In this document: positions 1 to 64,000 of the stretch, one piece after another
How positions within the stretch are numbered: position 1 is the first letter of the stretch
Layout of the letters: every line of letters starts with the position of its first letter
Source of the DNA: a phage
NCBI GenBank assembly: GCA_028030915.1
Contig: GCA_028030915.1_4867.1
Direction: 5' to 3' (one strand)
DNA length: 64,000 bases
Translations under genes and position numbers: made by a program
The notes under the pieces: generated by a model
Told to the model about the DNA's origin: nothing
Seen by the model: only the letters and a program-made list of their open reading frames with translations
The model's database searches: none

Positions 1-290
1 CCTATCTCAGTTCGCCCCTGCGAATAGATGTTGAAGTGATTCAGACCGTCTGTAGACGGCGTGATATCCACCAAGGTACTCTGGTAACCCATACGCAGTA
101 AATAGCGTACAAAGGCTTCCTTTTCTTCTGGTGGGAGGATGGGACGTAAAACAGGATATGTGGTTTCTGCCGAGGCGGGCAACGTAAACCCAAAAGCAGC
201 CGCCAAAGCATCCACCGATGCACCATCGACACGTAGACGTTCCAACGCACTACGCAAAAACTTACCTTCATCTTTCGACATAGAGGTACC

Positions 291-1565
291 TTACAAGGCG
301 AAATAGCTCTGCACCAGCGTACTGGCAGACTGATATTGGACACTACCACCGGCGATAACGTACGGACGTTTCTCGGTGGTCAGGAGTGCTTGAATCGCAT
401 TACTGTTGGCGTACGTGTAAAGCTTAAGCTCAACCATTCCAGGATTCGTTTTAGAGATATCCCAGTTTGGATTAAGCGCATTAAACAACGTCAACAGTCG
501 TTGGCCGTAGGTGCTGTAACCCACCCCCGGCTCAACGTTAAGGTTCATCAGAAGATTCTGAATAACAGTATCTGCAATCTCAGCACCTTGACCTGGCTGT
601 AGTTTAGGCAAGTAATACTCAACGGAATTGAGATTGCCAGCAGCCGCAGCCTGTATCATCAGTTCGCCGTACAACGCTTGTTGTGCAATAGGATCGGTGA
701 TAGCCTGAATCATCGGATCGATGCGATTCGGCAGACCGTATTGATTGAGCTTTGTGGACATACCGTATATCAACGCAGACGAGGTGTTGATATCCAGCGA
801 GGAGAAATTCCCACTCCCGCCCGTAAAGCTATCAATGATCCCGTCGATAGACAAGAAGTCGTCCAGGTCCTTAAAGCTATCAAACGTGTGCGTAACATCG
901 TCAATCAGTGCGGTGACTTGCCACTTGGCGCTATTGGCCATATCGACGTAGTTACCGATTTCACGCTGTACCTCACCAGGCAGTTTGGCAAGCTGTCCCG
1001 CGATGTTCATCGTGGACTCCAGGCGAGCTTTCACTGACGCATAATCTGTCCCGACCGCGCTTAAAGCGCTATCACGAAGATCAGTCAGTGTATCCCATCC
1101 CTTACTTAACAGACTACCTGCGCCGCCCGGTGAGAGATAGCTCAGTGCAGTTTTCCCTTCCTGGTTTACCTTCTGAAAGGGTTCGGACACATCGCGCTTC
1201 TGTGGATCGATAACTGGCAGCGCTTCTTTCGTGTTGGAAGCAAAAGTAGGCACACGTTGAGGCGGCGATACTCCGGAAGCCGCTGAACCTGCTGCCTTTT
1301 TACCACCTACCGTGACTTGGTCGCCACCCCCGAACACGTTACCAAATTTTTCACTTATCGTGTTGCCAATGTTGGAGATCTTGTCGAAAGTTTCCCCTGC
1401 TTTGGCGGTTACGTTATTGTACAAATTTTGAGCACTTTCAATACCGCGCTCGGCATTACCAATCGTTGACTGGACACGGTTTTGAACATCGTTAACTTTG
1501 TTCTCTATTGCGCCCGTTGTGCTGCTTATCTGGTTGGTAATCCCATCAAGGTTGTTCAGTTTCAT
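291..1565 (-). CDS. hypothetical protein (424 aa), Gly/Ser/Thr-rich, possibly virion-associated
   Basis: Long uninterrupted ORF in the six-frame track, same orientation as neighbours; no recognisable catalytic motif. Confidence 0.5.
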   Translation of the reverse strand: MKLNNLDGITNQISSTTGAIENKVNDVQNRVQSTIGNAERGIESAQNLYNNVTAKAGETFDKISNIGNTISEKFGNVFGGGDQVTVGGKKAAGSAASGVSPPQRVPTFASNTKEALPVIDPQKRDVSEPFQKVNQEGKTALSYLSPGGAGSLLSKGWDTLTDLRDSALSAVGTDYASVKARLESTMNIAGQLAKLPGEVQREIGNYVDMANSAKWQVTALIDDVTHTFDSFKDLDDFLSIDGIIDSFTGGSGNFSSLDINTSSALIYGMSTKLNQYGLPNRIDPMIQAITDPIAQQALYGELMIQAAAAGNLNSVEYYLPKLQPGQGAEIADTVIQNLLMNLNVEPGVGYSTYGQRLLTLFNALNPNWDISKTNPGMVELKLYTYANSNAIQALLTTEKRPYVIAGGSVQYQSASTLVQSYFAL

Positions 1566-2424
1566 TGGAACTCCAGAATCTATACGTCGCTAACGGAACG
1601 TCGTCGCTGACCTCATATTCTCTACCACTACGATGACGAACTTTGAATGTGATTTCGAACTCACGTACGTCCAGCGCTTGTAAGATTATTAGAAACCAAC
1701 GCCAGGTGATTGCCTCGGTGTGACGCATCGCCTGTTTCATGTTGTTTCGTCTGTCCCCACGTTTGGATGATGTGCCTGGGCACAACTTAGGGTTGTTGAC
1801 GTAGTTCGTCGTCCACCGTTCCAGTTTATCACCATCGATTTTATACCCACGAATAACTTTGTAGATTAAACGCAGGAGAATGTGCTTCATCACATGTTCG
1901 ATAGTGTGGTCGATGTTCGCGACATACTCGTTAACGTCGTAAGATGCAGGATGCTCGAAACGCTCTTTACGTTTCTTCCTGTTCTCATTACGTAAGTTCT
2001 TAATGAAGTCCTCACGCACAAACGTACTGTCGAATACAAAACACTTCGTGTCAAAGCTTCCCCGCTTAGTCAGCAGGGTGACTGTTAGCGTTTGCATCTC
2101 CAGGATAACTAATCCCTCGATGAAACGTTTCCACGTAAAATCGACTGTCAGGTTACGTACCGAACCACCCGTAAGTGAGGTGTTCAGCCGGTTAACGCGG
2201 TCGGTCATCGTGGTCAGTTTGCTGTCGCGAAACTGTTTCAGATACTCCGGGTCGTTGACATGTTGACGGATAAGGTTTTTCCATATCCCGTCGCTAATAC
2301 CCATCAACTTAACCAGATTCCAATAAGCTTTCCTTAACGGGTAGCTGGAATCTGACGCCGGTGGCGTACCGTGCCAAATTTGCTCGCGTGTGCTATTCAG
2401 CGGCGGCTTTTTCTCATCATCCAT
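1546..2424 (-). CDS. hypothetical protein (292 aa)
   Basis: Long ORF contiguous with flanking minus-strand genes; basic KKRKER stretch; no recognised domain. Confidence 0.45.
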   Translation of the reverse strand: MDDEKKPPLNSTREQIWHGTPPASDSSYPLRKAYWNLVKLMGISDGIWKNLIRQHVNDPEYLKQFRDSKLTTMTDRVNRLNTSLTGGSVRNLTVDFTWKRFIEGLVILEMQTLTVTLLTKRGSFDTKCFVFDSTFVREDFIKNLRNENRKKRKERFEHPASYDVNEYVANIDHTIEHVMKHILLRLIYKVIRGYKIDGDKLERWTTNYVNNPKLCPGTSSKRGDRRNNMKQAMRHTEAITWRWFLIILQALDVREFEITFKVRHRSGREYEVSDDVPLATYRFWSSNETEQP

Positions 2425-2457
2425 ACATCACCTTGTTACAAGGGAATAGATTAAAAG

Positions 2458-2988
2458 TTAGAGATAGTGTTCCACTATCACTTCTAACTCGCGGAAGATA
2501 TGTGCGGTTTGATTAAACAGCGTATCCTGTTCGGGTGTTTGTTTATCAAATGCACGCTGATACAGTTCTAACATAGCGAAGACTGTGCGCAGTTTATCGC
2601 GCGCGACTTCAGGATCGGATGCACCGAAATAATGATCAAGCCATCGTGGTTCTGAACTCTCTCCTTTTCTATCGATTGCCTCAGGCAACTCTAACCAACG
2701 TTGATTGGGAATGTTGCTACTGGATACACGGTTATACTCAGAAATGAAGAATTCCAATCGCTCCACCAACGTGTCAAAATCTCGAATACGTAATTCGAGT
2801 TGTCCACGCAATGAAAAAGGAAGGTATTCTTTCCCATTATATTCCAGAGGCTCTGTAATGAGTTCTAAGCCCACCATCACTCTGTGCAGGGTGTTATGGG
2901 TATTCTTATGAAACTCAGCCTCCAAAGAGCGTCTGCGAGCTTCTACAGCCTTACGACGCAGGAGTGTTGAAAGCCATTTAAAAAGCAT
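2458..2988 (-). CDS. hypothetical protein (176 aa)
   Basis: ORF in track; compact spacing to neighbours. Confidence 0.45.
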   Translation of the reverse strand: MLFKWLSTLLRRKAVEARRRSLEAEFHKNTHNTLHRVMVGLELITEPLEYNGKEYLPFSLRGQLELRIRDFDTLVERLEFFISEYNRVSSSNIPNQRWLELPEAIDRKGESSEPRWLDHYFGASDPEVARDKLRTVFAMLELYQRAFDKQTPEQDTLFNQTAHIFRELEVIVEHYL

Positions 2989-3005
2989 AGGTGTTATCCT
3001 ATTAT
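2977..3005 (+). promoter_or_regulatory. candidate sigma70-like promoter for the 3065 gene (-35 TTTAAA, 17-nt spacer, -10 TATTAT)
   Basis: Hexamers read directly in the divergent intergenic region; GAGG RBS lies 8 nt before the ATG at 3065. Confidence 0.25.
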
Positions 3006-3064
3006 GAGATGTTGTCTCGGATAGATAATATCTGTCTGAGTTCTTTTTGAGATGAGGTTATCCC

Positions 3065-3535
3065 ATGAGCGAAGAAGTGAAATACCAAGCGTTCGACGGA
3101 GATGTGGACAACGAAGATTCGCTTCTCCGCCAAACACAACAGCTACGCGTTAAGCTCGTCACGGATATGGTGAATGACGGTGAAGTACACAAAGACTTAA
3201 AAGCCGTCGACCGAATCGAACGCCTAATCAACGGCATCGACAAACAGGTCATGACGAAGCGGAAAATTAAAGCTGCTGAGAAAGGCGCTGAGGCGACTCA
3301 AGATTTGGCCAACAGTTTAAACGGCTTCTTAATGACCCGTGCAGGCGTTGGTATCAAACGTCACGACGATGAAGAAGATTTAAATAACGGATACCAACCC
3401 ACCGTCCCACAGATTGCCGCAGTACGGCCTCCGAAAGAAGGTGAGTTGGCACCAGTAGGCGAAAAGATTGACGTTGACCAGATCATGGCGTCTGCGTTTG
3501 CGAGTCGTCGTCCTGCTGATGACGACGAAGACTAA
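3065..3535 (+). CDS. hypothetical acidic protein (156 aa)
   Basis: ORF with upstream GAGG RBS; acidic C-terminus (DDEEDL, ADDDED). Confidence 0.45.
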   Translation: MSEEVKYQAFDGDVDNEDSLLRQTQQLRVKLVTDMVNDGEVHKDLKAVDRIERLINGIDKQVMTKRKIKAAEKGAEATQDLANSLNGFLMTRAGVGIKRHDDEEDLNNGYQPTVPQIAAVRPPKEGELAPVGEKIDVDQIMASAFASRRPADDDED

Positions 3536-4211
3536 ACAGCGCAGTGTCCTTTACGTCAGTACCGACGTATTGAGCAAGAAAACGGGTGGACTCCTTAAAG
3601 GGGTTCACCTTATCTCTTTTTATTTGCGCGATGGCTTCTTCCGTTAATTCGCTGGTCAGCATACTCGGTCGGGTAATGGTGAAATCCGGAATCGGTTTCT
3701 GGAAATGGCCCGCGTGTTGTTCTATCCACGGGTACCAGTCGTACATTATCCAACCGTCCCATGCAGAAGCAAGTCGTCCTGGTGTAAGATCGCTGTGAGG
3801 AATAACAACGACGTCTACTTGCACTTCGTTATAGTAGTAACGCAGTTCTTCCAAAAACACATGACGTTCTTCATCATCGAGATCAGCGTATGGCCACAGG
3901 TTAAACGTTAAGACTGGCCGCTCGATAGGAGCGTGCATCTGTATCGTCATTAACATTGCCTGTACTTCGTTCTTTAGCGTAAGCAACATTTCTGTTGGCT
4001 GCGCGTTCTGCAACGCGCGTTTATCACGCTCCGCGAACTTTTTATTCCAGTCCTGAATTCCTACCACTTCGGCCCACGCATCCGTGAACCGCATCCGATA
4101 CACTTCTAAATCAAGCTTCTCTAATACATCAGGCTGCAGCACTTTCGCCCAACCAATTCGTGTATCGAAGATTGTGTCGATATCGACTAAGAAACGGCGT
4201 CCTAATCTCAT
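3483..4211 (-). CDS. hypothetical protein (242 aa)
   Basis: ORF in track; its 3' end overlaps the convergent 3065..3535 ORF by 53 nt, so one of the two ends is uncertain. Confidence 0.4.
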   Translation of the reverse strand: MRLGRRFLVDIDTIFDTRIGWAKVLQPDVLEKLDLEVYRMRFTDAWAEVVGIQDWNKKFAERDKRALQNAQPTEMLLTLKNEVQAMLMTIQMHAPIERPVLTFNLWPYADLDDEERHVFLEELRYYYNEVQVDVVVIPHSDLTPGRLASAWDGWIMYDWYPWIEQHAGHFQKPIPDFTITRPSMLTSELTEEAIAQIKRDKVNPFKESTRFLAQYVGTDVKDTALFSLRRHQQDDDSQTQTP

Positions 4212-4876
4212 TCCGGGCGTCCTAAGTTGTTACCGATGTGCATTGCTTTAAAGTACGAAGACCATGTACGCGGCGCTTTTGAACTGGTACGCTCAGCCCC
4301 TTCCAGGTTGATGCGACCTTTACCGGTTTGCCGTAGCGATTGATAGAACGCACGTTGTAACGTATCGTTACCACCACGCGCCCACAGGAACTCCTGGAGC
4401 GTTGAGTCGTGTCCATCCGAGTACATGATGTACGCTTCTGGAAACGAAACACCCGAAGCTTTGGAAGGCCCTACTACCTGACCTGAGAGTTTATCGCGGA
4501 CTTTATCGTTCTTCGCCACCGCCATTTTCTTCTCTTGCATCTGCGTCTGGCGACGTGCAGGTAGCCGGAAGACTAAATGGGGGTAACGGGTACGCTGTAG
4601 GATACCGGTTTTCGGTTCCGTGAGCCACAGGCGCTGACACAAGTTCAGTCCCATCGCTTCGCAAATTTTAATATTGCGCATATGGTCAATTTTGACCTTG
4701 CCGCCAGTTGGGTTGTAAACAGGCAACCCTTCGCGCAGACGATTGAACTCTTCGTCAGACATTCGTGAGAAAGCGCGCTTGGCAGCTTCCGCGTTAATCC
4801 CGGTCGGGTCAACTAAGTTCAGTAACTGTAAAGCATAAGCTTCTGCTTTTTTTCGCCGTGCCGGGTCTAATCTCAT
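4208..4876 (-). CDS. hypothetical protein (222 aa)
   Basis: ORF in track; 4-nt overlap with the downstream gene suggests coupling. Confidence 0.45.
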   Translation of the reverse strand: MRLDPARRKKAEAYALQLLNLVDPTGINAEAAKRAFSRMSDEEFNRLREGLPVYNPTGGKVKIDHMRNIKICEAMGLNLCQRLWLTEPKTGILQRTRYPHLVFRLPARRQTQMQEKKMAVAKNDKVRDKLSGQVVGPSKASGVSFPEAYIMYSDGHDSTLQEFLWARGGNDTLQRAFYQSLRQTGKGRINLEGAERTSSKAPRTWSSYFKAMHIGNNLGRPE

Positions 4877-5148
4877 TTTTTCATCCTCTCACGGAGCACT
4901 GGAAGAACCACACGTTCCAGGTCTTCAATCCAGTACGGGATATCTTCATTGTGTTCAGGCACACCGACCGCATCAACCTTCGGTTTATCATTAATCAGGT
5001 TGCCGTAATGGGCATTTACCTGATGACTAAATTCAGACAGTGCATGTCGCGGTGCTGAGAACTCGTTATGGAACGCGGTGCTAAGTTCCTGGCTAATACC
5101 AGCGAGACCCAGACACAGACGCTCTACAATATCTTTCTGATAACGCAT
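4873..5148 (-). CDS. hypothetical protein (91 aa)
   Basis: Short ORF fitted between neighbours; 4-nt overlap with the 4208..4876 gene. Confidence 0.35.
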   Translation of the reverse strand: MRYQKDIVERLCLGLAGISQELSTAFHNEFSAPRHALSEFSHQVNAHYGNLINDKPKVDAVGVPEHNEDIPYWIEDLERVVLPVLRERMKK

Positions 5149-5161
5149 CGCTAATCCTCAG

Positions 5162-5190
5162 GGGAAAAAAACAGGCGGGTTGCCCCGCCC
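5162..5190 (-). terminator. intrinsic terminator (stem GGCGGG/CCCGCC, U-tract on minus strand)
   Basis: Hairpin plus A-run on the plus strand immediately downstream of the 5195..6688 gene. Confidence 0.45.
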
Positions 5191-5194
5191 GTGC

Positions 5195-6688
5195 TTATTT
5201 CTTCTTAGTCAAGAACTTAGGTTCCAGACCATCCACGGCCATCGCCAGTAATGACATTGCTGTTAAGCAACGCTTACCACCTTTGACTTCCTGATCCTTG
5301 AACATCCAGTATTCCACTGTATTGTCCAGAATTTCATTCCAGTCCCACTTTTCGTCGATAACTTTATAAAGCTCCGCCGGTGAGAGATGGTACTTCATTT
5401 CCAGTCGGTGGTAGTTATTCTGCATGTACGCTAGTGCGGCGGTGATTTCCAACGCACGGCGCAAACGCGGGTTGCTGTCACACATGTCGCGAATCGTGGT
5501 ACGCATGAAAGATGTACCAGGTAGCAAATCGAGGGTATAGTTAGCACCACTACGTTTGTAGCCCCATTCATCTTTCAGTGTGTCGCTCAGGTAATGCCAC
5601 AGAGAGAGGTGATAAAGCAGACCCATCTCCTGCGAGAAGACCATTTTGAACTTAACGCCTGTGTGACCACCCTTCGCACGGTACTGCGTGAAAACAATTT
5701 CTTTCAGGTCGTTCACCGAAGCATTCATTGCTTTCGAACGCGCAGTCGGGTATTTCTCTTCGTTTACACCGGTCTTCGCGTTGTAAGTCTGATCCTGCTT
5801 CAACTCACCAGACTTGGTTGCAACCAGCAGGGAGTTAGTTAAGAACGACAACTGACGGCGCGGGATACCCGCAAACTTCAGATCATCGCCTGCATCGTCC
5901 AACAGTTTACCGTTCGCCTTCGGTCCACCACGGCCACCTGCCGCCATTGCTTTACCCGCATCGTCGGCCAACTGAGCAACGAAGCCCATATAGAAACCAC
6001 CACGCGCAAACGCAGACGGCCAACGGCTCATCATGTTCGATTTCTGCAGCGCATCGTGGGCGTTCAGGATGTTCTGTTCAGAATCACCGACCTCTGATTT
6101 GGCGTGTTTCTCTTCCAGGGAAGAGGTGTGCCATTCGGACAGGGAGTCAATCGAGTACAACCACGGGTCGAGAATCTTTTTCGCAGAGCGACGGATTGGG
6201 TCCGGGAACGGTGTTTCACGTGCCTTACCAGCCATATACTCTTTGAAACGTTTTTCGACTTCGTCACGGATATAAGCAGAGTAATACTCCTCACCTGCCA
6301 TGATATCCGAGCCAACCATGTTGTAACGACCTTCGTGGATCAGGTCCAGCACGCCGCCTGTTGGTGATACTTCTAATCCGTTTGCTTTCGCTGCGGAAAT
6401 GTACCCCGTTTCCAGACGACTTAATGCTGCCGTAACTTCGGTATCGTATTTCGATCCCCAGGCTGCATTATAACGTTGCAGAATCATGAAAATACAGAAG
6501 TCCAATAAGGTAGACTTAAAGGTATTCCCACGACCTGCGAAGCCCATGATGTGGGCAAAACCACCGTTGAGGTAGTACAAACCATCTTCCCCGCGCTCGT
6601 AGTTACCGAGAGCGTGGTCCATGATGGTATATACGTTAAAACGAGGGCGAATCACTTCACCCATGACTTGTTTAGCTGGACCTGCCAT
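5195..6688 (-). CDS. putative UvsX/RecA-family recombinase (497 aa)
   Basis: Walker-A-like GG(x7)AGRGNTFKST resembles UvsX AGPSKSFKS; downstream IDSL resembles the UvsX Walker B region FIDSLGN; GGAG RBS upstream. Longer than T4 UvsX. Confidence 0.5.
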   Translation of the reverse strand: MAGPAKQVMGEVIRPRFNVYTIMDHALGNYERGEDGLYYLNGGFAHIMGFAGRGNTFKSTLLDFCIFMILQRYNAAWGSKYDTEVTAALSRLETGYISAAKANGLEVSPTGGVLDLIHEGRYNMVGSDIMAGEEYYSAYIRDEVEKRFKEYMAGKARETPFPDPIRRSAKKILDPWLYSIDSLSEWHTSSLEEKHAKSEVGDSEQNILNAHDALQKSNMMSRWPSAFARGGFYMGFVAQLADDAGKAMAAGGRGGPKANGKLLDDAGDDLKFAGIPRRQLSFLTNSLLVATKSGELKQDQTYNAKTGVNEEKYPTARSKAMNASVNDLKEIVFTQYRAKGGHTGVKFKMVFSQEMGLLYHLSLWHYLSDTLKDEWGYKRSGANYTLDLLPGTSFMRTTIRDMCDSNPRLRRALEITAALAYMQNNYHRLEMKYHLSPAELYKVIDEKWDWNEILDNTVEYWMFKDQEVKGGKRCLTAMSLLAMAVDGLEPKFLTKKK

Positions 6689-6703
6689 TTAGCGCTCCGT
6701 CAA

Positions 6704-7003
6704 TTAGCGTTTTTTCAGTGGGAGTAACAGACGACGTTTATGCCAAACTTCGAAATGCACTTCTGCCCACTCGGTGACATGGTTGTCATCCTTAGGATTG
6801 ATGTTAGAAATGCTTTTGAAGCGGTTACGGTTACGTTCGTCGATTTCGATTTCCAGAACGCGTTGACCATCAGCACGTGTGGTCACGTTCAGGATTTTAC
6901 CAACCACGATCGGACTACCATCGGTATTCTTCTTCGTCGGGGTGGTGTAAATCTCAGGTTCGATACGAGAGGTTAAAGCGCGAGTCAGTAATTTGATTCT
7001 CAT
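6704..7003 (-). CDS. hypothetical protein (99 aa)
   Basis: ORF in track; start uncertain. Confidence 0.3.
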   Translation of the reverse strand: MRIKLLTRALTSRIEPEIYTTPTKKNTDGSPIVVGKILNVTTRADGQRVLEIEIDERNRNRFKSISNINPKDDNHVTEWAEVHFEVWHKRRLLLPLKKR

Positions 7004-7101
7004 CAGATGTTACCTTTTTGCAGTTCTCGTACATAAGGTTTGGGTGATACGTAAAAGACTTACTATGTAGCCCAATCCCTTATATATTCGAGGTTGATAG
7101 A

Positions 7102-7857
7102 ATGAATGTTAATCCACTTGCAGCGTTGTCGGGCTTTGTTGCCAAAGCATCCACGATTCTGCCTAAAGCCTTTAGCGGCTCTCAACAGGAACTCGCGCTG
7201 ACCACCTATGACGACATGTCTGATGTGTCCAAGTGGATGCAGCAAGAGAAGTTTTTAAACTTTACCGGAATGCTTGTACCCGTACCTCCGGGCTTCAACA
7301 CGTATGTGATGGACCACATAGAACGGTTGGAATCTGTATGGGCTGTGCTCCAGAAGATTCAGGAAGGGGTTTTAAGTCCCATCGACAAACGTTTCGGCGC
7401 GATGACACACGACCTGGGTATGCTGACACTGCCTATCGGATTTAAGTTCAAAGACCTGAACTATCCACTGAAAAACATCAATCCGAAAGACCTGGTTGAA
7501 AAACTGGCGAAGTCGTACACCAACAATGTGATCGACCAGCGTGCGATTGAAAAGACCTACCACAGTGCAGGTGAGATTGACGTTGCGTTTAATCGTGCCA
7601 AAGCGCTGAACCTGGAAGTGACTAAGAAACTCCAGAAAGGTATTGACCGTACAGTTGAAAGCATCAACGTCTCTGTAGACATTATCTCTAATTCACAAGT
7701 CCATCCTAACGTGGCGGCAGAGTTAGTGAAAATGGCTGACATGGGTGCTGACTGGGTTGAGCTGTTCGGACTGTTTATGAAACAGATTAATGAACTGACA
7801 GAATGCTTGAACGTAACCGGTGATCGCCTCAAGACCCTGAAAGCAAACAAAAAATAA
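7102..7857 (+). CDS. hypothetical protein (251 aa)
   Basis: Plus-strand ORF with GAGG RBS, followed by a strong terminator. Confidence 0.55.
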   Translation: MNVNPLAALSGFVAKASTILPKAFSGSQQELALTTYDDMSDVSKWMQQEKFLNFTGMLVPVPPGFNTYVMDHIERLESVWAVLQKIQEGVLSPIDKRFGAMTHDLGMLTLPIGFKFKDLNYPLKNINPKDLVEKLAKSYTNNVIDQRAIEKTYHSAGEIDVAFNRAKALNLEVTKKLQKGIDRTVESINVSVDIISNSQVHPNVAAELVKMADMGADWVELFGLFMKQINELTECLNVTGDRLKTLKANKK

Positions 7858-7865
7858 AAAGTAAG

Positions 7866-7910
7866 CAGTACCCACTCCCCCTACGGGAGTGGGTAGGCTT
7901 TATTTTATTT
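7866..7910. terminator. bidirectional intrinsic terminator (CCCACTCCC...GGGAGTGGG stem, T-run after, A-run before)
   Basis: Perfect inverted repeat between convergent genes 7102..7857 (+) and 7920..8462 (-). Confidence 0.6.
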
Positions 7911-7919
7911 CGGACCGAT

Positions 7920-8462
7920 TTAGAATTTACTAATAGCGAGTGGCTGCATTGGCTCAATCACAATCAGTATTTCTTTCAGACGTGAAACGATATGCTCCCA
8001 GACCTGTGCTTCGAGGTGACGTAGCATGGTGGTGAACTCACCCATGTACATCTCTTTATACTCGTCGCGGTTGAGATGTTCCCACGCTTCTTTCAATGGG
8101 CCTGCTTCCGGTCCAGACATCTTAATCATCATTTCGATGTCCTTCATTTCATCAAAGGCTTTACCGACCTTATCAATAACCTCATCGGTCTTGAGTTCGA
8201 GTGAGAAGCGACCCATCTTAGACTGCAGGAAGCCGTCTTCAATGTCTTCGTCGTTGTATTCGAAACACGCAATACGTTGCGCGAGTTGATGAACTTCATT
8301 TACCGCGATATTGACATACGCTGCAGAGATAAGCCCAGCGAGGTGTTGACGATCGATATTCTTCGGTATCAGATAGTCTTCACACTTACGCTTAAACTCG
8401 AACAACGCCGCTGGAAATATTTCACGAAATTCGTCATCGAGTAAATCAATGAATATTTTCAT
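7920..8462 (-). CDS. hypothetical acidic protein (180 aa)
   Basis: ORF in track; 4-nt overlap with upstream gene. Confidence 0.45.
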   Translation of the reverse strand: MKIFIDLLDDEFREIFPAALFEFKRKCEDYLIPKNIDRQHLAGLISAAYVNIAVNEVHQLAQRIACFEYNDEDIEDGFLQSKMGRFSLELKTDEVIDKVGKAFDEMKDIEMMIKMSGPEAGPLKEAWEHLNRDEYKEMYMGEFTTMLRHLEAQVWEHIVSRLKEILIVIEPMQPLAISKF

Positions 8463-8998
8463 TCAATAGGTTTCCCGTATTTCTCACCGAGGTATAACAA
8501 CTCACGGCGACAGATAGCCAGCACTTTCATTTCTGCTTCACGATACAATTTGGTGATTTTGTCAATGATTGGCTGGTCAACGATATCGGACCATGTTACC
8601 GTGTCCGTAACGTTCGACGTTTGCCCGTTAATGACCACAGCAACATATGTCTCGCCCAGGTTCTCTTGATGTAACCCCGCCAGAGATTCACCAACCTTAT
8701 CAAAGGCTTCACTCAATAAGTCGGTGATTTGGTCCGTCCCTTCTACCAGTTCAAAACGATGGGGATAGTTCAGAATGTTACGCAGCCGCGTGAACATACG
8801 TTCAATAAGCTGATTTACCATATCCCCAGTGTCACAGATAGCCACATCTACGCCTGAACCCATTTCGTCAGACAAACGATTTTCATGGACGGCCAACGCA
8901 TCGTGAAGTTCAAATTCCACGTCTCGTTTTAATCCTAACAGAATTTCATCTAGCTGACGTCTCGACTCCGACAGAGCGAAGTCAATTACGATTTGCAT
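8459..8998 (-). CDS. hypothetical protein (179 aa)
   Basis: ORF in track. Confidence 0.45.
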   Translation of the reverse strand: MQIVIDFALSESRRQLDEILLGLKRDVEFELHDALAVHENRLSDEMGSGVDVAICDTGDMVNQLIERMFTRLRNILNYPHRFELVEGTDQITDLLSEAFDKVGESLAGLHQENLGETYVAVVINGQTSNVTDTVTWSDIVDQPIIDKITKLYREAEMKVLAICRRELLYLGEKYGKPIE

Positions 8999-9008
8999 CT
9001 AATGCTCC

Positions 9009-9416
9009 TTAAAAGTTACTTACCTCGGGCTGCGTATACCAGTATCTGCACGCTACGAGATCCACAACGTTATATTTCAGTTGTCCACCGTGCTGTGACG
9101 TGTCTGCCAATTCATGCGCAAGCTTGTACGCCAAGTCTTCACGGTTGTCGAGGATAAGCAACACAACACGCTGCACCTCATTAAAGATATCCGGTTCACG
9201 TAAACAACTGTAGCGCTCGCTAAGATGCTTAATAACGCCTTTATAAACATCTCCTGGTACAGCAGTGCCATTTTCTGCTACGTGGAATGAAACAAGCACG
9301 ATTTTAATTAAAATCTCGACAACCATGGAGTATATCATTCCACGGTTGCCGTTAATTTCCACATGCTTTAGATACTCTTGCAAGTCCATCAATGACTCGC
9401 TATACACCTTTAACAT
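9009..9416 (-). CDS. hypothetical protein (start moved to internal Met with GAGGTG RBS)
   Basis: The track ORF 9009..9482 overlaps the upstream gene; the Met at 9416 has an RBS and removes the overlap. Confidence 0.4.
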   Translation of the reverse strand: MLKVYSESLMDLQEYLKHVEINGNRGMIYSMVVEILIKIVLVSFHVAENGTAVPGDVYKGVIKHLSERYSCLREPDIFNEVQRVVLLILDNREDLAYKLAHELADTSQHGGQLKYNVVDLVACRYWYTQPEVSNF

Positions 9417-9427
9417 AGCGACCACCT

Positions 9428-9805
9428 CTAGTTGGTTGCCGGCCACACCCCTGGCGATGGGATTGCATCGTATCCACGCCATTTCTTAATCACGACAAGG
9501 TTCGAGCCTGGAAGACCATCTAAATCAAAACCAACAGTAGCAACGACATCAACTTCAGCATCCAGCGATACCTGATCGCGACCCTGTGTTCTGAAATGCG
9601 CAAGAGACACCAGTTTACCGCCAGTAATCGCAGTATCGCGAATAAGACGTGCCATATTGCGCATCTCTACTGTCACTTCTCCACGAATAGCGACACTCAG
9701 CGTTGCTTTATTTAACCAGGCTTCTTGTCCCGGTTCGACAATATAGAGAATCACACCTTCTTTGTAATACTGTTTTACCATCGTTTCAAATTCGTCTTGC
9801 GTCAT
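9428..9805 (-). CDS. hypothetical protein (125 aa)
   Basis: ORF in track. Confidence 0.4.
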   Translation of the reverse strand: MTQDEFETMVKQYYKEGVILYIVEPGQEAWLNKATLSVAIRGEVTVEMRNMARLIRDTAITGGKLVSLAHFRTQGRDQVSLDAEVDVVATVGFDLDGLPGSNLVVIKKWRGYDAIPSPGVWPATN

Positions 9806-9818
9806 TTTAAATACTCCT

Positions 9819-10553
9819 TCAGTAGTTTATTTTCTCAGCGACTTCTTTACGGATGCGACACATCACCACCATCGCACCATTCGGAATTTGGCTCACGCAG
9901 TTATCCGTGTAAAACTTACCTTCACACAGATAAAAGTCCAGACACATGGCATCGGTCAGCTCGTGCCACAGGGTGCCGAAACCATACTGCCAAGGGCCGG
10001 AATGAACGACATCGTAATCGCCATCAGTTATGCCAAATGCGGCAGTAGCGGAAGACCACAGTATTGAGGAAGTGGTATAAGTGTCATACCAGTAACCGAG
10101 CAGACGATGGTTACGACGTATCTCAGCTAACCGCTCGTACATTGGGATGAATACATCTTCCACCTGCGTGACAAAATCAGCCAGCATCAACTTTTCCGTG
10201 AACCACTCGATCCACGCAAAGATTTGTTCTTCAACGTCTTGTTGGCTTAACCCCGTGGCAGTAATGCCTTCTTCGTAGGTGTAACCTTCGTAGACGTCAA
10301 CAACATTAATCTCTACATGTTCTAGCGTGAACAACCGTTCGGTGTTGATGCAGTCGTACATCTCTTGTAACCACGCAGTGAAGACTTCTATACAGACGTT
10401 GATGGCTGTGTACTTGAATTCATCGCGCAGTGGATACCACTGTGGGTTATCCTTTAGTTCGTTCTTCGCGAACGCGGGCCAATGCTTTTCGAACAACGCT
10501 TCAAAGAACTGGGGCGTGAGGTTTAAAAGCACTGGCACTTCGACTTTAAGCAT
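9819..10553 (-). CDS. hypothetical protein (244 aa)
   Basis: ORF in track. Confidence 0.45.
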   Translation of the reverse strand: MLKVEVPVLLNLTPQFFEALFEKHWPAFAKNELKDNPQWYPLRDEFKYTAINVCIEVFTAWLQEMYDCINTERLFTLEHVEINVVDVYEGYTYEEGITATGLSQQDVEEQIFAWIEWFTEKLMLADFVTQVEDVFIPMYERLAEIRRNHRLLGYWYDTYTTSSILWSSATAAFGITDGDYDVVHSGPWQYGFGTLWHELTDAMCLDFYLCEGKFYTDNCVSQIPNGAMVVMCRIRKEVAEKINY

Positions 10554-10606
10554 CGTGAATAAATTCTCCTTAAGGTTACGTCCCTGTAGATAATATCTAT
10601 CTCAGA

Positions 10607-11347
10607 TTACTTTAAGAGATGCAAGAAGCGTGCTGCCTGTTCTGTAAAGTGAAAATACTCGATGGTATCAGGTTCGTCCGAGTGAATGTCATCCGGGTCC
10701 AGCAGGTAGCCCGAGATATCATCCGTTAAAACCCAAGCGTCTCCCTGCAGGAAAATACCCATCGGTTTTTCTACCACGGGCATCACCAAGTCGGAATAAG
10801 AGTTACCTTCTGCAACCTTTACAATGTCTTCACACGGGTCAACAATATACAGGTTGCAGAGACTACGATCTTTAAGACTGCGATGAAACATCGCTCGATC
10901 GTACCAAATAACCTGAGAACAATTATCTTCGTCACCCGCCACATCGACCAACTCTGTCCAGAAACGATGTAAGAACCAGTTCAACGCACCGGTTATTAGC
11001 TCGTTCGGTTTCAGCATTCTAACGTGTTCGTCGTACAACTCTTCCATTGTCCAGATTCGACAATGCTCACGATCGATTGTCGGTAGCGGAGGTATTTGCG
11101 GCGGGACTTGTTTAGGCATCGGTTCATCACATCTTGCGTTGTAACGCGCAATTGTTTCGGTAACCAGCTCTGCCACAACATCACAAGCCGCTTCAAATCC
11201 CCACTTGTACAACACGTCGTAATCTTCCATGGGCGCAGCACCAAACTCACGGTTCGTTGCCATCCACGACATCCATCCGTATTGCTCCACACAGTTAATC
11301 AGACTTTGTGTGTGGAGCGTGAGCGATTCACTCACGACTCGCAACAT
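10607..11347 (-). CDS. hypothetical protein (start set at the internal Met adjacent to the upstream stop)
   Basis: The track ORF 10607..11407 would overlap the RNase H gene by about 60 nt; the Met at 11347 abuts the RNase H stop. Confidence 0.4.
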   Translation of the reverse strand: MLRVVSESLTLHTQSLINCVEQYGWMSWMATNREFGAAPMEDYDVLYKWGFEAACDVVAELVTETIARYNARCDEPMPKQVPPQIPPLPTIDREHCRIWTMEELYDEHVRMLKPNELITGALNWFLHRFWTELVDVAGDEDNCSQVIWYDRAMFHRSLKDRSLCNLYIVDPCEDIVKVAEGNSYSDLVMPVVEKPMGIFLQGDAWVLTDDISGYLLDPDDIHSDEPDTIEYFHFTEQAARFLHLLK

Positions 11348-11348
11348 G

Positions 11349-12863
11349 TTACACCTCTTCTTCTCGCAGTATGCGACGGTTTGCGTAATACGCACACCAC
11401 AACCCATGATACTCTTTACCGATATAGATTAAGAAGTAACGGATGTAGTATTTTTCAGGACGACACACCGCGATGTAATAACGGCCTTCGGGTTCTTTAA
11501 TACGGTTGATTTCCGTACGCGATGGAATATCGATACCACGCGTCAAAATAACCGAGACAGGTCGTTTACCCATCGGAAAGTCAATCTTTAACGTTATTGA
11601 CTTATCGACGCTACGGTAGTATTCCTTAACAGGCTTACCTTTGTCATCGAACAACAAGTCAGTAATATCATTTAAGACATAACCCTTTTCCTGATGCAGA
11701 ACATCTCTCAACGTTGTAGCGAGTTCGTCACGAATATCCAGCGCACGGTACGACAATAAGGGCGGGCGAAGCATTCTGGAGATGGCCAGGTCTTCAAAGA
11801 ACCAGACATTGGAATCTTCTCCACTGAAATGCATCTTGTCTGCCGGTAATCCATCACCTGCCACGTCAACGAACTTCTTACGTTTAACGAACTCATTGTT
11901 AACAACACCGATTGGATCATACTGCCGCATCTTCGGTGTATCTTTCCATGCCAGGGCGGCGTGGTTGTTTACAATCGTGTAGATGTTATCCCACGGTTGT
12001 TTAGTGAACATTACGGAAAAGTGTGCATCAGGAATCATTTTCCCAATAAACACCAAGTCGTCCTTGTTCTTTGCATGGTTGCCACCAAACATGTAATAGA
12101 AAGTTTCATCTTTCACTTTTACAGTAGGATGGTCCTCGTTCACCAACGGATAGCAATATTTAACCGTACAAATCGGCGGATATGCCGCAAGGTTCATCCC
12201 AGCGGCGATGGGCTCGGGTTCCGCGGATGCAGGCAACTCATCCTTCGACCAGTACGGCTGATATGGAACGCCGTCGTTGGTCGCTGTGATGGCTGAACCT
12301 TTTCTAGCCAATTCGTCCGCCCGGTCGTTACCGTAGTGGCCGGAGTGTCCTTTGATTTTGATAACCTTAACACCCCGTCCTTCTTTTTTCATCTGCTGTT
12401 TGATTTCCCAGATACGAACAATAAGTTCTTTGTTCGCCAGCGGAGTACCGTCAGCACGAACCCAACCACGTTTATGCCAGCCGTCTATCCACTCGTTAAA
12501 AGTGTTTACAACGTAACTGGCATCCACGTAGATGATATAGTTCTTCGCGCGGAAGGGCGCGTTCTCAAACAACGTGATGAAGGCGATTAACTCGCCCACA
12601 TCTGAGTAGAACTCTTTCGGAACGGGAATAACGGCGTCGACAAATTGAACGGTGTCCGGCAACTCCGGACAATTCACATCCTGCGGCACTTTTTTGTATC
12701 CAACAGTGGTAATCCGTTCTGAAACACCCGGATGGCTATAAGCCTGACTGTCTTCCAAATCTCCGTTGTTGAATAAATAACCATGAATACCAGCCCCCGA
12801 ACCTTTCGGGGACTCAGTATGACTACCATCGGTATAAATAACCGCTACGTCGACGTCTTTCAT
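11349..12863 (-). CDS. RNase HI (RnhA-type) N-terminal domain fused to an unknown ~300-aa C-terminal domain
   Basis: N-terminus IYTDGS, then YVDASYV...WHKRGW...IKGHSGHYGNDRADELAR, matching the E. coli RNase HI pattern (FTDGSC...STDSQYV...WKKRGW...VKGHAGHPENERCDELAR). Confidence 0.8.
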   Translation of the reverse strand: MKDVDVAVIYTDGSHTESPKGSGAGIHGYLFNNGDLEDSQAYSHPGVSERITTVGYKKVPQDVNCPELPDTVQFVDAVIPVPKEFYSDVGELIAFITLFENAPFRAKNYIIYVDASYVVNTFNEWIDGWHKRGWVRADGTPLANKELIVRIWEIKQQMKKEGRGVKVIKIKGHSGHYGNDRADELARKGSAITATNDGVPYQPYWSKDELPASAEPEPIAAGMNLAAYPPICTVKYCYPLVNEDHPTVKVKDETFYYMFGGNHAKNKDDLVFIGKMIPDAHFSVMFTKQPWDNIYTIVNNHAALAWKDTPKMRQYDPIGVVNNEFVKRKKFVDVAGDGLPADKMHFSGEDSNVWFFEDLAISRMLRPPLLSYRALDIRDELATTLRDVLHQEKGYVLNDITDLLFDDKGKPVKEYYRSVDKSITLKIDFPMGKRPVSVILTRGIDIPSRTEINRIKEPEGRYYIAVCRPEKYYIRYFLIYIGKEYHGLWCAYYANRRILREEEV

Positions 12864-13582
12864 TATTCTCCTCGCAACTGCGGTGGAATGTATTCACCTG
12901 TGCACATTTCGCGGTGGGCTTCTAACATGCGTTCGAAGCCGTACGTACGCGCGACCAGGGCCAAATGATAGATGCGTGCCGTAGAATACGCTTCCTTCGC
13001 AGCATCAAAGCTAGCGTTATGCTCGTACGCTTCTTTGCCACGGGTCCAATGGTGCGCTTCTGCGTGCCAGTTCGGTTCCAGGCCAAACGCATATGCAATA
13101 CGTTCTGCAGTCCGGTCAGAGTCCAATATAGAAAACTTGCGGTACTTGCCCGGCGGGATATCGCACTGCGCGAATGCGTTCATCAGAATTGGAGCATCGA
13201 AATCGGGACCGCGCATGGTGATAACCATTTTCACGTTGCCCAGATCATCCAACCATTTTTTGGCCGCCCACAGTGCTTCTGGCAGTGGAGTGGTCCCAGA
13301 AAACGCTTCAATACGTGCTTTCTCGCTCGGTGCGTATTCGGGGTCGCCTTTACCTTCCCAATAACCGACCGTTTGTGGATCGATGTAGAAGATTTCTTTT
13401 GCTTTTGCATCATTGGGGTCGATTTTGTGGTAACATGAACCGATCATTTTCATTGTCGGAACATCGAATGCCACGTTTGCCAACGTTAAGATGTAGGCAT
13501 CTGGACGTAAAGCCAGGGTCTCTAAGTCCGTCCCAACAACAACGGTGGGCGTTAAAACAGGCAGAATTTTAGGATATGTCAT
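12863..13582 (-). CDS. putative DEDD-family 3'-5' exonuclease (239 aa)
   Basis: VVVGTDLET (Exo I-like D-x-E) and HNASFDA (Exo II/III-like); start codon overlaps the RNase H gene boundary. Confidence 0.5.
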   Translation of the reverse strand: MTYPKILPVLTPTVVVGTDLETLALRPDAYILTLANVAFDVPTMKMIGSCYHKIDPNDAKAKEIFYIDPQTVGYWEGKGDPEYAPSEKARIEAFSGTTPLPEALWAAKKWLDDLGNVKMVITMRGPDFDAPILMNAFAQCDIPPGKYRKFSILDSDRTAERIAYAFGLEPNWHAEAHHWTRGKEAYEHNASFDAAKEAYSTARIYHLALVARTYGFERMLEAHREMCTGEYIPPQLRGE

Positions 13583-13627
13583 TTCAACTCTCCACGAGAT
13601 TATATATCACACTATTGACTATTAACG

Positions 13628-13666
13628 TAAAAAAAGGAAATCCCCTCTTACCCGAAGGTAAGAGGG
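13628..13666 (-). terminator. intrinsic terminator (CCTCTTACC-CGAA-GGTAAGAGG, U-tract on minus strand)
   Basis: Hairpin with GNRA-like loop preceded on the plus strand by an A-run; downstream of the 13672..14151 gene. Confidence 0.45.
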
Positions 13667-13671
13667 AGTTT

Positions 13672-14151
13672 TCATTGCACAAGGCAACTACTTTTGTGCC
13701 GTTCGTAGGCATGATTAAAAGACTCTCTGTCTTCGCGATAGCTGCGAATGAGAGACTTAATCTGTCGTGACAAATCACGACTAATGTCCTGAGGGCTACG
13801 AGAACCAGGGTCGAGATATATCCCGGAGGGTATATCATGAAGAGTGGGGCGAATAAACTCTTCACAAAGCGGTGCGGCCATCGGGGTGCGCCACCCCTTA
13901 GCTTCTGCGTAATTGTTCAACGACTTAGCGTACAGATAAACGTAATAAGCATAAGCGTTCACATCCGCAACAAACATTTTCCCTGCCAACTTTTTCGCCT
14001 CAGGACTGTTCCCACCAGCATAAACTGGTGGGTGTTCTAAAGGACGAAAAGGCCAATCTCCGGTTGAGGAGTAATCTGGGTCTACGTGACGGACGGCTCC
14101 AGGACATCCTGTCAACAATAGCACCAGTATCGCCACCAAAAATAACTTCAT
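13672..14151 (-). CDS. putative lipoprotein (159 aa), lipobox LLTGC
   Basis: N-terminal hydrophobic segment ending LLTGC; located immediately downstream of a membrane-anchored Pro-rich protein. Confidence 0.5.
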   Translation of the reverse strand: MKLFLVAILVLLLTGCPGAVRHVDPDYSSTGDWPFRPLEHPPVYAGGNSPEAKKLAGKMFVADVNAYAYYVYLYAKSLNNYAEAKGWRTPMAAPLCEEFIRPTLHDIPSGIYLDPGSRSPQDISRDLSRQIKSLIRSYREDRESFNHAYERHKSSCLVQ

Positions 14152-14160
14152 GTATGCTCC

Positions 14161-14676
14161 TCATGGATTATTAAGCGTACTGATAATCTCCTGTCGGAAA
14201 TCATTTGCCTCCTGCGACCCTACCGGGCGAGAAGCGGCCTGGTATTTCTTGGCAGGTGGGCTAGACGGATTTAACGGTGCCGGCGGTGTTACCGGCTTGA
14301 GTTCTACAGGCGGAACCGCGGCCTCAGTGCCTGTTCCTGTTGGAGATTTGGTACCATCATATGGCGGTCGAGAACCCAGGCACGTGAAGAGACGATCGTA
14401 CAACTTATTGTTCTCCACTTCGCTATGATCGGACTTCTCTTTTAGCTCCTTATAGGATATCTCCAGATACTGAGTACGCGATTGAACGCTAACCAGTGTG
14501 TGGTATTGAACAATGTAGGCGTATGAGACAAATGCAGAGAACGCGATCAGTGCCACTATCACTAGTGTCACTATTTTCCCGGCTCGTGTTACTTTCTCCC
14601 CCTCGCCCGGTTTAAATGCTTCCCACAGCATTTGTAAGAATGGAAGCAGTTTGAAAACTGATGCTATCATGCTCAC
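14161..14676 (-). CDS. membrane-anchored protein with Pro-rich linker (spanin-like or TonB/TolA-like)
   Basis: Single N-terminal TM segment (IVTLVIVALIAFSAFVSYAYIV), short charged helical region, Pro-rich stretch PVELKPVTPPAPLNPSSPP. Confidence 0.45.
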   Translation of the reverse strand: MSMIASVFKLLPFLQMLWEAFKPGEGEKVTRAGKIVTLVIVALIAFSAFVSYAYIVQYHTLVSVQSRTQYLEISYKELKEKSDHSEVENNKLYDRLFTCLGSRPPYDGTKSPTGTGTEAAVPPVELKPVTPPAPLNPSSPPAKKYQAASRPVGSQEANDFRQEIISTLNNP

Positions 14677-14694
14677 CTCGGAGAGTTTTTAATT

Positions 14695-16074
14695 ATGTAT
14701 GATTTACAAGGCTTTATTCAAATAGCGGCTCTGATTGATAATGGCCCTGGCAACACCGCTCCGGTAGGTGAGTTGTCTGAGCTGTCATATTCGTTCGCTA
14801 AAAGCAAGCAGTATTTTACTAAAGAAAATCTGCAGGTGGAACTGGTTGCTTTTACTTCTAAACGTGACGAGTTACCTATTAAGACCCCGGCCGTCTTTAG
14901 CGACCACGTTCTTACTGTTTCCCAATGGATCTACCAACAGTCTATCCTGGGCAACTTAAGAAACGACGAAGTTGAATTCCAGCGTTTGCTGTTGGGGCAA
15001 TTTAATAGTGTCATCAGCGGTGTTCAGTCTGGCGCGATGATTCAGACTAACAGTAACTGGTTCCCACGTTGGGTCAGTTGGAAACTTGAAACCACAGCAG
15101 ATAAAGTCGAAGACCCATCTGATGTGAATAACCAGATTATTCTCTGGTTTGCTGATGAAGATTTCAATCAGGACTATACCGGATTTGAAATTGAAGTCCA
15201 AATGCCGATATTACCGGTTGATACTTTCTTGGCTGTGAAATCTGTAGTCGAAAAGGCAATGGAAGGGTTCAACCTTCCGGATCACCATAATAAGATTAAC
15301 GAATTAGCTGACGGTTATCCGTACACTAGCCTGATTACTAACATCTATACTTGGCACGACCAGGAAGACTTTGATTCCACCTTACCGATACCGATGTCGG
15401 CTATCATCTACGGACGCGCGGGTCGTAACCCGAGCAGGATTAAACAAGCGTTGCGTGATTACATTTTGGCAAACTCCAGTTTTACTGTGGCGTTGGGTGT
15501 CAAGGTGTTCCCAGAAATCTTTACGACCACCAAGTTCACAATTGTTCCCGGTTGGTCAATTCGTGGGATTCCAAATGAGGAAGACGTTGCGGCATTATAC
15601 TCGCCGATTCTCCCATATGATTTCTGGGTCAAAGCAATCTCCCGATTTGGGGAGTGGACTGTTCAAACCATTACGGAAAAAAATAGTGGAGCAATCTCAA
15701 CTCCAACTACCGATGTAACGGATTTACCGTCCATCTATAAATCACTAAACGCTGTAGTTATCGCAGGCCCTGAAAACGATTCACGCAAAACGACCCTGCA
15801 CGATACGATTCCCGACTACGCATTAATCGGCACTAACAATGCAGATATTGCGAGAATGTCGAAGAAAACCACCGAGTGGCTGGACTTGTTCTTCCAGGCG
15901 TTAATCGCAGCGGAAGAGTATCACCCACATTCCACCCCGCTGGATATCGTGAAGCTCGTAGACGACGTCGATCCTAACGTTTACTTCTACGTCTTCGAAT
16001 TCGATAACGTGGAGTATCGTGTCTTGGCCCGCAAAGCTGTTTGGGATGTCCCTGCGGCAGAGCCAGAAGCCTAA
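14695..16074 (+). CDS. hypothetical protein (459 aa), possibly abundant or structural
   Basis: Plus-strand ORF in a two-gene unit closed by a strong terminator; no recognised motif. Confidence 0.55.
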   Translation: MYDLQGFIQIAALIDNGPGNTAPVGELSELSYSFAKSKQYFTKENLQVELVAFTSKRDELPIKTPAVFSDHVLTVSQWIYQQSILGNLRNDEVEFQRLLLGQFNSVISGVQSGAMIQTNSNWFPRWVSWKLETTADKVEDPSDVNNQIILWFADEDFNQDYTGFEIEVQMPILPVDTFLAVKSVVEKAMEGFNLPDHHNKINELADGYPYTSLITNIYTWHDQEDFDSTLPIPMSAIIYGRAGRNPSRIKQALRDYILANSSFTVALGVKVFPEIFTTTKFTIVPGWSIRGIPNEEDVAALYSPILPYDFWVKAISRFGEWTVQTITEKNSGAISTPTTDVTDLPSIYKSLNAVVIAGPENDSRKTTLHDTIPDYALIGTNNADIARMSKKTTEWLDLFFQALIAAEEYHPHSTPLDIVKLVDDVDPNVYFYVFEFDNVEYRVLARKAVWDVPAAEPEA

Positions 16075-16084
16075 GGAGGGTTAA

Positions 16085-16708
16085 ATGGCACAACTGTTGC
16101 CTAACACGCCTCAGGTTAACCTTGAGGGGTTGTTCAAGGTTAAGGCACCTTATACGTTGCCAGATAAAGTGATTTACCGTGTTGACGCGGTACAGAACTT
16201 TCCGAAACTCCAACGTAATAATATTGACGTTTATAACAAGTATTATAAACCTGTCGGCCTAACTCGTGACGACTATATCAGCGACGCTAATGTCGAAGCC
16301 TCGATTGTAACATTAAAGTCGAGGGACGGTCAAGTCTACGAGTTGCCTGATACGTACATTGAGACGTATCCTGGACTGAACGGGTTAAATTATAGACGCA
16401 ATGTGGTGGTTATTGACCTGGCATTAATACCCGAATACGTCGATGTCACACTGCTAACGAACGACCTGAAAAGCATCTTAGAACGCGGTTTAGGAATCGA
16501 TGCACGTGTGGACATCACATCGATGGATTACGAAGGGACGGTGACGGAAGAAGAACACTTGCAAATGGAAGCGGTGCGTAAAGCCAAAATCCGTGAGCAG
16601 GTTCCTCTGACAGAACAAGTTGCAACACTCACTAAGCAGAATCAAGAACTGCAGGCGTTGAATGATGCGATGTTGAAAATCCTGAAAGATAACGGGTTAA
16701 CAAATTAA
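16085..16708 (+). CDS. hypothetical protein (207 aa) with C-terminal helical/coiled-coil-like segment
   Basis: AAGGAGGG RBS immediately upstream; C-terminal LTEQVATLTKQNQELQALNDAMLKILKDNG. Confidence 0.55.
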   Translation: MAQLLPNTPQVNLEGLFKVKAPYTLPDKVIYRVDAVQNFPKLQRNNIDVYNKYYKPVGLTRDDYISDANVEASIVTLKSRDGQVYELPDTYIETYPGLNGLNYRRNVVVIDLALIPEYVDVTLLTNDLKSILERGLGIDARVDITSMDYEGTVTEEEHLQMEAVRKAKIREQVPLTEQVATLTKQNQELQALNDAMLKILKDNGLTN

Positions 16709-16720
16709 AGAAAAAAAGAA

Positions 16721-16760
16721 CTACCTACTCCCTTGGGAGTAGGTAGGCTTTTATTTTTTA
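16721..16760. terminator. bidirectional intrinsic terminator (CTACCTACTCCC...GGGAGTAGGTAGG, flanked by A-run and T-run)
   Basis: Inverted repeat between convergent genes 16085..16708 (+) and 16766..17923 (-). Confidence 0.6.
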
Positions 16761-16765
16761 TCGCA

Positions 16766-17923
16766 TTACTTGCCGATAATTTCACGCATCATTGCTTTGA
16801 TTGTGGCAGCAGTACGTTTCTTTTTCGGCTGCTTGCGGATTTCCGCGTACAGTTTATCCAGGTTCAGAGTTTTCTGTACCTGTGCAACGATATGCATTTG
16901 CTCTTCGTCGATTTTCACTTCGACGGTCTGCTCCTGCATCTTGCCCAGTTCCTGAATAACGCTGGCAACCGATACCGGATATGCGGTTGATTTCGGACGC
17001 TCAATGCCGAGGGTGATGAAGATTTCATCATCGATGAACACGTTTTCGATATCAGCCAGGTTTTCCAGAATGATTTCATCGTGGTCTTCATCTTCCGACG
17101 CATTCGGGTATGGACGTTTGTAGGTGTAATCCCACACGTCATAACCGAGTTTATCTGCGAGTTGTACGAAACCTTCCCAGGTTACTTCGCCGGGGTTGAT
17201 AGTCTGGCCACGGAAACCGGGGTTGGCCGTAAAGACTTTCACCCAGTCGATGTTCGCGATGTTACGACACTCTTCCAGCGGCGCGTAACGATCTCCCACT
17301 TCGTCATTGTCAGTCTCTTCAACATGCTCTGCTTCACAACGCTCGAAAGTAACTGAGTGTGGTTTACCGTCGCCGAAGATAACGGAGGCAGCACGCCAGT
17401 CTTCGATAGTCCACTGGACATGAGTCAATTCAATGTAACAATGCCCAACCTTAGCACGGCCTTGTGGGGCACTTACTGGTTTAATCAACTCACCTGGTTC
17501 GAAGAAGAATCCGTCAGAATGTGCAATGGCATACCAGACACCATCAACGCCTTCAACGAGAATAGACCAGTTATAAGGCGCGTGGCAATTTTGGAAAGCT
17601 ACACCCAGCATACTTCCCCAACGGTCATCTGGCGAATATTTCAGTGGTGGCAGGTTATCAAACTGAAGAGTTTGAGAAGAAAGGCACAACTTATTACGCA
17701 GGTGCGGCAGCGGCAGATAAGCCTCCACATTGTTATCGACCAGCGCATTGTAAAGATCCGGGTTGATAACACCGGTGCCAGTGACGTGTTGTGCAATCAG
17801 AGCTTCTGAATATGCACGAATACCTTCGTAGCTAAGCACATACGCACGGTCACGTACTACACGAGCCATATCTTCGATTACGGAAATTGGAAATTGCATG
17901 TTAATAGTCCTTATAAAAGTCAA
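16766..17923 (-). CDS. hypothetical protein (385 aa)
   Basis: ORF in track. Confidence 0.5.
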   Translation of the reverse strand: MTFIRTINMQFPISVIEDMARVVRDRAYVLSYEGIRAYSEALIAQHVTGTGVINPDLYNALVDNNVEAYLPLPHLRNKLCLSSQTLQFDNLPPLKYSPDDRWGSMLGVAFQNCHAPYNWSILVEGVDGVWYAIAHSDGFFFEPGELIKPVSAPQGRAKVGHCYIELTHVQWTIEDWRAASVIFGDGKPHSVTFERCEAEHVEETDNDEVGDRYAPLEECRNIANIDWVKVFTANPGFRGQTINPGEVTWEGFVQLADKLGYDVWDYTYKRPYPNASEDEDHDEIILENLADIENVFIDDEIFITLGIERPKSTAYPVSVASVIQELGKMQEQTVEVKIDEEQMHIVAQVQKTLNLDKLYAEIRKQPKKKRTAATIKAMMREIIGK

Positions 17924-17959
17924 TGGTATTTTCAGATGATTAGTTACTGCTGTAAAAAA

Positions 17960-18226
17960 CTAGTTACGGTCGGAATTAAAGACGTGCCAGGTACTACGCC
18001 AGCGGAAGAATCGGGTTATGAAACCACGTATGTGGTAGCCTGAGAACAACATCCAGATGGTAAGAAAGAGTTGCGCCCATGGGGACGTGAGTTCCATCAG
18101 ATGTGCGACAATCGCACCGATTACCAACATTACCGTGGAGAATAACAAACTATACATCATCGGAATGTTGTGGCTATAGCGTTTCTCCATCCAGTAGAGA
18201 AAATTTATTAAACGTTTCACGAACAC
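17960..18226 (-). CDS. small membrane protein (88 aa, two predicted TM segments)
   Basis: Hydrophobic stretches LLFSTVMLVIGAIVAHL and LFLTIWMLFSGY. Confidence 0.35.
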   Translation of the reverse strand: MFVKRLINFLYWMEKRYSHNIPMMYSLLFSTVMLVIGAIVAHLMELTSPWAQLFLTIWMLFSGYHIRGFITRFFRWRSTWHVFNSDRN

Positions 18227-18237
18227 ACACCCAAGAA

Positions 18238-18272
18238 TTAAATAAAAGGTGGTCAGACCCGAAGGTCTGACC
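18238..18272 (-). terminator. intrinsic terminator (GGTCAGACC-CGAA-GGTCTGACC)
   Basis: Perfect 9-bp stem with GNRA-like loop, preceded by an A-rich run on the plus strand; downstream of the 18278..18871 gene. Confidence 0.45.
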
Positions 18273-18277
18273 GTTAA

Positions 18278-18871
18278 TTACGCTTCGGCCTCAAAGAACG
18301 GCTGGTTCGGTACCACTGCATATTCGAGCACGAAAAGATGTTCTGGGGCATCTTCTGCTCGCCACAGTTTGTGACACGTTGCCAGTTTTTCCAGGATGGT
18401 CAACCAGCTGAGCTGGCAGAAAGCACGATCGCCGAAGAACAGTTTCTGCAGTGCAATCGACACATCCATATACGCCTGTTTGAAGTCGAGTTCTTTATCG
18501 TAACCCGCCGACTGTCGCCACGTCAGCACGAAGCCTGCTTCGGTTTCGTTAATTGCTGGACGTAAACCACAAATCCACATCAGCGCCAGATTAACGTTCC
18601 AGTCGAATTCGATACCTTCGTCTTCGTCATCACCAAACGCCGCGTTTAACGCATCGTAGAAACCGTGGTTCTCTGCGAACCATTCGCCGTACTCAACGTA
18701 TACCGGTGCTTCGACAGCTTCCCCATCGACTTCACCGATAGGACGCTCTACATAGTTCGGGTTGGTTTGAACGTGTTCCGCACCCGCGCGAATTAATTCG
18801 TAGACATCTTTGGCGGTGATTTGTGCGGCTGTTTTAAGACCTGGATACCAGGGGCGTGTTACGAGTGTCAA
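18278..18871 (-). CDS. hypothetical acidic protein (197 aa)
   Basis: ORF in track; 4-nt overlap with upstream gene. Confidence 0.45.
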   Translation of the reverse strand: MTLVTRPWYPGLKTAAQITAKDVYELIRAGAEHVQTNPNYVERPIGEVDGEAVEAPVYVEYGEWFAENHGFYDALNAAFGDDEDEGIEFDWNVNLALMWICGLRPAINETEAGFVLTWRQSAGYDKELDFKQAYMDVSIALQKLFFGDRAFCQLSWLTILEKLATCHKLWRAEDAPEHLFVLEYAVVPNQPFFEAEA

Positions 18872-19590
18872 AGCAATGCTCCTTTCATGATAGTGTTATT
18901 TGCCAGTAGTGTACCGGCCGCAGGTGATATTTTGGTGTACAGCGTATCCCAGATTTTCTGAAGTTCAGCGACGCGTTGGTCGTGGTCTTCCTTCGCAAAA
19001 GCAAGCTGACGTGTTTCAGCTTTCGGTGGTGTCATTTTCGCACCGTAGAATGCTGCGTCTTTTCGGTAGCTGGCCATCCAGCGTTTCCCGACCGGTGATT
19101 TCTTTTTAATCATCGCAACAGCAGCACCCTCACCGAAGCGGTAGCCTAAAGCGATTTCGGCTGTGCTCGGCTTGCGTTTGAGTTGTTTTGTCAGATGATC
19201 CTCGATGTGTTTCATGTAAACGGCAGCAAGCTGTACAGCATACTTCGGTTTATTAAGGTCCGCATTCTTTGGGATGTTAAGTTGTTTCCCATACAGACGT
19301 ATCATGGAGCGTTTAGTGCCTGTCGTCATTTGGACAACACTACTAGCACTGCTCGATTTATTCTTACCCACGTTTTTATTAAAACGGGATTCACGATAAA
19401 TGGTGGTCGCGAGCATCCCGGCATGTACGCCTTGTTTTCGAGATGCGGTGACGATGAGAGGTTTAATCTCATTGAACTGGTCCTGGATAAGGACGAATTC
19501 TTTTTGGTGTTTGTTACTGGTGGTCTGGTAAGAAGCGTTGCTGTTGAACGTAGTCATTGCTACCAGAAGAAACAAAATGGTGCGAAACAT
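18868..19590 (-). CDS. putative secreted lytic transglycosylase (SLT-like domain)
   Basis: N-terminal signal-like segment MFRTILFLLVAMTTFNSNA; SLT-like motifs ESRFN...SSASSVVQMT and YRFGEGAA. Confidence 0.45.
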   Translation of the reverse strand: MFRTILFLLVAMTTFNSNASYQTTSNKHQKEFVLIQDQFNEIKPLIVTASRKQGVHAGMLATTIYRESRFNKNVGKNKSSSASSVVQMTTGTKRSMIRLYGKQLNIPKNADLNKPKYAVQLAAVYMKHIEDHLTKQLKRKPSTAEIALGYRFGEGAAVAMIKKKSPVGKRWMASYRKDAAFYGAKMTPPKAETRQLAFAKEDHDQRVAELQKIWDTLYTKISPAAGTLLANNTIMKGALL

Positions 19591-19689
19591 GGATGTATCT
19601 CCAAACGGATTTATACTTTTCCGTTCCCAATCCGGGAAGACGGCGCGGACGGCATTGTGCTCCTTTGTAATGTGCCCTGATGATAATAT

Positions 19690-20190
19690 CTATTTGAAAC
19701 TATTTGGGATGATTTTCTCTGCTTCCCTCAGCAGGGTGTCCGGTAAATAGAATCGATAAGTCTGCTCCGTGTGCTGTAGTCGTTTCTGTAAGTGTATAAA
19801 GATTTCCAATCGCTCATGGTAACGTAACCAACCGTTAGCCATCCCTAGGGGCGGTATCGCAATCCCTCCTTCTAAGTCTTCCCCTAGTCGCGCCAGCGCA
19901 TCAATGCCGGACGTGACATAGTAAATCTGCGATTTATAGCGAAAATGGGTTTTAGTAGGAAGGAGTATTACCCCTTCCTCAGGATAACAATAGACCTCAC
20001 CGATAACGATTTGCTCTTTACGGCATTTCTGGCGATAGTCATTATAAAGCGATGGGAAGCGTTCTCGGCACGCCAAAGCAATACCCCTTCCCATCGCACC
20101 AACGCAATTAACTGTAACGACCTTGAAGCGCTCAGGCGCGTTAAACAGGTCGTGGGAGATAACGGCCTCGTCGATCAGTTCTAGTGACAT
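19690..20190 (-). CDS. macro-domain protein, TARG1/DarG-like (candidate ADP-ribosyl hydrolase)
   Basis: VTVNCVGAMGRGIALACRERFP resembles the TARG1/DarG-type macro signature (C-x-x-x-x-MG-x-GIA...FK..F); downstream IAIPPLGMANGWL resembles the PRIGCGLDRL region. Confidence 0.6.
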   Translation of the reverse strand: MSLELIDEAVISHDLFNAPERFKVVTVNCVGAMGRGIALACRERFPSLYNDYRQKCRKEQIVIGEVYCYPEEGVILLPTKTHFRYKSQIYYVTSGIDALARLGEDLEGGIAIPPLGMANGWLRYHERLEIFIHLQKRLQHTEQTYRFYLPDTLLREAEKIIPNSFK

Positions 20191-20389
20191 CTATTGCCAT
20201 ACCCCATTGTGAAATAACCGGAGACTGAAGCAACGATTCCAGCTCAGTAAGAACTCTGGCTTTTGCTTCTTCGCGCAACTTACGGACTTCCGGGTCAGGT
20301 TTGCCTGCGCCCAAATATTGGGGTTCTGTTTGTGGGGTAGGGAAGCCACAGAAAGAACCAACCGTTATTCCGATGATTGTTTTTTGCAT

Positions 20390-20812
20390 TTAGCTATTCC
20401 TTTTCACCCAGGCTTGTACCGCTGACTCGAAACCTTCGTGTTCGATACCGAGCCGTTTCATTGCCAACATAGTGTTGAGGCTATTCGTAATTTCTTCACG
20501 GTAGCGATGGTCGTCCATCTTACGCCAACACTTCTCCGGGTCAACACCTAAGCGTTGGAGTAGATACGCCTCACGCACCATACCAGGCCGCCAGAATTTA
20601 GGGCGGGTAATCGCGATTTCAATCATGGGCGTCATGTCCAACGTGTGCGCGAGAATACTAACCGGCGTTTCCCCAACTTTATCACGTAGCGCTAAACGTA
20701 ACCACCACTGAACATTTGCTTTGGTTTCAGGTAACAGGTCGTAGAATAAGGCTGTTTCTTCTTCTGATAAATGATCGTATAGTGATTTTGTTTCGCGAAT
20801 AGCGGTAACCAT
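20390..20812 (-). CDS. hypothetical protein (140 aa)
   Basis: ORF in track. Confidence 0.4.
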   Translation of the reverse strand: MVTAIRETKSLYDHLSEEETALFYDLLPETKANVQWWLRLALRDKVGETPVSILAHTLDMTPMIEIAITRPKFWRPGMVREAYLLQRLGVDPEKCWRKMDDHRYREEITNSLNTMLAMKRLGIEHEGFESAVQAWVKRNS

Positions 20813-20823
20813 TTTAATGCTCC

Positions 20824-21087
20824 TTAGGGTAAAGTTGCCTCCCAGTCGTGGTGGTGAGGCTCAGGCAGCGTACCAAGCGCTGCTTTAATACACGTACTCA
20901 GCGGAGTATCATCGAACGCAACACGCCCGATAGTGCCCACGTTGATGTGTTTAGGATTTACGGGTAAGAACTCCTTCACCCGCTCGTACTCAGCCCAACA
21001 GACATCGGTGTTTAAAGCTGAAAACCCAGGACGGTGAAACATAAATAGCACTCCTCGCGTAAAAATACCCCACTCATAGTGAGGCAT
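20824..21087 (-). CDS. hypothetical protein (87 aa)
   Basis: ORF in track. Confidence 0.3.
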   Translation of the reverse strand: MPHYEWGIFTRGVLFMFHRPGFSALNTDVCWAEYERVKEFLPVNPKHINVGTIGRVAFDDTPLSTCIKAALGTLPEPHHHDWEATLP

Positions 21088-21112
21088 AATCGTAAGGAGT
21101 GCTAAAACAGGA

Positions 21113-21601
21113 CTATGCTACCGCAGTCCTTAAAGGTTCATCTGCTTCCGCAGGAACCTGCTTCTTAAATTCAAGCCATTGTCCGTCTGTAGAGACGGTC
21201 TTGTCAAAACCGCGAGCGGTAAAGAACGCAATACCAGCTTCCTGGCAAGCGTATATTCCCCCATGCGCACTGGTGAACTGTTCATTCACATCAAGCGCAT
21301 CAAAAATCTGCGTCATCGTTTTACGACGGCGTGCCATTTCAGACACGAACATCGTACGAATCTTCAGAACCCCAGCGATTACGCGATACAAACAGTAACC
21401 AACAGGGGTACCCCCTTCCAGAGCAACACAAGCACGGTTCCCCGCCAACAGTTTCTCCAGAGTGAGGTTCGGAATCTCACCTTTTTCGATATGGAGTATG
21501 GTACGTTGGTGGTTCAGAAATTTATAATGCAGCCCCAACAGCTGTTTATTTTGTGCTTCCGTTAAATCTGAGGATGAGGAAAGAATGACAATTTCGGCCA
21601 T
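21113..21601 (-). CDS. possible GNAT-family acetyltransferase (weak)
   Basis: C-terminal AFFTARGF resembles the GNAT motif B (FY-x-x-x-GF); start set at an internal Met with AGGAA RBS. Confidence 0.3.
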   Translation of the reverse strand: MAEIVILSSSSDLTEAQNKQLLGLHYKFLNHQRTILHIEKGEIPNLTLEKLLAGNRACVALEGGTPVGYCLYRVIAGVLKIRTMFVSEMARRRKTMTQIFDALDVNEQFTSAHGGIYACQEAGIAFFTARGFDKTVSTDGQWLEFKKQVPAEADEPLRTAVA

Positions 21602-22726
21602 GAGCTGAATTCCTAAGTGAGCTTTCACCTGCGATGAAAGCGAGTAACGAAGAATTGCGTTTGTGTTTTCTTAAGTTTACCGGTAAAGCTTAGCGGTGTA
21701 TACCGCCAGAGGTGAAGACCAGTTCTCTATCGGAACCGTGTCTTTAATCAGCAACGACGTTGAAAACGTCGCGATGCTGAGGTAACCTTCCGTCGCCACA
21801 TTCGCTCATGGCGCTTCTGATTACCACGCCAGTCTTCCCCGACTGTACGTGAAACTGCAAAATCATCCGGCCCGCAGACTTCCGCGATGTCTGCTAGAAG
21901 GTTCTTTGAAGACCCTATAGCCATCCCCACACTCGAAAGAACGATACGCCGGGTTGGCTCGGCCGCCCCTGAACCCACGACCACGGGATCAGAGACTGTT
22001 TCACTGTCACATGATACTTCTCCCACTTCGTAATTACCCTCCTGTTAAAACCAACCTTGCGTCAATGCAAGGATTGCGCCTAGGGCGTATGCGCCTGCTC
22101 CTAGTACCAGACTACAGATGATACACCCAACCCACTTCACTAAAATAACCATGATGCCAGAAATGCTCCGATTGCACAGATGATAATCGTAATGCCAAGG
22201 TCTGTCCAGGTGGCACCATCATACGCACCTGTTGCAATCATGGCTGCGTTGACACTATTCACGACTGTCATAAGCCGGGTCCCTTAAACGCGGGGGCTTG
22301 CTCCACAGATTACCGAAGTAAACCCCTTCTAAGAACACCAAAACAACTAAGCCCCAAAAGGCAGGCGTAGCGCGAGACATGAAAATACCGAGTAGCACCA
22401 CAGTGTGCATTACCACAACTGCCCAAAACTTTAAACGACCAGGTTTACGTCTTGCCATGGAATGCCCATCCTTTCGTGCGGATAATCCAACCCCAGGCAC
22501 CACGAATCAACCACAGTGCAATACCGGTTAATACGATACCTTCAATCATGTCCGTTCTCCTATATCTCGCCACTCACAACGCGTGTCAAAAAGGCGTTCT
22601 TTAAGAGCAGAGGCTAAATAGACAACTGCAGCGATAACCACCACGGCTGCACAAAAGGAGAGGTACAGTACCATCACAACAAACTGAAGGAACTGAAAAC
22701 CCCACCAAGCCCATAAGCGCCAACCT

Positions 22727-25237
22727 TTATGATGCATATTTGATTATTACCCCTTCGTTATACACCGGTGGAAGCGTTACACCTTCTGGTTCTACGACAC
22801 AGTAGGTGGCTTCGTTAAGTTTAGAATGAACTTCCGCTTCATGCGAAACGACCAGCAATTGAGAAAACTCTCCCGACAACGCCAACGATTTAATGAAGTT
22901 AACTAATCGGTTTTTGTGTTCTTCATCCATGCCTTCAGATGGTTCATCCAATAACAAAGGATAATTTTGTAAACCAAGTGCTTTATACGCCGTTAAACGA
23001 AACATCATGTTGAAAATGATACGCTGTGCTTTTGAACCTTTCTTCACGTCAGGTACCAGTTCTTCATGGTCTTTTAATCGTACCGGGAATGTGTAATCCA
23101 AATCCCCGTCGGTTAAATCGCACGGAATAACCTGCATCGGATATGCCCACACCATTTCGATATACCGATTCATTAAATCCATGATGCGTGTAATCGCAGC
23201 ATAAAAGTAACGACGCAATAATCCTTTTTCGGGGGAGACGGCATTGATAATCAATCTGGCATGGTGATGCTCTTTGAGCAGTTCAGCTTGTTCCTTTTCC
23301 AGTTCCGCTAAACGTGCAATAGCCCCTTCCATTTGACGAAACCGTTCACGAGCTGAAGTATACGCATCGAGCTTCGCTTCGCGTCGGTTTAACAACTCGC
23401 GAACCACGACGTTGTTAACGGAGATGTTCATTTCCGATACCAGATGTTCGTAGCCCTTTTGGAAACGTTCGATTGCTTCTTTGGTTTGTTGCAGTTGGAT
23501 GGTTTCGCGTTCCAGCTCATTGGCTTGTCTGCGGTATTCTATCAGTCGACGGTTAGCCCCGTCTAGTTGTGAACGGATATGTTCAATTTTCTGACTCAGC
23601 GCACCATCAACATTACCTACTGCGGCAACAGCCTCTTGCCATTCCCGTTCCGCTGTTGCAAGCTTCGCTGATTGACGCAGATACATCATGGCCGAATCTA
23701 ACTCTTCGGTAAAGGCACGTGCAATGGCACCATAACGATCCCGCGACGTGGTGAAGATATCCAACTCTTGCAGTTTACGGAAAAACAAACCGACAACGGG
23801 ATGGTTGGAATACGACATGACAATTTCGCGAATCGTACGTAAGCTACGGACGTCCTCTTCAATCTCTTTGCGGTCACGCAAAAGACTATCCATTTCGTCT
23901 TTCAGCTGTTTTTTCCAACCTTCATTATCGTTGATGGCCTTTTCAGTTTCAGGTAACGACTTACGAATCCCAGGACGGAAACGGTGGTTACACTGTGGAC
24001 AATCAACTTCTGCAGTTTCTAAGAAGTGTTGACGGTCGTGGTATAAACCGTGTAGCACATTCTCACAACGTTGCAACTTTTCAGATAGACCCGCAGAGGT
24101 TAAATCCATACCCTGTAAACGCTTCTCTAACGCTCCCAGGCGCTCTGTTGTCTTTAACTGGTCCAGATGCATGGACAACGGTAAATTCCAGTTACAGGCG
24201 TCGTTTAACGCGTTCTGAATGCTATCCACGTCGATGCGGGTACCTTCAAACAGAGCCGGGAACATCCAGTTCTGTTGGAACGTTGCCAGTTCCTGTTTTA
24301 AGCTGTCGATTGTTTGTTTTAGACCGGTATGGTTGCGCATCAGATATGTTTGACGCGACTCCTCATCCAGTAGCTGTGACAACTCTTTATTGTACATGTT
24401 GCATTCAGTTTCAGCAGAGGCAGCTTGCTCACGCCAGGCAACCACACGACTTTGAAACTCGTTAATCAGTTCGTCAGAAGGCAGAACGCCATAACGTTCC
24501 ATAATGAGTTTTACAGCCGGTTGCAACGAAGCAATGCGTTTCCGGATACTGTCAACCGAAACAGCGTTATCTAAACCGGGCCTTGCTTCAATTGTGCGGT
24601 TTAATTCTTGAAGCTCAGCATCGAGTTCTTTCAAACGAACTTCTAAACGTGCACGATCTTCTTCATCGTCAACGACGCGCATTTTTGCTTCGCCGATTTT
24701 TCGTCCGGTGTGTTCGATGGCCCCGCTTAAACTGGAAGCGAGTTTACGCAAACGTCGATAGCAGCCAACAACGTATGTCAGATCAGATTCTGACATTAAC
24801 GTAAACCATTTGCGACGAACTTCGGTAGTGGCGTCAGTTAATAAGGTCTCGCCATTAATTAACTCTTTGATTTCTTTGGTGATTCCGGTTAACTGTTCCA
24901 CCATGGAGTTGTAAACTTTGGCGTTTACCGAGTCCACAATGGGGACGCCTTTGGTGATATTGAAAATACTACAAGACAAAGAAGACCCACGTCGCAGGAC
25001 TTCAAATTTAAGACGGTCGTCCCCGACTAACGCGTAGTTAGTGTAAGAACCGCCTTCGCGGAATTCAGATTTTGCTGGAGCTAAGGGGAGAAAAACAGAC
25101 AGGAGGCTTGTTTTACCGCAACCATTGCCACCGAGGATGATGGTAACGGTTGACTTAAGGGTGAAATCAAACGTTTCGATTTCGTGTAACCCCATGCCGG
25201 TAAATCCTTTCAAAATGATACGTTCGACCTTGAGCAT
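22727..25237 (-). CDS. SbcC/Rad50-like recombination ATPase (836 aa)
   Basis: Walker A GGNGCGKTS; long coiled-coil middle with CPQC zinc hook; Walker B/D-loop LLLDEPSEGMDEE; H-loop VVSHEAE. Confidence 0.85.
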   Translation of the reverse strand: MLKVERIILKGFTGMGLHEIETFDFTLKSTVTIILGGNGCGKTSLLSVFLPLAPAKSEFREGGSYTNYALVGDDRLKFEVLRRGSSLSCSIFNITKGVPIVDSVNAKVYNSMVEQLTGITKEIKELINGETLLTDATTEVRRKWFTLMSESDLTYVVGCYRRLRKLASSLSGAIEHTGRKIGEAKMRVVDDEEDRARLEVRLKELDAELQELNRTIEARPGLDNAVSVDSIRKRIASLQPAVKLIMERYGVLPSDELINEFQSRVVAWREQAASAETECNMYNKELSQLLDEESRQTYLMRNHTGLKQTIDSLKQELATFQQNWMFPALFEGTRIDVDSIQNALNDACNWNLPLSMHLDQLKTTERLGALEKRLQGMDLTSAGLSEKLQRCENVLHGLYHDRQHFLETAEVDCPQCNHRFRPGIRKSLPETEKAINDNEGWKKQLKDEMDSLLRDRKEIEEDVRSLRTIREIVMSYSNHPVVGLFFRKLQELDIFTTSRDRYGAIARAFTEELDSAMMYLRQSAKLATAEREWQEAVAAVGNVDGALSQKIEHIRSQLDGANRRLIEYRRQANELERETIQLQQTKEAIERFQKGYEHLVSEMNISVNNVVVRELLNRREAKLDAYTSARERFRQMEGAIARLAELEKEQAELLKEHHHARLIINAVSPEKGLLRRYFYAAITRIMDLMNRYIEMVWAYPMQVIPCDLTDGDLDYTFPVRLKDHEELVPDVKKGSKAQRIIFNMMFRLTAYKALGLQNYPLLLDEPSEGMDEEHKNRLVNFIKSLALSGEFSQLLVVSHEAEVHSKLNEATYCVVEPEGVTLPPVYNEGVIIKYAS

Positions 25238-25290
25238 GTTTGCCTTCTAATGAGAAAGTATTAGTCGTTCATATCCAAAAGGCCATGCGT

Positions 25291-25322
25291 AAAAAAGAAG
25301 AAATGGAACCCCGAAGGGTTCC
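25291..25322 (-). terminator. intrinsic terminator (GGAACCC-CGAA-GGGTTCC)
   Basis: Hairpin with GNRA-like loop, A-run upstream on the plus strand; downstream of the 25334..25960 gene. Confidence 0.45.
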
Positions 25323-25333
25323 AGAGAGGAGAG

Positions 25334-25960
25334 TTACTGCGGAATAAACTTACGGTGTCCGAGCGATTCCCAAAAACTGTCGGTGCGCTCTTTGGTTAAT
25401 TCATACCACGCACGCCCGGCATCAGAATCGACAACCTTTAACGTTTCAGTAAGCAGGAATTTGAACAGTTCAGCGCTACGACCGGGTGCTACACCGTCGA
25501 GATATATCGGAATTAAATAACCGGTTTTGATTTCTTCGTACGGTTGCGATTGGTGTTGACCAACAACCCAGGCATCAGCAGCGCTACCGACCAAAGTGGT
25601 GTTTACAGTTAACTCATCAGAAATCCAGTTAACTGTATCAGCCATTATTGAATCGCCATTGACGTAGAAGAAAACTAAACGTTTAGGTTGCTCCACCGAA
25701 CCAGCCAAATCTAATGCAGTAGTTCCGGTGAAGATCGTATTATTGGGATTACGTTCTGCAATAGGTAGAGCAAACCACGCTTCGAGCTGCCCCCAGCTAC
25801 GCGGCAGTGCTTCTTTAAACCACTTCACCAATCGCGGGTATTCCAGAAACCCTTCTACCTCTTCTTCCATCAGATTGATACGCAGTTTGGTATCCTGACG
25901 ATTCGCTTTCTGACACGTCACCATGTCGTCGATGAAACGAATCAGGGTAATCTCGTTCAT
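25334..25960 (-). CDS. hypothetical protein (208 aa)
   Basis: ORF in track. Confidence 0.45.
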   Translation of the reverse strand: MNEITLIRFIDDMVTCQKANRQDTKLRINLMEEEVEGFLEYPRLVKWFKEALPRSWGQLEAWFALPIAERNPNNTIFTGTTALDLAGSVEQPKRLVFFYVNGDSIMADTVNWISDELTVNTTLVGSAADAWVVGQHQSQPYEEIKTGYLIPIYLDGVAPGRSAELFKFLLTETLKVVDSDAGRAWYELTKERTDSFWESLGHRKFIPQ

Positions 25961-25974
25961 GTTTAATCCTTCTT

Positions 25975-26007
25975 CAACAAAAAAAGAAGGTAGCCCGTAG
26001 GCTACCT
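25975..26007 (-). terminator. intrinsic terminator (GGTAGCC-CGTA-GGCTACC)
   Basis: Hairpin preceded by an A-run on the plus strand; downstream of the 26015 gene. Confidence 0.4.
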
Positions 26008-26014
26008 CTCGTAT

Positions 26015-26515
26015 TTACAGCCCCATATGCATAAGGGAAATGATTGGGACCTTACGGCCACGAATCATTGCATACGGTTCGTACATTTGTGCGTTAGTTT
26101 CGAATAACTCACAGGCCGGAATGCGGTCACCGGTAGAGAGTTGCAAGACTTCAATTTGGTCGCCCCAGAAGTTATTCACCAATACATGGTCGACAGTGTT
26201 GTCTTCACGACCTTCAGGGGTGTTGCAATAAGTGGCTGCAGCGTACCAGCCCTTACGGTATACTTCATAACCCGCATGAAGCATCCGGTAGTACGGACGT
26301 AGTTGTGGGGCATTCAACGCAGCATCTAGCCACTCGCTGTGAATGCTGTTAATCAATACGGTCGCTTCTTCTGGCCAGTCGGTGCGGTTTAGGGTTAACT
26401 CGCCTAACAGCTTTAACTTCCAGCCAGTGGAAAGAATAGCGCGGGTACGTTCGGGATTGACGTTCATCTGAGTAAAGAAAGTAGAACGGGTATCGTCGAG
26501 AATGTTCATGTTCAT
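26015..26515 (-). CDS. hypothetical protein (start set at internal Met with AAGGA RBS)
   Basis: The track ORF extends to 26581 through a hairpin region; the Met at 26515 has a properly spaced RBS. Confidence 0.4.
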   Translation of the reverse strand: MNMNILDDTRSTFFTQMNVNPERTRAILSTGWKLKLLGELTLNRTDWPEEATVLINSIHSEWLDAALNAPQLRPYYRMLHAGYEVYRKGWYAAATYCNTPEGREDNTVDHVLVNNFWGDQIEVLQLSTGDRIPACELFETNAQMYEPYAMIRGRKVPIISLMHMGL

Positions 26516-26644
26516 TTGCATAATCCTTACGAGTAATAGTCGATTAAAAAGGACCCTGCGGCTAAGTGTTGGGGATATCACCGCAGGGCCAAAGTGAGAT
26601 GGGTCGTCATCTCACGTTATAACATCTGTCTGAAAACTTTTCGG

Positions 26645-27028
26645 TTACTGGTCGAGCGCTACTGAACCACGCACCACCCCTTGCTGTTCAATAACCAGGA
26701 GGCGTTGTTTGGTTTTCGTATTGTAAGCGAGCGACGCGCGAAGCGTCGGGTCGCACGTTATTGTCTCTACTGGCACAATCTCTTGTGCCTTTGAGTTCAA
26801 CAGAAAGTAGTAACCTGCCGGACAAGTTTCCTCGCCCTTTGCGTGGACTAGGATGTACTCGTCGTGCCGGCTGACTTCTTCACATCTACCATCGTCGCCA
26901 GTACAGACTTCGAACGAAGGCGGGTTGTACTGATACGGTGTGCCTGGTAGTAAATCTTCTACGCTAGTTGTAGCTGAAGCAGAAGCGGTAAAGAACACCG
27001 CCACGATAATACCCATAAATCCACGCAT
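26645..27028 (-). CDS. small secreted protein with paired cysteines (127 aa)
   Basis: Signal-peptide-like N-terminus MRGFMGIIVAVFFTASASA; four Cys in the mature part. Confidence 0.45.
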   Translation of the reverse strand: MRGFMGIIVAVFFTASASATTSVEDLLPGTPYQYNPPSFEVCTGDDGRCEEVSRHDEYILVHAKGEETCPAGYYFLLNSKAQEIVPVETITCDPTLRASLAYNTKTKQRLLVIEQQGVVRGSVALDQ

Positions 27029-27041
27029 GTTGTTTCCTTAC

Positions 27042-27452
27042 TTAAAAGTCGAGTTTATTGATGCCTACATTTTTCTTAATCGTAGGGTCATACATGATAA
27101 CCGTCAGGGCATTGTCGCCTGGGTCGCGTGTAAACTCAGCAACGGCTTCACCACTGCAGGCTTGGTTATCATTATAGTTCATGGATTCGGCTTGCCCGGT
27201 TGCCATGTTAATAACCCCGTATTCAGGGTCGCCACATGCGACACCGCCCATCGTTTTCACTAACAGGTAACGGTTGTTATCGGACATCGCAACGATCTGG
27301 CAGCTACCGCCTTGTACGTCAGAGTTCTGGCACCAGAACGGCCCGCCGTATTCGTGATCGTTAACAACTTTTGGTAACTCGATACTCCCAGCGCGAGCGA
27401 AGAAGCTAATGGCTAGAGTAGCAAGTAAAACTGGTAATAAAAAATGTTTCAT
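27042..27452 (-). CDS. small secreted protein, PFWC-motif paralog (136 aa)
   Basis: Signal-like MKHFLLPVLLATLAISFFARA; GPFWCQNSDVQGGSC. Confidence 0.45.
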   Translation of the reverse strand: MKHFLLPVLLATLAISFFARAGSIELPKVVNDHEYGGPFWCQNSDVQGGSCQIVAMSDNNRYLLVKTMGGVACGDPEYGVINMATGQAESMNYNDNQACSGEAVAEFTRDPGDNALTVIMYDPTIKKNVGINKLDF

Positions 27453-27474
27453 AATAGCACCTCAATTTTTTGAG

Positions 27475-27966
27475 TTATTCTGAATAGTCGATTGTTTTGA
27501 TGGTTTCCATACCGTAGTACATAGCGATGGAGGCCAGAGTTTTGGTATCCGGTCGCTGTACAAAACCGGCTCTGAAATCTTTGCTGCAAATTTTCTCCAC
27601 TGATAGTTCATCACGATTAGGGATAAGCCATAACGCGTCACCATTGTGACGGTCGACTGCACCCCACCAACCACCTGGGCAATCTTTATCGCCCGGACGG
27701 TGTACGATAGCGACACGACCGTTGAAGGATATGTCAACTACACGACACTGTTTCTTAAGCAGCTTACGCGCATTGCACCAGAACGGCTTATCATTAAGAT
27801 TGATGGTGCGGGTATATGCTGGAATGCTGCCGTTAATACTGCCCTGGAACCCGCTGAATTCGTCAGCGCGTGCCTTAGAAATCCGTAGCCCAACAACAAC
27901 TGCCATCAACAGCACAGTAAAAAGCACCACTTTGGCCAAGTGGCGATTAACGTTATTGCATTTCAT
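27475..27966 (-). CDS. small secreted or membrane-anchored protein, PFWC-motif paralog
   Basis: Start set at MKCNNV; hydrophobic VVLFTVLLMAVVVGL; KPFWCNARKLLKKQC. Confidence 0.4.
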   Translation of the reverse strand: MKCNNVNRHLAKVVLFTVLLMAVVVGLRISKARADEFSGFQGSINGSIPAYTRTINLNDKPFWCNARKLLKKQCRVVDISFNGRVAIVHRPGDKDCPGGWWGAVDRHNGDALWLIPNRDELSVEKICSKDFRAGFVQRPDTKTLASIAMYYGMETIKTIDYSE

Positions 27967-28354
27967 TTTTGATATCTCCACGATTGAGGGTGATGCGACC
28001 GACGAGCACATCGTTGTGATAAAAGCTCACAGCAACCAAATTCGGTAATTCCAGTGGCGATACACTGACCGAGGTGACTTTTGGTTGATTGCACGATATG
28101 TCGATTAACCGCTGATACATTTTCAATTTCTTATCAGCGATAACCAGCCCTGTGCAGTTCTTACCGTCCGTCAGTCTGTAGATTTGTAACTGTTCGACCT
28201 CACGCATCAGTTCCGGTTTTTCATTCGGTGCAATGCCATAATCCGAATCAGCTGATGTGTATTCAGTCACGTCTGGCTTATCGAAAGCATAAGTTGCTGC
28301 AATACCACATGCGGCCAGAACTACTACTGCTTGTAAGAACTTCTTGATAGTCAT
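27953..28354 (-). CDS. small secreted protein (133 aa)
   Basis: Signal-like MTIKKFLQAVVVLAACGIAATYA. Confidence 0.4.
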   Translation of the reverse strand: MTIKKFLQAVVVLAACGIAATYAFDKPDVTEYTSADSDYGIAPNEKPELMREVEQLQIYRLTDGKNCTGLVIADKKLKMYQRLIDISCNQPKVTSVSVSPLELPNLVAVSFYHNDVLVGRITLNRGDIKNEMQ

Positions 28355-28374
28355 GTTTTACTCTATAGTCGATT

Positions 28375-28408
28375 GGTTTAAAAAAGAATAGGCTACCCGA
28401 GGGTAGCC
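28375..28408 (-). terminator. intrinsic terminator (GGCTACC-CGAG-GGTAGCC)
   Basis: Hairpin with upstream A-run on the plus strand; downstream of the 28460 gene. Confidence 0.4.
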
Positions 28409-28459
28409 AGTTGAGTTAATCTCTTAACTCTCACCTAAGTAATATATATCTGAGATATT

Positions 28460-29056
28460 TTACAATGTGAACGTTGTGTTAAGAATACGAAAACCCAATG
28501 CTCGCTTAGCGATTTGCATATTTGCAGGCGTGAAGTCCACCAGTTTGATTTGAACGATCGATAAATCGTAAAGCTTGTGAAGCACTTCGATTTTGTGTCG
28601 CCAATCTGTTTTTTGGTGCAGCTCTATCGTCGTTGGTATCTCGCCTAGTCTCGGCAACTGTGCTCCAAGTAAACGATGATGGACTTTACCGTTTATAGTT
28701 GGGGTGCCTTCCGTGACCATCAGTCGCGCATCGATGTAGTTATTTCGCTTAGCGTACTCCATAAAAGTTTTGACATTTATCTTTTCCTCGTATAGAATGC
28801 TGCGAAAGTATTCGTAAATGATGTGTCCTGCCTCCCTACCGCTTTCCGAGTCTGGAATAACCTTATCGATGAAAATCGCAGAGACCACTTCGCTCCCACG
28901 CGAATGCATTGTAATGACCCTATCCCCGTGCTCTGCGGCGGTTAATAATCCACTCACATCAAGCCCCACCGGAAACAAGCCACGACTACGCATTACGTGC
29001 AGGTCTTCTAACTTGTTCTCTTGCAGTCGTAAAATACGTTCTGTCATATACCACAC
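28460..29056 (-). CDS. hypothetical protein (198 aa)
   Basis: ORF in track. Confidence 0.4.
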   Translation of the reverse strand: MWYMTERILRLQENKLEDLHVMRSRGLFPVGLDVSGLLTAAEHGDRVITMHSRGSEVVSAIFIDKVIPDSESGREAGHIIYEYFRSILYEEKINVKTFMEYAKRNNYIDARLMVTEGTPTINGKVHHRLLGAQLPRLGEIPTTIELHQKTDWRHKIEVLHKLYDLSIVQIKLVDFTPANMQIAKRALGFRILNTTFTL

Positions 29057-29080
29057 CTCAAATTAATTTGAGTTAAGTGT

Positions 29081-29121
29081 AAAAAATAAGAGGACTCCAG
29101 TAACCACGAGGGTTACTGGAG
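29081..29121 (-). terminator. intrinsic terminator (CTCCAGTAACC...GGTTACTGGAG)
   Basis: 11-bp inverted repeat with A-run upstream on the plus strand; downstream of the 29127 gene. Confidence 0.4.
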
Positions 29122-29126
29122 ATAAA

Positions 29127-29654
29127 CTACACACTCAACGTTTCAATGAATTTGATGCGCGCTGGGTGAAATGTGTGATAAACAGTTACCGGCGCGTGCG
29201 GGCCTTCGGCTGCGTGTATTGCGCCATCGTATCCGCTCAGCAACAGATGGTCATATATCGCACTACAGTTATACGCCACCGATGCCCATAGTGGTAACTT
29301 GTCAAACTCTTTAGGGTGTTGGTGGTAAACCTCCATCAAACCCTTTTCAGGATGACGCTCTTGGATACGCTCCCACTCATTTGTTTCAATGAGCAAGTTC
29401 CCTTTCTTCTGTGCAACTGTCTGGTATTGATGCGGGGAAAGAATCTCGCGGAAATTACCGATATCGACGAACGGGTCAGTAGGATCGTTGATAAATGGAT
29501 TGGTGATTTCCAAAGAAACGTGGTTGATTAGCCAGCTGGGATTCGCTTTAACAATTTCAGCAGGGACATCGATGTCTTTATAGACAACTTGAGAACGTGA
29601 AAGGTTAGCCTCAACAAACGGCTTATCAGTAACAATATAACCTTCGAGTTTCAT
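29127..29654 (-). CDS. hypothetical protein (175 aa)
   Basis: ORF in track. Confidence 0.45.
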   Translation of the reverse strand: MKLEGYIVTDKPFVEANLSRSQVVYKDIDVPAEIVKANPSWLINHVSLEITNPFINDPTDPFVDIGNFREILSPHQYQTVAQKKGNLLIETNEWERIQERHPEKGLMEVYHQHPKEFDKLPLWASVAYNCSAIYDHLLLSGYDGAIHAAEGPHAPVTVYHTFHPARIKFIETLSV

Positions 29655-30217
29655 TATAAGGCTCCTTTAAAGTGATATGTTAAGCTTTCTACGAGATGGC
29701 AGGTTTGGCTTTCAAAGAAGTGTAAAATGGGTTCAATGGGCACACCGCCGAGATTATAGACGATTACGTCCTGCTTTAATCCGGCCTCGACTTCGCTAAG
29801 AAACGATTCGGTTGCGAGTTCACTCTCTGACGAGGAAAGGGTAATCGTTGTTTCCCCATCGTCGCTACTACCAGAGACATCCTGTAAACGCAAAACGGTC
29901 GGTACAGTTTTACTGATACGAATATCTGGCGGGAGTGTAACCTCCAGTAGCGGTGTACGGACTTTACGCGCAAGATAGTTGGTGAATAGATTGGGATCAA
30001 GCTCGCTGACGCCACAGCAAATGCAGTTCAGTAAGGTCGACAAGCTTGTCGTTTTGCGTTCAAATATCCCCTTGATCTGTTTGGCTTTATCGCTATAAAG
30101 GAACACCAACAGCTGGTCGGGGTTATCCGGTAAATCACGTTCAACTCCTTCCCACTCCGGATCGTTGCGGATGTGCTCTTGCCAGATATCGTTTCGAATT
30201 TCTAGTAAACGGGACAT
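29654..30217 (-). CDS. hypothetical protein (187 aa)
   Basis: ORF in track; start/stop overlap with neighbour. Confidence 0.45.
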   Translation of the reverse strand: MSRLLEIRNDIWQEHIRNDPEWEGVERDLPDNPDQLLVFLYSDKAKQIKGIFERKTTSLSTLLNCICCGVSELDPNLFTNYLARKVRTPLLEVTLPPDIRISKTVPTVLRLQDVSGSSDDGETTITLSSSESELATESFLSEVEAGLKQDVIVYNLGGVPIEPILHFFESQTCHLVESLTYHFKGAL

Positions 30218-30226
30218 ACACTCACC

Positions 30227-30808
30227 TTACGCAATGTAAATACCACGGTGGTTACGGAAACCGTGTTCTTCGGTAAGGTAACGCGCATAGGTGTGCTCAA
30301 CGGATGGAGTGTAGCAAACCAGATGCAATTCCTGACCTTCAGCTAGGCCCGGTAACATGACGTTTAGCCAATCCATCCCGCCGTTCTGCTGTAACGTATC
30401 TTGCGACAGCGTTAGTGGCTGAACAATATGCGCTGGGTTACTGTCGTCTTCGCTTTTCGTAAAACGAAGAATAGCCGGACGGGAACCATCTACTAGTACC
30501 GTGCGTGGTAAGTCAAAAGCAACCACCTTCGCTTTCTGTTCGTAGGATGATTTATAACGACGTAACAGCCCAATATCGGTATCTAGTACGGTAGCCATCA
30601 CGTTATACAACATCACTAGACGGGCGTCGTTATCGGTGGTGACGTGTTTTACGAACACCATCATCGGAATACCTTCGCGTTGGAATACCACGAAGTCTGC
30701 TTCTTTGTATTTCTCGCAACCTTCTACTACCCGTGGGGCTTTCACGCGATAGCGGCGGGTCAGTTCTTCGTAGTTCATTTCATGTTGTTCAATAATTGGT
30801 TGTGGCAT
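30227..30808 (-). CDS. hypothetical protein (193 aa)
   Basis: ORF in track. Confidence 0.45.
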   Translation of the reverse strand: MPQPIIEQHEMNYEELTRRYRVKAPRVVEGCEKYKEADFVVFQREGIPMMVFVKHVTTDNDARLVMLYNVMATVLDTDIGLLRRYKSSYEQKAKVVAFDLPRTVLVDGSRPAILRFTKSEDDSNPAHIVQPLTLSQDTLQQNGGMDWLNVMLPGLAEGQELHLVCYTPSVEHTYARYLTEEHGFRNHRGIYIA

Positions 30809-30868
30809 GGTTAAATACTCTTTACGGTTAAAAAATAAGAAGGGGGTACAAGACCCCCGATGACGAGA

Positions 30869-32101
30869 TTACAGTAAACGCAAATCTGCGACAAACAACA
30901 GTTGACGGCCGTACTTAGTCACTTCTTTCCAGCCATTGTTAACACCCCATTTGATGATAGCGTCGTAATGCCACTGTTTCAGTTCGCTGGTACCCCACGC
31001 ATCCCGTACCGCCTTCGCCGACATCAAATAAGCAGGTTCGGCAACGGAGCGCATTTCAGAATCTGGCAGGCGAGAAACAACGGAACTGTTCACACGCTGC
31101 AGCGTTCCTGACACCTGTATCCAGAACGCAGGCGATATTGTATTTGTCGGTCGACAGTCAAACACCCAGGCCGTGTCATTTTCACTGGCCGGGGTCTTAC
31201 GCTTATAGATGCTTAACAGTATTTCCGATTGGATAACTTCGCGGAAAACGTTAAGAAGGGTGACGACCTTCTCATTAACCACATCGCCTTTTTCGACCTT
31301 ATGGTAATCTTTAAGGTTTCCGGGCTCTGCTATCGGCATTACTGACCAAACATCGGCGTCTAACATCTCACCGAAATAATGGTTAGCGTTTTCATCAGAT
31401 GTCCAGAACATCGTATTGCCATCATTGGCTATGGTGACTAGATCACGCAGTGCTTCTTTGGTGTCTTCGTCAATTTCCACAGGTTTGGCTGCTTCACGCG
31501 GTGCGTTTTTCGTGTAGAATCTGCGCTTGCTTACCGCTCTATTCCATACGGTAGTAATTTGGTACGCAGTGAATTCGGGGAACTGCTGCACCAACACTTC
31601 CGCATCAACATCGAGTCGCTCTGAATTAAAGTTTTGTAATTTCTCATTAAACCCTGTATTCAGCTCTCCGCCAGTCCACCAGTTGCTATCGCTTAGTGCA
31701 GGCATGTCAGGTGTTAACTCGAACACCGGTTTACCGGTCAGCAGAGTAAGAATGTAGTGCACCCACATTGTGTTACCCTCAGCAATGGCGCGTCCGATGT
31801 TTTGATTACCCGATAGGTAAGCTACCCGCGAATCCCCTTCGAACGTCATGGTTAACTCAACCCACGGCGCTAAGTCAGAGACGTGGTGGCCTAAACGGCA
31901 CTTTACTTCCCCTTTGTCAAGCAGCCGCTTTTCGACAACGGTTGAGAGCTTTTGTGGCAGGTGCGCACAATCCTGCCACGTTACGTCGCTGTAAGCCATA
32001 CTCCGAATACTGAACTGCATTCCCAACAGTACAATTGAGTTAGTAATTACTGCATTAAAGAATGCTTCTTTCGGTGTCTGGTAAACTAATTCGTTATACA
32101 T
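30869..32101 (-). CDS. hypothetical protein (410 aa)
   Basis: Long ORF in track. Confidence 0.5.
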   Translation of the reverse strand: MYNELVYQTPKEAFFNAVITNSIVLLGMQFSIRSMAYSDVTWQDCAHLPQKLSTVVEKRLLDKGEVKCRLGHHVSDLAPWVELTMTFEGDSRVAYLSGNQNIGRAIAEGNTMWVHYILTLLTGKPVFELTPDMPALSDSNWWTGGELNTGFNEKLQNFNSERLDVDAEVLVQQFPEFTAYQITTVWNRAVSKRRFYTKNAPREAAKPVEIDEDTKEALRDLVTIANDGNTMFWTSDENANHYFGEMLDADVWSVMPIAEPGNLKDYHKVEKGDVVNEKVVTLLNVFREVIQSEILLSIYKRKTPASENDTAWVFDCRPTNTISPAFWIQVSGTLQRVNSSVVSRLPDSEMRSVAEPAYLMSAKAVRDAWGTSELKQWHYDAIIKWGVNNGWKEVTKYGRQLLFVADLRLL

Positions 32102-32221
32102 TTGGTATTTCCTTTAAAGTACACTAAAGTGACCAAAAACTGTTACTAAAGAACAGTTGGTGTTTAAGCGACTGTGGGTTTATACACAATGCTCACTAAG
32201 ATGACATCTATCTGTAAAAAC

Positions 32222-32539
32222 TTAGTATACGACCAGCACGACGCAGTCATCGATAGCCAGATTCAGTAATGCGTAGTCGTTACTTAACCGCTGGTAACGC
32301 ATCCCTTTTTCAAACTGACTTAATTGTTCAGTCGGCATGGCGTATACCGCGCTTTGCACTACTCCCGTAAACAGTTCGTCGTAGAACTGGTCTACTTCCC
32401 CGACTTTGTAAAAGCGCATTCTTTGATTGTTAGCAAAGACGCTGTCTAGCTTCCCGTTACTGGCTTTCTGTAACGCAGTAAAGGCACTGTCTGCATCATT
32501 ACGCTCTAATGCACTTTTAATGGTTTGAAATAAAGACAT
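32222..32539 (-). CDS. hypothetical protein (105 aa)
   Basis: ORF in track. Confidence 0.4.
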   Translation of the reverse strand: MSLFQTIKSALERNDADSAFTALQKASNGKLDSVFANNQRMRFYKVGEVDQFYDELFTGVVQSAVYAMPTEQLSQFEKGMRYQRLSNDYALLNLAIDDCVVLVVY

Positions 32540-32725
32540 GGTACTGCACTCCTCGTTAGGTTAGAAGTCAAGGTCAACTACAAAAACAAAAAGGATGTCG
32601 GTATCCTACGGATACCTCCGTTTATGTTCGCATCCAATACATAAACCCCCTTACCCCCGTACACTCCTCGATTGTCAAACGATGAGATCGAAACGTAAAA
32701 AAGTGTAGTATGAGAGGAGGGTGGT

Positions 32726-33658
32726 ATGAATAAATCTAAGTCAGGGTTGCACATCTTCTCGATAGGTATCGTCGCGGAAGATAAACCTCGTGGTGCCACT
32801 CGAGTTAAAGTCATCCCTATCGAAGTTAACTTTATTAATCCTACAGCTGTCGATGCAACAGAGACACCTGTAGAGAAGCAACACAACAGTTTAAGTGGTA
32901 CTGACAACCTTACTGTAAAGCAAGGTAATGCCATCACTGCAAAATGGATGAAGTCCAACAGCAACCGGGTTAACCCTCCGGATGTGAAAAAAGAAGACTA
33001 CGTAAGAATCTGGCGTATCGGTGAAACCGATATGTACTTCTGGGAAGATTTAAACAACAGTAACGTTAAGCGACTGGAAGATGGGGTATACGCCTGGTCT
33101 GCTGACCCAGTAAACCAGATGGCCGATGACCTCTCTAACGCCTACGTACTGAATATCTCCCCGATGGATGGTCACGTTACTTTACGCACCAGTATGACTA
33201 ACGGCGAGAAAAATGCGTATCTATTTCAATTGAACACGCGCGATGGGTTTTTCCAGTTAGTAGATGACGAAGGGCGTAAGTTCTACCTTAACTCCCCAGA
33301 GGATGACTTAGGGTTTGAAAACGCCTGCCGATCGAAGGTTAATATCAATAAAGAGGACGCTTTCATTTATGCTAAACGTTCTATTAATCTCGAGACAAAA
33401 ACGATTAACGAGAAGTGCGAAACTCGCAACTCTACAGCGTCGAAAAACATGGCATGGACGACTGAAGACTGGAAGACCACATGCCCAACGAATCTATTTA
33501 CCGGTAACCTGGAAGTAGGTAAGGATTTCCTCTATAATGGCAAGGGTGAAGGTAAGGGTACATTCACAGTTACCGAATCGGTTATCGGTGGCATCACCTT
33601 TAGTCTTCACTTGCATACTGGCCATGGTCCGGGCAACGACACCAGTACACCGCACTAA
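32726..33658 (+). CDS. hypothetical protein (310 aa)
   Basis: Plus-strand ORF with GAGAGGAGGG RBS. Confidence 0.5.
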   Translation: MNKSKSGLHIFSIGIVAEDKPRGATRVKVIPIEVNFINPTAVDATETPVEKQHNSLSGTDNLTVKQGNAITAKWMKSNSNRVNPPDVKKEDYVRIWRIGETDMYFWEDLNNSNVKRLEDGVYAWSADPVNQMADDLSNAYVLNISPMDGHVTLRTSMTNGEKNAYLFQLNTRDGFFQLVDDEGRKFYLNSPEDDLGFENACRSKVNINKEDAFIYAKRSINLETKTINEKCETRNSTASKNMAWTTEDWKTTCPTNLFTGNLEVGKDFLYNGKGEGKGTFTVTESVIGGITFSLHLHTGHGPGNDTSTPH

Positions 33659-33865
33659 GTTATTTACGTGTGTGGGGTATAATGTGACAATAAACCCCTA
33701 ACTGTAACGATAACCCGAATCGCTTGTGCACAGTTAGCCACTTTTTTCGCACAAAAGCCGGTTTATTGTCAACTAATTTACGAGTCGGGGCAGTTAATAT
33801 GCCTCGAAGTACAAGTAGTTGAACATAGGGTTCTTCTGCTATCATTTGTTAATGGAGATAAGTAA

Positions 33866-34075
33866 ATGAGCATTCGTGAAATCACCGCAGGCAGCGACGT
33901 TTCTGGTCTGGTAGAAGCAGGCACCGTTCAGGTTTCTGGACTGAGCACCGTTACCGAAGTTACCGAAGCGCTGGCTAAGAAAGCCGAAGCTGAAGGCGGC
34001 GTAGCATTTAAAGTTACCGCTTGCGGCGGCAACAACAAAATGTTCGGCAACGCCATCTATTACGTAAACGCGTAA
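33866..34075 (+). CDS. small BhsA/YdgH-like (DUF1471-like) protein, no signal peptide (69 aa)
   Basis: VQVSGLSTVTEVTEALAKKAEAEGGVAFKVTACGGNNKMFGNAIYY resembles the DUF1471 pattern (S-G-ST-L-D...AKKA...GA-Y-I......GNN...G-A-IYK); GGAGA RBS; strong terminator follows. Confidence 0.5.
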   Translation: MSIREITAGSDVSGLVEAGTVQVSGLSTVTEVTEALAKKAEAEGGVAFKVTACGGNNKMFGNAIYYVNA

Positions 34076-34100
34076 TCGGCCTGCGGGCAAAAAAGATATA

Positions 34101-34146
34101 GGTACCCTACTCCCGTTGGGAGTAGGGTTTACCTTTTATTTTTTTC
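34101..34146. terminator. bidirectional intrinsic terminator (CCCTACTCCC-GTT-GGGAGTAGGG, then T-run)
   Basis: Inverted repeat between convergent genes 33866..34075 (+) and 34136..35398 (-). Confidence 0.6.
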
Positions 34147-35398
34147 GTGCTTTGTAGCGATGCATTTCAACAAATGGCTTACCCCAAGCCCCGAAAGGCC
34201 CGACGATTGCCTGCACGTCGTTTACCAAATTCTGGTTATACCAACGCGCGTTCCCCAACAAAAAGTTTTCCCGGTCGAAGAATGTGGTATTAAAGACCCA
34301 CTCCCCTTCTTCCCAGGTCGGCCAGTACCCTACACATTTACCAACACGGTTAAAGATAGGACCTAGCGTCTTCTTCCCATCTGGGTCAGTCGGGTCTTTT
34401 AAATAGAACCGGCCCCAGATAGCGTTGTGGCTTATTCCGTGAATCTCTTTTTCGAGATACGGGTTGTCTATCGTAAAGATAAACGAGGATTCGTGCGTCA
34501 GCAACGCTTTTAACGTTTCTGAGTTACGAATACGTTGAACGGACGTAGGCGTACTTAAATCACCTACACCGATGGCGTCCCAATCGTAATAGCGACGGGT
34601 TTCCAATACAATCTTCGCCACGCTAAGGTTTGGCAGACTCAGCATAATCGCACGGTCGCTGAAATAGCCCTGCGGCGGCAACCAATGCAGAATACCTCCG
34701 ATGACGAACCCAACGGTTTTCCCTGTAATGGAATCGGGTAAGGTCAACATTAACGAAGAATAGTAATCTCGCGTAGTATCGAGTTTGTTCATCGTTAAAC
34801 CGGATATGGGGTAGGTCTTTACTTTACCGATATTTGCCATCACCAGACAGCCAATGTCTGGCGTATTGGCACGCCGCACGATATTACCAGCGCCGGTTAA
34901 GCGAACGCCCACTGGGTCAGATTGGTGAGGTACCCACTGGCCGTTGATGTTGTACAGCACCCCAGTACGGTATTTCTCTTTCCACTCATCGTCGCAGACT
35001 ACAACAACGTCGTGTGCATCATCAGGATTGAAGTCCTGAGTGTAGTGGTACCCAGGAGGGCACAGGTGCGTTTCCACGGGCACATCTGCATTAATAGACT
35101 GGTAATGTGCCTCAACGAATTCGAGCTTCGGTAGGCCCTTCCCAAGCGTTGGAATCGCGATTCCTGACTTGGTGTTTAACCAATCTTGCAACGTGTCCGT
35201 ACGGTTTTGTAAATCAGCCAGGTGATACTGGCTATAGAAGGTATATTCAGCACCTAGTGCTTCTAGTCCTACTTCGAAAAAGTGGTAGTTAGCACAAAGG
35301 GTATTTAAGGGCTGCGTGACATCGATGGTTCCCCAAGTTCGGGTGTCTCGAGAGAAGCCAAAAGCGCTGTCGGCCCGCACTTGATAAGCAGTAGTCAC
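34136..35398 (-). CDS. hypothetical protein (420 aa), possibly structural
   Basis: Long ORF adjacent to, and divergent from, the fiber gene block. Confidence 0.5.
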   Translation of the reverse strand: MTTAYQVRADSAFGFSRDTRTWGTIDVTQPLNTLCANYHFFEVGLEALGAEYTFYSQYHLADLQNRTDTLQDWLNTKSGIAIPTLGKGLPKLEFVEAHYQSINADVPVETHLCPPGYHYTQDFNPDDAHDVVVVCDDEWKEKYRTGVLYNINGQWVPHQSDPVGVRLTGAGNIVRRANTPDIGCLVMANIGKVKTYPISGLTMNKLDTTRDYYSSLMLTLPDSITGKTVGFVIGGILHWLPPQGYFSDRAIMLSLPNLSVAKIVLETRRYYDWDAIGVGDLSTPTSVQRIRNSETLKALLTHESSFIFTIDNPYLEKEIHGISHNAIWGRFYLKDPTDPDGKKTLGPIFNRVGKCVGYWPTWEEGEWVFNTTFFDRENFLLGNARWYNQNLVNDVQAIVGPFGAWGKPFVEMHRYKARKK

Positions 35399-35465
35399 TG
35401 GCTGTTTCCTCTAAGGATTCGGGTCATAGTATGAACTCGACGCCCTCAGAGAAAAGGAGTGTAAA

Positions 35466-38400
35466 ATGGCTGTCGTCCCTGACCCGCACTATCAAGAACC
35501 GGGGAATATGCAGACCGGTGAAGCGGTAACGCCGATCGGTACTAAGTACCGGATGCTGTTCCCCGCACACGCCCCCTTTTATACCACATCCCTGGTGGTC
35601 AAGAGTGGCGGCAAGAAATTAACATTAGGTGATGATTACGTCATCACCCATGCGTACGTTACGGGCATGGCACGCACTGGCCATGTTTGTCATGGTGGTG
35701 TGTGGATTACCAACCCGAAATATCAGAGTGGCTTTACACTCGATTACCACGCAATTGGCATCGGTGAAGCCACCGCAGAAATGATCGCCGCAGAACGAGA
35801 AGCGAATAAAGATCGCTATCCCGTAGACTGCCAATGGGATAACGTTATTGGGGATTTATATTTCCCACCGGTCGATATTAAGTTCGATTGGGAAAACTGG
35901 CGTGGCGAATCCGAGTTGATGGAAGCCATTGTTGCGGTTGGTGCTAAGCTCGGTGAAGCGATCAGTCGTGTTGACCCGATTGCTCGTAACACGTTAGACC
36001 TTCAATATCGCGCCGGCGTCACGCTTATCACATCCGAGCAGTATGCGACGTACGACGGTACTGGCGGCTACACCTATAACGCGTCACGTCGTCGTTATTC
36101 GTTATCTTACCAGAACACGACATTCGATGCGTATTCGTTAGCGGCAAAATACCGTTTACCGAGCATTCCACCGGAAACAACGTTGAACCCAGGCGAGTTG
36201 ATCGATTGGATGCTCTGTTACGCAAACGGTGGGACAAGTATCCTGCGTCTTCAGTTGAAGCAACGCGCGATTTATCTTACCTTAACGACGGCGATTGGTT
36301 CTGGTTCGTCTAATTACAGCTATACGTTGACGACTGGCCTGACCGATACCGAGTTGGCGGGTGATATTGAGCTTAGCGTGGTCAGACGCGAAGGTAACGG
36401 CGTTTACGACATTACCGTTAAAACAAGCAAGCAAACCGTTAACTACAGCTTTAACGTTGACAACCCACCGAGCGAATTTGCACCAGGGTATCAGAAAACT
36501 GATGTCGCAAAATGGTTGAAGTTTAAATCGGGCGTCAACCTAAACTGGTGGGCAGGTGAGAACGATTACGTCCAGATTCGTTCATTACCAGGCGCACCGG
36601 CACCTGACGTTAACAACGACGTGTACCAGCTGCTGGTAAAATATCACCAGATTGTCGATAAGCTGTACCGTGATGCACCAGCACATACGCACGTGCCGCG
36701 CAAGGATAACCCACATCGCGATTCGTGGGGCGCAATCCGTGCTTTGGAGAATAACGGTATTGCTTCGGACGCGACACTGGTATACGGAAAAACGCAACCG
36801 CAGCTGACAGATTACGTTAACAATCTGTTGCCGAAACTGTCAACGCTGGCGAATAAGCTTTTACGTTTACCGGCGGCTGCACAGTCTATCAACGGCACTT
36901 TCGGTATGAAGCCTGGCCTGACTTCGATAACGTCAGCAGTGGGTACCGATGAGTCTGAAGGCGTGGGTGCACAATTCACGGTTGACCCGAGGGTTATCCG
37001 TTTTATTGGCCGCGATTCGCAAACCGTTAACGCCGGGAATAACCCGATTACATGGCAAGGTGGGGCTAACCAACTCATCCTTTATCCGGATTCCCGTGGA
37101 TTGGAGTTCAACGGTAAGAAACTATTGGACCCTACTACGGTCGGACCGTACCTGCCGGGTAACGAGTCAGGTGGTGATGGACTGTTTTACGGAACATCCA
37201 CAGCTACTGTAACCATTAACGGCAACGGTATTCAGTCTGTTCCGTTCATTTGTACTTTTGTTCCACCGGAGTCCGACGACCTTGGCCTGATGGCTGTCCG
37301 TTTGTTGGCTACTGAATTCGGTGATCGTGAGGACTTGGCCGCAACGCCGGCACTCATCAAGAAATTGGATCAGCAGTTTACGGGCAAGTTGGTTGCCGTT
37401 AAATCGTACATCAACGACATGCCACTGACGAGTTCTATTTACATCGATAAAACTAACTTCGGCTTATCGAACGTACAGAACATCCCAGATGTGCAATTGC
37501 CGATTTCCCCGCTCCAACGAGCTGAGCTGGACAAGTATGCAGTCGTCGGTCACACACACACTCCTGCTGCGCTCGGGATTAAGCGTGCAACAACGACGGA
37601 GTTCGGTTTAGTACAGTTCGGCACCGCGGTTGACGATGCCACGCTGGCATTAGACGGCGGTGAGGTCATCCGACAGGCGGACGCTATCACAGAGATAGAG
37701 AAGGTTGCGAAGACAGTCGACTCTGGTGCTTCAATCAACATTATTCGTTACGGTTTACCCGGCACGGATATCATTGAGAACGGCATCACTTACACCGACT
37801 GGATGGTTACTATTAAAGCGAACGATTATTTCGTTGGTCGCGAGTACAAAGTACCTCTCTCCACATTTAACTTGGCGGAGCTATTCCCAGCGACGCACGA
37901 AGATGCTGAGTTTGGCGTGTATGTTGACGCGGCGGGCGATGACGGCAAGTACATTATCTACGAAAATCCAAACACGGCAGAAACTGAGACGATGACCAAA
38001 ATAGGTTCCATCATCACCAGTGAAACCGGTGTGGTTTTTGTAGAAATCCGCAACGTGACGCGTTTAGGTGAGTTCCGTGAATTAGGCGAGCACATCGAGG
38101 ATGATAACGCCCATATTCGTCGGGGCATGACGCAAGCTGAATTCGGATTTACTTACGGTACGGGCGGGCCTGTGTGGTCCACGGGTGCACCGGGTACAAA
38201 ACGTATAGATGCCGATTGGCGTTACGCGCAGGCTAGCAGCTATACGCCTATGTTGAAAGCGGACTACGATCCGGCTGCTGATAAATGGACGTTTAAAACA
38301 ACCAGTTTATCTGTAACCGATTATCGTTTTGTCCACAACACATTCCCGATGTTCCAGAATAACGGCATTACCGCGACGTGGACACCTTTAACCGCAACAG

Positions 38401-39179
38401 CGGACAGTGTGCTAGAAACGGTAATTGGCTGTTGCCATCACTCGGCCACGTTCATGCACCGTATTTCTGTACTCGTCGCACGCACCGCAGGGCGTATTAC
38501 CACTCCAGGCGGCGTGAGCACGTATGCGGGAATCGCGGTTAACTACGGACGTGCTGCACAGGTTGTTATTGGCTTGAACGGCGTTACTGGTTCCGGCCAT
38601 GACTGGACGGCACTTAATCCATCGGTGCGTTTCAGCCACGCGCGAACAGCGGACGGTATTTCGTTCGTGGGAACGATTAACATCGATTCCAAAACGATTA
38701 ACTTTGAGCTGACGCTAACCGCGACAACAAAGACGCTGAAATACACCTTGCAGTCGACCGGCGAGTCGTGGACTGAGGATTTGTCTACCCGTCTCCGTCC
38801 TGACTATATCGACTTGACGAAACTGATTACCGATCCGAGTACGCCGATTTATCACGGCGTGGGTGGTTTGTTTAGTTCCGACACAGAAGCGCGTTTGACT
38901 TACGCTAACCTGAACACGATGCCGACAAAGAATCGTTATTACGCCACGTTCCTTGACTATGCGATTAACTATTCCGGCTTAAACCGCGCAAGATTCTTTA
39001 CTGGCGTGGTGGATGCAGGTTCAACGATTAATGAGATGAACAGCGCGATGTGCAACTATTCATACAGTTCGTTCCGACCAGTGGATACAGGTAAAATTCC
39101 ACCGGCGGCGCACCCATCCAAGATGATGACGTTCAATCCGAAAAACACGTCAGGTCGAACACTTATTATTCGTGATTAA
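35466..39179 (+). CDS. tail fiber protein (1237 aa)
   Basis: AAAGGAG RBS; fiber-type His motifs (APAHTHVPRKDNPHRD; VVGHTHTPAALGIKRATTTEFGLVQFG); N-terminal domain shared with the next three proteins. Confidence 0.7.
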   Translation: MAVVPDPHYQEPGNMQTGEAVTPIGTKYRMLFPAHAPFYTTSLVVKSGGKKLTLGDDYVITHAYVTGMARTGHVCHGGVWITNPKYQSGFTLDYHAIGIGEATAEMIAAEREANKDRYPVDCQWDNVIGDLYFPPVDIKFDWENWRGESELMEAIVAVGAKLGEAISRVDPIARNTLDLQYRAGVTLITSEQYATYDGTGGYTYNASRRRYSLSYQNTTFDAYSLAAKYRLPSIPPETTLNPGELIDWMLCYANGGTSILRLQLKQRAIYLTLTTAIGSGSSNYSYTLTTGLTDTELAGDIELSVVRREGNGVYDITVKTSKQTVNYSFNVDNPPSEFAPGYQKTDVAKWLKFKSGVNLNWWAGENDYVQIRSLPGAPAPDVNNDVYQLLVKYHQIVDKLYRDAPAHTHVPRKDNPHRDSWGAIRALENNGIASDATLVYGKTQPQLTDYVNNLLPKLSTLANKLLRLPAAAQSINGTFGMKPGLTSITSAVGTDESEGVGAQFTVDPRVIRFIGRDSQTVNAGNNPITWQGGANQLILYPDSRGLEFNGKKLLDPTTVGPYLPGNESGGDGLFYGTSTATVTINGNGIQSVPFICTFVPPESDDLGLMAVRLLATEFGDREDLAATPALIKKLDQQFTGKLVAVKSYINDMPLTSSIYIDKTNFGLSNVQNIPDVQLPISPLQRAELDKYAVVGHTHTPAALGIKRATTTEFGLVQFGTAVDDATLALDGGEVIRQADAITEIEKVAKTVDSGASINIIRYGLPGTDIIENGITYTDWMVTIKANDYFVGREYKVPLSTFNLAELFPATHEDAEFGVYVDAAGDDGKYIIYENPNTAETETMTKIGSIITSETGVVFVEIRNVTRLGEFRELGEHIEDDNAHIRRGMTQAEFGFTYGTGGPVWSTGAPGTKRIDADWRYAQASSYTPMLKADYDPAADKWTFKTTSLSVTDYRFVHNTFPMFQNNGITATWTPLTATADSVLETVIGCCHHSATFMHRISVLVARTAGRITTPGGVSTYAGIAVNYGRAAQVVIGLNGVTGSGHDWTALNPSVRFSHARTADGISFVGTINIDSKTINFELTLTATTKTLKYTLQSTGESWTEDLSTRLRPDYIDLTKLITDPSTPIYHGVGGLFSSDTEARLTYANLNTMPTKNRYYATFLDYAINYSGLNRARFFTGVVDAGSTINEMNSAMCNYSYSSFRPVDTGKIPPAAHPSKMMTFNPKNTSGRTLIIRD

Positions 39180-39191
39180 GGAGATTTTTGA

Positions 39192-42100
39192 ATGAAAACG
39201 TATCCTTACGATCCTCGGGGTGTAAATCCTGAGTGTCACTTCATCGAGGAACGTATCATCGACTCCGACAATCCTAACGATCGGGTGGTGATGCTAGATC
39301 ATCGCCCGTTTTTCGAAGGATTGGTGGTAAGGCTCGCCGGCTCGTCCATACCGCTTACCCGCGGGACGGACTATGAGCTGGAGTATGCTTTAACACCGTT
39401 GGACGACTCGGTGACGACCCCGGTGTTTTGCGGGGTGCATCTTATTAACCCTAAACTGCGTGGTGCGGTGGTCTTTGAAGGCCAGATGCTCGGGGGTACG
39501 TTTTACAGTGGTTTGATTGAGATGTTGGATGAGCTAATTAAGGCACTCAACAATCCAACGGCTGCAGATTGGCTGCTTTTAGGTAATCGACCTTCCCTGT
39601 ACCCAGCCACCCCTGCAGCGGTAGCTTGGTCAGACATGCTGAATAAAAAGTATGTTGCCTCTGCAGTGCATGATGTGGAGTTAGATGCCGGGGCGGCCAA
39701 CGAGCAGATTCGTGAAAAGCTTACTGAGCTGAAAGATGCGGTTTTGGGCTTAGGAACTGAAATCGCCACATTTAACTACCCCGGACACATTGCGTCGACT
39801 AACCCTCATGGGACTACCGCGGCGCAGGCCGGTGCGCATCCTGTCAACCTGAAAACGCCAGATACTTTCCTGGCGTATGGAAAGACGTTGCGTCAGTTAA
39901 CCAGCGAGGTCCGTGCACTGGGTCTGCAACAATCGGATATCGACAAGTACATTTCTAAATGGGTATCGAAAGAATCCAGAGGGGTGTTTAATGCGACGAT
40001 ATCCGGTACTCGTGCCCTGTTCCGTTCTCCTGCTGGTGAATCCGAAATTGTGTTCTCTGCTGAGGCATTCACTCTTAAATCTAATGGCTCTGTTGTGTTG
40101 GCGTGTGGGTATGCCGACACTACTGGAACCGTCCGGTTTATGGAGTGGAAAGCAGGCATCAATACATTACGTATTGAGTCGACTGGCAGTGCCTTGGGGA
40201 TGGATAAGCTGACGCTTAATGGTACGACGTTACTGACCACAACCGCTCTCATGGGCTATCAACAAGACCCTGGTACCGGCGGTGGTACCGTTGACCCGGA
40301 TGACAACAAACTGTACATTAGCGGGGTGAACGGCATTACTTTCACGGGTAAAGGGTCAAAAGCCGATCCTGTCACCGGGAAGGTCACAGCCAAACCCGCG
40401 ACGACCTCTGAACCAGGCGTTGTGACGCTGACTGATAAGCCGAGCGATGTAGTCAAAGGGCAAGCAGCCACCCCGTCGGCGCTTTTGCCGTATGAGGGCG
40501 ACCTGTCTTCGTACGTCAGGAAGACAACGCTGCTGAATAACCAGCCGATGAACACTGGTAGTCGAACGCTGACGAAAAAGGATTTGGGTTTAGACTTGGC
40601 TGATAACACAGCCGACGTCGATAAACCACTTTCTGACGCGTTGGCAGAAGCAGTTACCGGTCTTAGCGATAAAGGCCATCATCACAACTTCGCTGATTTA
40701 CAGATCCCAACGGCTTCTCAAACTGTGCCAGGCATCGCGCGATACTCTACCAACTTAAACGGCTTGGCGGATAATCGTGGCGTTACCCCGAACGTTCTGA
40801 ACGAATTGTCAAAACGTTTAGACGTGGTTGCAGCCGCGTTAGCAAACGCGAAAGAGGATTCCGTGGCCGACTTCGCCGCTGTGCGTGGTAAGACATGGAC
40901 TGTGGGGTCTACGCGTACTACCCTCGCTGTAACAGATTTGAACTATTTCTATCTGTTAAATGGTACACGTAAAGAGGGGACGGTATCCGGCTCGATAGAC
41001 CTGCAAACCACACCGATGTTCCAGTGGTTCTCTCCGGATAACCGTATGGAAAGAACGTGGCAAAACGCGGTAATTAATACCGGTGCCGGTATTGATTTTA
41101 GTGGGTTCGAGGTTGCTGTCCCGGAAACAAACTACGGTGCGCAGATTGGTTTAACGACAACCGGAATGGGTGATTTGTCAGTCGTTAACCTCTTGGCGAA
41201 AACGTGGGTTCGTTGCGACTCTGGTAAGCTGCGGATTTGGGTTCGTGGCGGTGGTGCTGTTTCTGTTTATCTGGACGGTGAAATTATCGGTGCGGGTATT
41301 ACAGAAGCGGGGTATCTGGAGGCGACTGTCAAAGAGGGGTGGAAGCAACACTGCTTAGCATTCCGTGCAGAATGTAACGATAGCGCTAAAGCAGCCGCAA
41401 TTCGTTTCACAATTTACGACGGTGACTTTGCGGTTGGGGCCTCGGATAAAAACACCAAAGTTGCCCGCCTGCAGGAGTTTGTTAAGACGCCGAACGGTTT
41501 AAGGCATTACCTCTATGTGAACATGATAACCGATGCGTTATATTCGCGCGCCGAACCTATTGTGGACACGGAAGGTATTAACTTGGAACGCGGCTATATC
41601 GGCCACATTGATGTCCCTGACGCGGGATTGGTTGCAGGCACGACTTACGAGTTTGAAACGACGTTTGATTTTGGCATGGCGTCCGAACTTAAACGGCACT
41701 TCGAAACACGTCTAGCACACGGGGTGAGTAACACCGACTGGTCGTTGACGGATAACCCGAAAATGCTGCCGTTGAATAAGGTTGATCCATTACCTAAACA
41801 ATGGCTGTATGCGTATCCAACTAACCCGTCTGTTTCTGGGGATAACCTCGTTCGTTTAGATCGTGGGTTATTTGATTATAAATTCGTAAGTGCCACCTCG
41901 CTCAGGATTCTTCTTGCGGCGGTTGTTTCCACTGAAAACGCGTCCCCGTATTGCTGGTTTACACCAAGCAACCCGAAAGAAAATGGAATGGCGACATTCG
42001 AGGGTTCGGTGGTAATCGACACTGATTATCCTGAAGTCCCAAAAACCTCGGACGTCGAAGTTTCATTAAACTTCATGGCCCCTTCTGCTGATGGGAAAGG

Positions 42101-43322
42101 TAAAACCAGAGTCCTGCGGTGGAGTAACTCCCGCACCAGTTTAAACTGCGGCTTTATTGCTGCGCCGTACGATAAACCAACCGGAAGAATTGCCACCACA
42201 CAATCCAGCGTTACTAATACGCTGGTTGATGCTCCTCGTGTAATCAAGAGCGTGGATGTTCAGTCGCCTGACTGTTTAGACTATCTCCCGGTTTCAATCG
42301 CTAGCGAGTTCGCAGCCATTGGTTCGCGCTGGCTTATTCGTTATCGCTATATTGTTGATACGCAGATACTGCGAATATCGTCGATTAGTAAGATAGGCGG
42401 CCAGGCTTCGGCGACTGTTCGTGAGATAGAGTACGACATTCCGTTTGACGCGATTGATTATTTTAAAGGCGGCGCTTTATCGATTAGTGTTACTGGCATC
42501 GAAACTGGTGAAGGCGTCACAATCAACCACGGTTTGATGGACCCTTCCACAACAGAAGTAGATTTAAATCGTTTCCATTATCTACGCTCGCTATTTGAGT
42601 CGTATATTGAGCGTTCTCCGGACAGCCAGTCTTCTGGGCATGAGGAGATGTCGATATCAACCGTCGCGTTCGCGAACTTTGGAGATAACGTCGATAACCC
42701 GGTTACGGAATACATCACGATGTCTGCTGCAAGTGAGGGTTATCCGGAACTTGCACCGAACGGTAAACTCCCCGCACCGTTTTACAAAGGGCTGCAGAAA
42801 CGTGGTGCTCCGCTACTTGAGTCGGCTCCTGCAGACTATACGTCTAACGGTGGTGAATGGAAGTACGGCTTTATGCGGGCTTATCGCCCAACTCAAAATG
42901 AGCGTTTTGTGTCGGTAAATGGGACAATGCTCTCTAACTACCCAGGATATATCATCGTGGGTAGTGAGAAAATTCCGGGTAATGTTATACCTTTCAGTGC
43001 ATCGACAACAGCTGTTCAGATATCTGGGACTCTTGCCCGCACGAAACCGATGCAGCCAATTCACATCGTGTTCGTGCCTCCGGAAGGTTCTGTGCCGCCG
43101 CTGCAAGCGAAGTTCACTATTAATGGCGTGGGCAGTAGTGGTAATCCGATGTTCGTGATTACTGAAACGACACCGGTGGAACTTCGCACTGGTGGCGAGA
43201 CGATTCTCATTGAGAAGCGTAATCCATTCCATATCCCCACCAGGACATGGGATTGGATTTTACAAACGTTGGATACTGAACGTAGAAACGAAGGCAACAA
43301 CTCGGGTGAGTGGGCCTCTTAG
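39192..43322 (+). CDS. tail fiber protein (1376 aa)
   Basis: AAGGAG RBS; GHHHNFADLQIPTASQTVPGIARYST fiber motif; shared N-terminal domain (PFFEGLVVRL...GTDYELEY). Confidence 0.7.
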   Translation: MKTYPYDPRGVNPECHFIEERIIDSDNPNDRVVMLDHRPFFEGLVVRLAGSSIPLTRGTDYELEYALTPLDDSVTTPVFCGVHLINPKLRGAVVFEGQMLGGTFYSGLIEMLDELIKALNNPTAADWLLLGNRPSLYPATPAAVAWSDMLNKKYVASAVHDVELDAGAANEQIREKLTELKDAVLGLGTEIATFNYPGHIASTNPHGTTAAQAGAHPVNLKTPDTFLAYGKTLRQLTSEVRALGLQQSDIDKYISKWVSKESRGVFNATISGTRALFRSPAGESEIVFSAEAFTLKSNGSVVLACGYADTTGTVRFMEWKAGINTLRIESTGSALGMDKLTLNGTTLLTTTALMGYQQDPGTGGGTVDPDDNKLYISGVNGITFTGKGSKADPVTGKVTAKPATTSEPGVVTLTDKPSDVVKGQAATPSALLPYEGDLSSYVRKTTLLNNQPMNTGSRTLTKKDLGLDLADNTADVDKPLSDALAEAVTGLSDKGHHHNFADLQIPTASQTVPGIARYSTNLNGLADNRGVTPNVLNELSKRLDVVAAALANAKEDSVADFAAVRGKTWTVGSTRTTLAVTDLNYFYLLNGTRKEGTVSGSIDLQTTPMFQWFSPDNRMERTWQNAVINTGAGIDFSGFEVAVPETNYGAQIGLTTTGMGDLSVVNLLAKTWVRCDSGKLRIWVRGGGAVSVYLDGEIIGAGITEAGYLEATVKEGWKQHCLAFRAECNDSAKAAAIRFTIYDGDFAVGASDKNTKVARLQEFVKTPNGLRHYLYVNMITDALYSRAEPIVDTEGINLERGYIGHIDVPDAGLVAGTTYEFETTFDFGMASELKRHFETRLAHGVSNTDWSLTDNPKMLPLNKVDPLPKQWLYAYPTNPSVSGDNLVRLDRGLFDYKFVSATSLRILLAAVVSTENASPYCWFTPSNPKENGMATFEGSVVIDTDYPEVPKTSDVEVSLNFMAPSADGKGKTRVLRWSNSRTSLNCGFIAAPYDKPTGRIATTQSSVTNTLVDAPRVIKSVDVQSPDCLDYLPVSIASEFAAIGSRWLIRYRYIVDTQILRISSISKIGGQASATVREIEYDIPFDAIDYFKGGALSISVTGIETGEGVTINHGLMDPSTTEVDLNRFHYLRSLFESYIERSPDSQSSGHEEMSISTVAFANFGDNVDNPVTEYITMSAASEGYPELAPNGKLPAPFYKGLQKRGAPLLESAPADYTSNGGEWKYGFMRAYRPTQNERFVSVNGTMLSNYPGYIIVGSEKIPGNVIPFSASTTAVQISGTLARTKPMQPIHIVFVPPEGSVPPLQAKFTINGVGSSGNPMFVITETTPVELRTGGETILIEKRNPFHIPTRTWDWILQTLDTERRNEGNNSGEWAS

Positions 43323-43357
43323 GACGGACTGCCTACGGGCGGGTAGTCCGTAGGTAA

Positions 43358-43397
43358 ACCGCCCTTCCGTTATTGGGAGGGCGGTCTCCGTTTTATT
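43358..43397 (+). terminator. intrinsic terminator/attenuator between fiber genes (ACCGCCCT...AGGGCGGT, then T-run)
   Basis: Inverted repeat followed by CTCCGTTTTATT; preceded by a second hairpin at about 43323-43354. Confidence 0.45.
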
Positions 43398-43417
43398 ACA
43401 GATTAGGAGTGTTTGCA

Positions 43418-46400
43418 ATGCCGAGAGAAGATGCGGCGCAGTTTAACGGTACCCTCAGTACCGCTACTTACCCGAACCGTTATTCGACGGTCATTCCCGT
43501 CGAAGCACCGTTCTATCGCATCGGGTTAACGTTAACCGTTACCGATAAAGCAACCGGAACCAAACGCAAGTTAATAGAAGGTCTTGATTATTTCTTAGGA
43601 CATTACTTCCAGGAATTAGCCGAGGCTGAGAACGATGCAATATACGGCAGCATAATGCTGCTGAACGCCACAGAGGTAGAATACGAGTTGTTGTCGGTTG
43701 GTCGACAGTATCGCATCCCTGCTTCTGAAATCGGCAAGTATCTGGTTAAGACGGATATGAAAGACCCGCGCAACTGCGATTGGTCTGAGCTGATGAAATA
43801 TCCACCGATTATCTCGCCAATCGACCCGCCAAAAGATCTCGAAGAAGCGATTCTTCGCGATGAAATCGTAAAGGCGTTGGAAGATATCCGTCTGGGTATT
43901 TTAGAGCGCGCCCACGAACTGGATGAGGCATTTGCCGAAGTTACCGATTTGATTTATCAGAACGGTAAGCAGGTGTTTGATGACGAAATGTATCAACACC
44001 ACCTGATTAAAAATGCACATGGTTACACCTGCGGTGACATTGGCGCACTCCCTGTGCTCGGTAAGGCCGTAGATGCGACTAAGGCATTCGGACGTACCCT
44101 GGCAGAGCTAGTGACGTTAATGTCTACCAGTGGCATCCAACAGAAACACGTTGACCTGCTTCTGGATAATACCCTGGGTGATTTACTGGGCCGTATGCGT
44201 GTTCTGAATAACGACGCGATTACGTTCCAAACAACGTCTGGTCACGTTATCAGCATGAAAGGTGAGAAGTTCATCATCACCTCGACAAAACCGCTGGTAT
44301 TAAAAGCTGACCAGGATAACAACGAACCGGGTATCGCTACGGAGTTCAGTGCTGGTCTGAACACGCTTTGGGTTCACTCGGGTAAAGCAGGTGACAAGTG
44401 GGGCGCTTATGATGCAGGTGTGCTTGCACCTGTGTATAACAGCGTGTATCTCGTTACACCGGATATGGTTAAGATGTACTTGACCTCGGTGAAGATACTT
44501 CCAGCAAACGCCTACTTCAAGTCCAGCGACACGTTGAAGATTTACGGCTCTGGTAAAGAAACAAACAAAGTTTACATGAATGCGGAGCTGCCTGCAGCAA
44601 CCACAACTGTGCAGGGTTTGTTTGCGATTACTAACCTCTCGGCATCCGCTGCAGCGTCCACAGCGATTTCCCAAAAAGCTGTTACTGACTTGAAGAACAA
44701 ACTCGACGGATATGTGGACGACACGTATACGGTCAATGGTAAAGGGTTTGTATTAGATTCAAACGGGCAGATGCATCTGACCTTAACCGCGGCAGATTTC
44801 GGTATTGAGAAAATGGACAATACCGGACCGTTAGAAAAGCCTGTTACTAACGCATTGCGTACCGTGCTATCAGGCAAAGCGTTTACATCGCACACCCACA
44901 CCATTGCAGATCTCGATAACGTGCCGTACGCATCCACGTCTGTTACAGGTTTGGCTAAACTGTGGGATGCAATCGACACTACCTCGGATAAGATGGTCAC
45001 TTCGCGCCAAGGCTTCTTGCTTGAACAGAAGATTGACACGCTGAATGACAAGATTGGTACGTTATTACCGGCGTGGACTGTCGGCGGATCATCGTACGGC
45101 AACAATAACTTCTTGCCTATACCAGTCCAGGGGAACTACGAAGGGTATACCAAAAACCAAACCTGGCAGAAAGGTTTGGCGCGTTACGAGTCTGGTAAGG
45201 TTTACTCGCTCCGTAATGGTTCTAACGGGAATCCACCTGGTGACTGGGCTATCTATTACGCTTACGCAGATGTAGCCGCGGATAACACGCTGACGAACAT
45301 GCAGCAGACGTCCGTACGTTACCGCCCCGCTGGAATGTCGGCGTATCCTGGGGTGAATCTGGTTGCTATTGTGATTACCGGTACAGATGCAATGATCTGC
45401 TTAGGCAGTGACGGTGCGTATTACCTGGTCATCTTTGACGGCACCATTGACCATGCAAAACATCATCGTGTTGTTAAAGTTCAGTTGGGCGATTACCGAA
45501 ATGGTAACGCGGCCGGTGTGATTACAACCGCTCCATGGGTTGCCGATCCATCAACAAACGATTTGATCGTTTGCAACGAGCGGGTTTATCTGCTCCGTAC
45601 TGTCCTTACCTCCGGTGACTATTTCGTGAGTATGCGTAGCATCGCACTTGACGAACTTAATCTGGGTGGTAGCAACACGTTTGTGGCGGATGTGTTAACA
45701 GGCGGGATGTTAACGTCGGGAGATAATATCTATTTGCGTCAGGGTCAGAAACGTTCTGATACAGATGTGTTGGTAGCGCCAGTAACACAAATCTACGCAG
45801 ACGCATCGGCGAAGTGGAATAGTGCGCGAAATTTCGTCCATGGTCCGGAATGTAATCACGCGATTGGTGTGGATGGGCTGAACTTTCGTGTTGGTTTAAC
45901 TCCAACGGTTTGGTTTGCTTCTACTACAGGGCAAACTATTAACTTTAAACAATGGGTGTCAAGCTTTGTTGTTGATTGTAGTTCAATGACGATAACGCTG
46001 GAAGGTGCTGATCGATTCCCTATTGTGGCCGATCTTACCACGGTTCGTTATAACGGTGGTGCTGAGATTGGGATTCCGAGCCGGAAATGGGGCGAAGGTC
46101 AAGCTAATAACCGAACCTTTGCAACATCGCAAGACAAGTATATCGTTTCGCAAGGACATGCAGGCGATCGCGACCTGATGCCTTACGTCACGATTACCAC
46201 GTTAGATGACGGTGTGAGTTGGTACGAGTACCTGTCGTGCGACTACAACTTCACTGCCAGAAGTTTTAGTGCGGTAATGTTAAACCAAGGTCGTGGTTCT
46301 ATCTACGAGCTGGGTATGGCGTATCCGCTGACTCTGGGAGCGAATTCCAGACTTATCTGGTTGTCACAGCCGCGTACCCGTTTGGCAATTGAAGTTGAGT

Positions 46401-48601
46401 TTGATCCGAACACCACTTACTCAGGTAAGGCGGGGTACGGCCCAACTAACAATCGTCGTGTGGTGGATTCTACCACGTACGAGAATCTGTCGCAGATGTG
46501 CCACATTGTTACACCGGCGTCGCCTGGTACAGAGTTAAACGGCTGGTATTGCACAGGACCAGAAACATTCCCTTACCACAACGTTTCTGGCACTTTCACG
46601 ATTCATGCCGATCGGTTGACGCTGTCACAAGCTGAATGGGATAAGATGAAGCAGATGATCATCGACGGAGCACCGGCAGGCGCTGCGAATGGTTATGCTT
46701 CGGAATTTATCCTTGCCGCAAATAACGCAGGAAAGGCATTGTTCTCCGTTTGGTTCATCGGCATTGGTACGGCCACACCGCTCACGTTAGCACAAGTAGC
46801 ATGTACGCGTACTGTGAACAACGTTAACGTGTTGGATATCTACTACTTTACACTGAAACCAACAATCAGCAACGGGCAGGTAACATTCCCGGCAGCGATA
46901 TTGGCATTGTTTGACTTCTATAACAACCTCGACTATGGCTTGAACTATGCTACGTTGGGTGAGATAACGGGAGGAAAAACACGCCGGCCGGGACAACCTA
47001 CACTGGTGTCAGTAGATGGTACTCAGTTCGGGTTGTATCTTCCACACACGTTAACCTTGCGCCAAATTGGCGACTTGGGTGCGCTTAACTACGGCGTTGG
47101 TCTTACGCTGTCTAATGGTACCTGGACGCGTTCTTCTGCTCCACACGGCATTGGACGCATGGCACCATCACACACTCCAGTCAGCCCAGCTTATCTGGCT
47201 CATCGTGATCAGGTGATGCTACACAACTCATCTCTCGACTACGTCTATTGTGGTGGTATCGCAATGTCGTCGAGTGATTTTGTCGCGGCTCCTAATTTTA
47301 GTGGCCCGACTGAATCGGTCGTCATTGCTGGTGTGGAAACAGCCGAAGGTTGGCTGGTATATGTGACTGAGGAAGTTGACCTGCGTTTCGGCTCGAGCAC
47401 TTATAAACTGCCTACGTGGTATATTGACCTCAGCGCAGCATTTCCAACAAACCATCAGAACCGGACATTCTACCTGCACGCCAAGGTAGAAAATGGTACA
47501 CCGAAGTACGTAATGGACGTGATTCAACATCCAGACACTGAAACGGAACTCTATATCGGGTATGTTAAAACGGGCTCGTCGCGAGTCGTCGAGACTAACG
47601 TCGAACATGCTAAGCGATTAGGGGCGGTGAAACAACTGTTGGAACATGCGGCGGTTGAGAATAAGCATGATGTGGAGGTGGGAAGGGATGCAGCAACGGG
47701 CAGACTGGCACCATTGCGTAAAGAAGCGATGGGTCCTTTGTCGATCGATGCTACGAAAGGCTATCTGGATAGTCAGTTGCTTTATACCGTATCTGACGCA
47801 CAGCGTCGCGGTAAAGCGATGGTCTCCAAACGTTTCGAAGGCTTGAAAACTTTGCCGGCGTTTACTCAGGCAAACAAGTCGGGGGCGTTTTGGAAACATC
47901 CTACAACAATTGCGACGGTAACGGCCGATGAGAACGGTGAAGCGGCATCGTTGGGAATGGAGTGGGTAGGTATTCCAACGCCCGCTTTCTCACCGACCTC
48001 AACGAACTTGATGGTGGTGGTGCAAAGTAAATTCGTCGTCCCAGGTACACCGGGAGTAGAAACGACCTTTAATGTCCACGTTGCCCCATGGGAGGCGGTG
48101 GATGGCTTTTTCTACAACGTCGAGGCGGAAGGTACGGATGTTAACATTGACGAAAATCCAGAAGTGTTATTGCCGTCACCACATACCGTGCACCACAAAC
48201 AGCACTCTCTGCCAGCAGGCGTGCCGTGCACCTTTACATTTGTCGCGGCGGTAAGTTCTTCAGCGCTCGAAACAGCCAACCAGCATATTTGCTCTTGGCT
48301 TTTCACGGAAGCGGGGGGACTACCAATCACCACCGATCTTTCGGATAGTAAGATTCAAATCTTACCACAGCCGGGAGAAACCTATGGCACTCCAGTTGTT
48401 CTGAACAGTCGTAGCTATACGTTTACGAATGTGGCAGGTGCAATCCCGGTTGTTACCACGGGCGCTCAGGGTTTATTCCCACCACCGATCGTGGCGTGGG
48501 ATGGCGATGATCTTACGTTAACGATTGCGCACGATTGGGTGAACGAGAGAGGACGTCAGCAGCCTGATATTATCCAGGTCAATCTTATGTTCCGTACCTA
48601 A
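43418..48601 (+). CDS. tail fiber protein (1728 aa from the ATG with AGGAG RBS)
   Basis: FTSHTHTIADLDNVPYASTSVTGLAKL fiber motif; shared N-terminal domain (APFYRIGLTLTV...GLDYFLGHY); the track ORF begins upstream at 43373 inside the terminator hairpin. Confidence 0.7.
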   Translation: MPREDAAQFNGTLSTATYPNRYSTVIPVEAPFYRIGLTLTVTDKATGTKRKLIEGLDYFLGHYFQELAEAENDAIYGSIMLLNATEVEYELLSVGRQYRIPASEIGKYLVKTDMKDPRNCDWSELMKYPPIISPIDPPKDLEEAILRDEIVKALEDIRLGILERAHELDEAFAEVTDLIYQNGKQVFDDEMYQHHLIKNAHGYTCGDIGALPVLGKAVDATKAFGRTLAELVTLMSTSGIQQKHVDLLLDNTLGDLLGRMRVLNNDAITFQTTSGHVISMKGEKFIITSTKPLVLKADQDNNEPGIATEFSAGLNTLWVHSGKAGDKWGAYDAGVLAPVYNSVYLVTPDMVKMYLTSVKILPANAYFKSSDTLKIYGSGKETNKVYMNAELPAATTTVQGLFAITNLSASAAASTAISQKAVTDLKNKLDGYVDDTYTVNGKGFVLDSNGQMHLTLTAADFGIEKMDNTGPLEKPVTNALRTVLSGKAFTSHTHTIADLDNVPYASTSVTGLAKLWDAIDTTSDKMVTSRQGFLLEQKIDTLNDKIGTLLPAWTVGGSSYGNNNFLPIPVQGNYEGYTKNQTWQKGLARYESGKVYSLRNGSNGNPPGDWAIYYAYADVAADNTLTNMQQTSVRYRPAGMSAYPGVNLVAIVITGTDAMICLGSDGAYYLVIFDGTIDHAKHHRVVKVQLGDYRNGNAAGVITTAPWVADPSTNDLIVCNERVYLLRTVLTSGDYFVSMRSIALDELNLGGSNTFVADVLTGGMLTSGDNIYLRQGQKRSDTDVLVAPVTQIYADASAKWNSARNFVHGPECNHAIGVDGLNFRVGLTPTVWFASTTGQTINFKQWVSSFVVDCSSMTITLEGADRFPIVADLTTVRYNGGAEIGIPSRKWGEGQANNRTFATSQDKYIVSQGHAGDRDLMPYVTITTLDDGVSWYEYLSCDYNFTARSFSAVMLNQGRGSIYELGMAYPLTLGANSRLIWLSQPRTRLAIEVEFDPNTTYSGKAGYGPTNNRRVVDSTTYENLSQMCHIVTPASPGTELNGWYCTGPETFPYHNVSGTFTIHADRLTLSQAEWDKMKQMIIDGAPAGAANGYASEFILAANNAGKALFSVWFIGIGTATPLTLAQVACTRTVNNVNVLDIYYFTLKPTISNGQVTFPAAILALFDFYNNLDYGLNYATLGEITGGKTRRPGQPTLVSVDGTQFGLYLPHTLTLRQIGDLGALNYGVGLTLSNGTWTRSSAPHGIGRMAPSHTPVSPAYLAHRDQVMLHNSSLDYVYCGGIAMSSSDFVAAPNFSGPTESVVIAGVETAEGWLVYVTEEVDLRFGSSTYKLPTWYIDLSAAFPTNHQNRTFYLHAKVENGTPKYVMDVIQHPDTETELYIGYVKTGSSRVVETNVEHAKRLGAVKQLLEHAAVENKHDVEVGRDAATGRLAPLRKEAMGPLSIDATKGYLDSQLLYTVSDAQRRGKAMVSKRFEGLKTLPAFTQANKSGAFWKHPTTIATVTADENGEAASLGMEWVGIPTPAFSPTSTNLMVVVQSKFVVPGTPGVETTFNVHVAPWEAVDGFFYNVEAEGTDVNIDENPEVLLPSPHTVHHKQHSLPAGVPCTFTFVAAVSSSALETANQHICSWLFTEAGGLPITTDLSDSKIQILPQPGETYGTPVVLNSRSYTFTNVAGAIPVVTTGAQGLFPPPIVAWDGDDLTLTIAHDWVNERGRQQPDIIQVNLMFRT

Positions 48602-48648
48602 CAGATAGCGCTATGGGGCAAGGAAGCCCCAATCAAAGGAGTTTGGCA

Positions 48649-49851
48649 ATGGCCGAAATCATTCATCAGTACCCGCTCGACCTTACCGGGACATTAACGT
48701 CGAACGCCGTTACACGGCGTATTACGTTAGGTTCTGGTAAAGTTAACCGGGCTTTTGCATTTCCTGACGGAGCTTTCTACGCGGATACCTTCCGCTTGGC
48801 AGCTGCGAATAAACCAGGTGTCTACCCGTACAAACGCGGCACAGACTACGAACTGATTTTTGCACATACTGCATATCAGAAAATGACCAAGAACCGCGAA
48901 GTGGTCATGGGTGTGGTGGTAACTAACTCGGCCATTCCTACTGATATCGAGGTCTCTGCGCAAGTCGTTGGTGGTTTTCAGTCTGCGAACGTCGAAGGCA
49001 TCCGACAAGCGATTGCGTCGTTGAAAATTGAAGACCGCGTGGTGGACTTCAAGGATCTTCGAAACGTACCCGATACGTTCCCGTCCGCCCCGACGTATAA
49101 AGACCTTGGCGATATCTACGGTTTTGAGTATATCATTACCGTACTCGCGGGGATTAAAGATGCGATTAACTCCGGCTCTGCAGTACAGCTGGAAGAAATT
49201 AAAGGTATTCTGGATGGTCTGAAAAACGACTTCCTCGACGCCTTAAATACCCACATCAACGCCGAAGGTAACGTACACAATCTCGACATTCATCAGGTTA
49301 ATGGCCTGACGGAGACGGAGATTCGTGCCCTGATTCAAAGTGTACAGACTGCCATTGACGCCACTATCAGAGATATCGGCGACTTAAGAGCAGCAGACAC
49401 GGCATTGGGGCAACGCATCGATGCAATTGTGGCTTCGTTAGCCGCGTGGAACGACCAGCTTAACGTGGTTGCTCAAAATTACCAGAAAATGTCGTTAGCA
49501 TTAGCTAACCTTAATTCTCTGGTGTTGCAATTACAGAAGATGGTTAACGATCTTCAGTCTGCACTGAATGAAACAAATCAGCGTGTCACGGATCTTGAGA
49601 ATCAGGGCAAAGACTTCCAACAGCAAATTGATAACCTGCAAGGACAAATCAACAGTCTTAAAACTCAGGTTGTAAACAACACCAACGCAATTTCGCAGGC
49701 AAACCAGAATCTGGCGAACCATGCGGCTGCGGATAACCCACACCCGAATTACCTCCATAAACAGTATGGCGGTGTTGTGCAGGCTGCTGTTCACGTCAAC
49801 AACAACCTCACCTCGCGCGACGATGTTCAAGCTGAAGCGGGTACTAAGTAA
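48649..49851 (+). CDS. short tail fiber-like protein with coiled-coil (about 400 aa)
   Basis: AAGGAG RBS at the internal Met; shared N-terminal domain (GAFYADTFRL...GTDYELIFAHT); heptad-like Q/N/L-rich segment; NPHPNYLHK motif near the C-terminus. Confidence 0.6.
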   Translation: MAEIIHQYPLDLTGTLTSNAVTRRITLGSGKVNRAFAFPDGAFYADTFRLAAANKPGVYPYKRGTDYELIFAHTAYQKMTKNREVVMGVVVTNSAIPTDIEVSAQVVGGFQSANVEGIRQAIASLKIEDRVVDFKDLRNVPDTFPSAPTYKDLGDIYGFEYIITVLAGIKDAINSGSAVQLEEIKGILDGLKNDFLDALNTHINAEGNVHNLDIHQVNGLTETEIRALIQSVQTAIDATIRDIGDLRAADTALGQRIDAIVASLAAWNDQLNVVAQNYQKMSLALANLNSLVLQLQKMVNDLQSALNETNQRVTDLENQGKDFQQQIDNLQGQINSLKTQVVNNTNAISQANQNLANHAAADNPHPNYLHKQYGGVVQAAVHVNNNLTSRDDVQAEAGTK

Positions 49852-49860
49852 CTTGTTTAC

Positions 49861-49905
49861 GAGCCGGACTATGTTTATGGACATAGTCCGCTCGTTCTAC
49901 TTTTT
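49861..49905 (+). terminator. intrinsic terminator/attenuator (CGGACTATGT...ACATAGTCCG, then T-run)
   Basis: 10-bp inverted repeat followed by CTACTTTTT, between the last fiber gene and the Cys-rich peptide genes. Confidence 0.45.
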
Positions 49906-49916
49906 AAGGAAGCGTA

Positions 49917-50309
49917 ATGGCGATATCTATTAAAGACGTCAGAAACCGCGTCCAGATAGTCGAAGCTAACATGGCGACAGGCCCCCGCATCGAGGCGCAA
50001 GTGGCCTCTAAAGCCCATAATGCGGCAGACCGATTTGGGGGTTGGACGAAAGCACAGCTAGATTGCGGCGGGACATGTTCTTGGACATGCTCTAACGGTT
50101 GCTCGCACGGCTGTTCGAGCTGTTCAGGAAGCTGTTCTGCTTCTTGTATCGGTAGCTGTTCTTCGACGTGTGGCGGTAACTGTTCTGGTTGCTCTGGTTG
50201 TTCTGGTGGTTGCAGTAGTAGCTGTACCGGTAACTGCACAGGTGGTTGCGGTGGCTCATGTTCTTCCAGTTGTTCCGGGGCCTGCTCCGGCGGCTGTTCA
50301 GGTCGCTAA
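49917..50309 (+). CDS. Cys-rich repeat protein A (130 aa): ~49-aa leader-like N-terminus plus a CxxxC repeat tail with about 21 Cys; candidate RiPP precursor
   Basis: ATG with AAGGA RBS; N-terminus MAISIKDVRNRV is paralogous to the next two ORFs; tail DCGGTCSWTCSNGCSHGCSSCSGSC...CSGACSGGCSGR. Confidence 0.6.
   Translation: MAISIKDVRNRVQIVEANMATGPRIEAQVASKAHNAADRFGGWTKAQLDCGGTCSWTCSNGCSHGCSSCSGSCSASCIGSCSSTCGGNCSGCSGCSGGCSSSCTGNCTGGCGGSCSSSCSGACSGGCSGR
50064..50306 (+). repeat. in-frame period-12-nt coding repeat (Cys-Ser/Gly-x-x) within protein A
   Basis: Reiterated TGC/TGT-containing units (e.g. tgttctggttgctctggttgttctggtggttgc); both alternative frames are also open, as expected for a low-complexity repeat. 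Confidence 0.6.
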
Positions 50310-50319
50310 GGGGGATTAA

Positions 50320-50724
50320 ATGGCAATTGGATTAAAAGAACTGAATAACCGATTAAACACGATCGATGCAAACGCTCTAAAGAATACCACGAATGTGCAA
50401 AACTACATTCGCAATAAAGCTACGAATAACGCTGACTTGTTCGCAGGTCAAGGTCGTTCGCACTACGACTGTGGTGGTACGTGTTCTTTTAGCTGCTCAA
50501 GTTGCTCTGGCGGCTGCACAGGATCTGCGACAGGTGGTTGTGGGTCGACTTGTTCGGCAAACTGTGTATCAGGCTGTAGCAGCAGCTGCACGGGCTGTAG
50601 CTCTTCGTGCTCTGGTGGTTGTAGCGGCACGTGCACAGGCAGCTGTTCTGGGGGTTGTGGTAAATCCTGCTCCGCAAACTGCTCAGGTGCGTGCTCTGGT
50701 GGTTGTTCAGGTCCTAACTCCTAA
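50320..50724 (+). CDS. Cys-rich repeat protein B (134 aa): leader-like N-terminus plus a CxxxC repeat tail with about 20 Cys; candidate RiPP precursor
   Basis: ATG with GGGGGA RBS; MAIGLKELNNRL leader paralogous to A; tail begins YDCGGTCSFSC and ends CSGACSGGCSGPNS. Confidence 0.6.
   Translation: MAIGLKELNNRLNTIDANALKNTTNVQNYIRNKATNNADLFAGQGRSHYDCGGTCSFSCSSCSGGCTGSATGGCGSTCSANCVSGCSSSCTGCSSSCSGGCSGTCTGSCSGGCGKSCSANCSGACSGGCSGPNS
50470..50721 (+). repeat. in-frame period-12-nt coding repeat (Cys-Ser/Gly-x-x) within protein B
   Basis: Same repeat style as in A; alternative frames open. Confidence 0.6.
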
Positions 50725-50739
50725 CTGACGGAGGCTTAT

Positions 50740-50946
50740 GTGATCAGTCTCAAGACTATTCGAAACCGTCTCGTTACGGCAGAAGGTTACATTACAACCG
50801 CACAGGCAAACAACTATATCGCTAACCAGGGCACCGTGTCGACCACAAATAACCTGGCTGGCTTACCGCTTTCTCACTATAACTGTAATGGTGGGTGTAG
50901 CTGGTCCTGCAGCGGAAGCTGTAGCCGTGGAGCGGGGAATCGATAA
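50740..50946 (+). CDS. Cys-rich short paralog C (68 aa, GTG start): leader-like N-terminus plus a short CNGGCSWSCSGSCS core
   Basis: GGAGG RBS 5 nt before GTG; MISLKTIRNRL leader matches A and B; core starts YNCNGGCSW, like the start of the A and B cores. Confidence 0.5.
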   Translation: MISLKTIRNRLVTAEGYITTAQANNYIANQGTVSTTNNLAGLPLSHYNCNGGCSWSCSGSCSRGAGNR

Positions 50947-50968
50947 CAGAAAACGTTCGGAGTATTAA

Positions 50969-51856
50969 ATGAAAAACGATTTGCATCTTGCGTATAAAAC
51001 CACATTCAACCACCCGCTGCATCTATCTTCCCCAGATTCAGTGCGTGCACACCTTGCTGACAAAGTCAGACTGATTGCACAGATTCCTGGTGAGTGGCCA
51101 AAGGTTCGTGGTCGCTTCTTGACCGACAAGAAGAACTACACCGTAGAAAATACGTTTAAGATCCGTGATATGGTTGCAGAGGCCATCGTTATCTTTAACG
51201 GCGATGGTAACTCTCGTGGCGTGTTAGTCGACGGTAAGTATTTCTTCAGTGAAGGGATTTTGAACAACAGCGTCGATTTAGAACTGATGTTTACACCGTT
51301 TGACGAACTTGAAGCAAAACCGATGGCGCGCCGTTGGTGGAGTCCGGACTATCTGGGCTCGTTCCCTTACTACTTTGTACTGGTACCTGCCGATACGGAA
51401 ACGTATTTCGACACCGAACCATACATCGATATCGAGGGGTATAAAGAACTCGGCATCACCCGTTTAGCGGACATGATGGCGTATAGCTATAAGTTCGTGT
51501 GGGATAAAAAGCGTTCTGTCTGGTATGCACTGACTGACGATTTCGAAATCACCAAACGTATTCGTAAACCGTGGATGCAACATCTGGTTCAAACCCGATA
51601 TGGGGATTATCCGGCGACGGAAGCGGATTTGAGTAAGCTGGTAAGTTTCCTCTTAACGAAGGTGGATTTAACGAAAGAAGAAGCAGAAGCTGTTTCTGAG
51701 ATTCGTGGTCGTTCGGTAACGTTGGCCGATTTGAAACGCCTGAACGAAAGACACGCCGACCTGAACAAAATTTTAGCTGCCTATCACGACCCGATGTTAC
51801 TGGTGCCCGGCGCTAATGTAGACGAAGATCCTTTATTCGCCATTGATTATATTTAA
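50969..51856 (+). CDS. hypothetical protein (295 aa) within the Cys-peptide/radical-SAM cluster
   Basis: GGAG RBS; no recognised motif; lies between the precursors and the rSAM genes. Confidence 0.5.
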   Translation: MKNDLHLAYKTTFNHPLHLSSPDSVRAHLADKVRLIAQIPGEWPKVRGRFLTDKKNYTVENTFKIRDMVAEAIVIFNGDGNSRGVLVDGKYFFSEGILNNSVDLELMFTPFDELEAKPMARRWWSPDYLGSFPYYFVLVPADTETYFDTEPYIDIEGYKELGITRLADMMAYSYKFVWDKKRSVWYALTDDFEITKRIRKPWMQHLVQTRYGDYPATEADLSKLVSFLLTKVDLTKEEAEAVSEIRGRSVTLADLKRLNERHADLNKILAAYHDPMLLVPGANVDEDPLFAIDYI

Positions 51857-51878
51857 AAATATACTGGAGCAACCTGCA

Positions 51879-52793
51879 ATGACAGATCAAGTAGAATCCA
51901 GGATCTCGTCTGAACTGTACGACAAACCGTCAATTCTGTCGGTTGTCGCAACTTCTAAGTGTAACTTAGACTGTAGCTTCTGTGGAGGGGCTTATTACAT
52001 GGATAGAGAAGATACTTCTCGTGAGTTTCAACGTGAAGAGATTCTCTCGATTTTAGAGAAGAATCCGGATATCGGTGAGATTCATTGGACGGGCGGTGAG
52101 CCGCTGTTAGCGCAGCGCAAGATTGAAGACTTCGTGAACGAGTTGAAGGAGTCTCATCCGAACCTCCGTCATCACATGTACACCAACGGTTTAAAGATGC
52201 GTAAATCACATCTGCCGTTGCTGAAACAGTTCGACCTTATCTTTGTGTCCATTGACGGCTACAAGAAGTCGGAACGTCCGTTTATGAACTTTGTAAACGG
52301 TGGTAATCATGAAGCGCTGGAAGTGCTGTACGAGCTGGACAACTATTACACCTGGGGTGTGATGACGCGTGACCAGTTAGGTGATAAACGCTGGTACGAA
52401 GATTTCATCGAGCTGCACCGAGCAATCTATCATTACCGTCCAGGTGGGATGTCGTTGCTGTTTGATGCGATGATGCCGAAACCGTTATCGCCAGACCACG
52501 TCATGAACTTCATGTACGGGTATTGGAAAATACTCGACAATATCGAACGCCTTAACATGCAGAACGATTCTGAATGTGGGCTTGCGATCAGTAAAATGTT
52601 CGATACCGAGTGCAACACGTGCAGTGAAGTTCTGTGGCTTAACGCCGACGGTACGCAGGAGCAAATTCAGAACGCCCCAGAGATATTGGAAGTCGGCTGT
52701 AATCGCCTGGCGCGTTCTATCGGCGTTGATGCGTATAACTACATCAACCGTGTAATTTCTGCTAAGCGTAAACGGGCGGCGAACAATGAGTAA
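51879..52793 (+). CDS. radical SAM enzyme (about 305 aa) with short Cys-containing C-terminal extension
   Basis: CNLDCSFC (C-x3-C-x2-C) near the N-terminus, WTGGEPLL, YTNG, SIDG; C-terminal ECGLAISKMFDTECNTCSEV...GC; GGAG RBS before the ATG at 51879 (the track ORF starts at an upstream TTG). Confidence 0.7.
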   Translation: MTDQVESRISSELYDKPSILSVVATSKCNLDCSFCGGAYYMDREDTSREFQREEILSILEKNPDIGEIHWTGGEPLLAQRKIEDFVNELKESHPNLRHHMYTNGLKMRKSHLPLLKQFDLIFVSIDGYKKSERPFMNFVNGGNHEALEVLYELDNYYTWGVMTRDQLGDKRWYEDFIELHRAIYHYRPGGMSLLFDAMMPKPLSPDHVMNFMYGYWKILDNIERLNMQNDSECGLAISKMFDTECNTCSEVLWLNADGTQEQIQNAPEILEVGCNRLARSIGVDAYNYINRVISAKRKRAANNE

Positions 52794-54114
52794 CAGCGAA
52801 CAGCAAATCCAGTACACACCACGCACATATCAGGTCGTGACTAACTTGTCATGTAACCTGGACTGCGAATACTGCTACGAGCGTAAATACCCACGCAACA
52901 ACAAAGTAGCTGACGTGATTGATTTTATCCACGCTTGCTTCGAGCGTGATAAAGATATCCCGAACGTTGAAGTCATCATCGATATCATCGGTGGTGAGCC
53001 GTTCATGCAGCCTAAACTTCTTTTGGCGGCCTTTGAAACCGCAGAGAAGTTATGTGCAGAACACAATCGCCCGTATATGTTCAGTATCTCCACGAACGGT
53101 ACGCTTCTGGACCGTCCGCTGAACAAAGAAATTATCGAGCGCTGGAAAGACAAACTGTCTATTGGGGTCTCCATCGATGGTTTACCTGAAATCCATGACA
53201 AATATCGTATCTTTACCACGACGCGTGAAGGGTCGTACGAAGCTGCGGTACGCGGTTACAATTACCTGAAGAGTGTTGGCATCGCTGAGCTGGGCGTAAA
53301 GGCGACGTTTACGATCGATACATTGCCGCACTATGCCGCCAGCATGAAATCGTTAATTGACATGTCCGGCGGTGGTACCATTTCTGGTAACGTAACGTAC
53401 GAAGATATCCTGCCGCGCCATATGGCGTTGGATATCGCGAACCAGATGATGGACGTGATGGACTACTGGATTGAGAAGGGTCTGCACACCAACCCGCGTA
53501 ACACGATTACGCACATCATCCCGGATGGCCTGAACTTTATGGCAACTTGGGACCCGGATTGGCGTGACAAACTCTTACATGACGACTCTGTTCGTCTCGA
53601 CCCAGAACGCCTGAAACCGTACTGCGGTACGTTGACGCACATGACCTGTCTCGGCTTTGATCGCAAGATTTACGGTTGTAACCGTTTCATGTCCACGGTA
53701 ACTTCCCGTTCTGCTGTAGCAGAACTGGTCGGTCGTGAGTTTGTGAGCCTGGACGGTGGTAAGCTGTTAGAAGAGATTCAAACGCAGTACACCAACTACC
53801 CAGAAACCTGTTTAGGGTGTCCGATGAAACACAGCTGCGGTAGCTGCGCAGCAGCATCGTACGAAAACGGTGAAGGTACACTGGAAGACCGTAAAGCGTA
53901 TCACGCCGAGCGTCGTCAGTGTGGTTGGACTACTGCGAAGCTGATGGCGGCGGAATATTGGTATCAGAAAACTGGTACGACCCGCGCATCAGATTTGCAC
54001 GATAAATCCATGTGCTATTGTTCACGTTGTGTACGCCAACGTGCTGAAGCAGAAAAATTACAAAACGGAGCCCAGAATGAAGTCAATACTGATTCACAAT
54101 TTTACGAAGCGTAA
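52786..54114 (+). CDS. radical SAM enzyme with SPASM-like Cys-rich C-terminal domain (442 aa)
   Basis: CNLDCEYC (C-x3-C-x2-C), GGEPF, STNG, SIDG; C-terminal cysteine cluster CGTLTHMTCLGFDRKIYGCNRF...CLGCPMKHSCGSCAAASY; start overlaps the upstream rSAM stop by 8 nt. Confidence 0.75.
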   Translation: MSNSEQQIQYTPRTYQVVTNLSCNLDCEYCYERKYPRNNKVADVIDFIHACFERDKDIPNVEVIIDIIGGEPFMQPKLLLAAFETAEKLCAEHNRPYMFSISTNGTLLDRPLNKEIIERWKDKLSIGVSIDGLPEIHDKYRIFTTTREGSYEAAVRGYNYLKSVGIAELGVKATFTIDTLPHYAASMKSLIDMSGGGTISGNVTYEDILPRHMALDIANQMMDVMDYWIEKGLHTNPRNTITHIIPDGLNFMATWDPDWRDKLLHDDSVRLDPERLKPYCGTLTHMTCLGFDRKIYGCNRFMSTVTSRSAVAELVGREFVSLDGGKLLEEIQTQYTNYPETCLGCPMKHSCGSCAAASYENGEGTLEDRKAYHAERRQCGWTTAKLMAAEYWYQKTGTTRASDLHDKSMCYCSRCVRQRAEAEKLQNGAQNEVNTDSQFYEA

Positions 54115-54643
54115 ACTGCACTTGGTCGATCGCTTCCTGCGCAAAAGCAAGCTGTACAATGTGCACGCAATTGTGGCAGGGGAAGACTTCACTGATGAAA
54201 TCCAAAGCCTGTTGATTAAATACGGGCTGAATGTGATGATCCCGGTCTACTGCGTTGAGAAAGGACACGAGTCTGTCGCGGAAATCGAAAAGCGCAACCC
54301 TGGCTTTGAGAAGCGACTGCTTGCATACCCACGCCACAAAATCGAACTGCTACGACACTCTATTGATGAAGCCAGTCCTGAAAGTTTAGTGGCATTGGGC
54401 TTGTCTTTCCCGCGGATGCGTATTCGTAACTTACGCTCCAATAACCCGGTTGACGCTTATTACACAGAGCGTCAAATCTTCGAAGAACACCTGCTCCCGC
54501 AGTTGGAAGAAGAAGAGCAACACAACATTTCTCTGTTGTGGGCCGGTAACCTCGATCAGGACTTCCAGATGCTGGACTTCGGTTTGTTGTTAGAACTTGG
54601 CCTGATTGAGGAGGACGAATGTCTGTTACTGACAAAAGCTTAA
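54077..54643 (+). CDS. hypothetical protein (188 aa from the internal Met with GGAG RBS)
   Basis: The track ORF starts at 54029 inside the rSAM gene; the Met at 54077 has an RBS but still overlaps the rSAM 3' end by 38 nt. Confidence 0.4.
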   Translation: MKSILIHNFTKRKLHLVDRFLRKSKLYNVHAIVAGEDFTDEIQSLLIKYGLNVMIPVYCVEKGHESVAEIEKRNPGFEKRLLAYPRHKIELLRHSIDEASPESLVALGLSFPRMRIRNLRSNNPVDAYYTERQIFEEHLLPQLEEEEQHNISLLWAGNLDQDFQMLDFGLLLELGLIEEDECLLLTKA

Positions 54644-55290
54644 CGAACGAAGAGATCCGCGCCCGTTATTTCCAGCGTGATTTGCCGATTGATCGTCACG
54701 GTAATTTCATGGAACGAATCGGTGCGCAGGATCAGGGCCGTACCGGATTTTGTGCATTACTCCATTACCATCTCATCGAAGGGATGTCTGATAAAGAAGC
54801 CCTGGCACGCATGAAGCTGTATGAGATGTCGGAGATTGAAGCTAACTTCACATTGAAACGCACGAAAGAGTTTATTGCTAATGTGCTGGAGATTGACCTC
54901 GACGAAATTCGCGGGAATCTGAAATCTACCGCACGTTACATTTACGAAGACGTGCAGAAGATGCTGTTGGAACTCGACCACCGCTACGAAGATGAGCGCC
55001 ATGGTTATATCGAGTTTGAAGGTAGTCACTTTCAAGCCGATGAATCGTCGCGTACCATCCTCGGTCAATACATTCAGGCAGATACCGCACCAGAATACTG
55101 GCTCGATACGCTGAATACTAAGCACAGTCCGTTTACAGTAGCCCAATGTAAAGCGTTGCTGGCCGCTATTGTTGCACGTGACCAAGTGTTGCACTCAGCA
55201 ATGGCAGATAACAAACGCCAAATCCGTGAGTTAGCTGAAAAGCGCGATTACACTGGATTAAAAACATTGTCCGAGTCACTCGGCATGTAA
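54619..55290 (+). CDS. hypothetical protein (223 aa), last gene of the cluster
   Basis: ORF overlapping the previous gene by 25 nt; followed by a strong terminator. Confidence 0.5.
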   Translation: MSVTDKSLTNEEIRARYFQRDLPIDRHGNFMERIGAQDQGRTGFCALLHYHLIEGMSDKEALARMKLYEMSEIEANFTLKRTKEFIANVLEIDLDEIRGNLKSTARYIYEDVQKMLLELDHRYEDERHGYIEFEGSHFQADESSRTILGQYIQADTAPEYWLDTLNTKHSPFTVAQCKALLAAIVARDQVLHSAMADNKRQIRELAEKRDYTGLKTLSESLGM

Positions 55291-55302
55291 GCAAAGAAAA
55301 TA

Positions 55303-55348
55303 AAGGCCCTACCTCCCCGAAGGGAGGTAGGTACCTTTTATTTATTTC
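55303..55348. terminator. bidirectional intrinsic terminator (CCCTACCTCCC-CGAA-GGGAGGTAGG, then T-run)
   Basis: Inverted repeat between convergent genes 54619..55290 (+) and 55372..55899 (-). Confidence 0.6.
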
Positions 55349-55371
55349 TTAGAAACTACTAAGTTGTTTTG

Positions 55372-55899
55372 TTAAACGAATCCGTCCAGTTCACCGTTGG
55401 TGGTGCTCAGGTCAGTTTTAACGATTGGCTGCGTTACAGTATAAACTGCAAGGCTGGCAGGTTGGTATTTAATGTGGCCTTCTTTCACCATAACAGTGAT
55501 GATTTTCTCACCACTGTCGCCGTCCTCGCGTGAAATGGTGAGTTCAGACAATGCAAACGCATCTTCCGTTTTACCGGCGGCAATTAGATCTGCGTTGACA
55601 AAAGCAAGCACTTCTTCATCGGTATCCCATTCTGCCTGGTCAGCGGTAACTGCTTTCGCACCGATGATGTTCAATGAATCGAGGCGGGTGTAATGCAGCT
55701 CTTTCTCGCCAGTAAAGTTAGCGGATTCCGCGGTGGCAGTGATGGTGAGTTTGGAGTTGCGAGTGTCTCCAGAATCTGCTGGTGAATAGTCAGCAACAGC
55801 GCCGAATGTAACGTCAGCAGTAGTTAACGGACTAGACAGTCCGCTGTTTGCAGCATTAAACAGCGCGACGAGTTGGTCTTTTGCAGAGATGACTGCCAT
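55372..55899 (-). CDS. hypothetical protein (175 aa), Thr/Ala-rich, possibly virion-associated
   Basis: ORF in track. Confidence 0.45.
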   Translation of the reverse strand: MAVISAKDQLVALFNAANSGLSSPLTTADVTFGAVADYSPADSGDTRNSKLTITATAESANFTGEKELHYTRLDSLNIIGAKAVTADQAEWDTDEEVLAFVNADLIAAGKTEDAFALSELTISREDGDSGEKIITVMVKEGHIKYQPASLAVYTVTQPIVKTDLSTTNGELDGFV

Positions 55900-56022
55900 G
55901 GTTGTTTCCTTATAGTAGGTTTGTGGTGCATACTAAATCGTTCTAAAAACAACATAGTGGGCTTAATATGACAGTAAAGTTGGCTGTTAAACGAGAAAGT
56001 TTTTACCACTGAAAGGTACTCT

Positions 56023-56514
56023 ATGAAACGTCTATTTATCGTATTCGCGATTATAAACCTGTTGGCCGGTTGTGTTCAGTCGCCAAGCAACATAGGACAA
56101 TTTAGCGCCACACCAGTAAAGAATCACGACTTGGTGATTTATACATGCACAGGGACGCAGGAGAAGTTTGTAGACTACCGTCCGGTACTGGACAACCTAC
56201 AAATGATGCCGCGGTCAGTAACAGTAATGGATGTGGGTGCAAACTGGGTAGCAGCGTGGGACGGTGGCAAACTAGAGTCACCGATGATGTTTAAAGATAC
56301 AATTGGCAAAATCGACGGGAATGTTAATACCACCACAGGTGAGCGTTATTACCGTATTAATAAAACCGTAAACGATAGCCCCACTTACTCTTTTTCGGAT
56401 GTGAACCCGTATACCGGCGAAGGTAAAGGGATGACATTCTTTCGCTGCAGCAGCGGGTTTATCGGTGAAGTTCCTACTCCGATTACGATTGTTCCGTTAG
56501 AAGAAAATAAATAA
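56023..56514 (+). CDS. putative lipoprotein (163 aa), lipobox LLAGC
   Basis: N-terminal MKRLFIVFAIINLLAGC; own terminator downstream. Confidence 0.55.
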   Translation: MKRLFIVFAIINLLAGCVQSPSNIGQFSATPVKNHDLVIYTCTGTQEKFVDYRPVLDNLQMMPRSVTVMDVGANWVAAWDGGKLESPMMFKDTIGKIDGNVNTTTGERYYRINKTVNDSPTYSFSDVNPYTGEGKGMTFFRCSSGFIGEVPTPITIVPLEENK

Positions 56515-56517
56515 TGC

Positions 56518-56560
56518 TTACCCACTCCCGTAAGGGGAGTGGGTAAGGGCTTTATTTACC
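56518..56560 (+). terminator. intrinsic terminator (CTTACCCACTCCC-GTAAG-GGGAGTGGGTAAG, then T-run)
   Basis: 13-bp inverted repeat after the lipoprotein gene. Confidence 0.6.
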
Positions 56561-56639
56561 CTCTAAAACGCTCTGTAACGCTCTCTAAGCGCATTAAACG
56601 TATCAAATGATAAATGATATTACTTTTGATTAAAGTGGA

Positions 56640-57155
56640 TTAGATTTTAACTAGCTTGCTCCAATCGATGGGTTGTTGCTTAACCACTTTAACGGTACCA
56701 CGTGTCGGTGACCAGAAGGTGATATCAGGCTGGTTGCGTACGTCAACATGCAGCCAGGTAATATCGCACTCGATAAAGTGAATAAACGGAAACTCGTTAG
56801 GGTTCGCGGCAATATAGTCGTGTACTTTCTGCAACGGAGTATCAAGCATTGTTGCATCAAACGCATTACCGAATTTATGCATACTGCCTGATTCGGCGTA
56901 CAGTTTGTTTGCACGAGTTTGCCAATCGCCACCCTTTGGTTTCTCTTGATTAATAAAGAACTGCAGGGTACGCAGACTACGCTGTTGCTGGGAACTGGTT
57001 AAAATCACCATCCGCCCAAAACGATTACGAATCTGTTGGAGCGAGATTAGCAGTAACGGATTAAGGAAACGAATAGCACCTTCACCGTATTTCGCGATGT
57101 ACTCCTGCGGCATCAACTCTTTTAACGCGAAGTTGGCAGGATTCGGATGAAACAT
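56640..57155 (-). CDS. peptidase M15-like (zinc D-Ala-D-Ala carboxypeptidase/endopeptidase fold) cell-wall hydrolase
   Basis: SMHKFGNAFD (S-x-H-x-x-G-x-A-x-D) and downstream WLHVDV (H-x-D) match the M15 zinc-binding signature. Confidence 0.55.
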   Translation of the reverse strand: MFHPNPANFALKELMPQEYIAKYGEGAIRFLNPLLLISLQQIRNRFGRMVILTSSQQQRSLRTLQFFINQEKPKGGDWQTRANKLYAESGSMHKFGNAFDATMLDTPLQKVHDYIAANPNEFPFIHFIECDITWLHVDVRNQPDITFWSPTRGTVKVVKQQPIDWSKLVKI

Positions 57156-57164
57156 TTTCTCTCC

Positions 57165-57806
57165 TTAAGGGGTAGTCAGGAACGCACGTTTGATATTCAA
57201 ATACTGCACGTTTACCGGTTGCCCATTAGTAATGTCAACACGTTCGTGTTCAGGAATCGCTAACGTACGCGACGTTCTAAAGAACAGGTAGTTGCGATTA
57301 TAGGACAACGTCTTTTCTACCGGCCGGCTATAAACCACCTTAGAGTTATCGTCTACATAGGACGGCCAACCAAACTCGTGAACGGCATGGTAGAAGGACT
57401 TACGAATAAAGGTGTCAACGCCTAATGCCTCCATGATACGTAAGAACATCAGGTCAGCGAAAGTTTTGTCACATGCACGAGATAGATTACCTTCGACAGT
57501 GTCAGGGTAAAAGCCTACAGATGAACGTTTCTGGTAAAACAAATCATGCACACAAGCGGCAGCAGCCCAAGGCCCATCCGGATGCAGGATAGGACGTAAC
57601 GCTTCTGGAATGCTTGCCAGGTCCGTCACAAATCCTTTCGGTACCGTTACCCATAACGGGGTATCCGGATGCACACCTGCTAATGCTACCATCGCATCCA
57701 TTCCGGTCTGTTCACGATAGAGGCTGCGCAACGTAAACTCGAAATGGAAATCATCCGTGAGGATAAACCACGGCTTCTCTAACAACTTATACTTAAGTGC
57801 TTCCAT
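57165..57806 (-). CDS. DUF1353-family protein (213 aa)
   Basis: VTVPKGFVTDLASIPEALRP...AAACVHDLFY matches the DUF1353 core pattern (P-x-GF-x-TD-x-ASIP ... HD). Confidence 0.5.
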   Translation of the reverse strand: MEALKYKLLEKPWFILTDDFHFEFTLRSLYREQTGMDAMVALAGVHPDTPLWVTVPKGFVTDLASIPEALRPILHPDGPWAAAACVHDLFYQKRSSVGFYPDTVEGNLSRACDKTFADLMFLRIMEALGVDTFIRKSFYHAVHEFGWPSYVDDNSKVVYSRPVEKTLSYNRNYLFFRTSRTLAIPEHERVDITNGQPVNVQYLNIKRAFLTTP

Positions 57807-57813
57807 ACTGACC

Positions 57814-57906
57814 TCACGTCATATAACGCACGACCATCGTGAGGACCATTAATCCCAGTAAAATGGGCATTAAGCCTTTCGGCCAGTCGTCGTTGTCGTA
57901 TTGCAT
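57814..57906 (-). CDS. small hydrophobic ORF (30 aa), possible membrane peptide in the lysis region
   Basis: Hand translation MQYDNDDWPKGLMPILLGLMVLTMVVRYMT with GGAGGG RBS; below the track size cut-off. Confidence 0.2.
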   Translation of the reverse strand: MQYDNDDWPKGLMPILLGLMVLTMVVRYMT

Positions 57907-58094
57907 GGCTTTACCCTCCGACAGAAGATCGCACGTAATAGTTTGAAGAACCCAGAATCGTAATACGTTTCCGGAACGGTTTGTACTTCGGGGAACTTAG
58001 GCGGAGTTGGACGGTGGGTCATTACGTTTTCTCCTTGCGGCAAAAACAAGGGCGCGCCAGATAGCTTTCATTAAGGCAGCAAACCAATTCTGTT

Positions 58095-58712
58095 TCATTT
58101 GCACATCCCCAACTTAGCCACGTAGTCTGGCATTTCCTGATAGACGCGGCCATACCAGCCGTAAGTAAACTCTTCGTTATCCTCACGCCCTTCACTGATT
58201 TCCGTGTAGTACGCAACCTGATGACAGGTTAAAGCGAACATCAGTCGATTCAGGCCCTCTTCCCCACGGGCTTTGATGAAGCCTTCTAACGCTGTTAACG
58301 TACGTGGCCCGATACCACCATCGGCATCGATATCATCGTATAGTTTACCCTGACGGTTTAATACGTTCAGAATACGTTGCAGGGACTTGATACAGTTACC
58401 GCGTCCTGCGTTAATGCCGAAATCAAACATTCGGTCAGCTAGCAGGACATTCATTTTCATAATCTGGTCTAAACGCATCCGTTGCCACCAGAGTTTGTTG
58501 TAGATGTCTAACGCGGTTTCTAGGCTCAGGTCACGCATATCCCCTTTATAGCCATATTCACGCGCAGTGAGTTCAGTGACACCACGGTTCGTTGCTTTAC
58601 CCAAATCTTTCGGGTTATTAACGTAACCGGCTTCGATGTTTACTTTGGCACGAATAATGCCCTCTTTACTCCAACGATCGACCACGATAACCTCCTGCGT
58701 TGATAGGGTCAT
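58095..58712 (-). CDS. endolysin-like muramidase (GH108-like N-terminal domain plus peptidoglycan-binding domain)
   Basis: EAGYVNNPKDLGKATNRGVT matches the GH108 signature; C-terminal DADGGIGPRTLTAL is PG-binding-like; start set at the Met just after the upstream hairpin. Confidence 0.6.
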   Translation of the reverse strand: MTLSTQEVIVVDRWSKEGIIRAKVNIEAGYVNNPKDLGKATNRGVTELTAREYGYKGDMRDLSLETALDIYNKLWWQRMRLDQIMKMNVLLADRMFDFGINAGRGNCIKSLQRILNVLNRQGKLYDDIDADGGIGPRTLTALEGFIKARGEEGLNRLMFALTCHQVAYYTEISEGREDNEEFTYGWYGRVYQEMPDYVAKLGMCK

Positions 58713-58746
58713 AAAAAGAAAGCCTCTTCCCCGTGGGGAAGAGGGC
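58713..58746 (-). terminator. intrinsic terminator hairpin (CCTCTTCC...GGAAGAGG) with A-run on the plus strand
   Basis: Inverted repeat immediately downstream of the 58791..60968 gene and upstream of the endolysin start. Confidence 0.4.
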
Positions 58747-58790
58747 ATGGGTTATTCTCAGGCTTTAACCCCGTCAAGTTCCTCGTTAAA

Positions 58791-60968
58791 TTATGATAAC
58801 GATTTCTTTGGCCGCTCCCACGGTTTAGGGGCGGATTTGGTATACGGATTACATTCCATCATCTTGCCGAGATACGCATCGTAATACACGAAGCGATCGA
58901 CATAGAACTTCTCCACCGGTGCACTACTGGTAGCCGATTTCACCCGGTTGCGTTCCACAGCGAGGTTAATCGTCCCGGTAGGCGCGGGTTTTAGCGTGAA
59001 CATCACCGCACGGTTGTAACGCCAAGTGTCGTGCACAATATCAAACTCCGATACACTGTGTGCCATGATACCAAACAATGTGGTGCTCGGTAAATTGGCT
59101 ACAGCATCACCGTATGGTGTTCCCACCAAACCGCCGGGTATGTTTTGCTTTTTGAACAGCGTACCTGAAATAATCGTACCTAAGAACTCCACAACTACAG
59201 GCTTGGTTGGGTCGGTGACTTTATCTATCCCATCCGCACTGGCCAGTCGATTGGCATCTAAAACTGCGAGGTAGTCGAGGAACTCTTGGTACTCGTCGGT
59301 AACATTCGGTTTCACCGTTCCGACGGATACCCAGTTGACGATACTTTTATTCCCACCGACAGCTTCGCCTGCCATCCCAGGGCGAGTCCATGACATCCCG
59401 TCTTCACGACCGTAGACATAGACTGGCGAGCCGGTAGCCGGGGTGTTCCATTGCTCGAACGCTGTATATCGTCCCGGCTGGCCCCAATCCCCACCCGGAC
59501 CGCCATAGTAGCGACTCTGGTAGCCGGTAAATTGCGCGACGACTAACTGGGTAGCACCGCCTTTGTCACGGGACCCAGCTAAGCCGTTACGGTTATTGGT
59601 GCCGCTGGGCACCGCCGCGCCTGGCCCGAGAGGCGCACCACCAGCTCCACCGATCTTGGTGGTGCTAAACGCATAGTAGTCGCCCCCACCCCCACCTCCG
59701 GCGATGGTGCCGTAGTTTTCGATGGTGACTTTGCCACGGAAGGCATCGGTAATGTGGATTGCGTCAGCTCCGTCTGCTGATGTGTTCGCAGGCAGAGAAT
59801 AGACCATACCCGAACCACCACGACCAAGAATGGTTCCCCGGTTAACGAAGTTCCAAACCACCTCGCCAATTTGCGGCAATTCGTCGATAACGAACGTCGG
59901 TTTCAGGTTGCTGTCGCGATAAACGAAAGCCCCTGCATCCACGGTCACGTTAACAAACAAACGCCCGCACGCCGCATGGTTGGTCAACGTCGTGGCCCAG
60001 TAGCTGTCCGAAACTTGCGACGTAGTTGTGTAGTTCAGGTTAAGGGTTTGCTCGTTATCTTGATAGCGTGCCACATTCAACGTGGCACTGCCCATGACTT
60101 TGTACGAACCCTCCACGGGTGCCAATTGCACTTGTCTTGGCCACTCGCCTGCCAAGTTCTCTACAGGAGCAATTTCGTTTACATCAAAAACACTCCGAAT
60201 GCCGAGTGTCTCGATGGCCAGAGCATCGTGCAGGCTACCGGTGAAATCATCCGGGACGTATGTGGTTTTGCCTGCATATGTCTCGAGTTTGTTACGTGAA
60301 AAGAACACATACTTCGTTCCAAACATCCCGCTCCCCGGTCTAGCGGTCAAAGCCACGACGCTGTTATACGCAGAGGTTTGGCCTATATCCTCCGGGGACA
60401 TCGGGGCGCTGACATCGACTTTATCAAGATCCACGATCCGTTTGGCTGCATTAGAGTAGAAGTTAATCCACTGCTGTTTATTCGCAGCCTTTAACGTGAG
60501 AATGATATTGGTAACAGTGTAGACGGTGTTGATATCCACGTCGCCGTTTATCACATCTAGCGTTTGGCTGCCGTACCAGACAAGACTTGTCTGTTTCGCC
60601 TGGAACGTGATGCGCGCAGCATTGTTTGTCCAAGTGATAGGCAGGTCTTCAAAGTCGTCGGTTAAAAAGGTAATCCCCAGTAAAGTGTCTAAATGCGGCA
60701 ACAGTTCGTGAATGGATGCACAAGTGGGAATGGCATCCAACTTAACCTTAGCGAAATAATCAGCAATATTTTGCTTCGTGACTTGGGCCGTAATTTGACC
60801 GTAATTTGAATACCCCGGACCCCCTGTCAGTGTGACGTCTAGGGTTTTTTCGTCACGATGCGCCACGGACACCAGGCGTACGTTAGCGGGGTCTACTGCT
60901 TTGGCGACCGCGTTTTTACGGTTGAGCGACCGAATCACGGTCGCCACTAAATCAGGAGTGTAGGACAT
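58791..60968 (-). CDS. tail fiber/receptor-binding-like protein (725 aa) with Gly-rich segment
   Basis: Gly-rich IAGGGGGGDYY...GGAGGAPLGPG; C-terminal motif PYTKSAPKPW shared with the next gene. Confidence 0.5.
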   Translation of the reverse strand: MSYTPDLVATVIRSLNRKNAVAKAVDPANVRLVSVAHRDEKTLDVTLTGGPGYSNYGQITAQVTKQNIADYFAKVKLDAIPTCASIHELLPHLDTLLGITFLTDDFEDLPITWTNNAARITFQAKQTSLVWYGSQTLDVINGDVDINTVYTVTNIILTLKAANKQQWINFYSNAAKRIVDLDKVDVSAPMSPEDIGQTSAYNSVVALTARPGSGMFGTKYVFFSRNKLETYAGKTTYVPDDFTGSLHDALAIETLGIRSVFDVNEIAPVENLAGEWPRQVQLAPVEGSYKVMGSATLNVARYQDNEQTLNLNYTTTSQVSDSYWATTLTNHAACGRLFVNVTVDAGAFVYRDSNLKPTFVIDELPQIGEVVWNFVNRGTILGRGGSGMVYSLPANTSADGADAIHITDAFRGKVTIENYGTIAGGGGGGDYYAFSTTKIGGAGGAPLGPGAAVPSGTNNRNGLAGSRDKGGATQLVVAQFTGYQSRYYGGPGGDWGQPGRYTAFEQWNTPATGSPVYVYGREDGMSWTRPGMAGEAVGGNKSIVNWVSVGTVKPNVTDEYQEFLDYLAVLDANRLASADGIDKVTDPTKPVVVEFLGTIISGTLFKKQNIPGGLVGTPYGDAVANLPSTTLFGIMAHSVSEFDIVHDTWRYNRAVMFTLKPAPTGTINLAVERNRVKSATSSAPVEKFYVDRFVYYDAYLGKMMECNPYTKSAPKPWERPKKSLS

Positions 60969-60982
60969 GGTGACACCTTAGT

Positions 60983-62302
60983 CTATAGCGGTGGATACCA
61001 AGGGACCGGGGCGGTTTTGCTATATGGACTGTAGACCATATAGCCGCCTTTGCTTGGGTCGTAATAGATGAAATAGTTACAGTAATTCGAGTAGAGGCTC
61101 GTCAATTGTTTGGATTGGTATCCGTTACGGTATAGTCCCTGGTAAGTAATAGCCGATGTCGTGGTGGTGTAAGCAGTGTGGTACAGTACCCGACGCCGGT
61201 TAGCAATACTTTCTTGGAACATCTCTTCGGTCGGAAACGCGTGTTGCATCAGCCGTCGAATACTCCCGGTACAGTATCGAGTGCCATACGGGGAACCCGT
61301 TAAATCATCCATTGTTTCAGGCGCTTCCGCCCGAGTCAACACGTACTCGTTTTGATACAACGTGACGCTCATCGAATTTGAGCTGGTTTCCCGGAACCTC
61401 ATGTAACGCGCATAACGTTCGACGTCCTCTTCCTGCGCCAAATAGGCCACGTTATTTTTCGGACCAAAGTGCAAGAAGAACGGACGGCGGAGATTACCCA
61501 TATCCTCAGGTGGCGTCAACTTCACGCAGTAATTGTACTCCCCACGCATATCAGGGTCTAAGCCTGGGTTGTTATTGCGTGTAGCGACATACCCATAGAG
61601 GTCATACGGGTTATCGGTAGCAGCATTACTGATGGTGAACGGGATGCCAGACCATGCCGACAGCGCCGCGATAAACTGGGTCATGTACGAGTTACTGTTT
61701 AGTCGCAGCGGGGTACCCATTGGAATATTGATTATCTGTTGGGTGTACATGCTCCAGTCGAGTCGATAGACCGTGCTGTAAACATCCATGGGTTCCCAAG
61801 CCCCGGTTTCGGTGGTGTGGTACAAGTCGGCAAAGCTGGGCTCTTCACGAATAAAGCTAATAGGAATGTGACCCGTGAATGCGGGGTTATCCGATTTAAT
61901 CGCCACCGTCCGATCGCCCGTTGCCACAGTGATCATTGCAAACTGGCTGTCGGGATACGTTAAATCGTCAGCAGTAAGCACCAACCCACATGCTGCGGAA
62001 ATCCGGTCGATGATGTCGCGGTAGACCGTCGCCCGATAAGGTACTTTAACCGGTACGCTGACGCCTTTAAAATACTGCGAAAGGTTTAAGCGGTCGTAGT
62101 AGATGTCCATCTTACCGCTGTAACCGCCACCCTGTAATCCGTTTACCACTATACGGCTGTTGCGGCCATCGCGCAAGGCATTGGTTAAAGGACCTTGTAA
62201 TAACGCCACGTTGGTTGCGTTGAGTGGTTTCTTGAGCTGCGGGTTATCACGATTAATCTGATCCCAAACCAGCTGCATGACAGGTTTGTTATAGTTGATC
62301 AT
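60983..62302 (-). CDS. fiber-like structural protein (439 aa), paralogous C-terminus
   Basis: C-terminal YSPYSKTAPVPWYPPL resembles PYTKSAPKPWERP of the downstream protein. Confidence 0.5.
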   Translation of the reverse strand: MINYNKPVMQLVWDQINRDNPQLKKPLNATNVALLQGPLTNALRDGRNSRIVVNGLQGGGYSGKMDIYYDRLNLSQYFKGVSVPVKVPYRATVYRDIIDRISAACGLVLTADDLTYPDSQFAMITVATGDRTVAIKSDNPAFTGHIPISFIREEPSFADLYHTTETGAWEPMDVYSTVYRLDWSMYTQQIINIPMGTPLRLNSNSYMTQFIAALSAWSGIPFTISNAATDNPYDLYGYVATRNNNPGLDPDMRGEYNYCVKLTPPEDMGNLRRPFFLHFGPKNNVAYLAQEEDVERYARYMRFRETSSNSMSVTLYQNEYVLTRAEAPETMDDLTGSPYGTRYCTGSIRRLMQHAFPTEEMFQESIANRRRVLYHTAYTTTTSAITYQGLYRNGYQSKQLTSLYSNYCNYFIYYDPSKGGYMVYSPYSKTAPVPWYPPL

Positions 62303-62310
62303 TGCAACGT

Positions 62311-62347
62311 CCTAAAAAAAGAAAATAGGCCCTGAAGGGCCTATTTT
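62311..62347 (-). terminator. intrinsic terminator (ATAGGCCC-TGAA-GGGCCTAT) flanked by A-run and T-run
   Basis: Perfect inverted repeat between the 62481 and 60983 genes. Confidence 0.5.
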
Positions 62348-62480
62348 TAGCTGCTATGGTGAAGTACGCTATCCCTTTAACTCCAGCTGATTCGACCTGC
62401 GTGTTGGGGATTATCCCGCTGAATGAGCCGACACAACAGCTCAAGTGCAGTGGATGAGTAAAACCCCATATTAGCTCCTG

Positions 62481-63383
62481 TTAGCTAAGAACCAATTCGA
62501 TAACGTGGACTACCGACGCGCTATCGGTCGAATAGGTATACGATGGTGAGTCTGGTGAGTTGCTGCGATAGTACCAGGCGTTGTAGATGTCACGACCGTT
62601 GGCAAACAATGTTGCGCTTGAATCGGTTGGACTACCGCCGGAGCGCATCGGTAAGTCGCCAAAACGTCTTACGACGCCCGCGTACCGGAACAAGCTTGCG
62701 AACGTGTTGTGCCACTCGCCGTCTTGAAAATAACCACCGCTGCTTAGGTAGGTGCTGTGCCCATAACTGTAGTCTCCGAGTCGAGGCAAGCGTACCACAT
62801 ACTCGTAACCGTCTTTATTAAATGTCCGACGCTGGTTAGTGGTAGTGACGCCCCCTGGCGGGAAACCGTAGTCATCTGTTCCCCAGGCCAGACCTTGCCG
62901 GTATTGTTCTTCCCACGTCGTCCCTAAACGGGTCACCGTGTCAGGAATGAACAGAATGCGTCCTTTGAAAACGAATTTATGGAACAATGTTGGAGCTTGG
63001 TTCCAGGCATTAAAGCCAATTAAACCATTCAGCTCGGCATGGTTAAGAATAAATTCTTCGTTTGTCAGTGTGCCAAAGTAGCCACGATGCCAATCGCCAC
63101 GAATAAGTTCCTGTGGGCCGGGCCCTGTCATTGGAAAGTCGCCCTGTACAATCGGCAGCCCCATAACCTTTTCAGTGCCCTTTACCGCCACGATGCGATA
63201 TTGATACGTTTTATACGCCTCGGTGGTCGTGTCCTCGTACGTCGTTGTGTTACCTGGTAGTGTTACAATAGGTTCCCCCGGTGCCACTGGGTTAACACTT
63301 TGTCTAGGGTTGTCGTAACGATAGATTTCAATGGAATCTAAAGTCTGACCTGGCTGTTGTTTCCAGTTTAAGATAATCGACAT
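62481..63383 (-). CDS. structural protein with N-terminal fibronectin-III-like domain (300 aa)
   Basis: N-terminal beta-rich pattern IILNWKQQPG...IEIYRYDNP...TYQYRIVAV; C-terminus VIELV shared with the next gene. Confidence 0.45.
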   Translation of the reverse strand: MSIILNWKQQPGQTLDSIEIYRYDNPRQSVNPVAPGEPIVTLPGNTTTYEDTTTEAYKTYQYRIVAVKGTEKVMGLPIVQGDFPMTGPGPQELIRGDWHRGYFGTLTNEEFILNHAELNGLIGFNAWNQAPTLFHKFVFKGRILFIPDTVTRLGTTWEEQYRQGLAWGTDDYGFPPGGVTTTNQRRTFNKDGYEYVVRLPRLGDYSYGHSTYLSSGGYFQDGEWHNTFASLFRYAGVVRRFGDLPMRSGGSPTDSSATLFANGRDIYNAWYYRSNSPDSPSYTYSTDSASVVHVIELVLS

Positions 63384-63386
63384 GTT

Positions 63387-63989
63387 TTACTCCACTAACT
63401 CGATAACGAATGCGTACAAACCGACCTTCTCAGCACTATCAACTAACGTAACTTGGGAGAGGTTACGTTTCGACGTATTGGTTATGCTTGAATCGATAGG
63501 CGCAGACCCGCGAACCAGAACTAATCCCGATTCAGGATCACGTTCTTGGCACAAGAAACCTTTGCCTTGGTAAGCGCTACCGCTCCCATAAATGGACGCT
63601 GGACTAATATTAGTCCAGTTAGGGAGCATTTGTTTGTTAGGGATACATTCTCCGAACGGATAAACAAAATCGTTATATTCGCAGCGACCATATTCCAAGT
63701 CATCATGGTCTGCGTTTCGCAACGATTCATCCAATGTCATTACTGTCGGTTCGTCCCCGTCGGTTAAACCGCGCAGCAATCGCATCCGATAGGTGTCGCC
63801 TTGCCATTCAAACAACCCACTCTGGTCAACACCTGCCAAATCCCCACGTCCGTTATCAGGACCAAATCCATCAACACCGTACACAAGCCCCGCGTTATAA
63901 ATGTCATTCCACGAGTAAAGTGTAGAGTTAAATCGTCCGCCGCTGTTCATCATGTAGTAAACTTTACCATGACGATAAAACTTGTTCAT
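63387..63989 (-). CDS. structural protein paralog (200 aa), C-terminal VIELV
   Basis: ORF in track; shares the C-terminal motif and internal similarity with the 62481 protein. Confidence 0.4.
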   Translation of the reverse strand: MNKFYRHGKVYYMMNSGGRFNSTLYSWNDIYNAGLVYGVDGFGPDNGRGDLAGVDQSGLFEWQGDTYRMRLLRGLTDGDEPTVMTLDESLRNADHDDLEYGRCEYNDFVYPFGECIPNKQMLPNWTNISPASIYGSGSAYQGKGFLCQERDPESGLVLVRGSAPIDSSITNTSKRNLSQVTLVDSAEKVGLYAFVIELVE

Positions 63990-64000
63990 GATTAGCGTGC

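Follow-up and report, generated by a model that had tools for sequence, protein, structure and literature searches.

A tandem pair of radical SAM enzymes in a probable tail-fibre maturation cassette of an SPN3US-like jumbo phage

Gene organisation of the fibre module and its operon

The window analysed here, a stretch of DNA of 64 kb, belongs to a Salmonella jumbo phage of the SPN3US type (identity 98–99%) and carries on its plus strand a fibre module followed by the genes of two radical SAM enzymes. The module opens with the ORF of a giant gp168-like baseplate/tail-fibre protein (43373..48601) and continues with the gene of a gp167-like coiled-coil virion fibre protein (48613..49851), which matches phrog_2163, ‘virion structural protein’ (E 1.5e-108). 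Directly after it, in the operon of the two radical SAM enzymes and on their strand, 0.9–2 kb upstream of the pair, lie three Cys-X3-repeat ORFs: those of repeat protein 1 (130 aa, 49917..50309; phrog_6085, E 1e-40) and repeat protein 2 (134 aa, 50320..50724), both proposed substrates, and that of the short paralogue 3 (68 aa, 50740..50946; phrog_6085, E 2.7e-24). They are followed by the genes of a gp165-like accessory protein (295 aa, 50969..51856), which is the conserved third component of the cassette, of the small radical SAM enzyme rSAM1 (304 aa, 51879..52793), of the radical SAM/SPASM enzyme rSAM2 (442 aa, 52786..54114), of a translationally coupled gp162-like protein (188 aa, 54077..54643; phrog_7988) and, last in the operon, of a gp161-like DUF4376 protein (223 aa, 54619..55290; PF14301, E 1.4e-9). 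A strong bidirectional intrinsic terminator (55308..55331), with a 10-bp stem of which 7 pairs are GC, followed on either strand by a T-rich tail, ends both this operon and the convergent gp160 gene.

The distal genes of the operon overlap one another. rSAM1 starts at the ATG at 51879, with a GGAG Shine-Dalgarno sequence 8 nt 5′ of it, and its stop codon ends at 52793; an alternative in-frame start, the TTG at 51843 farther 5′, is less likely. The ATG of rSAM2 at 52786 sits within the overlap ATGAGTAA, so that the two coding regions share 8 nt, and its stop codon lies at 54114; the ORF list and the start and stop positions thus agree with the sequence-only reading, which had described two tandem radical SAM ORFs overlapping by 8 nt. 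The same reading had given 25–38 nt for the overlap of rSAM2 with the next ORF: the value of 38 nt is right, as the gp162-like gene, with a GGAG sequence 5′ of its start, begins at the ATG at 54077, whereas the 25 nt belong to the following pair, the gp161-like ATG at 54619 and the gp162 stop at 54643. No strong terminator was predicted between the Cys-repeat ORFs and rSAM1. The sigma-70 promoter scan gave fewer matches than in shuffled sequence and was uninformative, as is expected since the phage has its own RNA polymerase. Scans with Pfam, NCBIfam and PHROG profiles recognised neither a peptidase or protease nor an exporter in the operon.

The small ORFs (68–134 aa) share a common design, in which a conserved N-terminal part of about 50 aa ends in FGG, FAG or LAG just before the repeat. 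Repeat protein 1 has an N-terminal region of about 49 aa and then 21 cysteines, mostly at 4-residue spacing, while paralogue 3 keeps the first motif alone (CNGGCSWSCSGSCS), a short form that is also conserved in three relatives (L008, L009 and L003). The first repeat motif, C-x-G-x-C-S-W-x-C, is conserved; in 84% of cases, successive cysteines of the repeats are spaced by 4 residues, and the X positions, rich in Ser, are occupied by G, S or T in 72% and by Asp in only 4.6%. The matches of the upstream ORFs to the TIGR04114 repeat model fall just under its cut-off (19.6 and 17.1 bits vs 20), the better one being that of repeat protein 1 (E 8.9e-4). Furthermore, a third-codon-position excess shows purifying selection on the frames of repeat proteins 1 and 2.

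These genes have been poorly visible in existing records. In SPN3US the ORF of repeat protein 1 is unannotated, gp166 has been called in another frame over the DNA of repeat protein 2 (50393..50728 of the window), and paralogue 3 appears in public protein sets solely as ‘hypothetical protein’. The Cys-repeat ORFs are missing from the sequence set against which the SPN3US virion proteome was searched, and this mis-annotation will have hidden the putative substrates from the proteomic searches.

Two radical SAM enzymes of different families

With 58.6 and 56.2 bits, rSAM1 and rSAM2 each exceed the cut-off of the Pfam model Radical_SAM (PF04055, 29.5 bits), and in both the CxxxCxxC motif is conserved in the family alignment (C28/C32/C35 and C23/C27/C30, respectively). 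The profile–profile match between them is confined to the radical-SAM core, with 19% identity; as had been proposed, the two enzymes are different and, judged by their sequences, belong to different families.

The C-terminal region of rSAM2 contains eight cysteines (C280, C288, C298, C342-x2-C345-x5-C351-x2-C354 and C379) that are kept in 21 homologues, the most distant of which has 26% identity; seven of these cysteines are invariant and C288 is present in at least 90%. This arrangement follows the SPASM pattern, Cx9-15Gx4C ... Cx2Cx5Cx3C ... C with 7–8 Cys, its last spacing being x2, not x3, and predicts two auxiliary 4Fe-4S clusters; an extra CYCSRC tail is present at the C-terminus. In the Pfam scan, rSAM2 matched none of the SPASM-domain families at E<=0.1. 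The closest solved structure is CteB (5wgg), to which the rSAM2 profile aligns over the whole core and the SPASM region with E 2.7e-39, and the alignment with anSME (E 1e-18), which starts at anSME residue 14, also runs through the SPASM region. The eight conserved cysteines and these alignments uphold the longer, multi-Cys SPASM-like domain that had been attributed to rSAM2.

The absence of an N-terminal RRE stands as well. In both enzymes the CxxxCxxC motif lies within 35 residues of the N-terminus, leaving no room for such a domain, and the rSAM2 profile covers CteB residues 103–448, thus beginning after the first ~100 residues of CteB, which we take to be its RRE and which are unmatched in rSAM2. 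No RRE was found at the N-terminus of either enzyme, nor that fold in the model of the gp165-like protein. The feature is not special to this locus, as the models of TIGR04115 and of the PapB family, and anSME, also begin at the radical-SAM core.

Among NCBIfam models, the best match of rSAM2 is the CXXX-repeat maturase TIGR04115 (E 3.3e-36, 125.5 bits vs a cut-off of 350), followed by the PapB family NF047865 (E 9.8e-33, 113.8 bits vs 340). On its sequence, rSAM2 is a divergent sister of the TIGR04115 family, whose chemistry is, to our knowledge, uncharacterised. The resemblance extends to the whole locus: TIGR04115 is the best NCBIfam match of rSAM2 and TIGR04114 that of the upstream ORFs, and together they describe a SPASM-type radical SAM enzyme that lacks an N-terminal RRE and whose gene lies beside those of tandem Cys-X3-repeat proteins. 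However, the clade of the window scores only 125–157 bits against the cut-off of 350 (148–157 for the relatives L002, L022 and L024); a second radical SAM enzyme is present throughout this clade, and a gp165-like protein in nearly all of its loci. More distant viral relatives (L036, L069, L032 and L043), in P2-like and other tail modules, do pass TIGR04115 with 386–434 bits, and these true TIGR04115-type viral loci have neither a second radical SAM enzyme nor a gp165-like protein; they carry instead an unrelated accessory protein of ~193 aa, for which no match to gp165, gp162, gp161 or rSAM1 was found even at E<=10.

CteB/Tte1186 (SCIFF) and PapB (freyrasin) share with rSAM2 a radical SAM core with a two-cluster SPASM domain and act on Cys-rich substrates in which the cysteines are regularly spaced. 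Nevertheless, the ~100-residue N-terminal part of CteB has no counterpart here, the proposed system needs a second radical SAM enzyme, and the substrates of CteB and PapB are short and secreted, whereas the repeats in question are long and, in relatives, borne by tail-module proteins. rSAM2 also remains below the curated PapB cut-off, and the PapB motif is Cys-X3-Asp/Glu, unlike the Asp-poor repeats described above.

The comparison with anSME bears on the chemistry. anSME, a SPASM enzyme with eight cysteines in the SPASM region, in a pattern similar to that of rSAM2, works on a full-length protein and not on a leader peptide, lacks an RRE, and oxidises Cys or Ser to formylglycine instead of forming a cross-link, at the motif C/S-x-P/A-x-R. 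The same repeat proteins could thus undergo an anSME-like conversion of Cys/Ser to formylglycine, or another non-thioether reaction, or the repeats could bind metal or form disulfides with the radical SAM enzymes in a tuning role. The position of anSME as the solved relative next in rank after CteB, and its lack of an RRE, shared with rSAM2, would fit such a scheme, as would the many Ser residues at the X positions, but the CteB match is better than that of anSME by ~20 orders of magnitude, rSAM2 scores 57.6 bits with the anSME model TIGR03942, whose cut-off is 349, and the target motif of anSME is absent from the repeats, so we hold it to be unlikely.

For rSAM1, only three cysteines are conserved in the C-terminal region (C245, C248 and C274; C231 is not), in line with the short C-terminal Cys region originally ascribed to this enzyme; no HMM of Pfam or NCBIfam covers it. 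In the AF2 model (pLDDT 88.4), a beta-hairpin (251–262) lies between these cysteines, which are candidate ligands for one auxiliary cluster of a twitch-type (partial-SPASM) domain. The best Foldseek match is CteB (8e-12), followed by SuiB, viperin, TigE and anSME, and the similarity of the whole model to CteB, SuiB and anSME is moderate (TM 0.5–0.6). The rSAM1 family is tiny and uncurated: of 1.84 billion representatives, only 16 match at E<=1e-30. The SPN3US annotation of rSAM1 (gp164) begins 40 codons late, so that the CxxxCxxC motif is missing from it.

The lack of a specific family assignment and the presence of viperins among the matches (Foldseek E ~1e-9; PADLOC pVip E 2.4e-13, core only) might suggest that rSAM1 has nothing to do with the function of rSAM2 and is a viperin-like nucleotide-modifying enzyme, or another metabolic enzyme, that happens to share the operon. 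This appears highly improbable: the viperin match is that of the generic core and CteB is the best structural match, while genes resembling rSAM1 accompany rSAM2 in 27/27 loci, are fused to it twice, and are met at full length only in these cassettes. The identification of rSAM1 as a prokaryotic viperin (pVip) was rejected, as only profile positions 10–115 of 262, the generic core, match and the viperin model NF038283 gives 44.7 bits, below its cut-off of 180; a role in defence or counter-defence was likewise discarded, PADLOC returning generic-core pVip matches alone.

Conservation of the cassette in phage tail modules

Loci with rSAM2 relatives, 81 in number and mostly on IMG/VR viral contigs, were examined, and in 78 of them the rSAM2 relative adjoins a Cys-repeat ORF, the repeat usually forming the C-terminal part of a larger protein within a tail-gene module; a single IMG/VR scan yielded 465 viral relatives. 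In the clade of the window a second radical SAM gene is adjacent in all 27 loci, in varying gene order, and one of these loci, in Deferribacter abyssi, opens with a GpJ-like tail gene and is apparently a prophage. Two independent fusions join rSAM1 and rSAM2 in a single chain (L029, 686 aa; P0098, 634 aa), the latter preceded by a 570-aa protein, with a faint precomputed match to the CXXX-repeat target family, and by a 221-aa protein. Such recurrence and fusion indicate that the adjacency of the two enzymes is not due to chance. The suggestion that they act on different precursors is unlikely, since the pair is kept in L002, where no more than one Cys-repeat ORF was detected, and is fused twice.

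The gp165-like protein co-occurs with the pair in 26 of the 27 clade loci. Its structure model is confident and shows a fold without known match, so it is not an RRE; the 224-aa protein of L022 was not detected as a homologue. Leader recognition in trans had been suggested for either the 295-aa or the 188-aa protein: for the former, a role as in-trans partner is plausible, but the latter, the gp162-like protein, is found in 16 jumbo-type loci and nowhere else among the loci examined and, being confined to the jumbo-phage group, lies outside the conserved core. The gp161-like protein is also restricted to the jumbo group and shows a weak match to phrog_2837, ‘tail protein’; it is possibly a tail-fibre assembly factor. 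Sequence searches of gp162 and gp161 against the PDB returned no match.

The genomic context is that of tail fibres. In SPN3US, gp167–170 are virion proteins and gp161–165 are not (PMC5694885 Supp. Table 1), as would be expected if the latter are enzymes and chaperones; mass spectrometry identified gp168 as a tail protein of the virion (PMC5105663; PMC5694885 Supp. Table 1), and gp167 was detected in virions with 70% coverage (PMC5694885 Supp. Table 1). In the jumbo group the gp167-like gene is always directly 5′ of the Cys-repeat ORFs (15 further loci). Proteins of 250–940 aa in other phages carry the repeat, with up to 92 Cys, as their C-terminal domain, and their genes adjoin those of GpJ, of the tail sheath or of Baseplate_J/Tail_P2_I; in L023 the repeat protein has an N-terminal Phage_tail_fib domain (E 1.8e-40). 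The cassette is found in four different types of tail module. When gp167 was compared with the N-terminal regions of the fibre-repeat proteins that are single chains (L030, L022), no homology was detected; judging by gene order, the small proteins may dock on gp167 as a ‘split fibre’.

This context weighs on a more conventional interpretation, a phage RiPP in which a leader of ~50 aa is cut after G-G or A-G and the freed Cys-rich peptide serves as a toxin, a signal or a metal chelator. The conserved N-terminal part of the small ORFs, with its FGG/FAG/LAG end, can indeed be read as a leader, and the nearest characterised enzymes, CteB and PapB, are RiPP maturases. However, the operon has no recognisable peptidase or exporter, the junction motif N-A-D-x-L-x-G-x5-Y-Y-x-C occurs mid-protein in long tail-module proteins of other phages, where cleavage is unneeded, and both the tail-fibre domain of the L023 protein and the four types of tail module are foreign to it. 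We consider it quite unlikely; the RiPP framing of the sequence-only reading misses the main point, that the substrates appear to be tail-fibre proteins encoded in tail modules.

A proposed two-enzyme model for the modification of tail-fibre repeats

Most likely, the two radical SAM enzymes work as a team that modifies, and probably cross-links, the small tail-fibre Cys-repeat proteins, and the locus is probably a tail-fibre maturation cassette and not a natural-product cluster. What the analysis shows is the anatomy of the genes, their motifs and homologies, the co-conservation, the fusions and the setting in tail modules; we infer which proteins are the substrates, that thioethers are formed, how the two enzymes share the work and that the product enters virions. 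The full reading, an obligate maturase pair of a tail-fibre module that acts on the three Cys-X3-repeat proteins by thioether chemistry and whose product is found in virions, has in our estimate a probability of roughly 0.6.

PapB and Tte1186 make thioether cross-links, and their substrate contacts an auxiliary cluster directly (PMC10177961). By analogy, rSAM2 would be the core enzyme and would use SAM, its radical-SAM cluster and the two auxiliary clusters of the SPASM domain. After abstracting a hydrogen from a carbon of the backbone or of a side chain, it would join to that carbon the sulfur of a nearby cysteine. Repeated along (C-x-x-x)n, this reaction would produce small thioether rings arranged like a ladder and thereby a rigid fibre tip resisting reduction and proteases. 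rSAM1, with a putative single auxiliary site of three cysteines, would form a complex with rSAM2, in which it would contribute a second chemistry or else prime the first motif, the conserved C-x-G-x-C-S-W-x-C; the gp165-like protein, as a subunit for docking or a chaperone, may stand in for the RRE that is missing. The pairing of a SPASM-type with a smaller radical SAM enzyme, encoded with a repeat target, has a parallel in HxsB/HxsC of the His-Xaa-Ser system; the repeats are different there and the matches of both enzymes weak (45 and 75 bits vs 268 and 370), and the analogy is one of architecture only.

More tentatively, and at somewhat less than even odds, the scheme may be general: jumbo myoviruses, P2/Mu-like myoviruses and lambda-like siphoviruses, whose tails are of unrelated types, would convert Cys-X3 repeats at their fibre ends into non-reducible thioether ladders by means of radical SAM/SPASM enzymes, and the present clade would do so with a complex of two such enzymes and a docking protein of novel fold, without an RRE. 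A full-text literature search found no description of this radical-SAM/Cys-repeat system, and the literature searched contained none of enzyme-made modifications of this kind in a virus particle.

If the proposal is correct, RiPP-type radical chemistry would not be limited to small secreted peptides and would be used, apparently widely given the 465 viral relatives, to harden or shape phage tail-fibre proteins, while the family of CXXX-repeat maturases would gain a class of substrates and an RRE-independent mode of recognition. It would also provide a function for the radical SAM genes in structural gene clusters of giant phages, which have been called ‘puzzling’ (PMC12390700). The idea is open to direct test in SPN3US, a phage amenable to genetics for which amber mutants exist and virion proteomes have been published. 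The covalent post-translational modification of receptor-binding or structural proteins of the virion by RiPP-type machinery would mean that the stability of the fibre, or the recognition of the host, is also determined in a new way, which is relevant to phage engineering.

Operon anatomy and annotation

The region is 98–99% identical to SPN3US-like jumbo phages of the genus Seoulvirus (among them Salmonella phages SPLA5c and SPN3US and Proteus phage 7). In SPN3US numbering, the two radical SAM enzymes, rSAM1 (gp164; 51879..52793, 304 aa) and rSAM2 (gp163; 52786..54114, 442 aa), are flanked upstream by gp165 (50969..51856, 295 aa) and downstream by gp162 (54077..54643, 188 aa) and the DUF4376 protein gp161 (54619..55290), all on the plus strand. 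The sequence-only reading had described the enzymes as overlapping ORFs, and both are indeed present in the ORF list: rSAM1 starts at an ATG at 51879, with GGAG 8 nt upstream, and the ATG of rSAM2 at 52786, within ATGAGTAA, gives an 8-nt overlap with the rSAM1 stop. The next ORF had been said to overlap rSAM2 by 25–38 nt; the larger value is that of gp162 (start 54077, GGAG upstream), and the 25 nt belong instead to the overlap of gp161 (start 54619, GAGGAGG upstream) with gp162. The fibre-maturation operon ends at a strong bidirectional terminator (55308..55331; the GC-rich hairpin has a perfect 10-bp stem, and each strand has a T-rich tail), which separates it from the convergent gene of gp160, an abundant head protein in SPN3US.

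Directly upstream of the cassette, after the virion fibre gene gp167 (48613..49851), come three ORFs (49917..50309, 130 aa; 50320..50724, 134 aa; 50740..50946, 68 aa), in each of which an N-terminal part of about 50 aa precedes C-x-x-x repeats such as CGGTCSWTCSNGCSHGCSSCSGSC. They match phrog_6085, and the TIGR04114 target repeat falls just under its cut-off. Compared with four relatives (63–83% identity), the Cys frame carries 72–88 changes at third positions and 17–39 at positions 1 and 2, with synonymous changes exceeding non-synonymous ones, and it is therefore the true frame. The third ORF, consistently short and found also in the related loci L008, L009 and L003, retains the first motif only (C-x-G-x-C-S-W-x-C-S-G-S-C-S), possibly the smallest unit that is recognised or modified.

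In the public SPN3US records (JN641803, NC_027402), gp166 is annotated in a non-Cys frame (50393..50728) over the second Cys-repeat ORF, the first and third are missing, and gp164 starts 40 codons late (51999..52793) and loses its CxxxCxxC motif; these errors recur in several related phage records. Mass spectrometry of SPN3US virions detected gp167, gp168, gp169 and gp170 and none of gp161–165 (PMC5694885 Supp. Table 1), which is consistent with unpackaged enzymes and chaperones; the Cys-repeat ORFs were undetectable there because they are not annotated.

Two different radical SAM enzymes

Both proteins score above the Pfam Radical_SAM cut-off and carry CxxxCxxC close to the N-terminus (residues 28–35 in rSAM1, 23–30 in rSAM2), but they are alike only in the common core (19% identity over profile columns 13–203) and are therefore different enzymes, as first proposed. 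The SPASM-like domain suspected in rSAM2 is likewise borne out: its eight C-terminal cysteines (C280, C288, C298 / C342-x2-C345-x5-C351-x2-C354 / C379) are kept in 21 aligned homologues, the most distant at 26% identity, and their arrangement reads as a SPASM pattern. Past this domain there is one more Cys cluster in rSAM2 and in its jumbo-phage relatives (residues ~425–431; CYCSRC, CxxCxxxxC and the like), which is lacking in shorter relatives (a Deferribacter protein and metagenome sequences).

The rSAM2 family profile matches CteB (PDB 5wgg), the thioether-forming maturase of SCIFF, over CteB residues 103–448 (E 2.7e-39). Oxidation of the anSME type is an alternative chemistry, and anSME is the next match of the profile (E 1e-18, aligned from residue 14). 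Since the alignments start at these positions, the first ~100 residues of CteB, its RRE, are without counterpart in rSAM2, confirming that no N-terminal RRE is present. The top NCBIfam match of rSAM2 is TIGR04115, 'radical SAM peptide maturase, CXXX-repeat target family' (E 3.3e-36; 125.5 bits against a cut-off of 350), and the PapB family is also among the best (E 9.8e-33).

Homologues of rSAM1 are scarce; where a source is named or the contig is long, they come from SPN3US-like jumbo phages. Against 1.84 billion representatives its profile finds only 16 at E<=1e-30, and past roughly 30 full-length relatives the matches cover the generic core only. C245, C248 and C274 are conserved at its C-terminus; the fourth Cys of the window sequence is not. 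The confident AF2 model (pLDDT 88.4) has CteB as its nearest structural neighbour (E 8e-12, TM 0.61), followed by SuiB, viperins, TigE and anSME among the best, and our reading is that rSAM1 pairs a core of the peptide-maturase type with a putative twitch-like auxiliary site in reduced form. Some jumbo-phage relatives have an extra rSAM1 paralogue (L020 5543..6454; L003 1865..2830) inserted among the Cys-repeat ORFs or right behind them, bringing the cassette to three radical SAM genes; copy number may track substrate paralogues.

Cysteine repeats in probable tail proteins

An IMG/VR scan found 465 viral relatives of rSAM2. Among the 81 loci analysed (78 from IMG/VR, with the SPN3US copy left out, Deferribacter, one metagenome contig and the window), a Cys-repeat ORF adjoins the rSAM2-type enzyme in 78. 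Of the Cys–Cys spacings, 84% are of 4 residues and 15% of 3; the X positions are G, S or T in 72%. A released RiPP is an alternative to a fibre part as the product; larger proteins usually carry the repeats as their C-terminal domain, a Phage_tail_fib domain (E 1.8e-40) stands at the N-terminus of one of them, and GpJ, tail sheath and Baseplate_J/Tail_P2_I are among the adjoining genes. A junction motif, N-A-D-x-L-x-G-x5-Y-(Y/H)-x-C-x-G-x-C-S-W-x-C, is common to the small SPN3US-type proteins and to single-chain proteins of other phages. In the genome of Deferribacter abyssi, an rSAM2 homologue (39% identity) lies in what is apparently a prophage, in the order GpJ-like tail gene, further ORFs, a 302-aa protein, gp165-like, rSAM1-like and rSAM2-like (last two accessory matches, E 2e-9 and 1e-14); the 302-aa protein has phage-tail-type repeats (a weak Pfam match) and a C-terminal CXXX domain with 28 Cys. 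Elsewhere, a Cys-repeat protein with an N-terminal RCC1-repeat beta-propeller (L031 10085..11635; E 2.5e-27) suggests that the repeat module is attached to protein domains of various kinds.

Sub-types, fusions and proposed mechanism

Distant viral relatives (24–28% identity) score 386–434 bits with TIGR04115, above its cut-off, and their loci hold one rSAM and an unrelated protein of ~193 aa. The window's clade scores 125–157 bits and is therefore outside the curated family; a second rSAM is present in all 27 of its loci, the two genes standing in either order, 26 of these loci also have a gp165-like protein, and across the 81 loci gp162 and gp161 are confined to the jumbo-phage group. The ~193-aa protein, conserved in 30 loci among L031–L085 (for example L052 8039..8614 and L036 8267..8809), is encoded after the Cys-repeat gene and before the maturase or the reverse, in the interval separating them, and shows no relation to gp165, gp162 or gp161; the true TIGR04115 maturases of these loci have an N-terminal extension of 40–70 aa.

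Two natural single-chain rSAM1–rSAM2 fusions were found, one of 686 aa in locus L029 (8137..10197) and one of 634 aa (P0098). Both contain two CxxxCxxC motifs, and each of their cassettes includes a gp165-like protein. Upstream of P0098 are a 570-aa protein with a faint precomputed tSAM_targ_Cxxx_rpt match and a 221-aa protein; a few kb upstream on the same contig (ENA ERZ1426824) are the genes of a further radical SAM protein and of a TROVE/Ro60-vWA protein. A role of rSAM1 unrelated to that of rSAM2 is an alternative, and the two had been thought possibly to act on different precursors; by Rosetta-stone reasoning, the fusions argue that they act jointly on one substrate.

The analysis shows the anatomy, motifs, homologies, co-conservation, fusions and tail context of the cassette; the mechanism is inferred. 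Judging from its kinship with CteB and PapB and from work on PapB and Tte1186 (PMC10177961), rSAM2 would form S–C thioether links along the repeat; rSAM1, in complex with it, may add a second step, gp165 may provide recognition, and the product would be a rigid fibre tip. The surroundings (gp167, the Cys-repeat ORFs and the tail-gene neighbours) change the interpretation of the pair. The earlier observation is confirmed and its interpretation partly supported. In the papers searched, neither phage tail fibres modified by radical SAM enzymes nor the CXXX-repeat system is described; one paper comments on a giant phage with eight radical SAM genes in its structural cluster, but only to call them 'highly unusual' (PMC12390700). 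With its two enzymes, the feature is a new form of the CXXX-repeat maturase system, which is known computationally; the tail-fibre context of the feature appears to be unreported and is directly testable in SPN3US.

Follow-up and report, generated by a model that had tools for sequence, protein, structure and literature searches.

How a jumbo phage breaks open its host cell is essentially undescribed, and a 2026 review of jumbo-phage biology mentions neither holins nor spanins. The question is raised by a group of genes in a 64,000-nucleotide stretch of phage DNA (the window) from a Seoulvirus, with 98.5% identity to Salmonella phage SPLA1a and 96.4% identity to SPN3US. Is this group a lysis cassette, and what is the DUF1353 protein doing in it? 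All features that a preliminary description had placed in this region were found again on the minus strand at the coordinates given there, and the full set is as follows.

58723..58744, minus strand: upstream terminator-like hairpin with a 9-bp stem (6 G-C pairs) and the tail CTTTCTTTTT (terminator scan and sequence)
58095..58712, minus strand: GH108 muramidase with C-terminal PG_binding_3, SPN3US gp156 homologue, 205 aa (Pfam, PHROG)
57997..58098, minus strand: small ORF A, 33 aa, MKQNWFAALMKAIWRALVFAARRKRNDPPSNSA (phrog_25143, E = 4e-12)
57870..58022, minus strand: small ORF B, 50 aa, with the conserved core DSGFFKLLRAIFCRRV (homologues in relatives, Shine-Dalgarno [SD] sequence AAGGAG)
57814..57906, minus strand: small ORF C, 30 aa, MQYDNDDWPKGLMPILLGLMVLTMVVRYMT (hydrophobicity, relatives, SD GGAGGG)
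57165..57806, minus strand: DUF1353 protein, SPN3US gp157 homologue, 213 aa (PF07087; H87/D88/D118)
56640..57155, minus strand: M15/LAS-fold zinc peptidase, SPN3US gp158 homologue, 171 aa (zinc motif, fold)
56517..56547, either strand: bidirectional terminator-like hairpin with a 13-bp stem (8 G-C pairs; terminator scan on both strands)

The six genes are tightly spaced or overlapping, have strong SD sequences, and are flanked on both sides by terminators. The gap from the DUF1353 stop to the ATG of the M15 gene is exactly 9 nt, as first reported. The upstream hairpin separates the cassette from a virion-protein gene (gp155 homologue), and its 3′ arm (GGAAGAGG) also provides the GH108 gene with its ribosome-binding site; the downstream hairpin is the shared end of the cassette and a convergent lipoprotein gene. 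A comparable hairpin with a T-run stands ahead of the DUF1353 gene in CR5 and Phobos. This arrangement is best explained by a single minus-strand transcription unit bounded by the two hairpin terminators. A sigma-70 promoter scan gave 3 sites versus 8.2 expected and is uninformative in this phage group, which has its own RNA polymerases. Every feature of the cassette is kept in relatives although synonymous sites are saturated, and therefore, these features are not chance ORFs.

The first gene encodes a protein with two Pfam domains, GH108 (PF05838; E = 2.3e-18, 66.9 bits, cut-off 21.2) and PG_binding_3 (PF09374; E = 6e-19, 68.4 bits, cut-off 24.6), both of which passed the curated gathering thresholds against which they were judged. 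It matches phrog_315 ("endolysin"; E = 1.5e-39) and is annotated as endolysin in the RefSeq record of SPN3US and in SPLA1a. GH108 enzymes carry an EGGY-type motif with the catalytic Glu near the N terminus; by reading of the sequence, the gp156 homologue has E27-A-G-Y there, which would be a one-residue variant. Neither a signal peptide nor a SAR domain was found in it. A longer version of the gene starting at 58748 was rejected; every annotation has the start at 58712, and the longer form would cross the terminator hairpin.

Downstream of the muramidase gene, two overlapping small ORFs with good ribosome-binding sites had been described at 57814..58022. Both are real, with AAGGAG 8 nt before the 50-aa ORF B and GGAGGG 7 nt before the 30-aa ORF C, but a third, ORF A, had been missed. 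Each of the three has a strong SD sequence of its own, and all are conserved under purifying selection in related Erwinia jumbo phages. The start codon of ORF A and the GH108 stop share bases in the sequence ATGA, an arrangement suggestive of translational coupling; the identical 4-nt overlap is present in EaH2, Asesino, and pEa_SNUABM_29 (GTGA in the latter), and a 34-aa variant is found in uncultured relatives (L016-L019). In ~150-kb phages with the same muramidase, peptide A is neither fused to GH108 nor encoded after it. The peptide is predicted to form a cationic (+6) amphipathic helix with a hydrophobic moment of 0.64 (pN of 0.32 to 0.34 versus pS of 0.66 to 0.92), and its sole family match, phrog_25143, is a label without function. 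The core of ORF B is likewise a predicted cationic amphipathic helix (net charge +6, hydrophobic moment 0.50; pN of 0.22 to 0.26 versus pS of 0.71 to 1.0); its last ~12 residues, which overlap ORF C, are not conserved. Homologues of 27 to 31 aa with matching overlap geometry are present in EaH2, Asesino, and pEa_SNUABM_29, and ORF B is annotated as a CDS in phage Lh1B only. ORF C overlaps ORF B by 37 nt, starts 188 nt downstream of the GH108 stop in the same operon, and has an acidic N terminus followed by one predicted transmembrane helix (Kyte-Doolittle maximum of 2.6 over 15 residues; pN of 0.33 versus pS of 0.94). The layout of DDDPP plus a transmembrane segment recurs in pEa_SNUABM_29, Machina, and L012, and in Caitlin-type phages, ORF C is fused to the motif PPxFPxVQ, which is N-terminal in ORF B. 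ORF C is annotated as "hypothetical protein" in SPLA1a, phage 1252, and SaP7. No Pfam or PHROG match was obtained for ORFs B and C.

One could regard the small ORFs as translated spacers or coupling devices that tune the ratio of the downstream enzymes rather than as effector peptides. Their conserved overlap geometry (ATGA or GTGA at the GH108 stop, the start of B inside A, and that of C inside B) would fit such a role, as would the variation between lineages in which of A, B, and C are present, CR5-type phages having none. The amino acid sequences, however, are conserved where synonymous sites are saturated, conservation coincides exactly with the amphipathic or transmembrane segments, and a strong SD sequence precedes each ORF, all of which makes a spacer function improbable. 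As effectors, the peptides have different counterparts among known lysis proteins. The small hydrophobic ORF C had been put forward as a holin or antiholin; it is indeed a conserved gene of the right kind (small, with at least one transmembrane helix, near an endolysin gene), but its C terminus, RYMT, carries one charge, and neither the charged, hydrophilic C-terminal domain typical of holins nor membership in a known holin family was found for A, B, or C. It is reasonable to consider ORF C as a candidate lysis factor that acts on the inner membrane. Whether A, B, and C act like holins is uncertain since no single small ORF is universal and CR5-type phages lack them all; small transmembrane ORFs beside the cassette of CR5 and Phobos were looked for and not found. 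A and B resemble disruptins in being short, strongly cationic, amphipathic, and located within a lysis cassette. No lipobox and no periplasmic domain was seen in A, B, or C, and the cassette contains no recognizable spanin.

The last gene of the cassette is preceded by the SD sequence AAGGAGA and encodes a protein without a detectable signal peptide that has the hedgehog/DD-peptidase fold and the motif H93-x6-D100 ... H136-x-D138. The zinc site, on which the earlier assignment to M15 hinged, is sound: across 20 sequences with 47 to 77% identity, H93, D100, and H136 do not vary, nor does D138. The LAS/hedgehog-DD-peptidase fold and the H-x6-D ... H pattern are shared with the T5 L-alanoyl-D-glutamate peptidase, Ply500 of a Listeria phage, LysB4, and the Zn DD-peptidase of Streptomyces albus (M15A). 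Unlike known M15 endolysins, gp158 stays under the Pfam threshold (Peptidase_M15_3: 16.8 bits, cut-off 23.2; E = 0.0076, 24 residues aligned), has a two-helix insertion (residues ~64 to 88) ahead of the metal site, and belongs to a small family of 31 clusters that is almost restricted to jumbo-phage relatives; one of these 31 clusters has a precomputed PF08291 match. It matches phrog_894 ("endolysin"), as does a distant homologue in another phage (L130), and is a candidate second endolysin. Our data support the earlier proposal of a lysis-type cassette whose two peptidoglycan hydrolases differ in chemistry, one being a glycosidase and the other a zinc peptidase.

The M15 protein could also have a function other than that of an endolysin, for example, as a trimming or regulatory peptidase (a DD- or LD-carboxypeptidase that primes the muramidase substrate) or as a tail-associated entry enzyme present in traces. 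Its best structural matches include enzymes of the carboxypeptidase/dipeptidase type (1LBU, VanXYc) as much as phage L-Ala-D-Glu endopeptidases, and the TtsA-type muramidase of the typhoid-toxin islet needs a particular type of cross-link. Furthermore, published mass spectrometry (MS) of SPN3US detected gp158 with 2 to 3 spectra in some preparations of complete particles and with none in tailless heads. The authors of that study called gp158 non-specific, however, and it is missing from the 2017 list of wild-type virion proteins; with the phrog_894 match and the fact that it is the sole recognizable peptidoglycan hydrolase beside DUF1353 in CR5, Phobos, and Derbicus, a non-endolysin function appears improbable.

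Comparison with related jumbo phages identifies DUF1353 as the constant partner, which is accompanied by GH108, by M15, or by both. In EaH2, Asesino, Machina, Huxley, Caitlin, and Wellington, the order is GH108, small ORF(s), DUF1353, and GH108 is found without M15 in the Erwinia phages EaH2, Machina, and Wellington. CR5, Phobos, and Derbicus have the order terminator, DUF1353, M15, and their contigs yielded no close homologue of GH108. Both hydrolases are present in SPN3US-like phages, pEa_SNUABM_29, and uncultured relatives (L016/18/19/24). This alternation of GH108 and M15 fits two interchangeable endolysin modules that co-reside here.

What, then, is the constant partner? The preliminary description had treated the DUF1353 protein as a bystander of unknown function. 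On the contrary, it forms the core that these cassettes have in common, and its family includes a characterized phospholipase A2 (PLA2). The gp157 homologue matches PF07087 (E = 1.2e-17, 63.8 bits, cut-off 22.5), has no detectable signal peptide, and carries a C-terminal extension specific to jumbo phages. The sole characterized DUF1353 member is TtaP, a phospholipase A2 with the catalytic residues H70/D71/D85 (PMC11525133). With group XIV PLA2 sequences from the PDB standing in for TtaP, hhalign placed H87/D88/D118 of gp157 on H64/D65/D85 of the Streptomyces violaceoruber enzyme (SvPLA2); H87 and D88 are invariant in the gp157 family and D118 is at least 90% conserved. The Pfam match and these alignments show that gp157 belongs to the TtaP/DUF1353 family and retains the predicted catalytic His-Asp...Asp pattern, and they make it a candidate TtaP-like or group XIV-like phospholipase A2. 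As in the group XIV enzymes (S. violaceoruber 1FAZ/1LWB, Tuber borchii 4AUP), hhalign pointed to a putative helical core with xHDxxY, a further catalytic Asp behind it, and AVxxFG toward the C terminus. T61-D62-L63 (TDL) of gp157 resembles STDL of SvPLA2, whose residues are presumably the Ca2+-loop ligands. In contrast to these enzymes, gp157 has neither disulfides nor a secretion signal and contains extra beta-rich N- and C-terminal parts. The best structural match of gp157 was a fungal PLA2; a Foldseek search of the PDB with the gp157 model gave nothing significant, and single-sequence and profile searches of gp157 and gp158 against PDB chains returned chance-level matches only.

By annotation, gp157 is something else: it matches phrog_1158 ("tail assembly chaperone"; E = 5.2e-67), and several GenBank records share this name. 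The label is given because DUF1353 recurs beside DUF4376 and tail-fiber genes, as in Francisella phage KIRK, L087, and L069; in CR5 and Phobos, DUF1353 directly follows a DUF4376 gene, and the gene upstream of our cassette has a Gp38-adhesin-like domain. If gp157 were a chaperone for tail or tail-fiber assembly, GH108 would be the sole lysis gene and the cluster a mixed module boundary. We consider this very improbable. The searched papers that mention DUF1353 offer no experimental support for the label, the family has an invariant His-Asp and a conserved Asp that align with a PLA2 active site, its one characterized member is an enzyme, homologues in free-living bacteria carry lipoprotein-type signal peptides, and MS of SPN3US puts gp157 in the head, not the tail. 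In addition, the linkage of DUF1353 to peptidoglycan hydrolases (seven families) is stronger than that to fibers. Of 26 dereplicated loci in unrelated, smaller phages, at least 11 have a peptidoglycan hydrolase within three genes of DUF1353 (binomial P = 0.008 against a rough expectation of 20%). Beyond the jumbo phages, DUF1353 is also part of evident lysis cassettes. Low-GC phages have the order endolysin (phrog_465 or 435), X, DUF1353, holin (phrog_199); other orders are amidase, DUF1353, transmembrane protein, lipoprotein (L088); lysozyme, DUF1353 (L070); DUF1353, SLT (L052); DUF1353, M15 (L130); and DUF1353, ORF176, amidase (phage FNU1). DUF1353 genes are, hence, recurrently linked to many types of peptidoglycan hydrolase across unrelated phages.

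The preliminary description had also considered that one of the two hydrolases is a lysin and the other a virion-associated or ejection enzyme. In the published MS data of SPN3US, neither hydrolase is a stable virion protein, gp156 being absent from the virion list altogether, and a virion role of GH108 or M15 was rejected on these grounds; it is gp157, present at low copy, that was scored as a head protein instead. Wild-type virions yielded 4 unique gp157 peptides (9 spectra, 25% coverage), with an SC/M of 0.37 compared to 0.93 for the 12-copy portal, and the label "Head" was given since gp157 was found in tailless particles. Its presence in purified virions, with assignment to the head, is unexpected for a pure lysis enzyme. 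It is imaginable that gp157 is mainly an enzyme carried in the head, leaves it along with the DNA at ejection, and acts on host membranes at entry, as the PLA2 domain of parvovirus VP1 does. It might help there with passage through the inner membrane or with handling the early infection vesicle known from nucleus-forming phages; its proximity to endolysins would then reflect shared late expression only. The cassette comes right after a ~20-kb block of head-protein genes, its neighbors gp155 and gp160 are head proteins, and the lack of an export signal also agrees with packaging. On the other hand, gp157 is near the detection limit and was lost in three SPN3US mutants along with other proteins of lowest abundance, and a membrane-binding late protein could copurify. 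An A-x-E site for the prohead protease was not seen in the translation, and the supplementary table of SPN3US lists the unprocessed mass only. Furthermore, DUF1353 is a mosaic gene rather than a conserved chimallivirus virion gene; it sits between endolysin and holin in small temperate phages and overlaps or abuts endolysin genes in CR5-type phages. A main role at entry is therefore unlikely, if the most plausible of the alternatives considered here.

We consider it rather probable, judging from gene content and context, that an SPN3US-like jumbo phage has its late lysis cassette here, with a PLA2-like accessory enzyme in it. In this model, the three enzymes, none of which has an export signal, would build up in the cytoplasm. 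Late in infection, peptide C, a single-pass peptide of the size of TisB or Hok, and the cationic amphipathic peptides A and B would permeabilize the inner membrane, and muramidase and peptidase would then gain access to the cell wall and cut glycan and peptide bonds; both may be regarded as interchangeable endolysin modules resident in the SPN3US-like lineage. The PLA2-like enzyme is probably Ca2+ dependent like group XIV PLA2s and hence would have no activity in the cytoplasm, where Ca2+ is low. When activated, it would cleave phospholipids of the inner and/or outer membrane and, with the cationic peptides, finish the rupture of the envelope. For SPLA1a, PHROG-based annotation yields neither a holin nor a spanin, and its only "endolysin" calls are the GH108 and M15 genes. 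Elsewhere in the window are an SLT transglycosylase with a signal peptide and, at 14676..13672, a gene pair with spanin-like architecture whose PHROG matches are all function-less. The cassette may therefore be part of a larger lysis apparatus, one in which the PLA2 does not have to stand in for a spanin; the simple idea that it substitutes for a missing one is weakened by this pair.

Like the lambda S-R-Rz/Rz1 cassette, the locus is a compact late operon of overlapping or translationally coupled genes for a signal-less muralytic enzyme and small membrane proteins; unlike lambda, it has no holin-family gene, no charged C-terminal tail, and no spanin pair but two chemically different hydrolases and a phospholipase-like enzyme. 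Among disruptors other than spanins, the phiKT gp28 "disruptin" is a cationic peptide and the mycobacteriophage LysB a lipid esterase, and the cassette is likened to both by description: cationic amphipathic A and B or the putatively lipid-hydrolyzing gp157 beside an endolysin would remove the last envelope barrier chemically and not by membrane fusion. Unlike such systems, the window also has the possible spanin-like pair. A patatin-type PLA2 in a lysis cassette of phage WO has been put forward as a proposal only (PMC9203015), and its fold is unrelated to gp157.

A closer parallel is the typhoid-toxin islet, in which TtsA, presumably a GH108 member, is encoded with TtaP. As in the phage, a phage-type muramidase and a DUF1353 protein share one small locus, the H/D/D pattern of the demonstrated PLA2 TtaP is retained in gp157, both proteins lack a signal peptide, and TtsA is insufficient alone and needs membrane perturbation (PMC11525133). 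TtsA-dependent toxin release also requires perturbation of the outer membrane, e.g., by cationic peptides, and we count this as a precedent for a cassette that joins muramidase, cationic peptides, and a PLA2 homologue. TtaP differs in size (125 aa compared to 213 aa), gp157 having N- and C-terminal extensions and a ~16-residue insertion between the catalytic His and Asp. Moreover, the islet releases toxin without lysis, and deletion of ttaP in S. Typhi has no envelope phenotype, which counts against a lysis role.

A more far-reaching and tentative idea, possible though less probable than the cassette model itself, is that DUF1353 proteins are Ca2+-gated, cytoplasm-stored PLA2s that form a general, unrecognized class of phage lysis enzymes. 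They would be the membrane-breaching core, aided by 30- to 50-aa peptides, in SPN3US-like phages without a canonical holin and an accessory between endolysin and holin in many small phages; TtsA-TtaP would be a domesticated fragment, and a few head-packaged copies might also act at entry. SPN3US offers amber-mutant genetics and deep proteomics, and the predictions are, thus, directly testable. If the DUF1353 protein is a lysis phospholipase, a lipid-hydrolyzing step would be added to the holin-endolysin-spanin scheme in Gram-negative hosts, and the widespread annotation as "tail assembly chaperone" would be replaced by a testable enzymatic function. It would also make sense of the fifth gene of the typhoid-toxin islet, which has lacked an explanation, and offer small membrane-active peptides and two signal-less hydrolases for enzybiotic design.

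The 2.6-kb cassette region matched 36 phage records in a nucleotide comparison, 34 of which align over at least 80% of its length and 33 of which reach at least 95% identity. The well-matching records all belong to ~240-kb Seoulvirus jumbo phages with Salmonella, E. coli or Proteus as hosts; SPLA1a is 98.5% identical to the region and the type phage SPN3US, in whose numbering it spans gp155 to gp160, 96.4%. With the GenBank records of SPFM1, SPFM7, SPFM8, SPFM20 and other phages, the window aligned only in ~40 short pieces, and these records carry frameshifted homologues of gp157 and gp158, which suggests sequencing or assembly errors and not biology. All genes of the cassette lie on the minus strand:

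58712..58095 (-): GH108 muramidase with PG_binding_3 (gp156 homologue), from family scans
58098..57997 (-): small ORF A, 33 aa; its ATG overlaps the GH108 stop (ATGA); matches phrog_25143, a 35-residue PHROG (E 4e-12)
58022..57870 (-): small ORF B, 50 aa, from the ORF listing; Shine-Dalgarno sequence AAGGAG
57906..57814 (-): small ORF C, 30 aa; 37-nt overlap with B; Shine-Dalgarno sequence GGAGGG
57806..57165 (-): DUF1353 protein (gp157 homologue), from family scans
57155..56640 (-): M15-like protein (gp158 homologue); starts 9 nt past the DUF1353 stop

Two hairpin terminators (58744..58723 and 56547..56517) flank the cassette, with an operon-like organization between them. ORF listing and family scans found the muramidase, the 50-aa and 30-aa ORFs, DUF1353 and the M15-like gene where the preliminary description had placed them; the short gap between the last two was confirmed, and the good ribosome-binding sites reported for both small ORFs are indeed strong Shine-Dalgarno sequences. 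The two overlapping small ORFs both exist, but a third one, A, is present as well.

At the centre of the cassette stands DUF1353. Three layouts were found in SPN3US-like phages and their relatives: GH108 - small ORF(s) - DUF1353 (EaH2, Asesino, Machina, Huxley, Caitlin and Wellington), terminator - DUF1353 - M15 (CR5, Phobos and Derbicus), and a layout with both hydrolases (SPN3US-like phages, pEa_SNUABM_29 and the uncultured L016/18/19/24). Together with a scan that revealed no close GH108 relatives in the CR5-type contigs, these layouts argue, at the level of gene content, for a constant DUF1353 gene and an exchangeable hydrolase. The linkage extends to other phages. Among 80 viral loci with DUF1353 relatives (35 after dereplication), the Pfam families within two genes of DUF1353 included Glyco_hydro_108 (5), Peptidase_M15_4 (2), Phage_lysozyme (2), Amidase_2, Amidase_3 and SLT, and six matches were to holin-family proteins; PHROG assignments agree with this picture. 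The arrangements include:

L029, L037: M15_4-type endolysin - 97-127-aa TM protein - DUF1353 - holin
L034: phrog_435 endolysin - 111-aa protein - DUF1353 - holin
L088: amidase - DUF1353 - TM protein - lipoprotein
L070: lysozyme - DUF1353
L052: DUF1353 - SLT
L130: DUF1353 - distant M15

Within the fetched seed set, a peptidoglycan hydrolase lies no more than three genes away in at least 11 of the 26 non-jumbo DUF1353 loci (P = 0.008 against a rough 20% expectation), and the published gene table of Fusobacterium phage FNU1 has the same DUF1353-hydrolase arrangement. DUF1353 is also linked, less strongly, to DUF4376 and tail-fibre-like genes, which is probably the origin of the label "tail assembly chaperone"; in CR5 and Phobos, the gene immediately upstream of DUF1353, in the same orientation, encodes a DUF4376 protein. 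The small phages whose textbook lysis cassettes hold DUF1353 (L088, 3453..4959; L029, L034 and L037, ~3000..4900) would be good, simpler systems in which to probe its function.

What could DUF1353 contribute? The typhoid-toxin islet encodes TtaP, a DUF1353 protein of 125 aa that has been shown to be a phospholipase A2 (PLA2) and is a distant relative of the group XIV secreted PLA2s; its catalytic residues are H70, D71 and D85, and it lacks a signal peptide and remains cell-associated (Gartly et al. 2024, PMC11525133). Its islet also encodes the phage-type muramidase TtsA, whose action requires an extra perturbation of the outer membrane, for example by cationic peptides (PMC11525133). Across 48 aligned gp157 homologues, H87, D88 and G146 never vary and D118 hardly does, and a profile-profile alignment to three PLA2 sequences of group XIV from the PDB (E 2.8e-4, probability 41%) pairs H87/D88/D118/G146 with H64/D65/D85/G122 of the Streptomyces PLA2. 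The AlphaFold2 model of gp157 is confident (pLDDT 94, pTM 0.91); a Foldseek search with it against the PDB gave no significant matches, and neither did an HMM-to-sequence search of the PDB. Lipoprotein-type signal peptides are present on bacterial DUF1353 homologues and absent from those of phages.

As for the hydrolases, the assignment of the gp156 homologue to GH108 is, on sequence grounds, unambiguous. Pfam alone does not support M15 for the gp158 homologue (16.8 bits versus a cut-off of 23.2). The gp158 homologues form 31 clusters, nearly all from jumbo-phage relatives, and H93, D100, H136 and D138 (H-x6-D...H-x-D) are invariant in 20 homologues of 47-77% identity. The confident AlphaFold2 model (pLDDT 94) resembles VanXYc, hedgehog, VanX, VanY and MepA and also the phage endolysins Ply500, LysB4 and the T5 L-Ala-D-Glu peptidase. 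Hence, the loss of the zinc site that would have spoken against an M15 enzyme does not occur, and we take the protein, from its conserved residues and predicted fold, to be a divergent M15-type zinc peptidase. Neither hydrolase has a signal peptide or SAR segment in its sequence.

In the PHROG-based annotation of SPLA1a, these two are the sole "endolysin" genes, and no holin or spanin is named. A "transglycosylase" named there corresponds to 19590..18868 (-) of the window; its 240-aa product (Pfam SLT, E 2e-6; phrog_4067, E 1e-57) has an N-terminal signal peptide (MFRTILFLLVAMTTFNSNA, followed by SY) and is predicted to be exported and to cleave peptidoglycan; it might also contribute to lysis or to remodelling of the cell wall. 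At 14676..13672 (-), two genes resemble a separated spanin pair in architecture: the first encodes a protein of 171 aa in which a single TM helix is joined by a coiled-coil-like segment and a tail rich in Pro, and the second, starting 9 nt on, a 159-aa lipoprotein with an LLLTGC lipobox. Their PHROG matches are only of unknown function (8719 and 8165), but the pair weakens any claim of a spanin-free phage.

The preliminary description had also considered that one of the hydrolases might be virion-associated, and published SPN3US mass spectrometry speaks against this. gp156 is missing from the wild-type virion protein list (Thomas et al. 2016; Ali et al. 2017); for gp158, some of the complete particles yielded 2-3 spectra and tailless heads zero, the protein is not on the 2017 wild-type list, and its association was judged non-specific by the authors. 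Therefore, neither hydrolase is the packaged enzyme; the PLA2-like gp157 may be. It is listed among the head proteins at low abundance (4 peptides, 9 spectra; SC/M 0.37 versus 0.93 for the portal) and was undetected in three ejection-protein or vRNAP mutants. gp155 and gp160, encoded by the genes flanking the cassette, are head proteins as well. The main rival to a function in lysis is that gp157 is virion-borne and acts during entry; its listing in the head favors this, and such a function is compatible with a lysis role.

The neighboring genes have features of their own. The gp155 homologue (58791..60968, -) carries DUF7941 and a glycine-rich domain resembling that of the T-even fibre adhesin Gp38; nonetheless, gp155 is assigned to the SPN3US head (28 peptides, found in tailless particles). 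Convergent with the cassette lies a gene for a 163-aa lipoprotein (56023..56514, +; lipobox LLAGC; gp159 homologue, phrog_9559), which could be a superinfection-exclusion or envelope protein. Its position is kept, by sequence, in EaH2 and Wellington; Asesino and pEa_SNUABM_29 have a similar-sized opposite-strand ORF in the same place, a candidate counterpart only. Beyond it, in the orientation of the cassette, follows the gp160 homologue (55372..55899, -; DUF7941, 175 aa); gp160 is among the most abundant SPN3US head proteins, with an estimated >300 copies. Two adjacent radical-SAM-domain genes lie at 52786..54114 (+) and upstream; after them come an ORF of 204 aa (54029..54643) and a gene for a DUF4376 protein (54619..55290).

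Relatives with far-diverged DNA retain the small ORFs. All three are present in pEa_SNUABM_29, A and B in EaH2 and Asesino, an A-like 34-mer in a group of uncultured ~220-kb phages, and a C-type peptide in Machina and L012; in Caitlin-type phages, one ORF of 50-52 aa unites the N-terminal PPxFPxVQ motif of B with C's [DDDPP]+TM module. The overlap geometry is kept across relatives (ATGA or GTGA at the GH108 stop), as is the ATG of B inside xAT-GAC of A. Comparing codons pair by pair gave saturation for synonymous differences (pS 0.66-1.0) and values of 0.22-0.34 for non-synonymous ones, which demonstrates purifying selection in the proposed frames. A is computed to form a cationic amphipathic helix (net charge +6, hydrophobic moment 0.64), as is the conserved core of B, GFFKLLRAIFxRRV. 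C, described before as hydrophobic, indeed has one transmembrane helix (KD 2.6) behind an acidic N-terminus. As a holin or antiholin candidate, it has conservation and the helix in its favor, but the charged C-terminal tail of holins is missing; in layout and size it has more in common with TisB, Hok and other type I toxin peptides. Annotators differ: SPLA1a, phage 1252 and SaP7 list C, Lh1B lists B, and Asesino and EaH2 list A, in no case with an assigned function, and the SPN3US records leave all three out.

Gene content, operon-like layout, small-gene conservation, family memberships and the cross-phage linkage of DUF1353 to hydrolases are established, and the following course of events is the most probable one. 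Expression of the cassette would come late, probably as transcription of the head-gene block reads through into it, and its three signal-less enzymes would be held in the cytoplasm until C and A/B breach or depolarize the inner membrane. Muramidase and peptidase would then break down the wall. The PLA2-like enzyme, at first inactive because cytoplasmic Ca2+ is low or because it is sequestered, would then cleave membrane phospholipids and aid envelope rupture. CR5-type phages have DUF1353 and M15 with no small ORFs beside the cassette, which suggests that the PLA2-like protein, and not any single peptide, is the indispensable partner.

The cassette DNA and most of its genes are already in public records, and PLA2 activity in the DUF1353 family was published in 2024 (PMC11525133). 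We found no published description of DUF1353 as the constant partner of exchangeable endolysins in SPN3US-like phages, of DUF1353 inside lysis cassettes of unrelated phages, or of the three conserved small peptide genes. We rate the region as a variant of the phage lysis cassette, the interest of which would rise if gp157 indeed acts as a phospholipase.

Follow-up and report, generated by a model that had tools for sequence, protein, structure and literature searches.

Modular virion-protein genes of an SPN3US-like Seoulvirus and the shared C-terminal domains of their products

Known relatives of the locus

The closest described relatives of the genes considered here are those of the Salmonella jumbo phage SPN3US, a Seoulvirus. 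Seoulvirus belongs to the Chimalliviridae, the family to which DUF7941 proteins are restricted. The SPN3US proteins gp152, gp153, gp154 and gp155 were all detected in the virion by mass spectrometry (MS) (PMC5694885 Table S1; PMC10052503 Table S2), and Paralog family B was classed by the Thomas laboratory as head proteins (PMC5694885). Eight SPN3US proteins are processed by the prohead protease, gp152-155 not being among them, and the virion proteins of highest abundance include gp160 and gp141, which carry the label 'Head ejection?' (PMC5694885). In Goslar, the purified DUF7941 protein gp22 forms filaments in vitro, and head-to-tail assembly of DUF7941 proteins with an anchor on the baseplate was proposed (10.64898/2026.04.21.720040). 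The phiKZ atlas places the DUF7941 protein gp127 on the outer baseplate.

Identity of the four genes

The window analysed is a phage DNA stretch of 64,000 nucleotides (GenBank assembly GCA_028030915.1, contig GCA_028030915.1_4867.1), and the locus under study occupies positions 58,791 to 63,989; all features given below are on the minus strand. Across all 5199 bases the locus is 97.5-98.2% identical to the DNA of SPN3US and its relatives (megablast, 100% coverage), and the annotation tables of Seoulvirus genomes show gene-for-gene synteny with SPN3US_0152-0155. The window is from an SPN3US-like Seoulvirus (about 98% DNA identity), and its four open reading frames are the orthologues of gp155 (725 aa), gp154 (439 aa), gp153 (300 aa) and gp152. 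With virion MS published for their near-identical SPN3US counterparts and a filament preprint for the DUF7941 family, they are already known: the gp152-gp155 family consists of particle proteins proposed to form host-recognition filaments, and the flagged locus is a known cluster of virion-protein genes, not a new system. We probably deal with the array of SPN3US 'Paralog family B' at its 3' end, i.e. tandem virion-protein genes assembled from a few shuffled modules. The earlier note had described the proteins as fiber-like structural paralogs. Paralogy is confirmed by alignments and domain matches, and the structural assignment by the presence of all four proteins in SPN3US virions. The term 'fiber-like' fits insofar as the set includes members of the DUF7941 filament family and a Gp38 adhesin, and fails in the sense of classical trimeric tail fibres (see below).

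gp155 and gp154 are homologous at both ends

The gp155 orthologue (58791..60968; 97.5-98% DNA identity to Seoulvirus genomes) consists, in this order, of a DUF7941 N-terminal domain, a middle region without assignment, a Gp38-like adhesin domain, and a C-terminal module of the PHROG 6409 type. The N-terminal domain (about aa 1-155; 60504..60968) matches Pfam PF25613 with E 3.4e-23 (83 bits versus a cut-off of 27). Its model, of low pLDDT (44-69), finds as best Foldseek match 9xqd_0 (E 3.4e-3, prob 0.99, TM 0.30), a chain of 150 residues from the entry on the outer peripheral baseplate of phiKZ. The Gly-rich stretch remarked on previously is the Gp38-type adhesin domain (aa 373-553; 59310..59852; Pfam PF05268, E 5.7e-18, 66 bits versus a cut-off of 25). 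It covers positions 61-214 of the 218 profile positions, with the N-terminal part (1-60) unmatched, and contains 22% Gly with GRGGSG, GGGGGG, GGAGG and GGPGG motifs, candidates for a polyglycine-II sandwich, that align with the gp38 proteins of S16 (6f45_D) and PP01 (9v85), both found by phmmer at E about 0.005. The AF2 model of gp155 has a pLDDT of about 23 in this domain and is reliable only for about aa 150-350 and 560-720; for the underlying alignment, C-terminal fragments alone of gp154 orthologues were added, MAFFT having scattered the N-terminal ones. The C-terminal module (aa 557-725; 58794..59300; phrog_6409, E 4e-7) is modelled with block-mean pLDDT mostly 65-92 (about 80) over aa 560-720, apart from a low-confidence segment at 597-609, and ends with the motif TKSAPKPW (58818-58841). 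The last residues are PWERPKKSLS here versus PWVRPKISLS in SPN3US. Downstream of the gene lies a terminator-like hairpin followed by a T-run (58723..58744; 9-bp stem, 6 GC pairs).

The gp154 orthologue (439 aa; 60983..62302) belongs to Paralog family B and matches Pfam DUF7941 with E 5.2e-26 (92 bits versus a cut-off of 27). Within it, a DUF7941-type region (aa 1-287; phrog_1037, E 4e-66) is followed by a PHROG-6409 module (aa 308-439; phrog_6409 over aa 308-436, E 1.3e-18) that ends with SKTAPVPW (60998-61021). Immediately upstream of the gene is another terminator-like hairpin with T-run (62322..62347; 11-bp stem).

These two endings, and the VIELV ending discussed below, had been presented as C-terminal tags on otherwise different proteins, possibly serving assembly or chaperone recognition. 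The motifs are real, each occurring exactly twice in the six frames, and together with shuffle tests these counts rule out chance similarity. The proteins themselves are not otherwise different: in gp154 and gp155 the DUF7941 N-termini are homologous (shuffle test, z 8.3), and so are at least the C-terminal 110 aa, even once the motif is taken out (z 5.7; BLASTP E 2e-7). Columns conserved across gp154 and gp155 orthologues are G616, P618, H637, R673, N674, F693, Y695, Y696, D697, P708 and W717, of which P708 and W717 are all that is conserved within the PW motif. A profile of the C-terminal module retrieved 439 clusters from public data, mostly proteins of 155-180 aa with the module nearly always at the extreme C-terminus. 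The PW motif, of the form NP..(S/T)xP.PW, is the end of a PHROG 6409 module of about 110-130 aa, not a detachable signal. PW and VIELV each form the conserved terminus of a homologous domain that is larger, and a role of the two as assembly or chaperone tags finds no support. Stand-alone copies of the module also occur as two tandem PHROG-6409 genes next to a DNA polymerase gene in Erwinia phage RAY, a context that is uninformative.

gp152 and gp153 start with FN3 and share domain X

The gp153 orthologue (62481..63383) combines a fibronectin type III (FN3) domain, a seven-strand beta-sandwich superposable on FN3 domains (about aa 1-85), with a second domain that we call domain X (about aa 86-300). 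The reported '200-aa protein' is the C-terminal part of gp152 (204 codons, 63387..64000). It is an artefact of the window end, since the ATG at 63989 has no preceding stop and the frame stays open to base 64000, and full-length SPN3US gp152 has 332 aa. SPN3US gp152 also begins with an FN3-like domain, and its alignment with gp153 starts at residue 1 (27% identity over 216 aa, E 7e-8), so that the earlier observation of FN3 in one of the pair was correct for gp153 and incomplete. The internal similarity reported for the pair likewise stands, the bodies being homologous (z 6.5); their last 30 aa with VIELV, taken alone, are not significantly similar (z 1.8). In gp153, VIELV (62490-62504) belongs to the last strand of domain X (..VIELVLS; E294-297), in a model with pLDDT 93 in which the strand has a block mean of 94; in gp152 it is at 63393-63407. 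The domain that bears it is common to gp152, gp153 and gp151, and a version reading ..PVLELVD.. lies internally in gp145, gp148 and gp151. Variable loops were found in gp153.

Pfam gave no DUF7941 match in gp153 or gp152, which are not members of that family, and domain X has no match among solved structures by Foldseek or sequence profile. The annotation 'glycosyl hydrolase' given to gp153/gp152 in Proteus phage 7 was considered and rejected: the matches of the fold and profile searches are all to FN3 modules, those of pectate lyases and glucanases, which gives no support for a catalytic domain, and in some records such labels seem to derive solely from the FN3 module.

The neighbouring gp151 is composed of DUF7941, domain X, a Pro-rich tail and the peptide NGELDGF, its middle being paralogous to gp152/gp153. 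E. coli phage EC001 lacks the gp151-153 triplet, and these proteins are therefore dispensable; Lh1B is likewise without the triplet. Shuffling of the same modules is seen in two metagenomic proteins, of 946 aa (two DUF7941, GP38, PHROG 6409 and domain X) and 1343 aa (two DUF7941, GP38, PHROG 6409 and Laminin_G).

NGELDGF, a portable tail peptide

The genuinely tag-like portable C-terminal peptide of the array is NGELDGF, and the idea of a C-terminal tag therefore has merit for a motif other than those named in the earlier note. It is found, for instance, in the 175-aa DUF7941 protein orthologous to SPN3US gp160 (55372..55899; Pfam DUF7941 E 3.5e-11), which lies outside the region first described and ends with ..TTNGELDGFV. 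The paralog tails of the array also include a 20-aa peptide, ..KTDLSTTNGELDGF. Right after the TAA stop of gp155, a decayed remnant continues in frame (58758..58790), reading FNEELDGVKA and then a stop; SPN3US and EC001 carry the same remnant, and more distant gp155 orthologues read through to ..NGELDGF... Judged from these reading frames, gp155 has evidently lost its NGELDGF tail by a stop codon. Ten NGELDGF tails, combined into an HMM to look for homology with the linker inside full-length DUF7941 paralogs, gave no significant internal match.

Between gp154 and gp153 lies a 30-codon relic of a DUF7941 N-terminus, MGFYSSTALELLCRLIQRDNPQHAGRISWS followed by a stop (62377..62469), with 18 of 30 residues identical to the N-terminus of gp151 and an identical sequence in SPN3US. 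A paralog unit was probably lost here, with the relic left as its scar. Two genes downstream of the locus is a gene for a non-virion DUF1353 protein labelled 'tail assembly chaperone' in PHROGs. A scan for sigma-70 promoters found 5 sites versus 9.1 in shuffled sequences; with fewer sites than in the shuffles, and SPN3US-type phages using their own RNA polymerases, the scan is uninformative.

The DUF1353 gene and the tag-like NGELDGF are what could be adduced for classical tail-fibre paralogs with short C-terminal chaperone or assembly tags, possibly cleaved. We hold this very improbable: both named motifs are part of folded modules that are conserved, orthologues keep no more of the PW motif than P708 and W717, and the proteins stay when the tail is lost (PMC10052503 Table S2). 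On the earlier note's question of whether the C-terminal motif is retained or cleaved in virions, the published data report no prohead protease processing of the four proteins, and the gel slices of gp152-155 fit full length, although loss of a few terminal residues would still fit (PMC5694885 Table S1). Nor did Pfam find a recognisable C-terminal chaperone domain like the intramolecular one in endosialidase-type fibres.

Location in the particle and proposed assembly

In tailless 255(am107) particles, the normalised ratios of gp152-155 relative to whole virions are 0.89-1.67, versus values down to 0.004-0.013 for true tail proteins (PMC10052503 Table S2). The four proteins are not classical trimeric tail fibres, and their retention in tailless particles means that filaments anchored only on the baseplate do not fit.

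The best overall reading, which we consider probable, is a modular array of DUF7941 filament proteins with gp155 as adhesin cap and gp151-153 as an accessory set; host recognition is probably the role of these genes. From AlphaFold predictions and the in-vitro filaments of one member (10.64898/2026.04.21.720040), the DUF7941 N-domain would receive an adjacent subunit's linker or tail to give flexible head-to-tail filaments. Having a Gp38-type polyglycine adhesin domain, gp155 is the likely receptor-binding subunit, and because its NGELDGF tail is lost it would act as the chain-end subunit on which the adhesin is displayed. As accessory subunits bearing fast-evolving surface loops, gp152 and gp153 probably join gp151. 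Several observations go against this reading: gp152-155 are not lost with the tail in SPN3US, unlike what a baseplate-only anchor would give, and internal or capsid-bound sites are possible; the Gp38 region is modelled with very low pLDDT and leaves the N-terminal stretch of the Pfam profile unmatched; DUF7941 is missing from gp152 and gp153; and EC001 does without the gp151-153 triplet.

The retention data lend themselves as well to strict head proteins, internal (and possibly ejected) or associated with the capsid shell, without a role in adsorption. Their abundance in CsCl-purified tailless particles is equal or higher, in triplicate (PMC10052503 Table S2; PMC5694885), and the very abundant gp160 and gp141 were tentatively linked with head ejection (PMC5694885). 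We judge this unlikely, as FN3 and Gp38-adhesin domains typically belong to proteins that are external and face the host, none of the four is cut by the prohead protease (PMC5694885), phiKZ gp127 is on the outer baseplate, Goslar gp22 forms filaments (10.64898/2026.04.21.720040), and related fusion proteins add a lectin-type domain; moreover, filaments could co-purify with heads or be anchored on head or neck.

The latter placement, external filaments or decorations on capsid or neck instead of the baseplate, would make the head a host-capture surface with a Gp38-like adhesin tip, and reconciles the head association in MS with the adhesin, FN3 and filament evidence. Against it, none of the published structures consulted has fibres of this kind on Seoulvirus heads, the one DUF7941 protein with a structural placement sits on the phiKZ baseplate, and free filaments may co-purify; we regard it as possible, with considerable doubt. 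A more specific version, which we put forward only as a speculation of low probability, has DUF7941 filaments on head or neck (instead of or besides the baseplate) capped by the gp155 adhesin, with NGELDGF as subunit docking peptide and the stop codon making gp155 an obligate chain terminator. If true, phages would have here a novel route to modular filaments for host capture.

The favoured filament array faces a tension between the quantitative MS of SPN3US, which keeps the proteins on tailless heads, and the baseplate anchor of the Goslar preprint (10.64898/2026.04.21.720040). The array also has at least one portable C-terminal peptide, NGELDGF, lost by its adhesin-bearing member. Both matters concern the way in which jumbo phages find hosts, and also the engineering of host range in Seoulvirus phages that are used against Salmonella.

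Comparison with described systems

SPN3US gp152-155 are the same genes in the same order (97.5% DNA identity), encode four virion proteins, and differ by few substitutions; gp155 was left out of family B by the original authors, yet has a DUF7941 N-domain. The chimallivirus DUF7941 proteins (Goslar gp22, gp23, the cargo-bearing gp86, gp92 and gp161; phiKZ gp126 and gp127) share the N-terminal DUF7941 followed by host-recognition-type domains, the many paralogs per genome and the virion association. They differ in that the cargo of gp155, a Gp38-like adhesin plus PHROG-6409, is not described in the Goslar preprint, and in that tailless heads retain the SPN3US orthologues whereas a baseplate anchor was proposed for the family (10.64898/2026.04.21.720040).

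With the Gp38 adhesins of T2, T6, S16 and PP01 (PF05268; PDB 6F45, 9V85), the Gly-rich motif domain of gp155 aligns in their polyglycine receptor-binding region. Those adhesins are free proteins of about 26 kDa that dock on the gp37 tip, whereas the gp155 domain is embedded in a 725-aa DUF7941 protein with another domain after it and, matching profile positions 61-214 only, is not a free-standing Gp38 with an N-terminal gp37-docking domain. With FN3/Ig-bearing phage surface proteins (T4 Hoc; compare the pectate lyases PelI and Pel3, which have FN3 modules), gp152 and gp153 share the FN3 fold, which stands at their beginning, and they differ by domain X. Finally, the PHROG 6409 proteins of about 165 aa in PCH45, RAY, Ea35-70, PhiEaH1 and CR5 have the same module of about 110 aa, which contains RNGY and F(I/V)Y(Y/W)D and closes with NP....P..(W/Y/F); the module stands alone in those jumbo phages, whereas here large DUF7941 proteins carry it as a C-terminal fusion.

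Gene Identity and Virion Evidence

The minus-strand region 58791-63989, described in an earlier note as a set of fiber-like paralogs with conserved C-terminal motifs, is 96 to 98% identical over its whole 5.2 kb in 19 Seoulvirus records (megablast, phage genomes; 97.5% for Salmonella phage SPN3US); Seoulvirus belongs to the family Chimalliviridae. Synteny with SPN3US identifies the ORFs, all on the minus strand, as orthologues of gp155 (58791-60968; 725 aa), gp154 (60983-62302; 439 aa), gp153 (62481-63383; 300 aa), and gp152 (63387-63989). The length of 200 aa ascribed to the last arises only because the window ends there, the frame being open to base 64000; gp152 of SPN3US counts 332 aa, with 132 more N-terminal residues. 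Records LR535901-LR535913 and LR535917 (SPFM1, 5-10, 12, 14, 15, 20) match the region in about 40 short pieces (ca. 48% coverage) and their annotated proteins look scrambled, e.g. with C-terminal motifs at the N-terminus, which suggests sequence or assembly corruption.

All four are already known as virion-protein genes: in SPN3US gp152-155 were found in purified virions at 50-86% coverage, and peak in gel slices consistent with full length (PMC5694885 Table S1); none of them belongs to the eight proteins that the prohead protease cleaves (PMC5694885). In tailless 255(am107) particles, compared with wild type in triplicate, their normalised ratios are 1.67, 1.45, 1.22, and 0.89, while the tail proteins gp167-171 fall to 0.004-0.013 (PMC10052503 Table S2). 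Because of this retention the authors call them head proteins (PMC10052503), and a minority alternative is that they are internal head proteins. Most likely, gp152-155 serve host recognition through modular, flexible filaments.

C-terminal Motifs and Domain Architecture

In the six frames of the window, [ST]K[ST]AP.PW (the PW motif) and VIELV each occur exactly twice, the former at the ends of gp155 and gp154 and the latter at those of gp153 and gp152, where the earlier note had placed them. Compared over their last 40 residues, gp155 and gp154 score 85 versus 23 +/- 4.5 in shuffles (z 13.7), the ca. 105 residues preceding the motif remain related with the motif removed (z 5.7), BLASTP aligns 109 C-terminal residues at 28% identity (E 2e-7), and relatedness extends to the first 160 residues (z 8.3); these are thus not otherwise different proteins with conserved ends. 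The five-residue VIELV match by itself is not significant (z 1.8). The internal similarity noted for this second pair is genuine: the protein bodies are homologous (z 6.5), and the alignment of full-length gp152 with gp153 begins at residue 1 (E 7e-8).

Pfam gives DUF7941 83 bits at the N-terminus of gp155 and 92 bits at that of gp154; it also recognises the domain in gp145, gp148, gp151, and gp160, and along the whole of gp142-144. The Gly-rich stretch seen in gp155 (22% Gly, aa 373-553) corresponds to the Gp38 tail-fibre adhesin domain (PF05268, E 5.7e-18). Both C-termini are assigned to phrog_6409 (PHROGs), a module of ca. 110 residues wherein orthologue alignments reveal conserved G(T/S)PYG, QHxxP, RNGY, F(I/V)YYD, NP, and W positions; within the PW motif itself, conservation is limited to P708 and W717. 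In the AF2 model of gp155 block-mean pLDDT is mostly 65-92 over aa 560-720 and about 80 over the motif; the best Foldseek match of this model, whose N-domain is of low confidence, is a 150-residue chain of a phiKZ outer baseplate entry. A profile of the module searched against 1.84 billion representative proteins matched 439 clusters (206 at E <= 1e-10), mostly proteins of 155-180 aa in which the module stops within a few residues of the C-terminus, with some tandem duplications or C-termini of 400-950-aa proteins; all share the terminal pattern NP....P..(W/Y/F). The small module-only proteins are phrog_6409, of unknown function; among isolated phages they are encoded by jumbo phages, for example PCH45, RAY, Ea35-70, PhiEaH1, and CR5. 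In Erwinia phage RAY (locus L004, 8479-9504) two stand-alone tandem genes of ca. 168 aa lie beside a DNA polymerase gene, distant from annotated structural genes. Given its wide distribution and pLDDT, the module is folded and the PW motif is its end, not a free tag.

No Pfam match was obtained for gp152 and gp153; both are phrog_1062 and have a central region in common with gp151 (phrog_3589). In the structure model VIELV is the last beta-strand (E294-297; block mean pLDDT 94) of domain X, the part of gp153 C-terminal to FN3 (ca. aa 86-300), and the same motif is internal in gp145, gp148, and gp151 (..PVLELVD.., ..WPILEMFD.., and ..WPVLEEIN..), where a proline-rich tail of ca. 100 residues follows domain X. 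Variation among close orthologues concentrates in residues 200-290, directly before the conserved strand, a pattern typical of exposed, fast-evolving surfaces. The label "glycosyl hydrolase" on 300- and 332-aa orthologues in two GenBank records (e.g. Proteus phage 7, locus L002, 11691-13595) was rejected: the only support found was the FN3 module, which pectate lyases and glucanases also have and which seems to be the source of such labels.

The observations of the earlier note are confirmed, and its interpretation supported, in part. Each motif ends a folded domain, and for neither is the idea of an assembly or chaperone tag supported, but that idea may hold for NGELDGF. This peptide, which ends gp145, gp148, gp151, and gp160 despite their different architectures and lengths, is a real tag in the array. 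More distant gp155 orthologues run on beyond ..PWVRP.. to ..NGELDGF..; directly after the TAA stop of gp155 a decayed remnant, FNEELDGVKA*, follows in frame (58758-58790, minus strand). Stop and remnant are alike in the window, SPN3US, and EC001, the stop of EC001 being even earlier. Kinship of the tag to the internal DUF7941 linker was looked for and not demonstrated.

Array Organisation and Turnover

Upstream of the window, SPN3US carries three triplets (gp145-147, gp148-150, and gp151-153), each composed of a ca. 480-aa protein (whose DUF7941 and domain X precede a tail with NGELDGF at its end), a ca. 332-aa FN3-X protein ending ..ELVE, and a ca. 300-aa FN3-X protein ending ..ELVL(P/S). Escherichia coli phage vB_EcoM_EC001 (locus L005, 10603-17372) is without the gp151-153 triplet and has two instead of three; by megablast coverage the same applies to Lh1B and SPLA3. 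That two of these Seoulvirus genomes belong to phages of E. coli hints at a connection with host range. Between gp153 and gp154 lies a 30-codon ORF (62377-62469, minus strand), preceded by AGGAG, identical in SPN3US, and matching the gp151 N-terminus at 18 of 30 positions; it appears to be what is left of a fourth paralog unit. In metagenomic relatives, two DUF7941 domains are joined to GP38 and phrog_6409 in one protein, with domain X added in one case and a lectin-type (Laminin_G) domain in another.

Strong terminator-like hairpins with T-runs flank the gp154-gp155 pair on the minus strand (62322-62347 and 58723-58744). As the latter overlaps the start of a 217-aa ORF (58748), this endolysin probably starts downstream at MTLSTQEV (about 58712), which is also its annotated start in SPN3US. 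The ORF (58095-58748, minus strand; a weak M15-peptidase/phrog_894 endolysin-like protein) and a GH108 and PG_binding_3 endolysin (56640-57155, minus strand) sit either side of a DUF1353 gene (SPN3US gp157; 57165-57806, minus strand), two genes downstream of the adhesin-bearing gp155. Its product, of a "tail assembly chaperone" family (PHROGs) and scored non-virion in 2023 mass spectrometry (PMC10052503), is a candidate folding helper. A hairpin with a perfect 13-bp stem (56517-56547), terminator-like on either strand, separates the convergent genes 56023-56514 (plus) and 56640-57155 (minus).

Proposed Function and Comparison with Known Systems

In such filaments the DUF7941 N-domains would link the subunits; gp155 would supply a Gp38-like adhesin and, being without the tail tag, would occupy the chain end; gp154 may display the C-terminal module also found on gp155; and gp152 and gp153 would be FN3-bearing accessory subunits, probably partnering gp151. 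The Gp38 region of gp155 can be aligned to the gp38 adhesins of S16 and PP01, whose structures are solved. A 2026 preprint on phage Goslar (10.64898/2026.04.21.720040) describes DUF7941 as a chimallivirus-specific family, some members of which carry carbohydrate-binding, hydrolase, or LRR domains; it predicts head-to-tail oligomers, reports that purified gp22 forms filaments, and proposes a "fibre cloud" anchored at the peripheral baseplate, on the strength of phiKZ gp127, whose place in the outer baseplate is at the end of the gp139 band. The SPN3US proteomics, however, conflicts with anchoring of DUF7941 filaments at the baseplate only.
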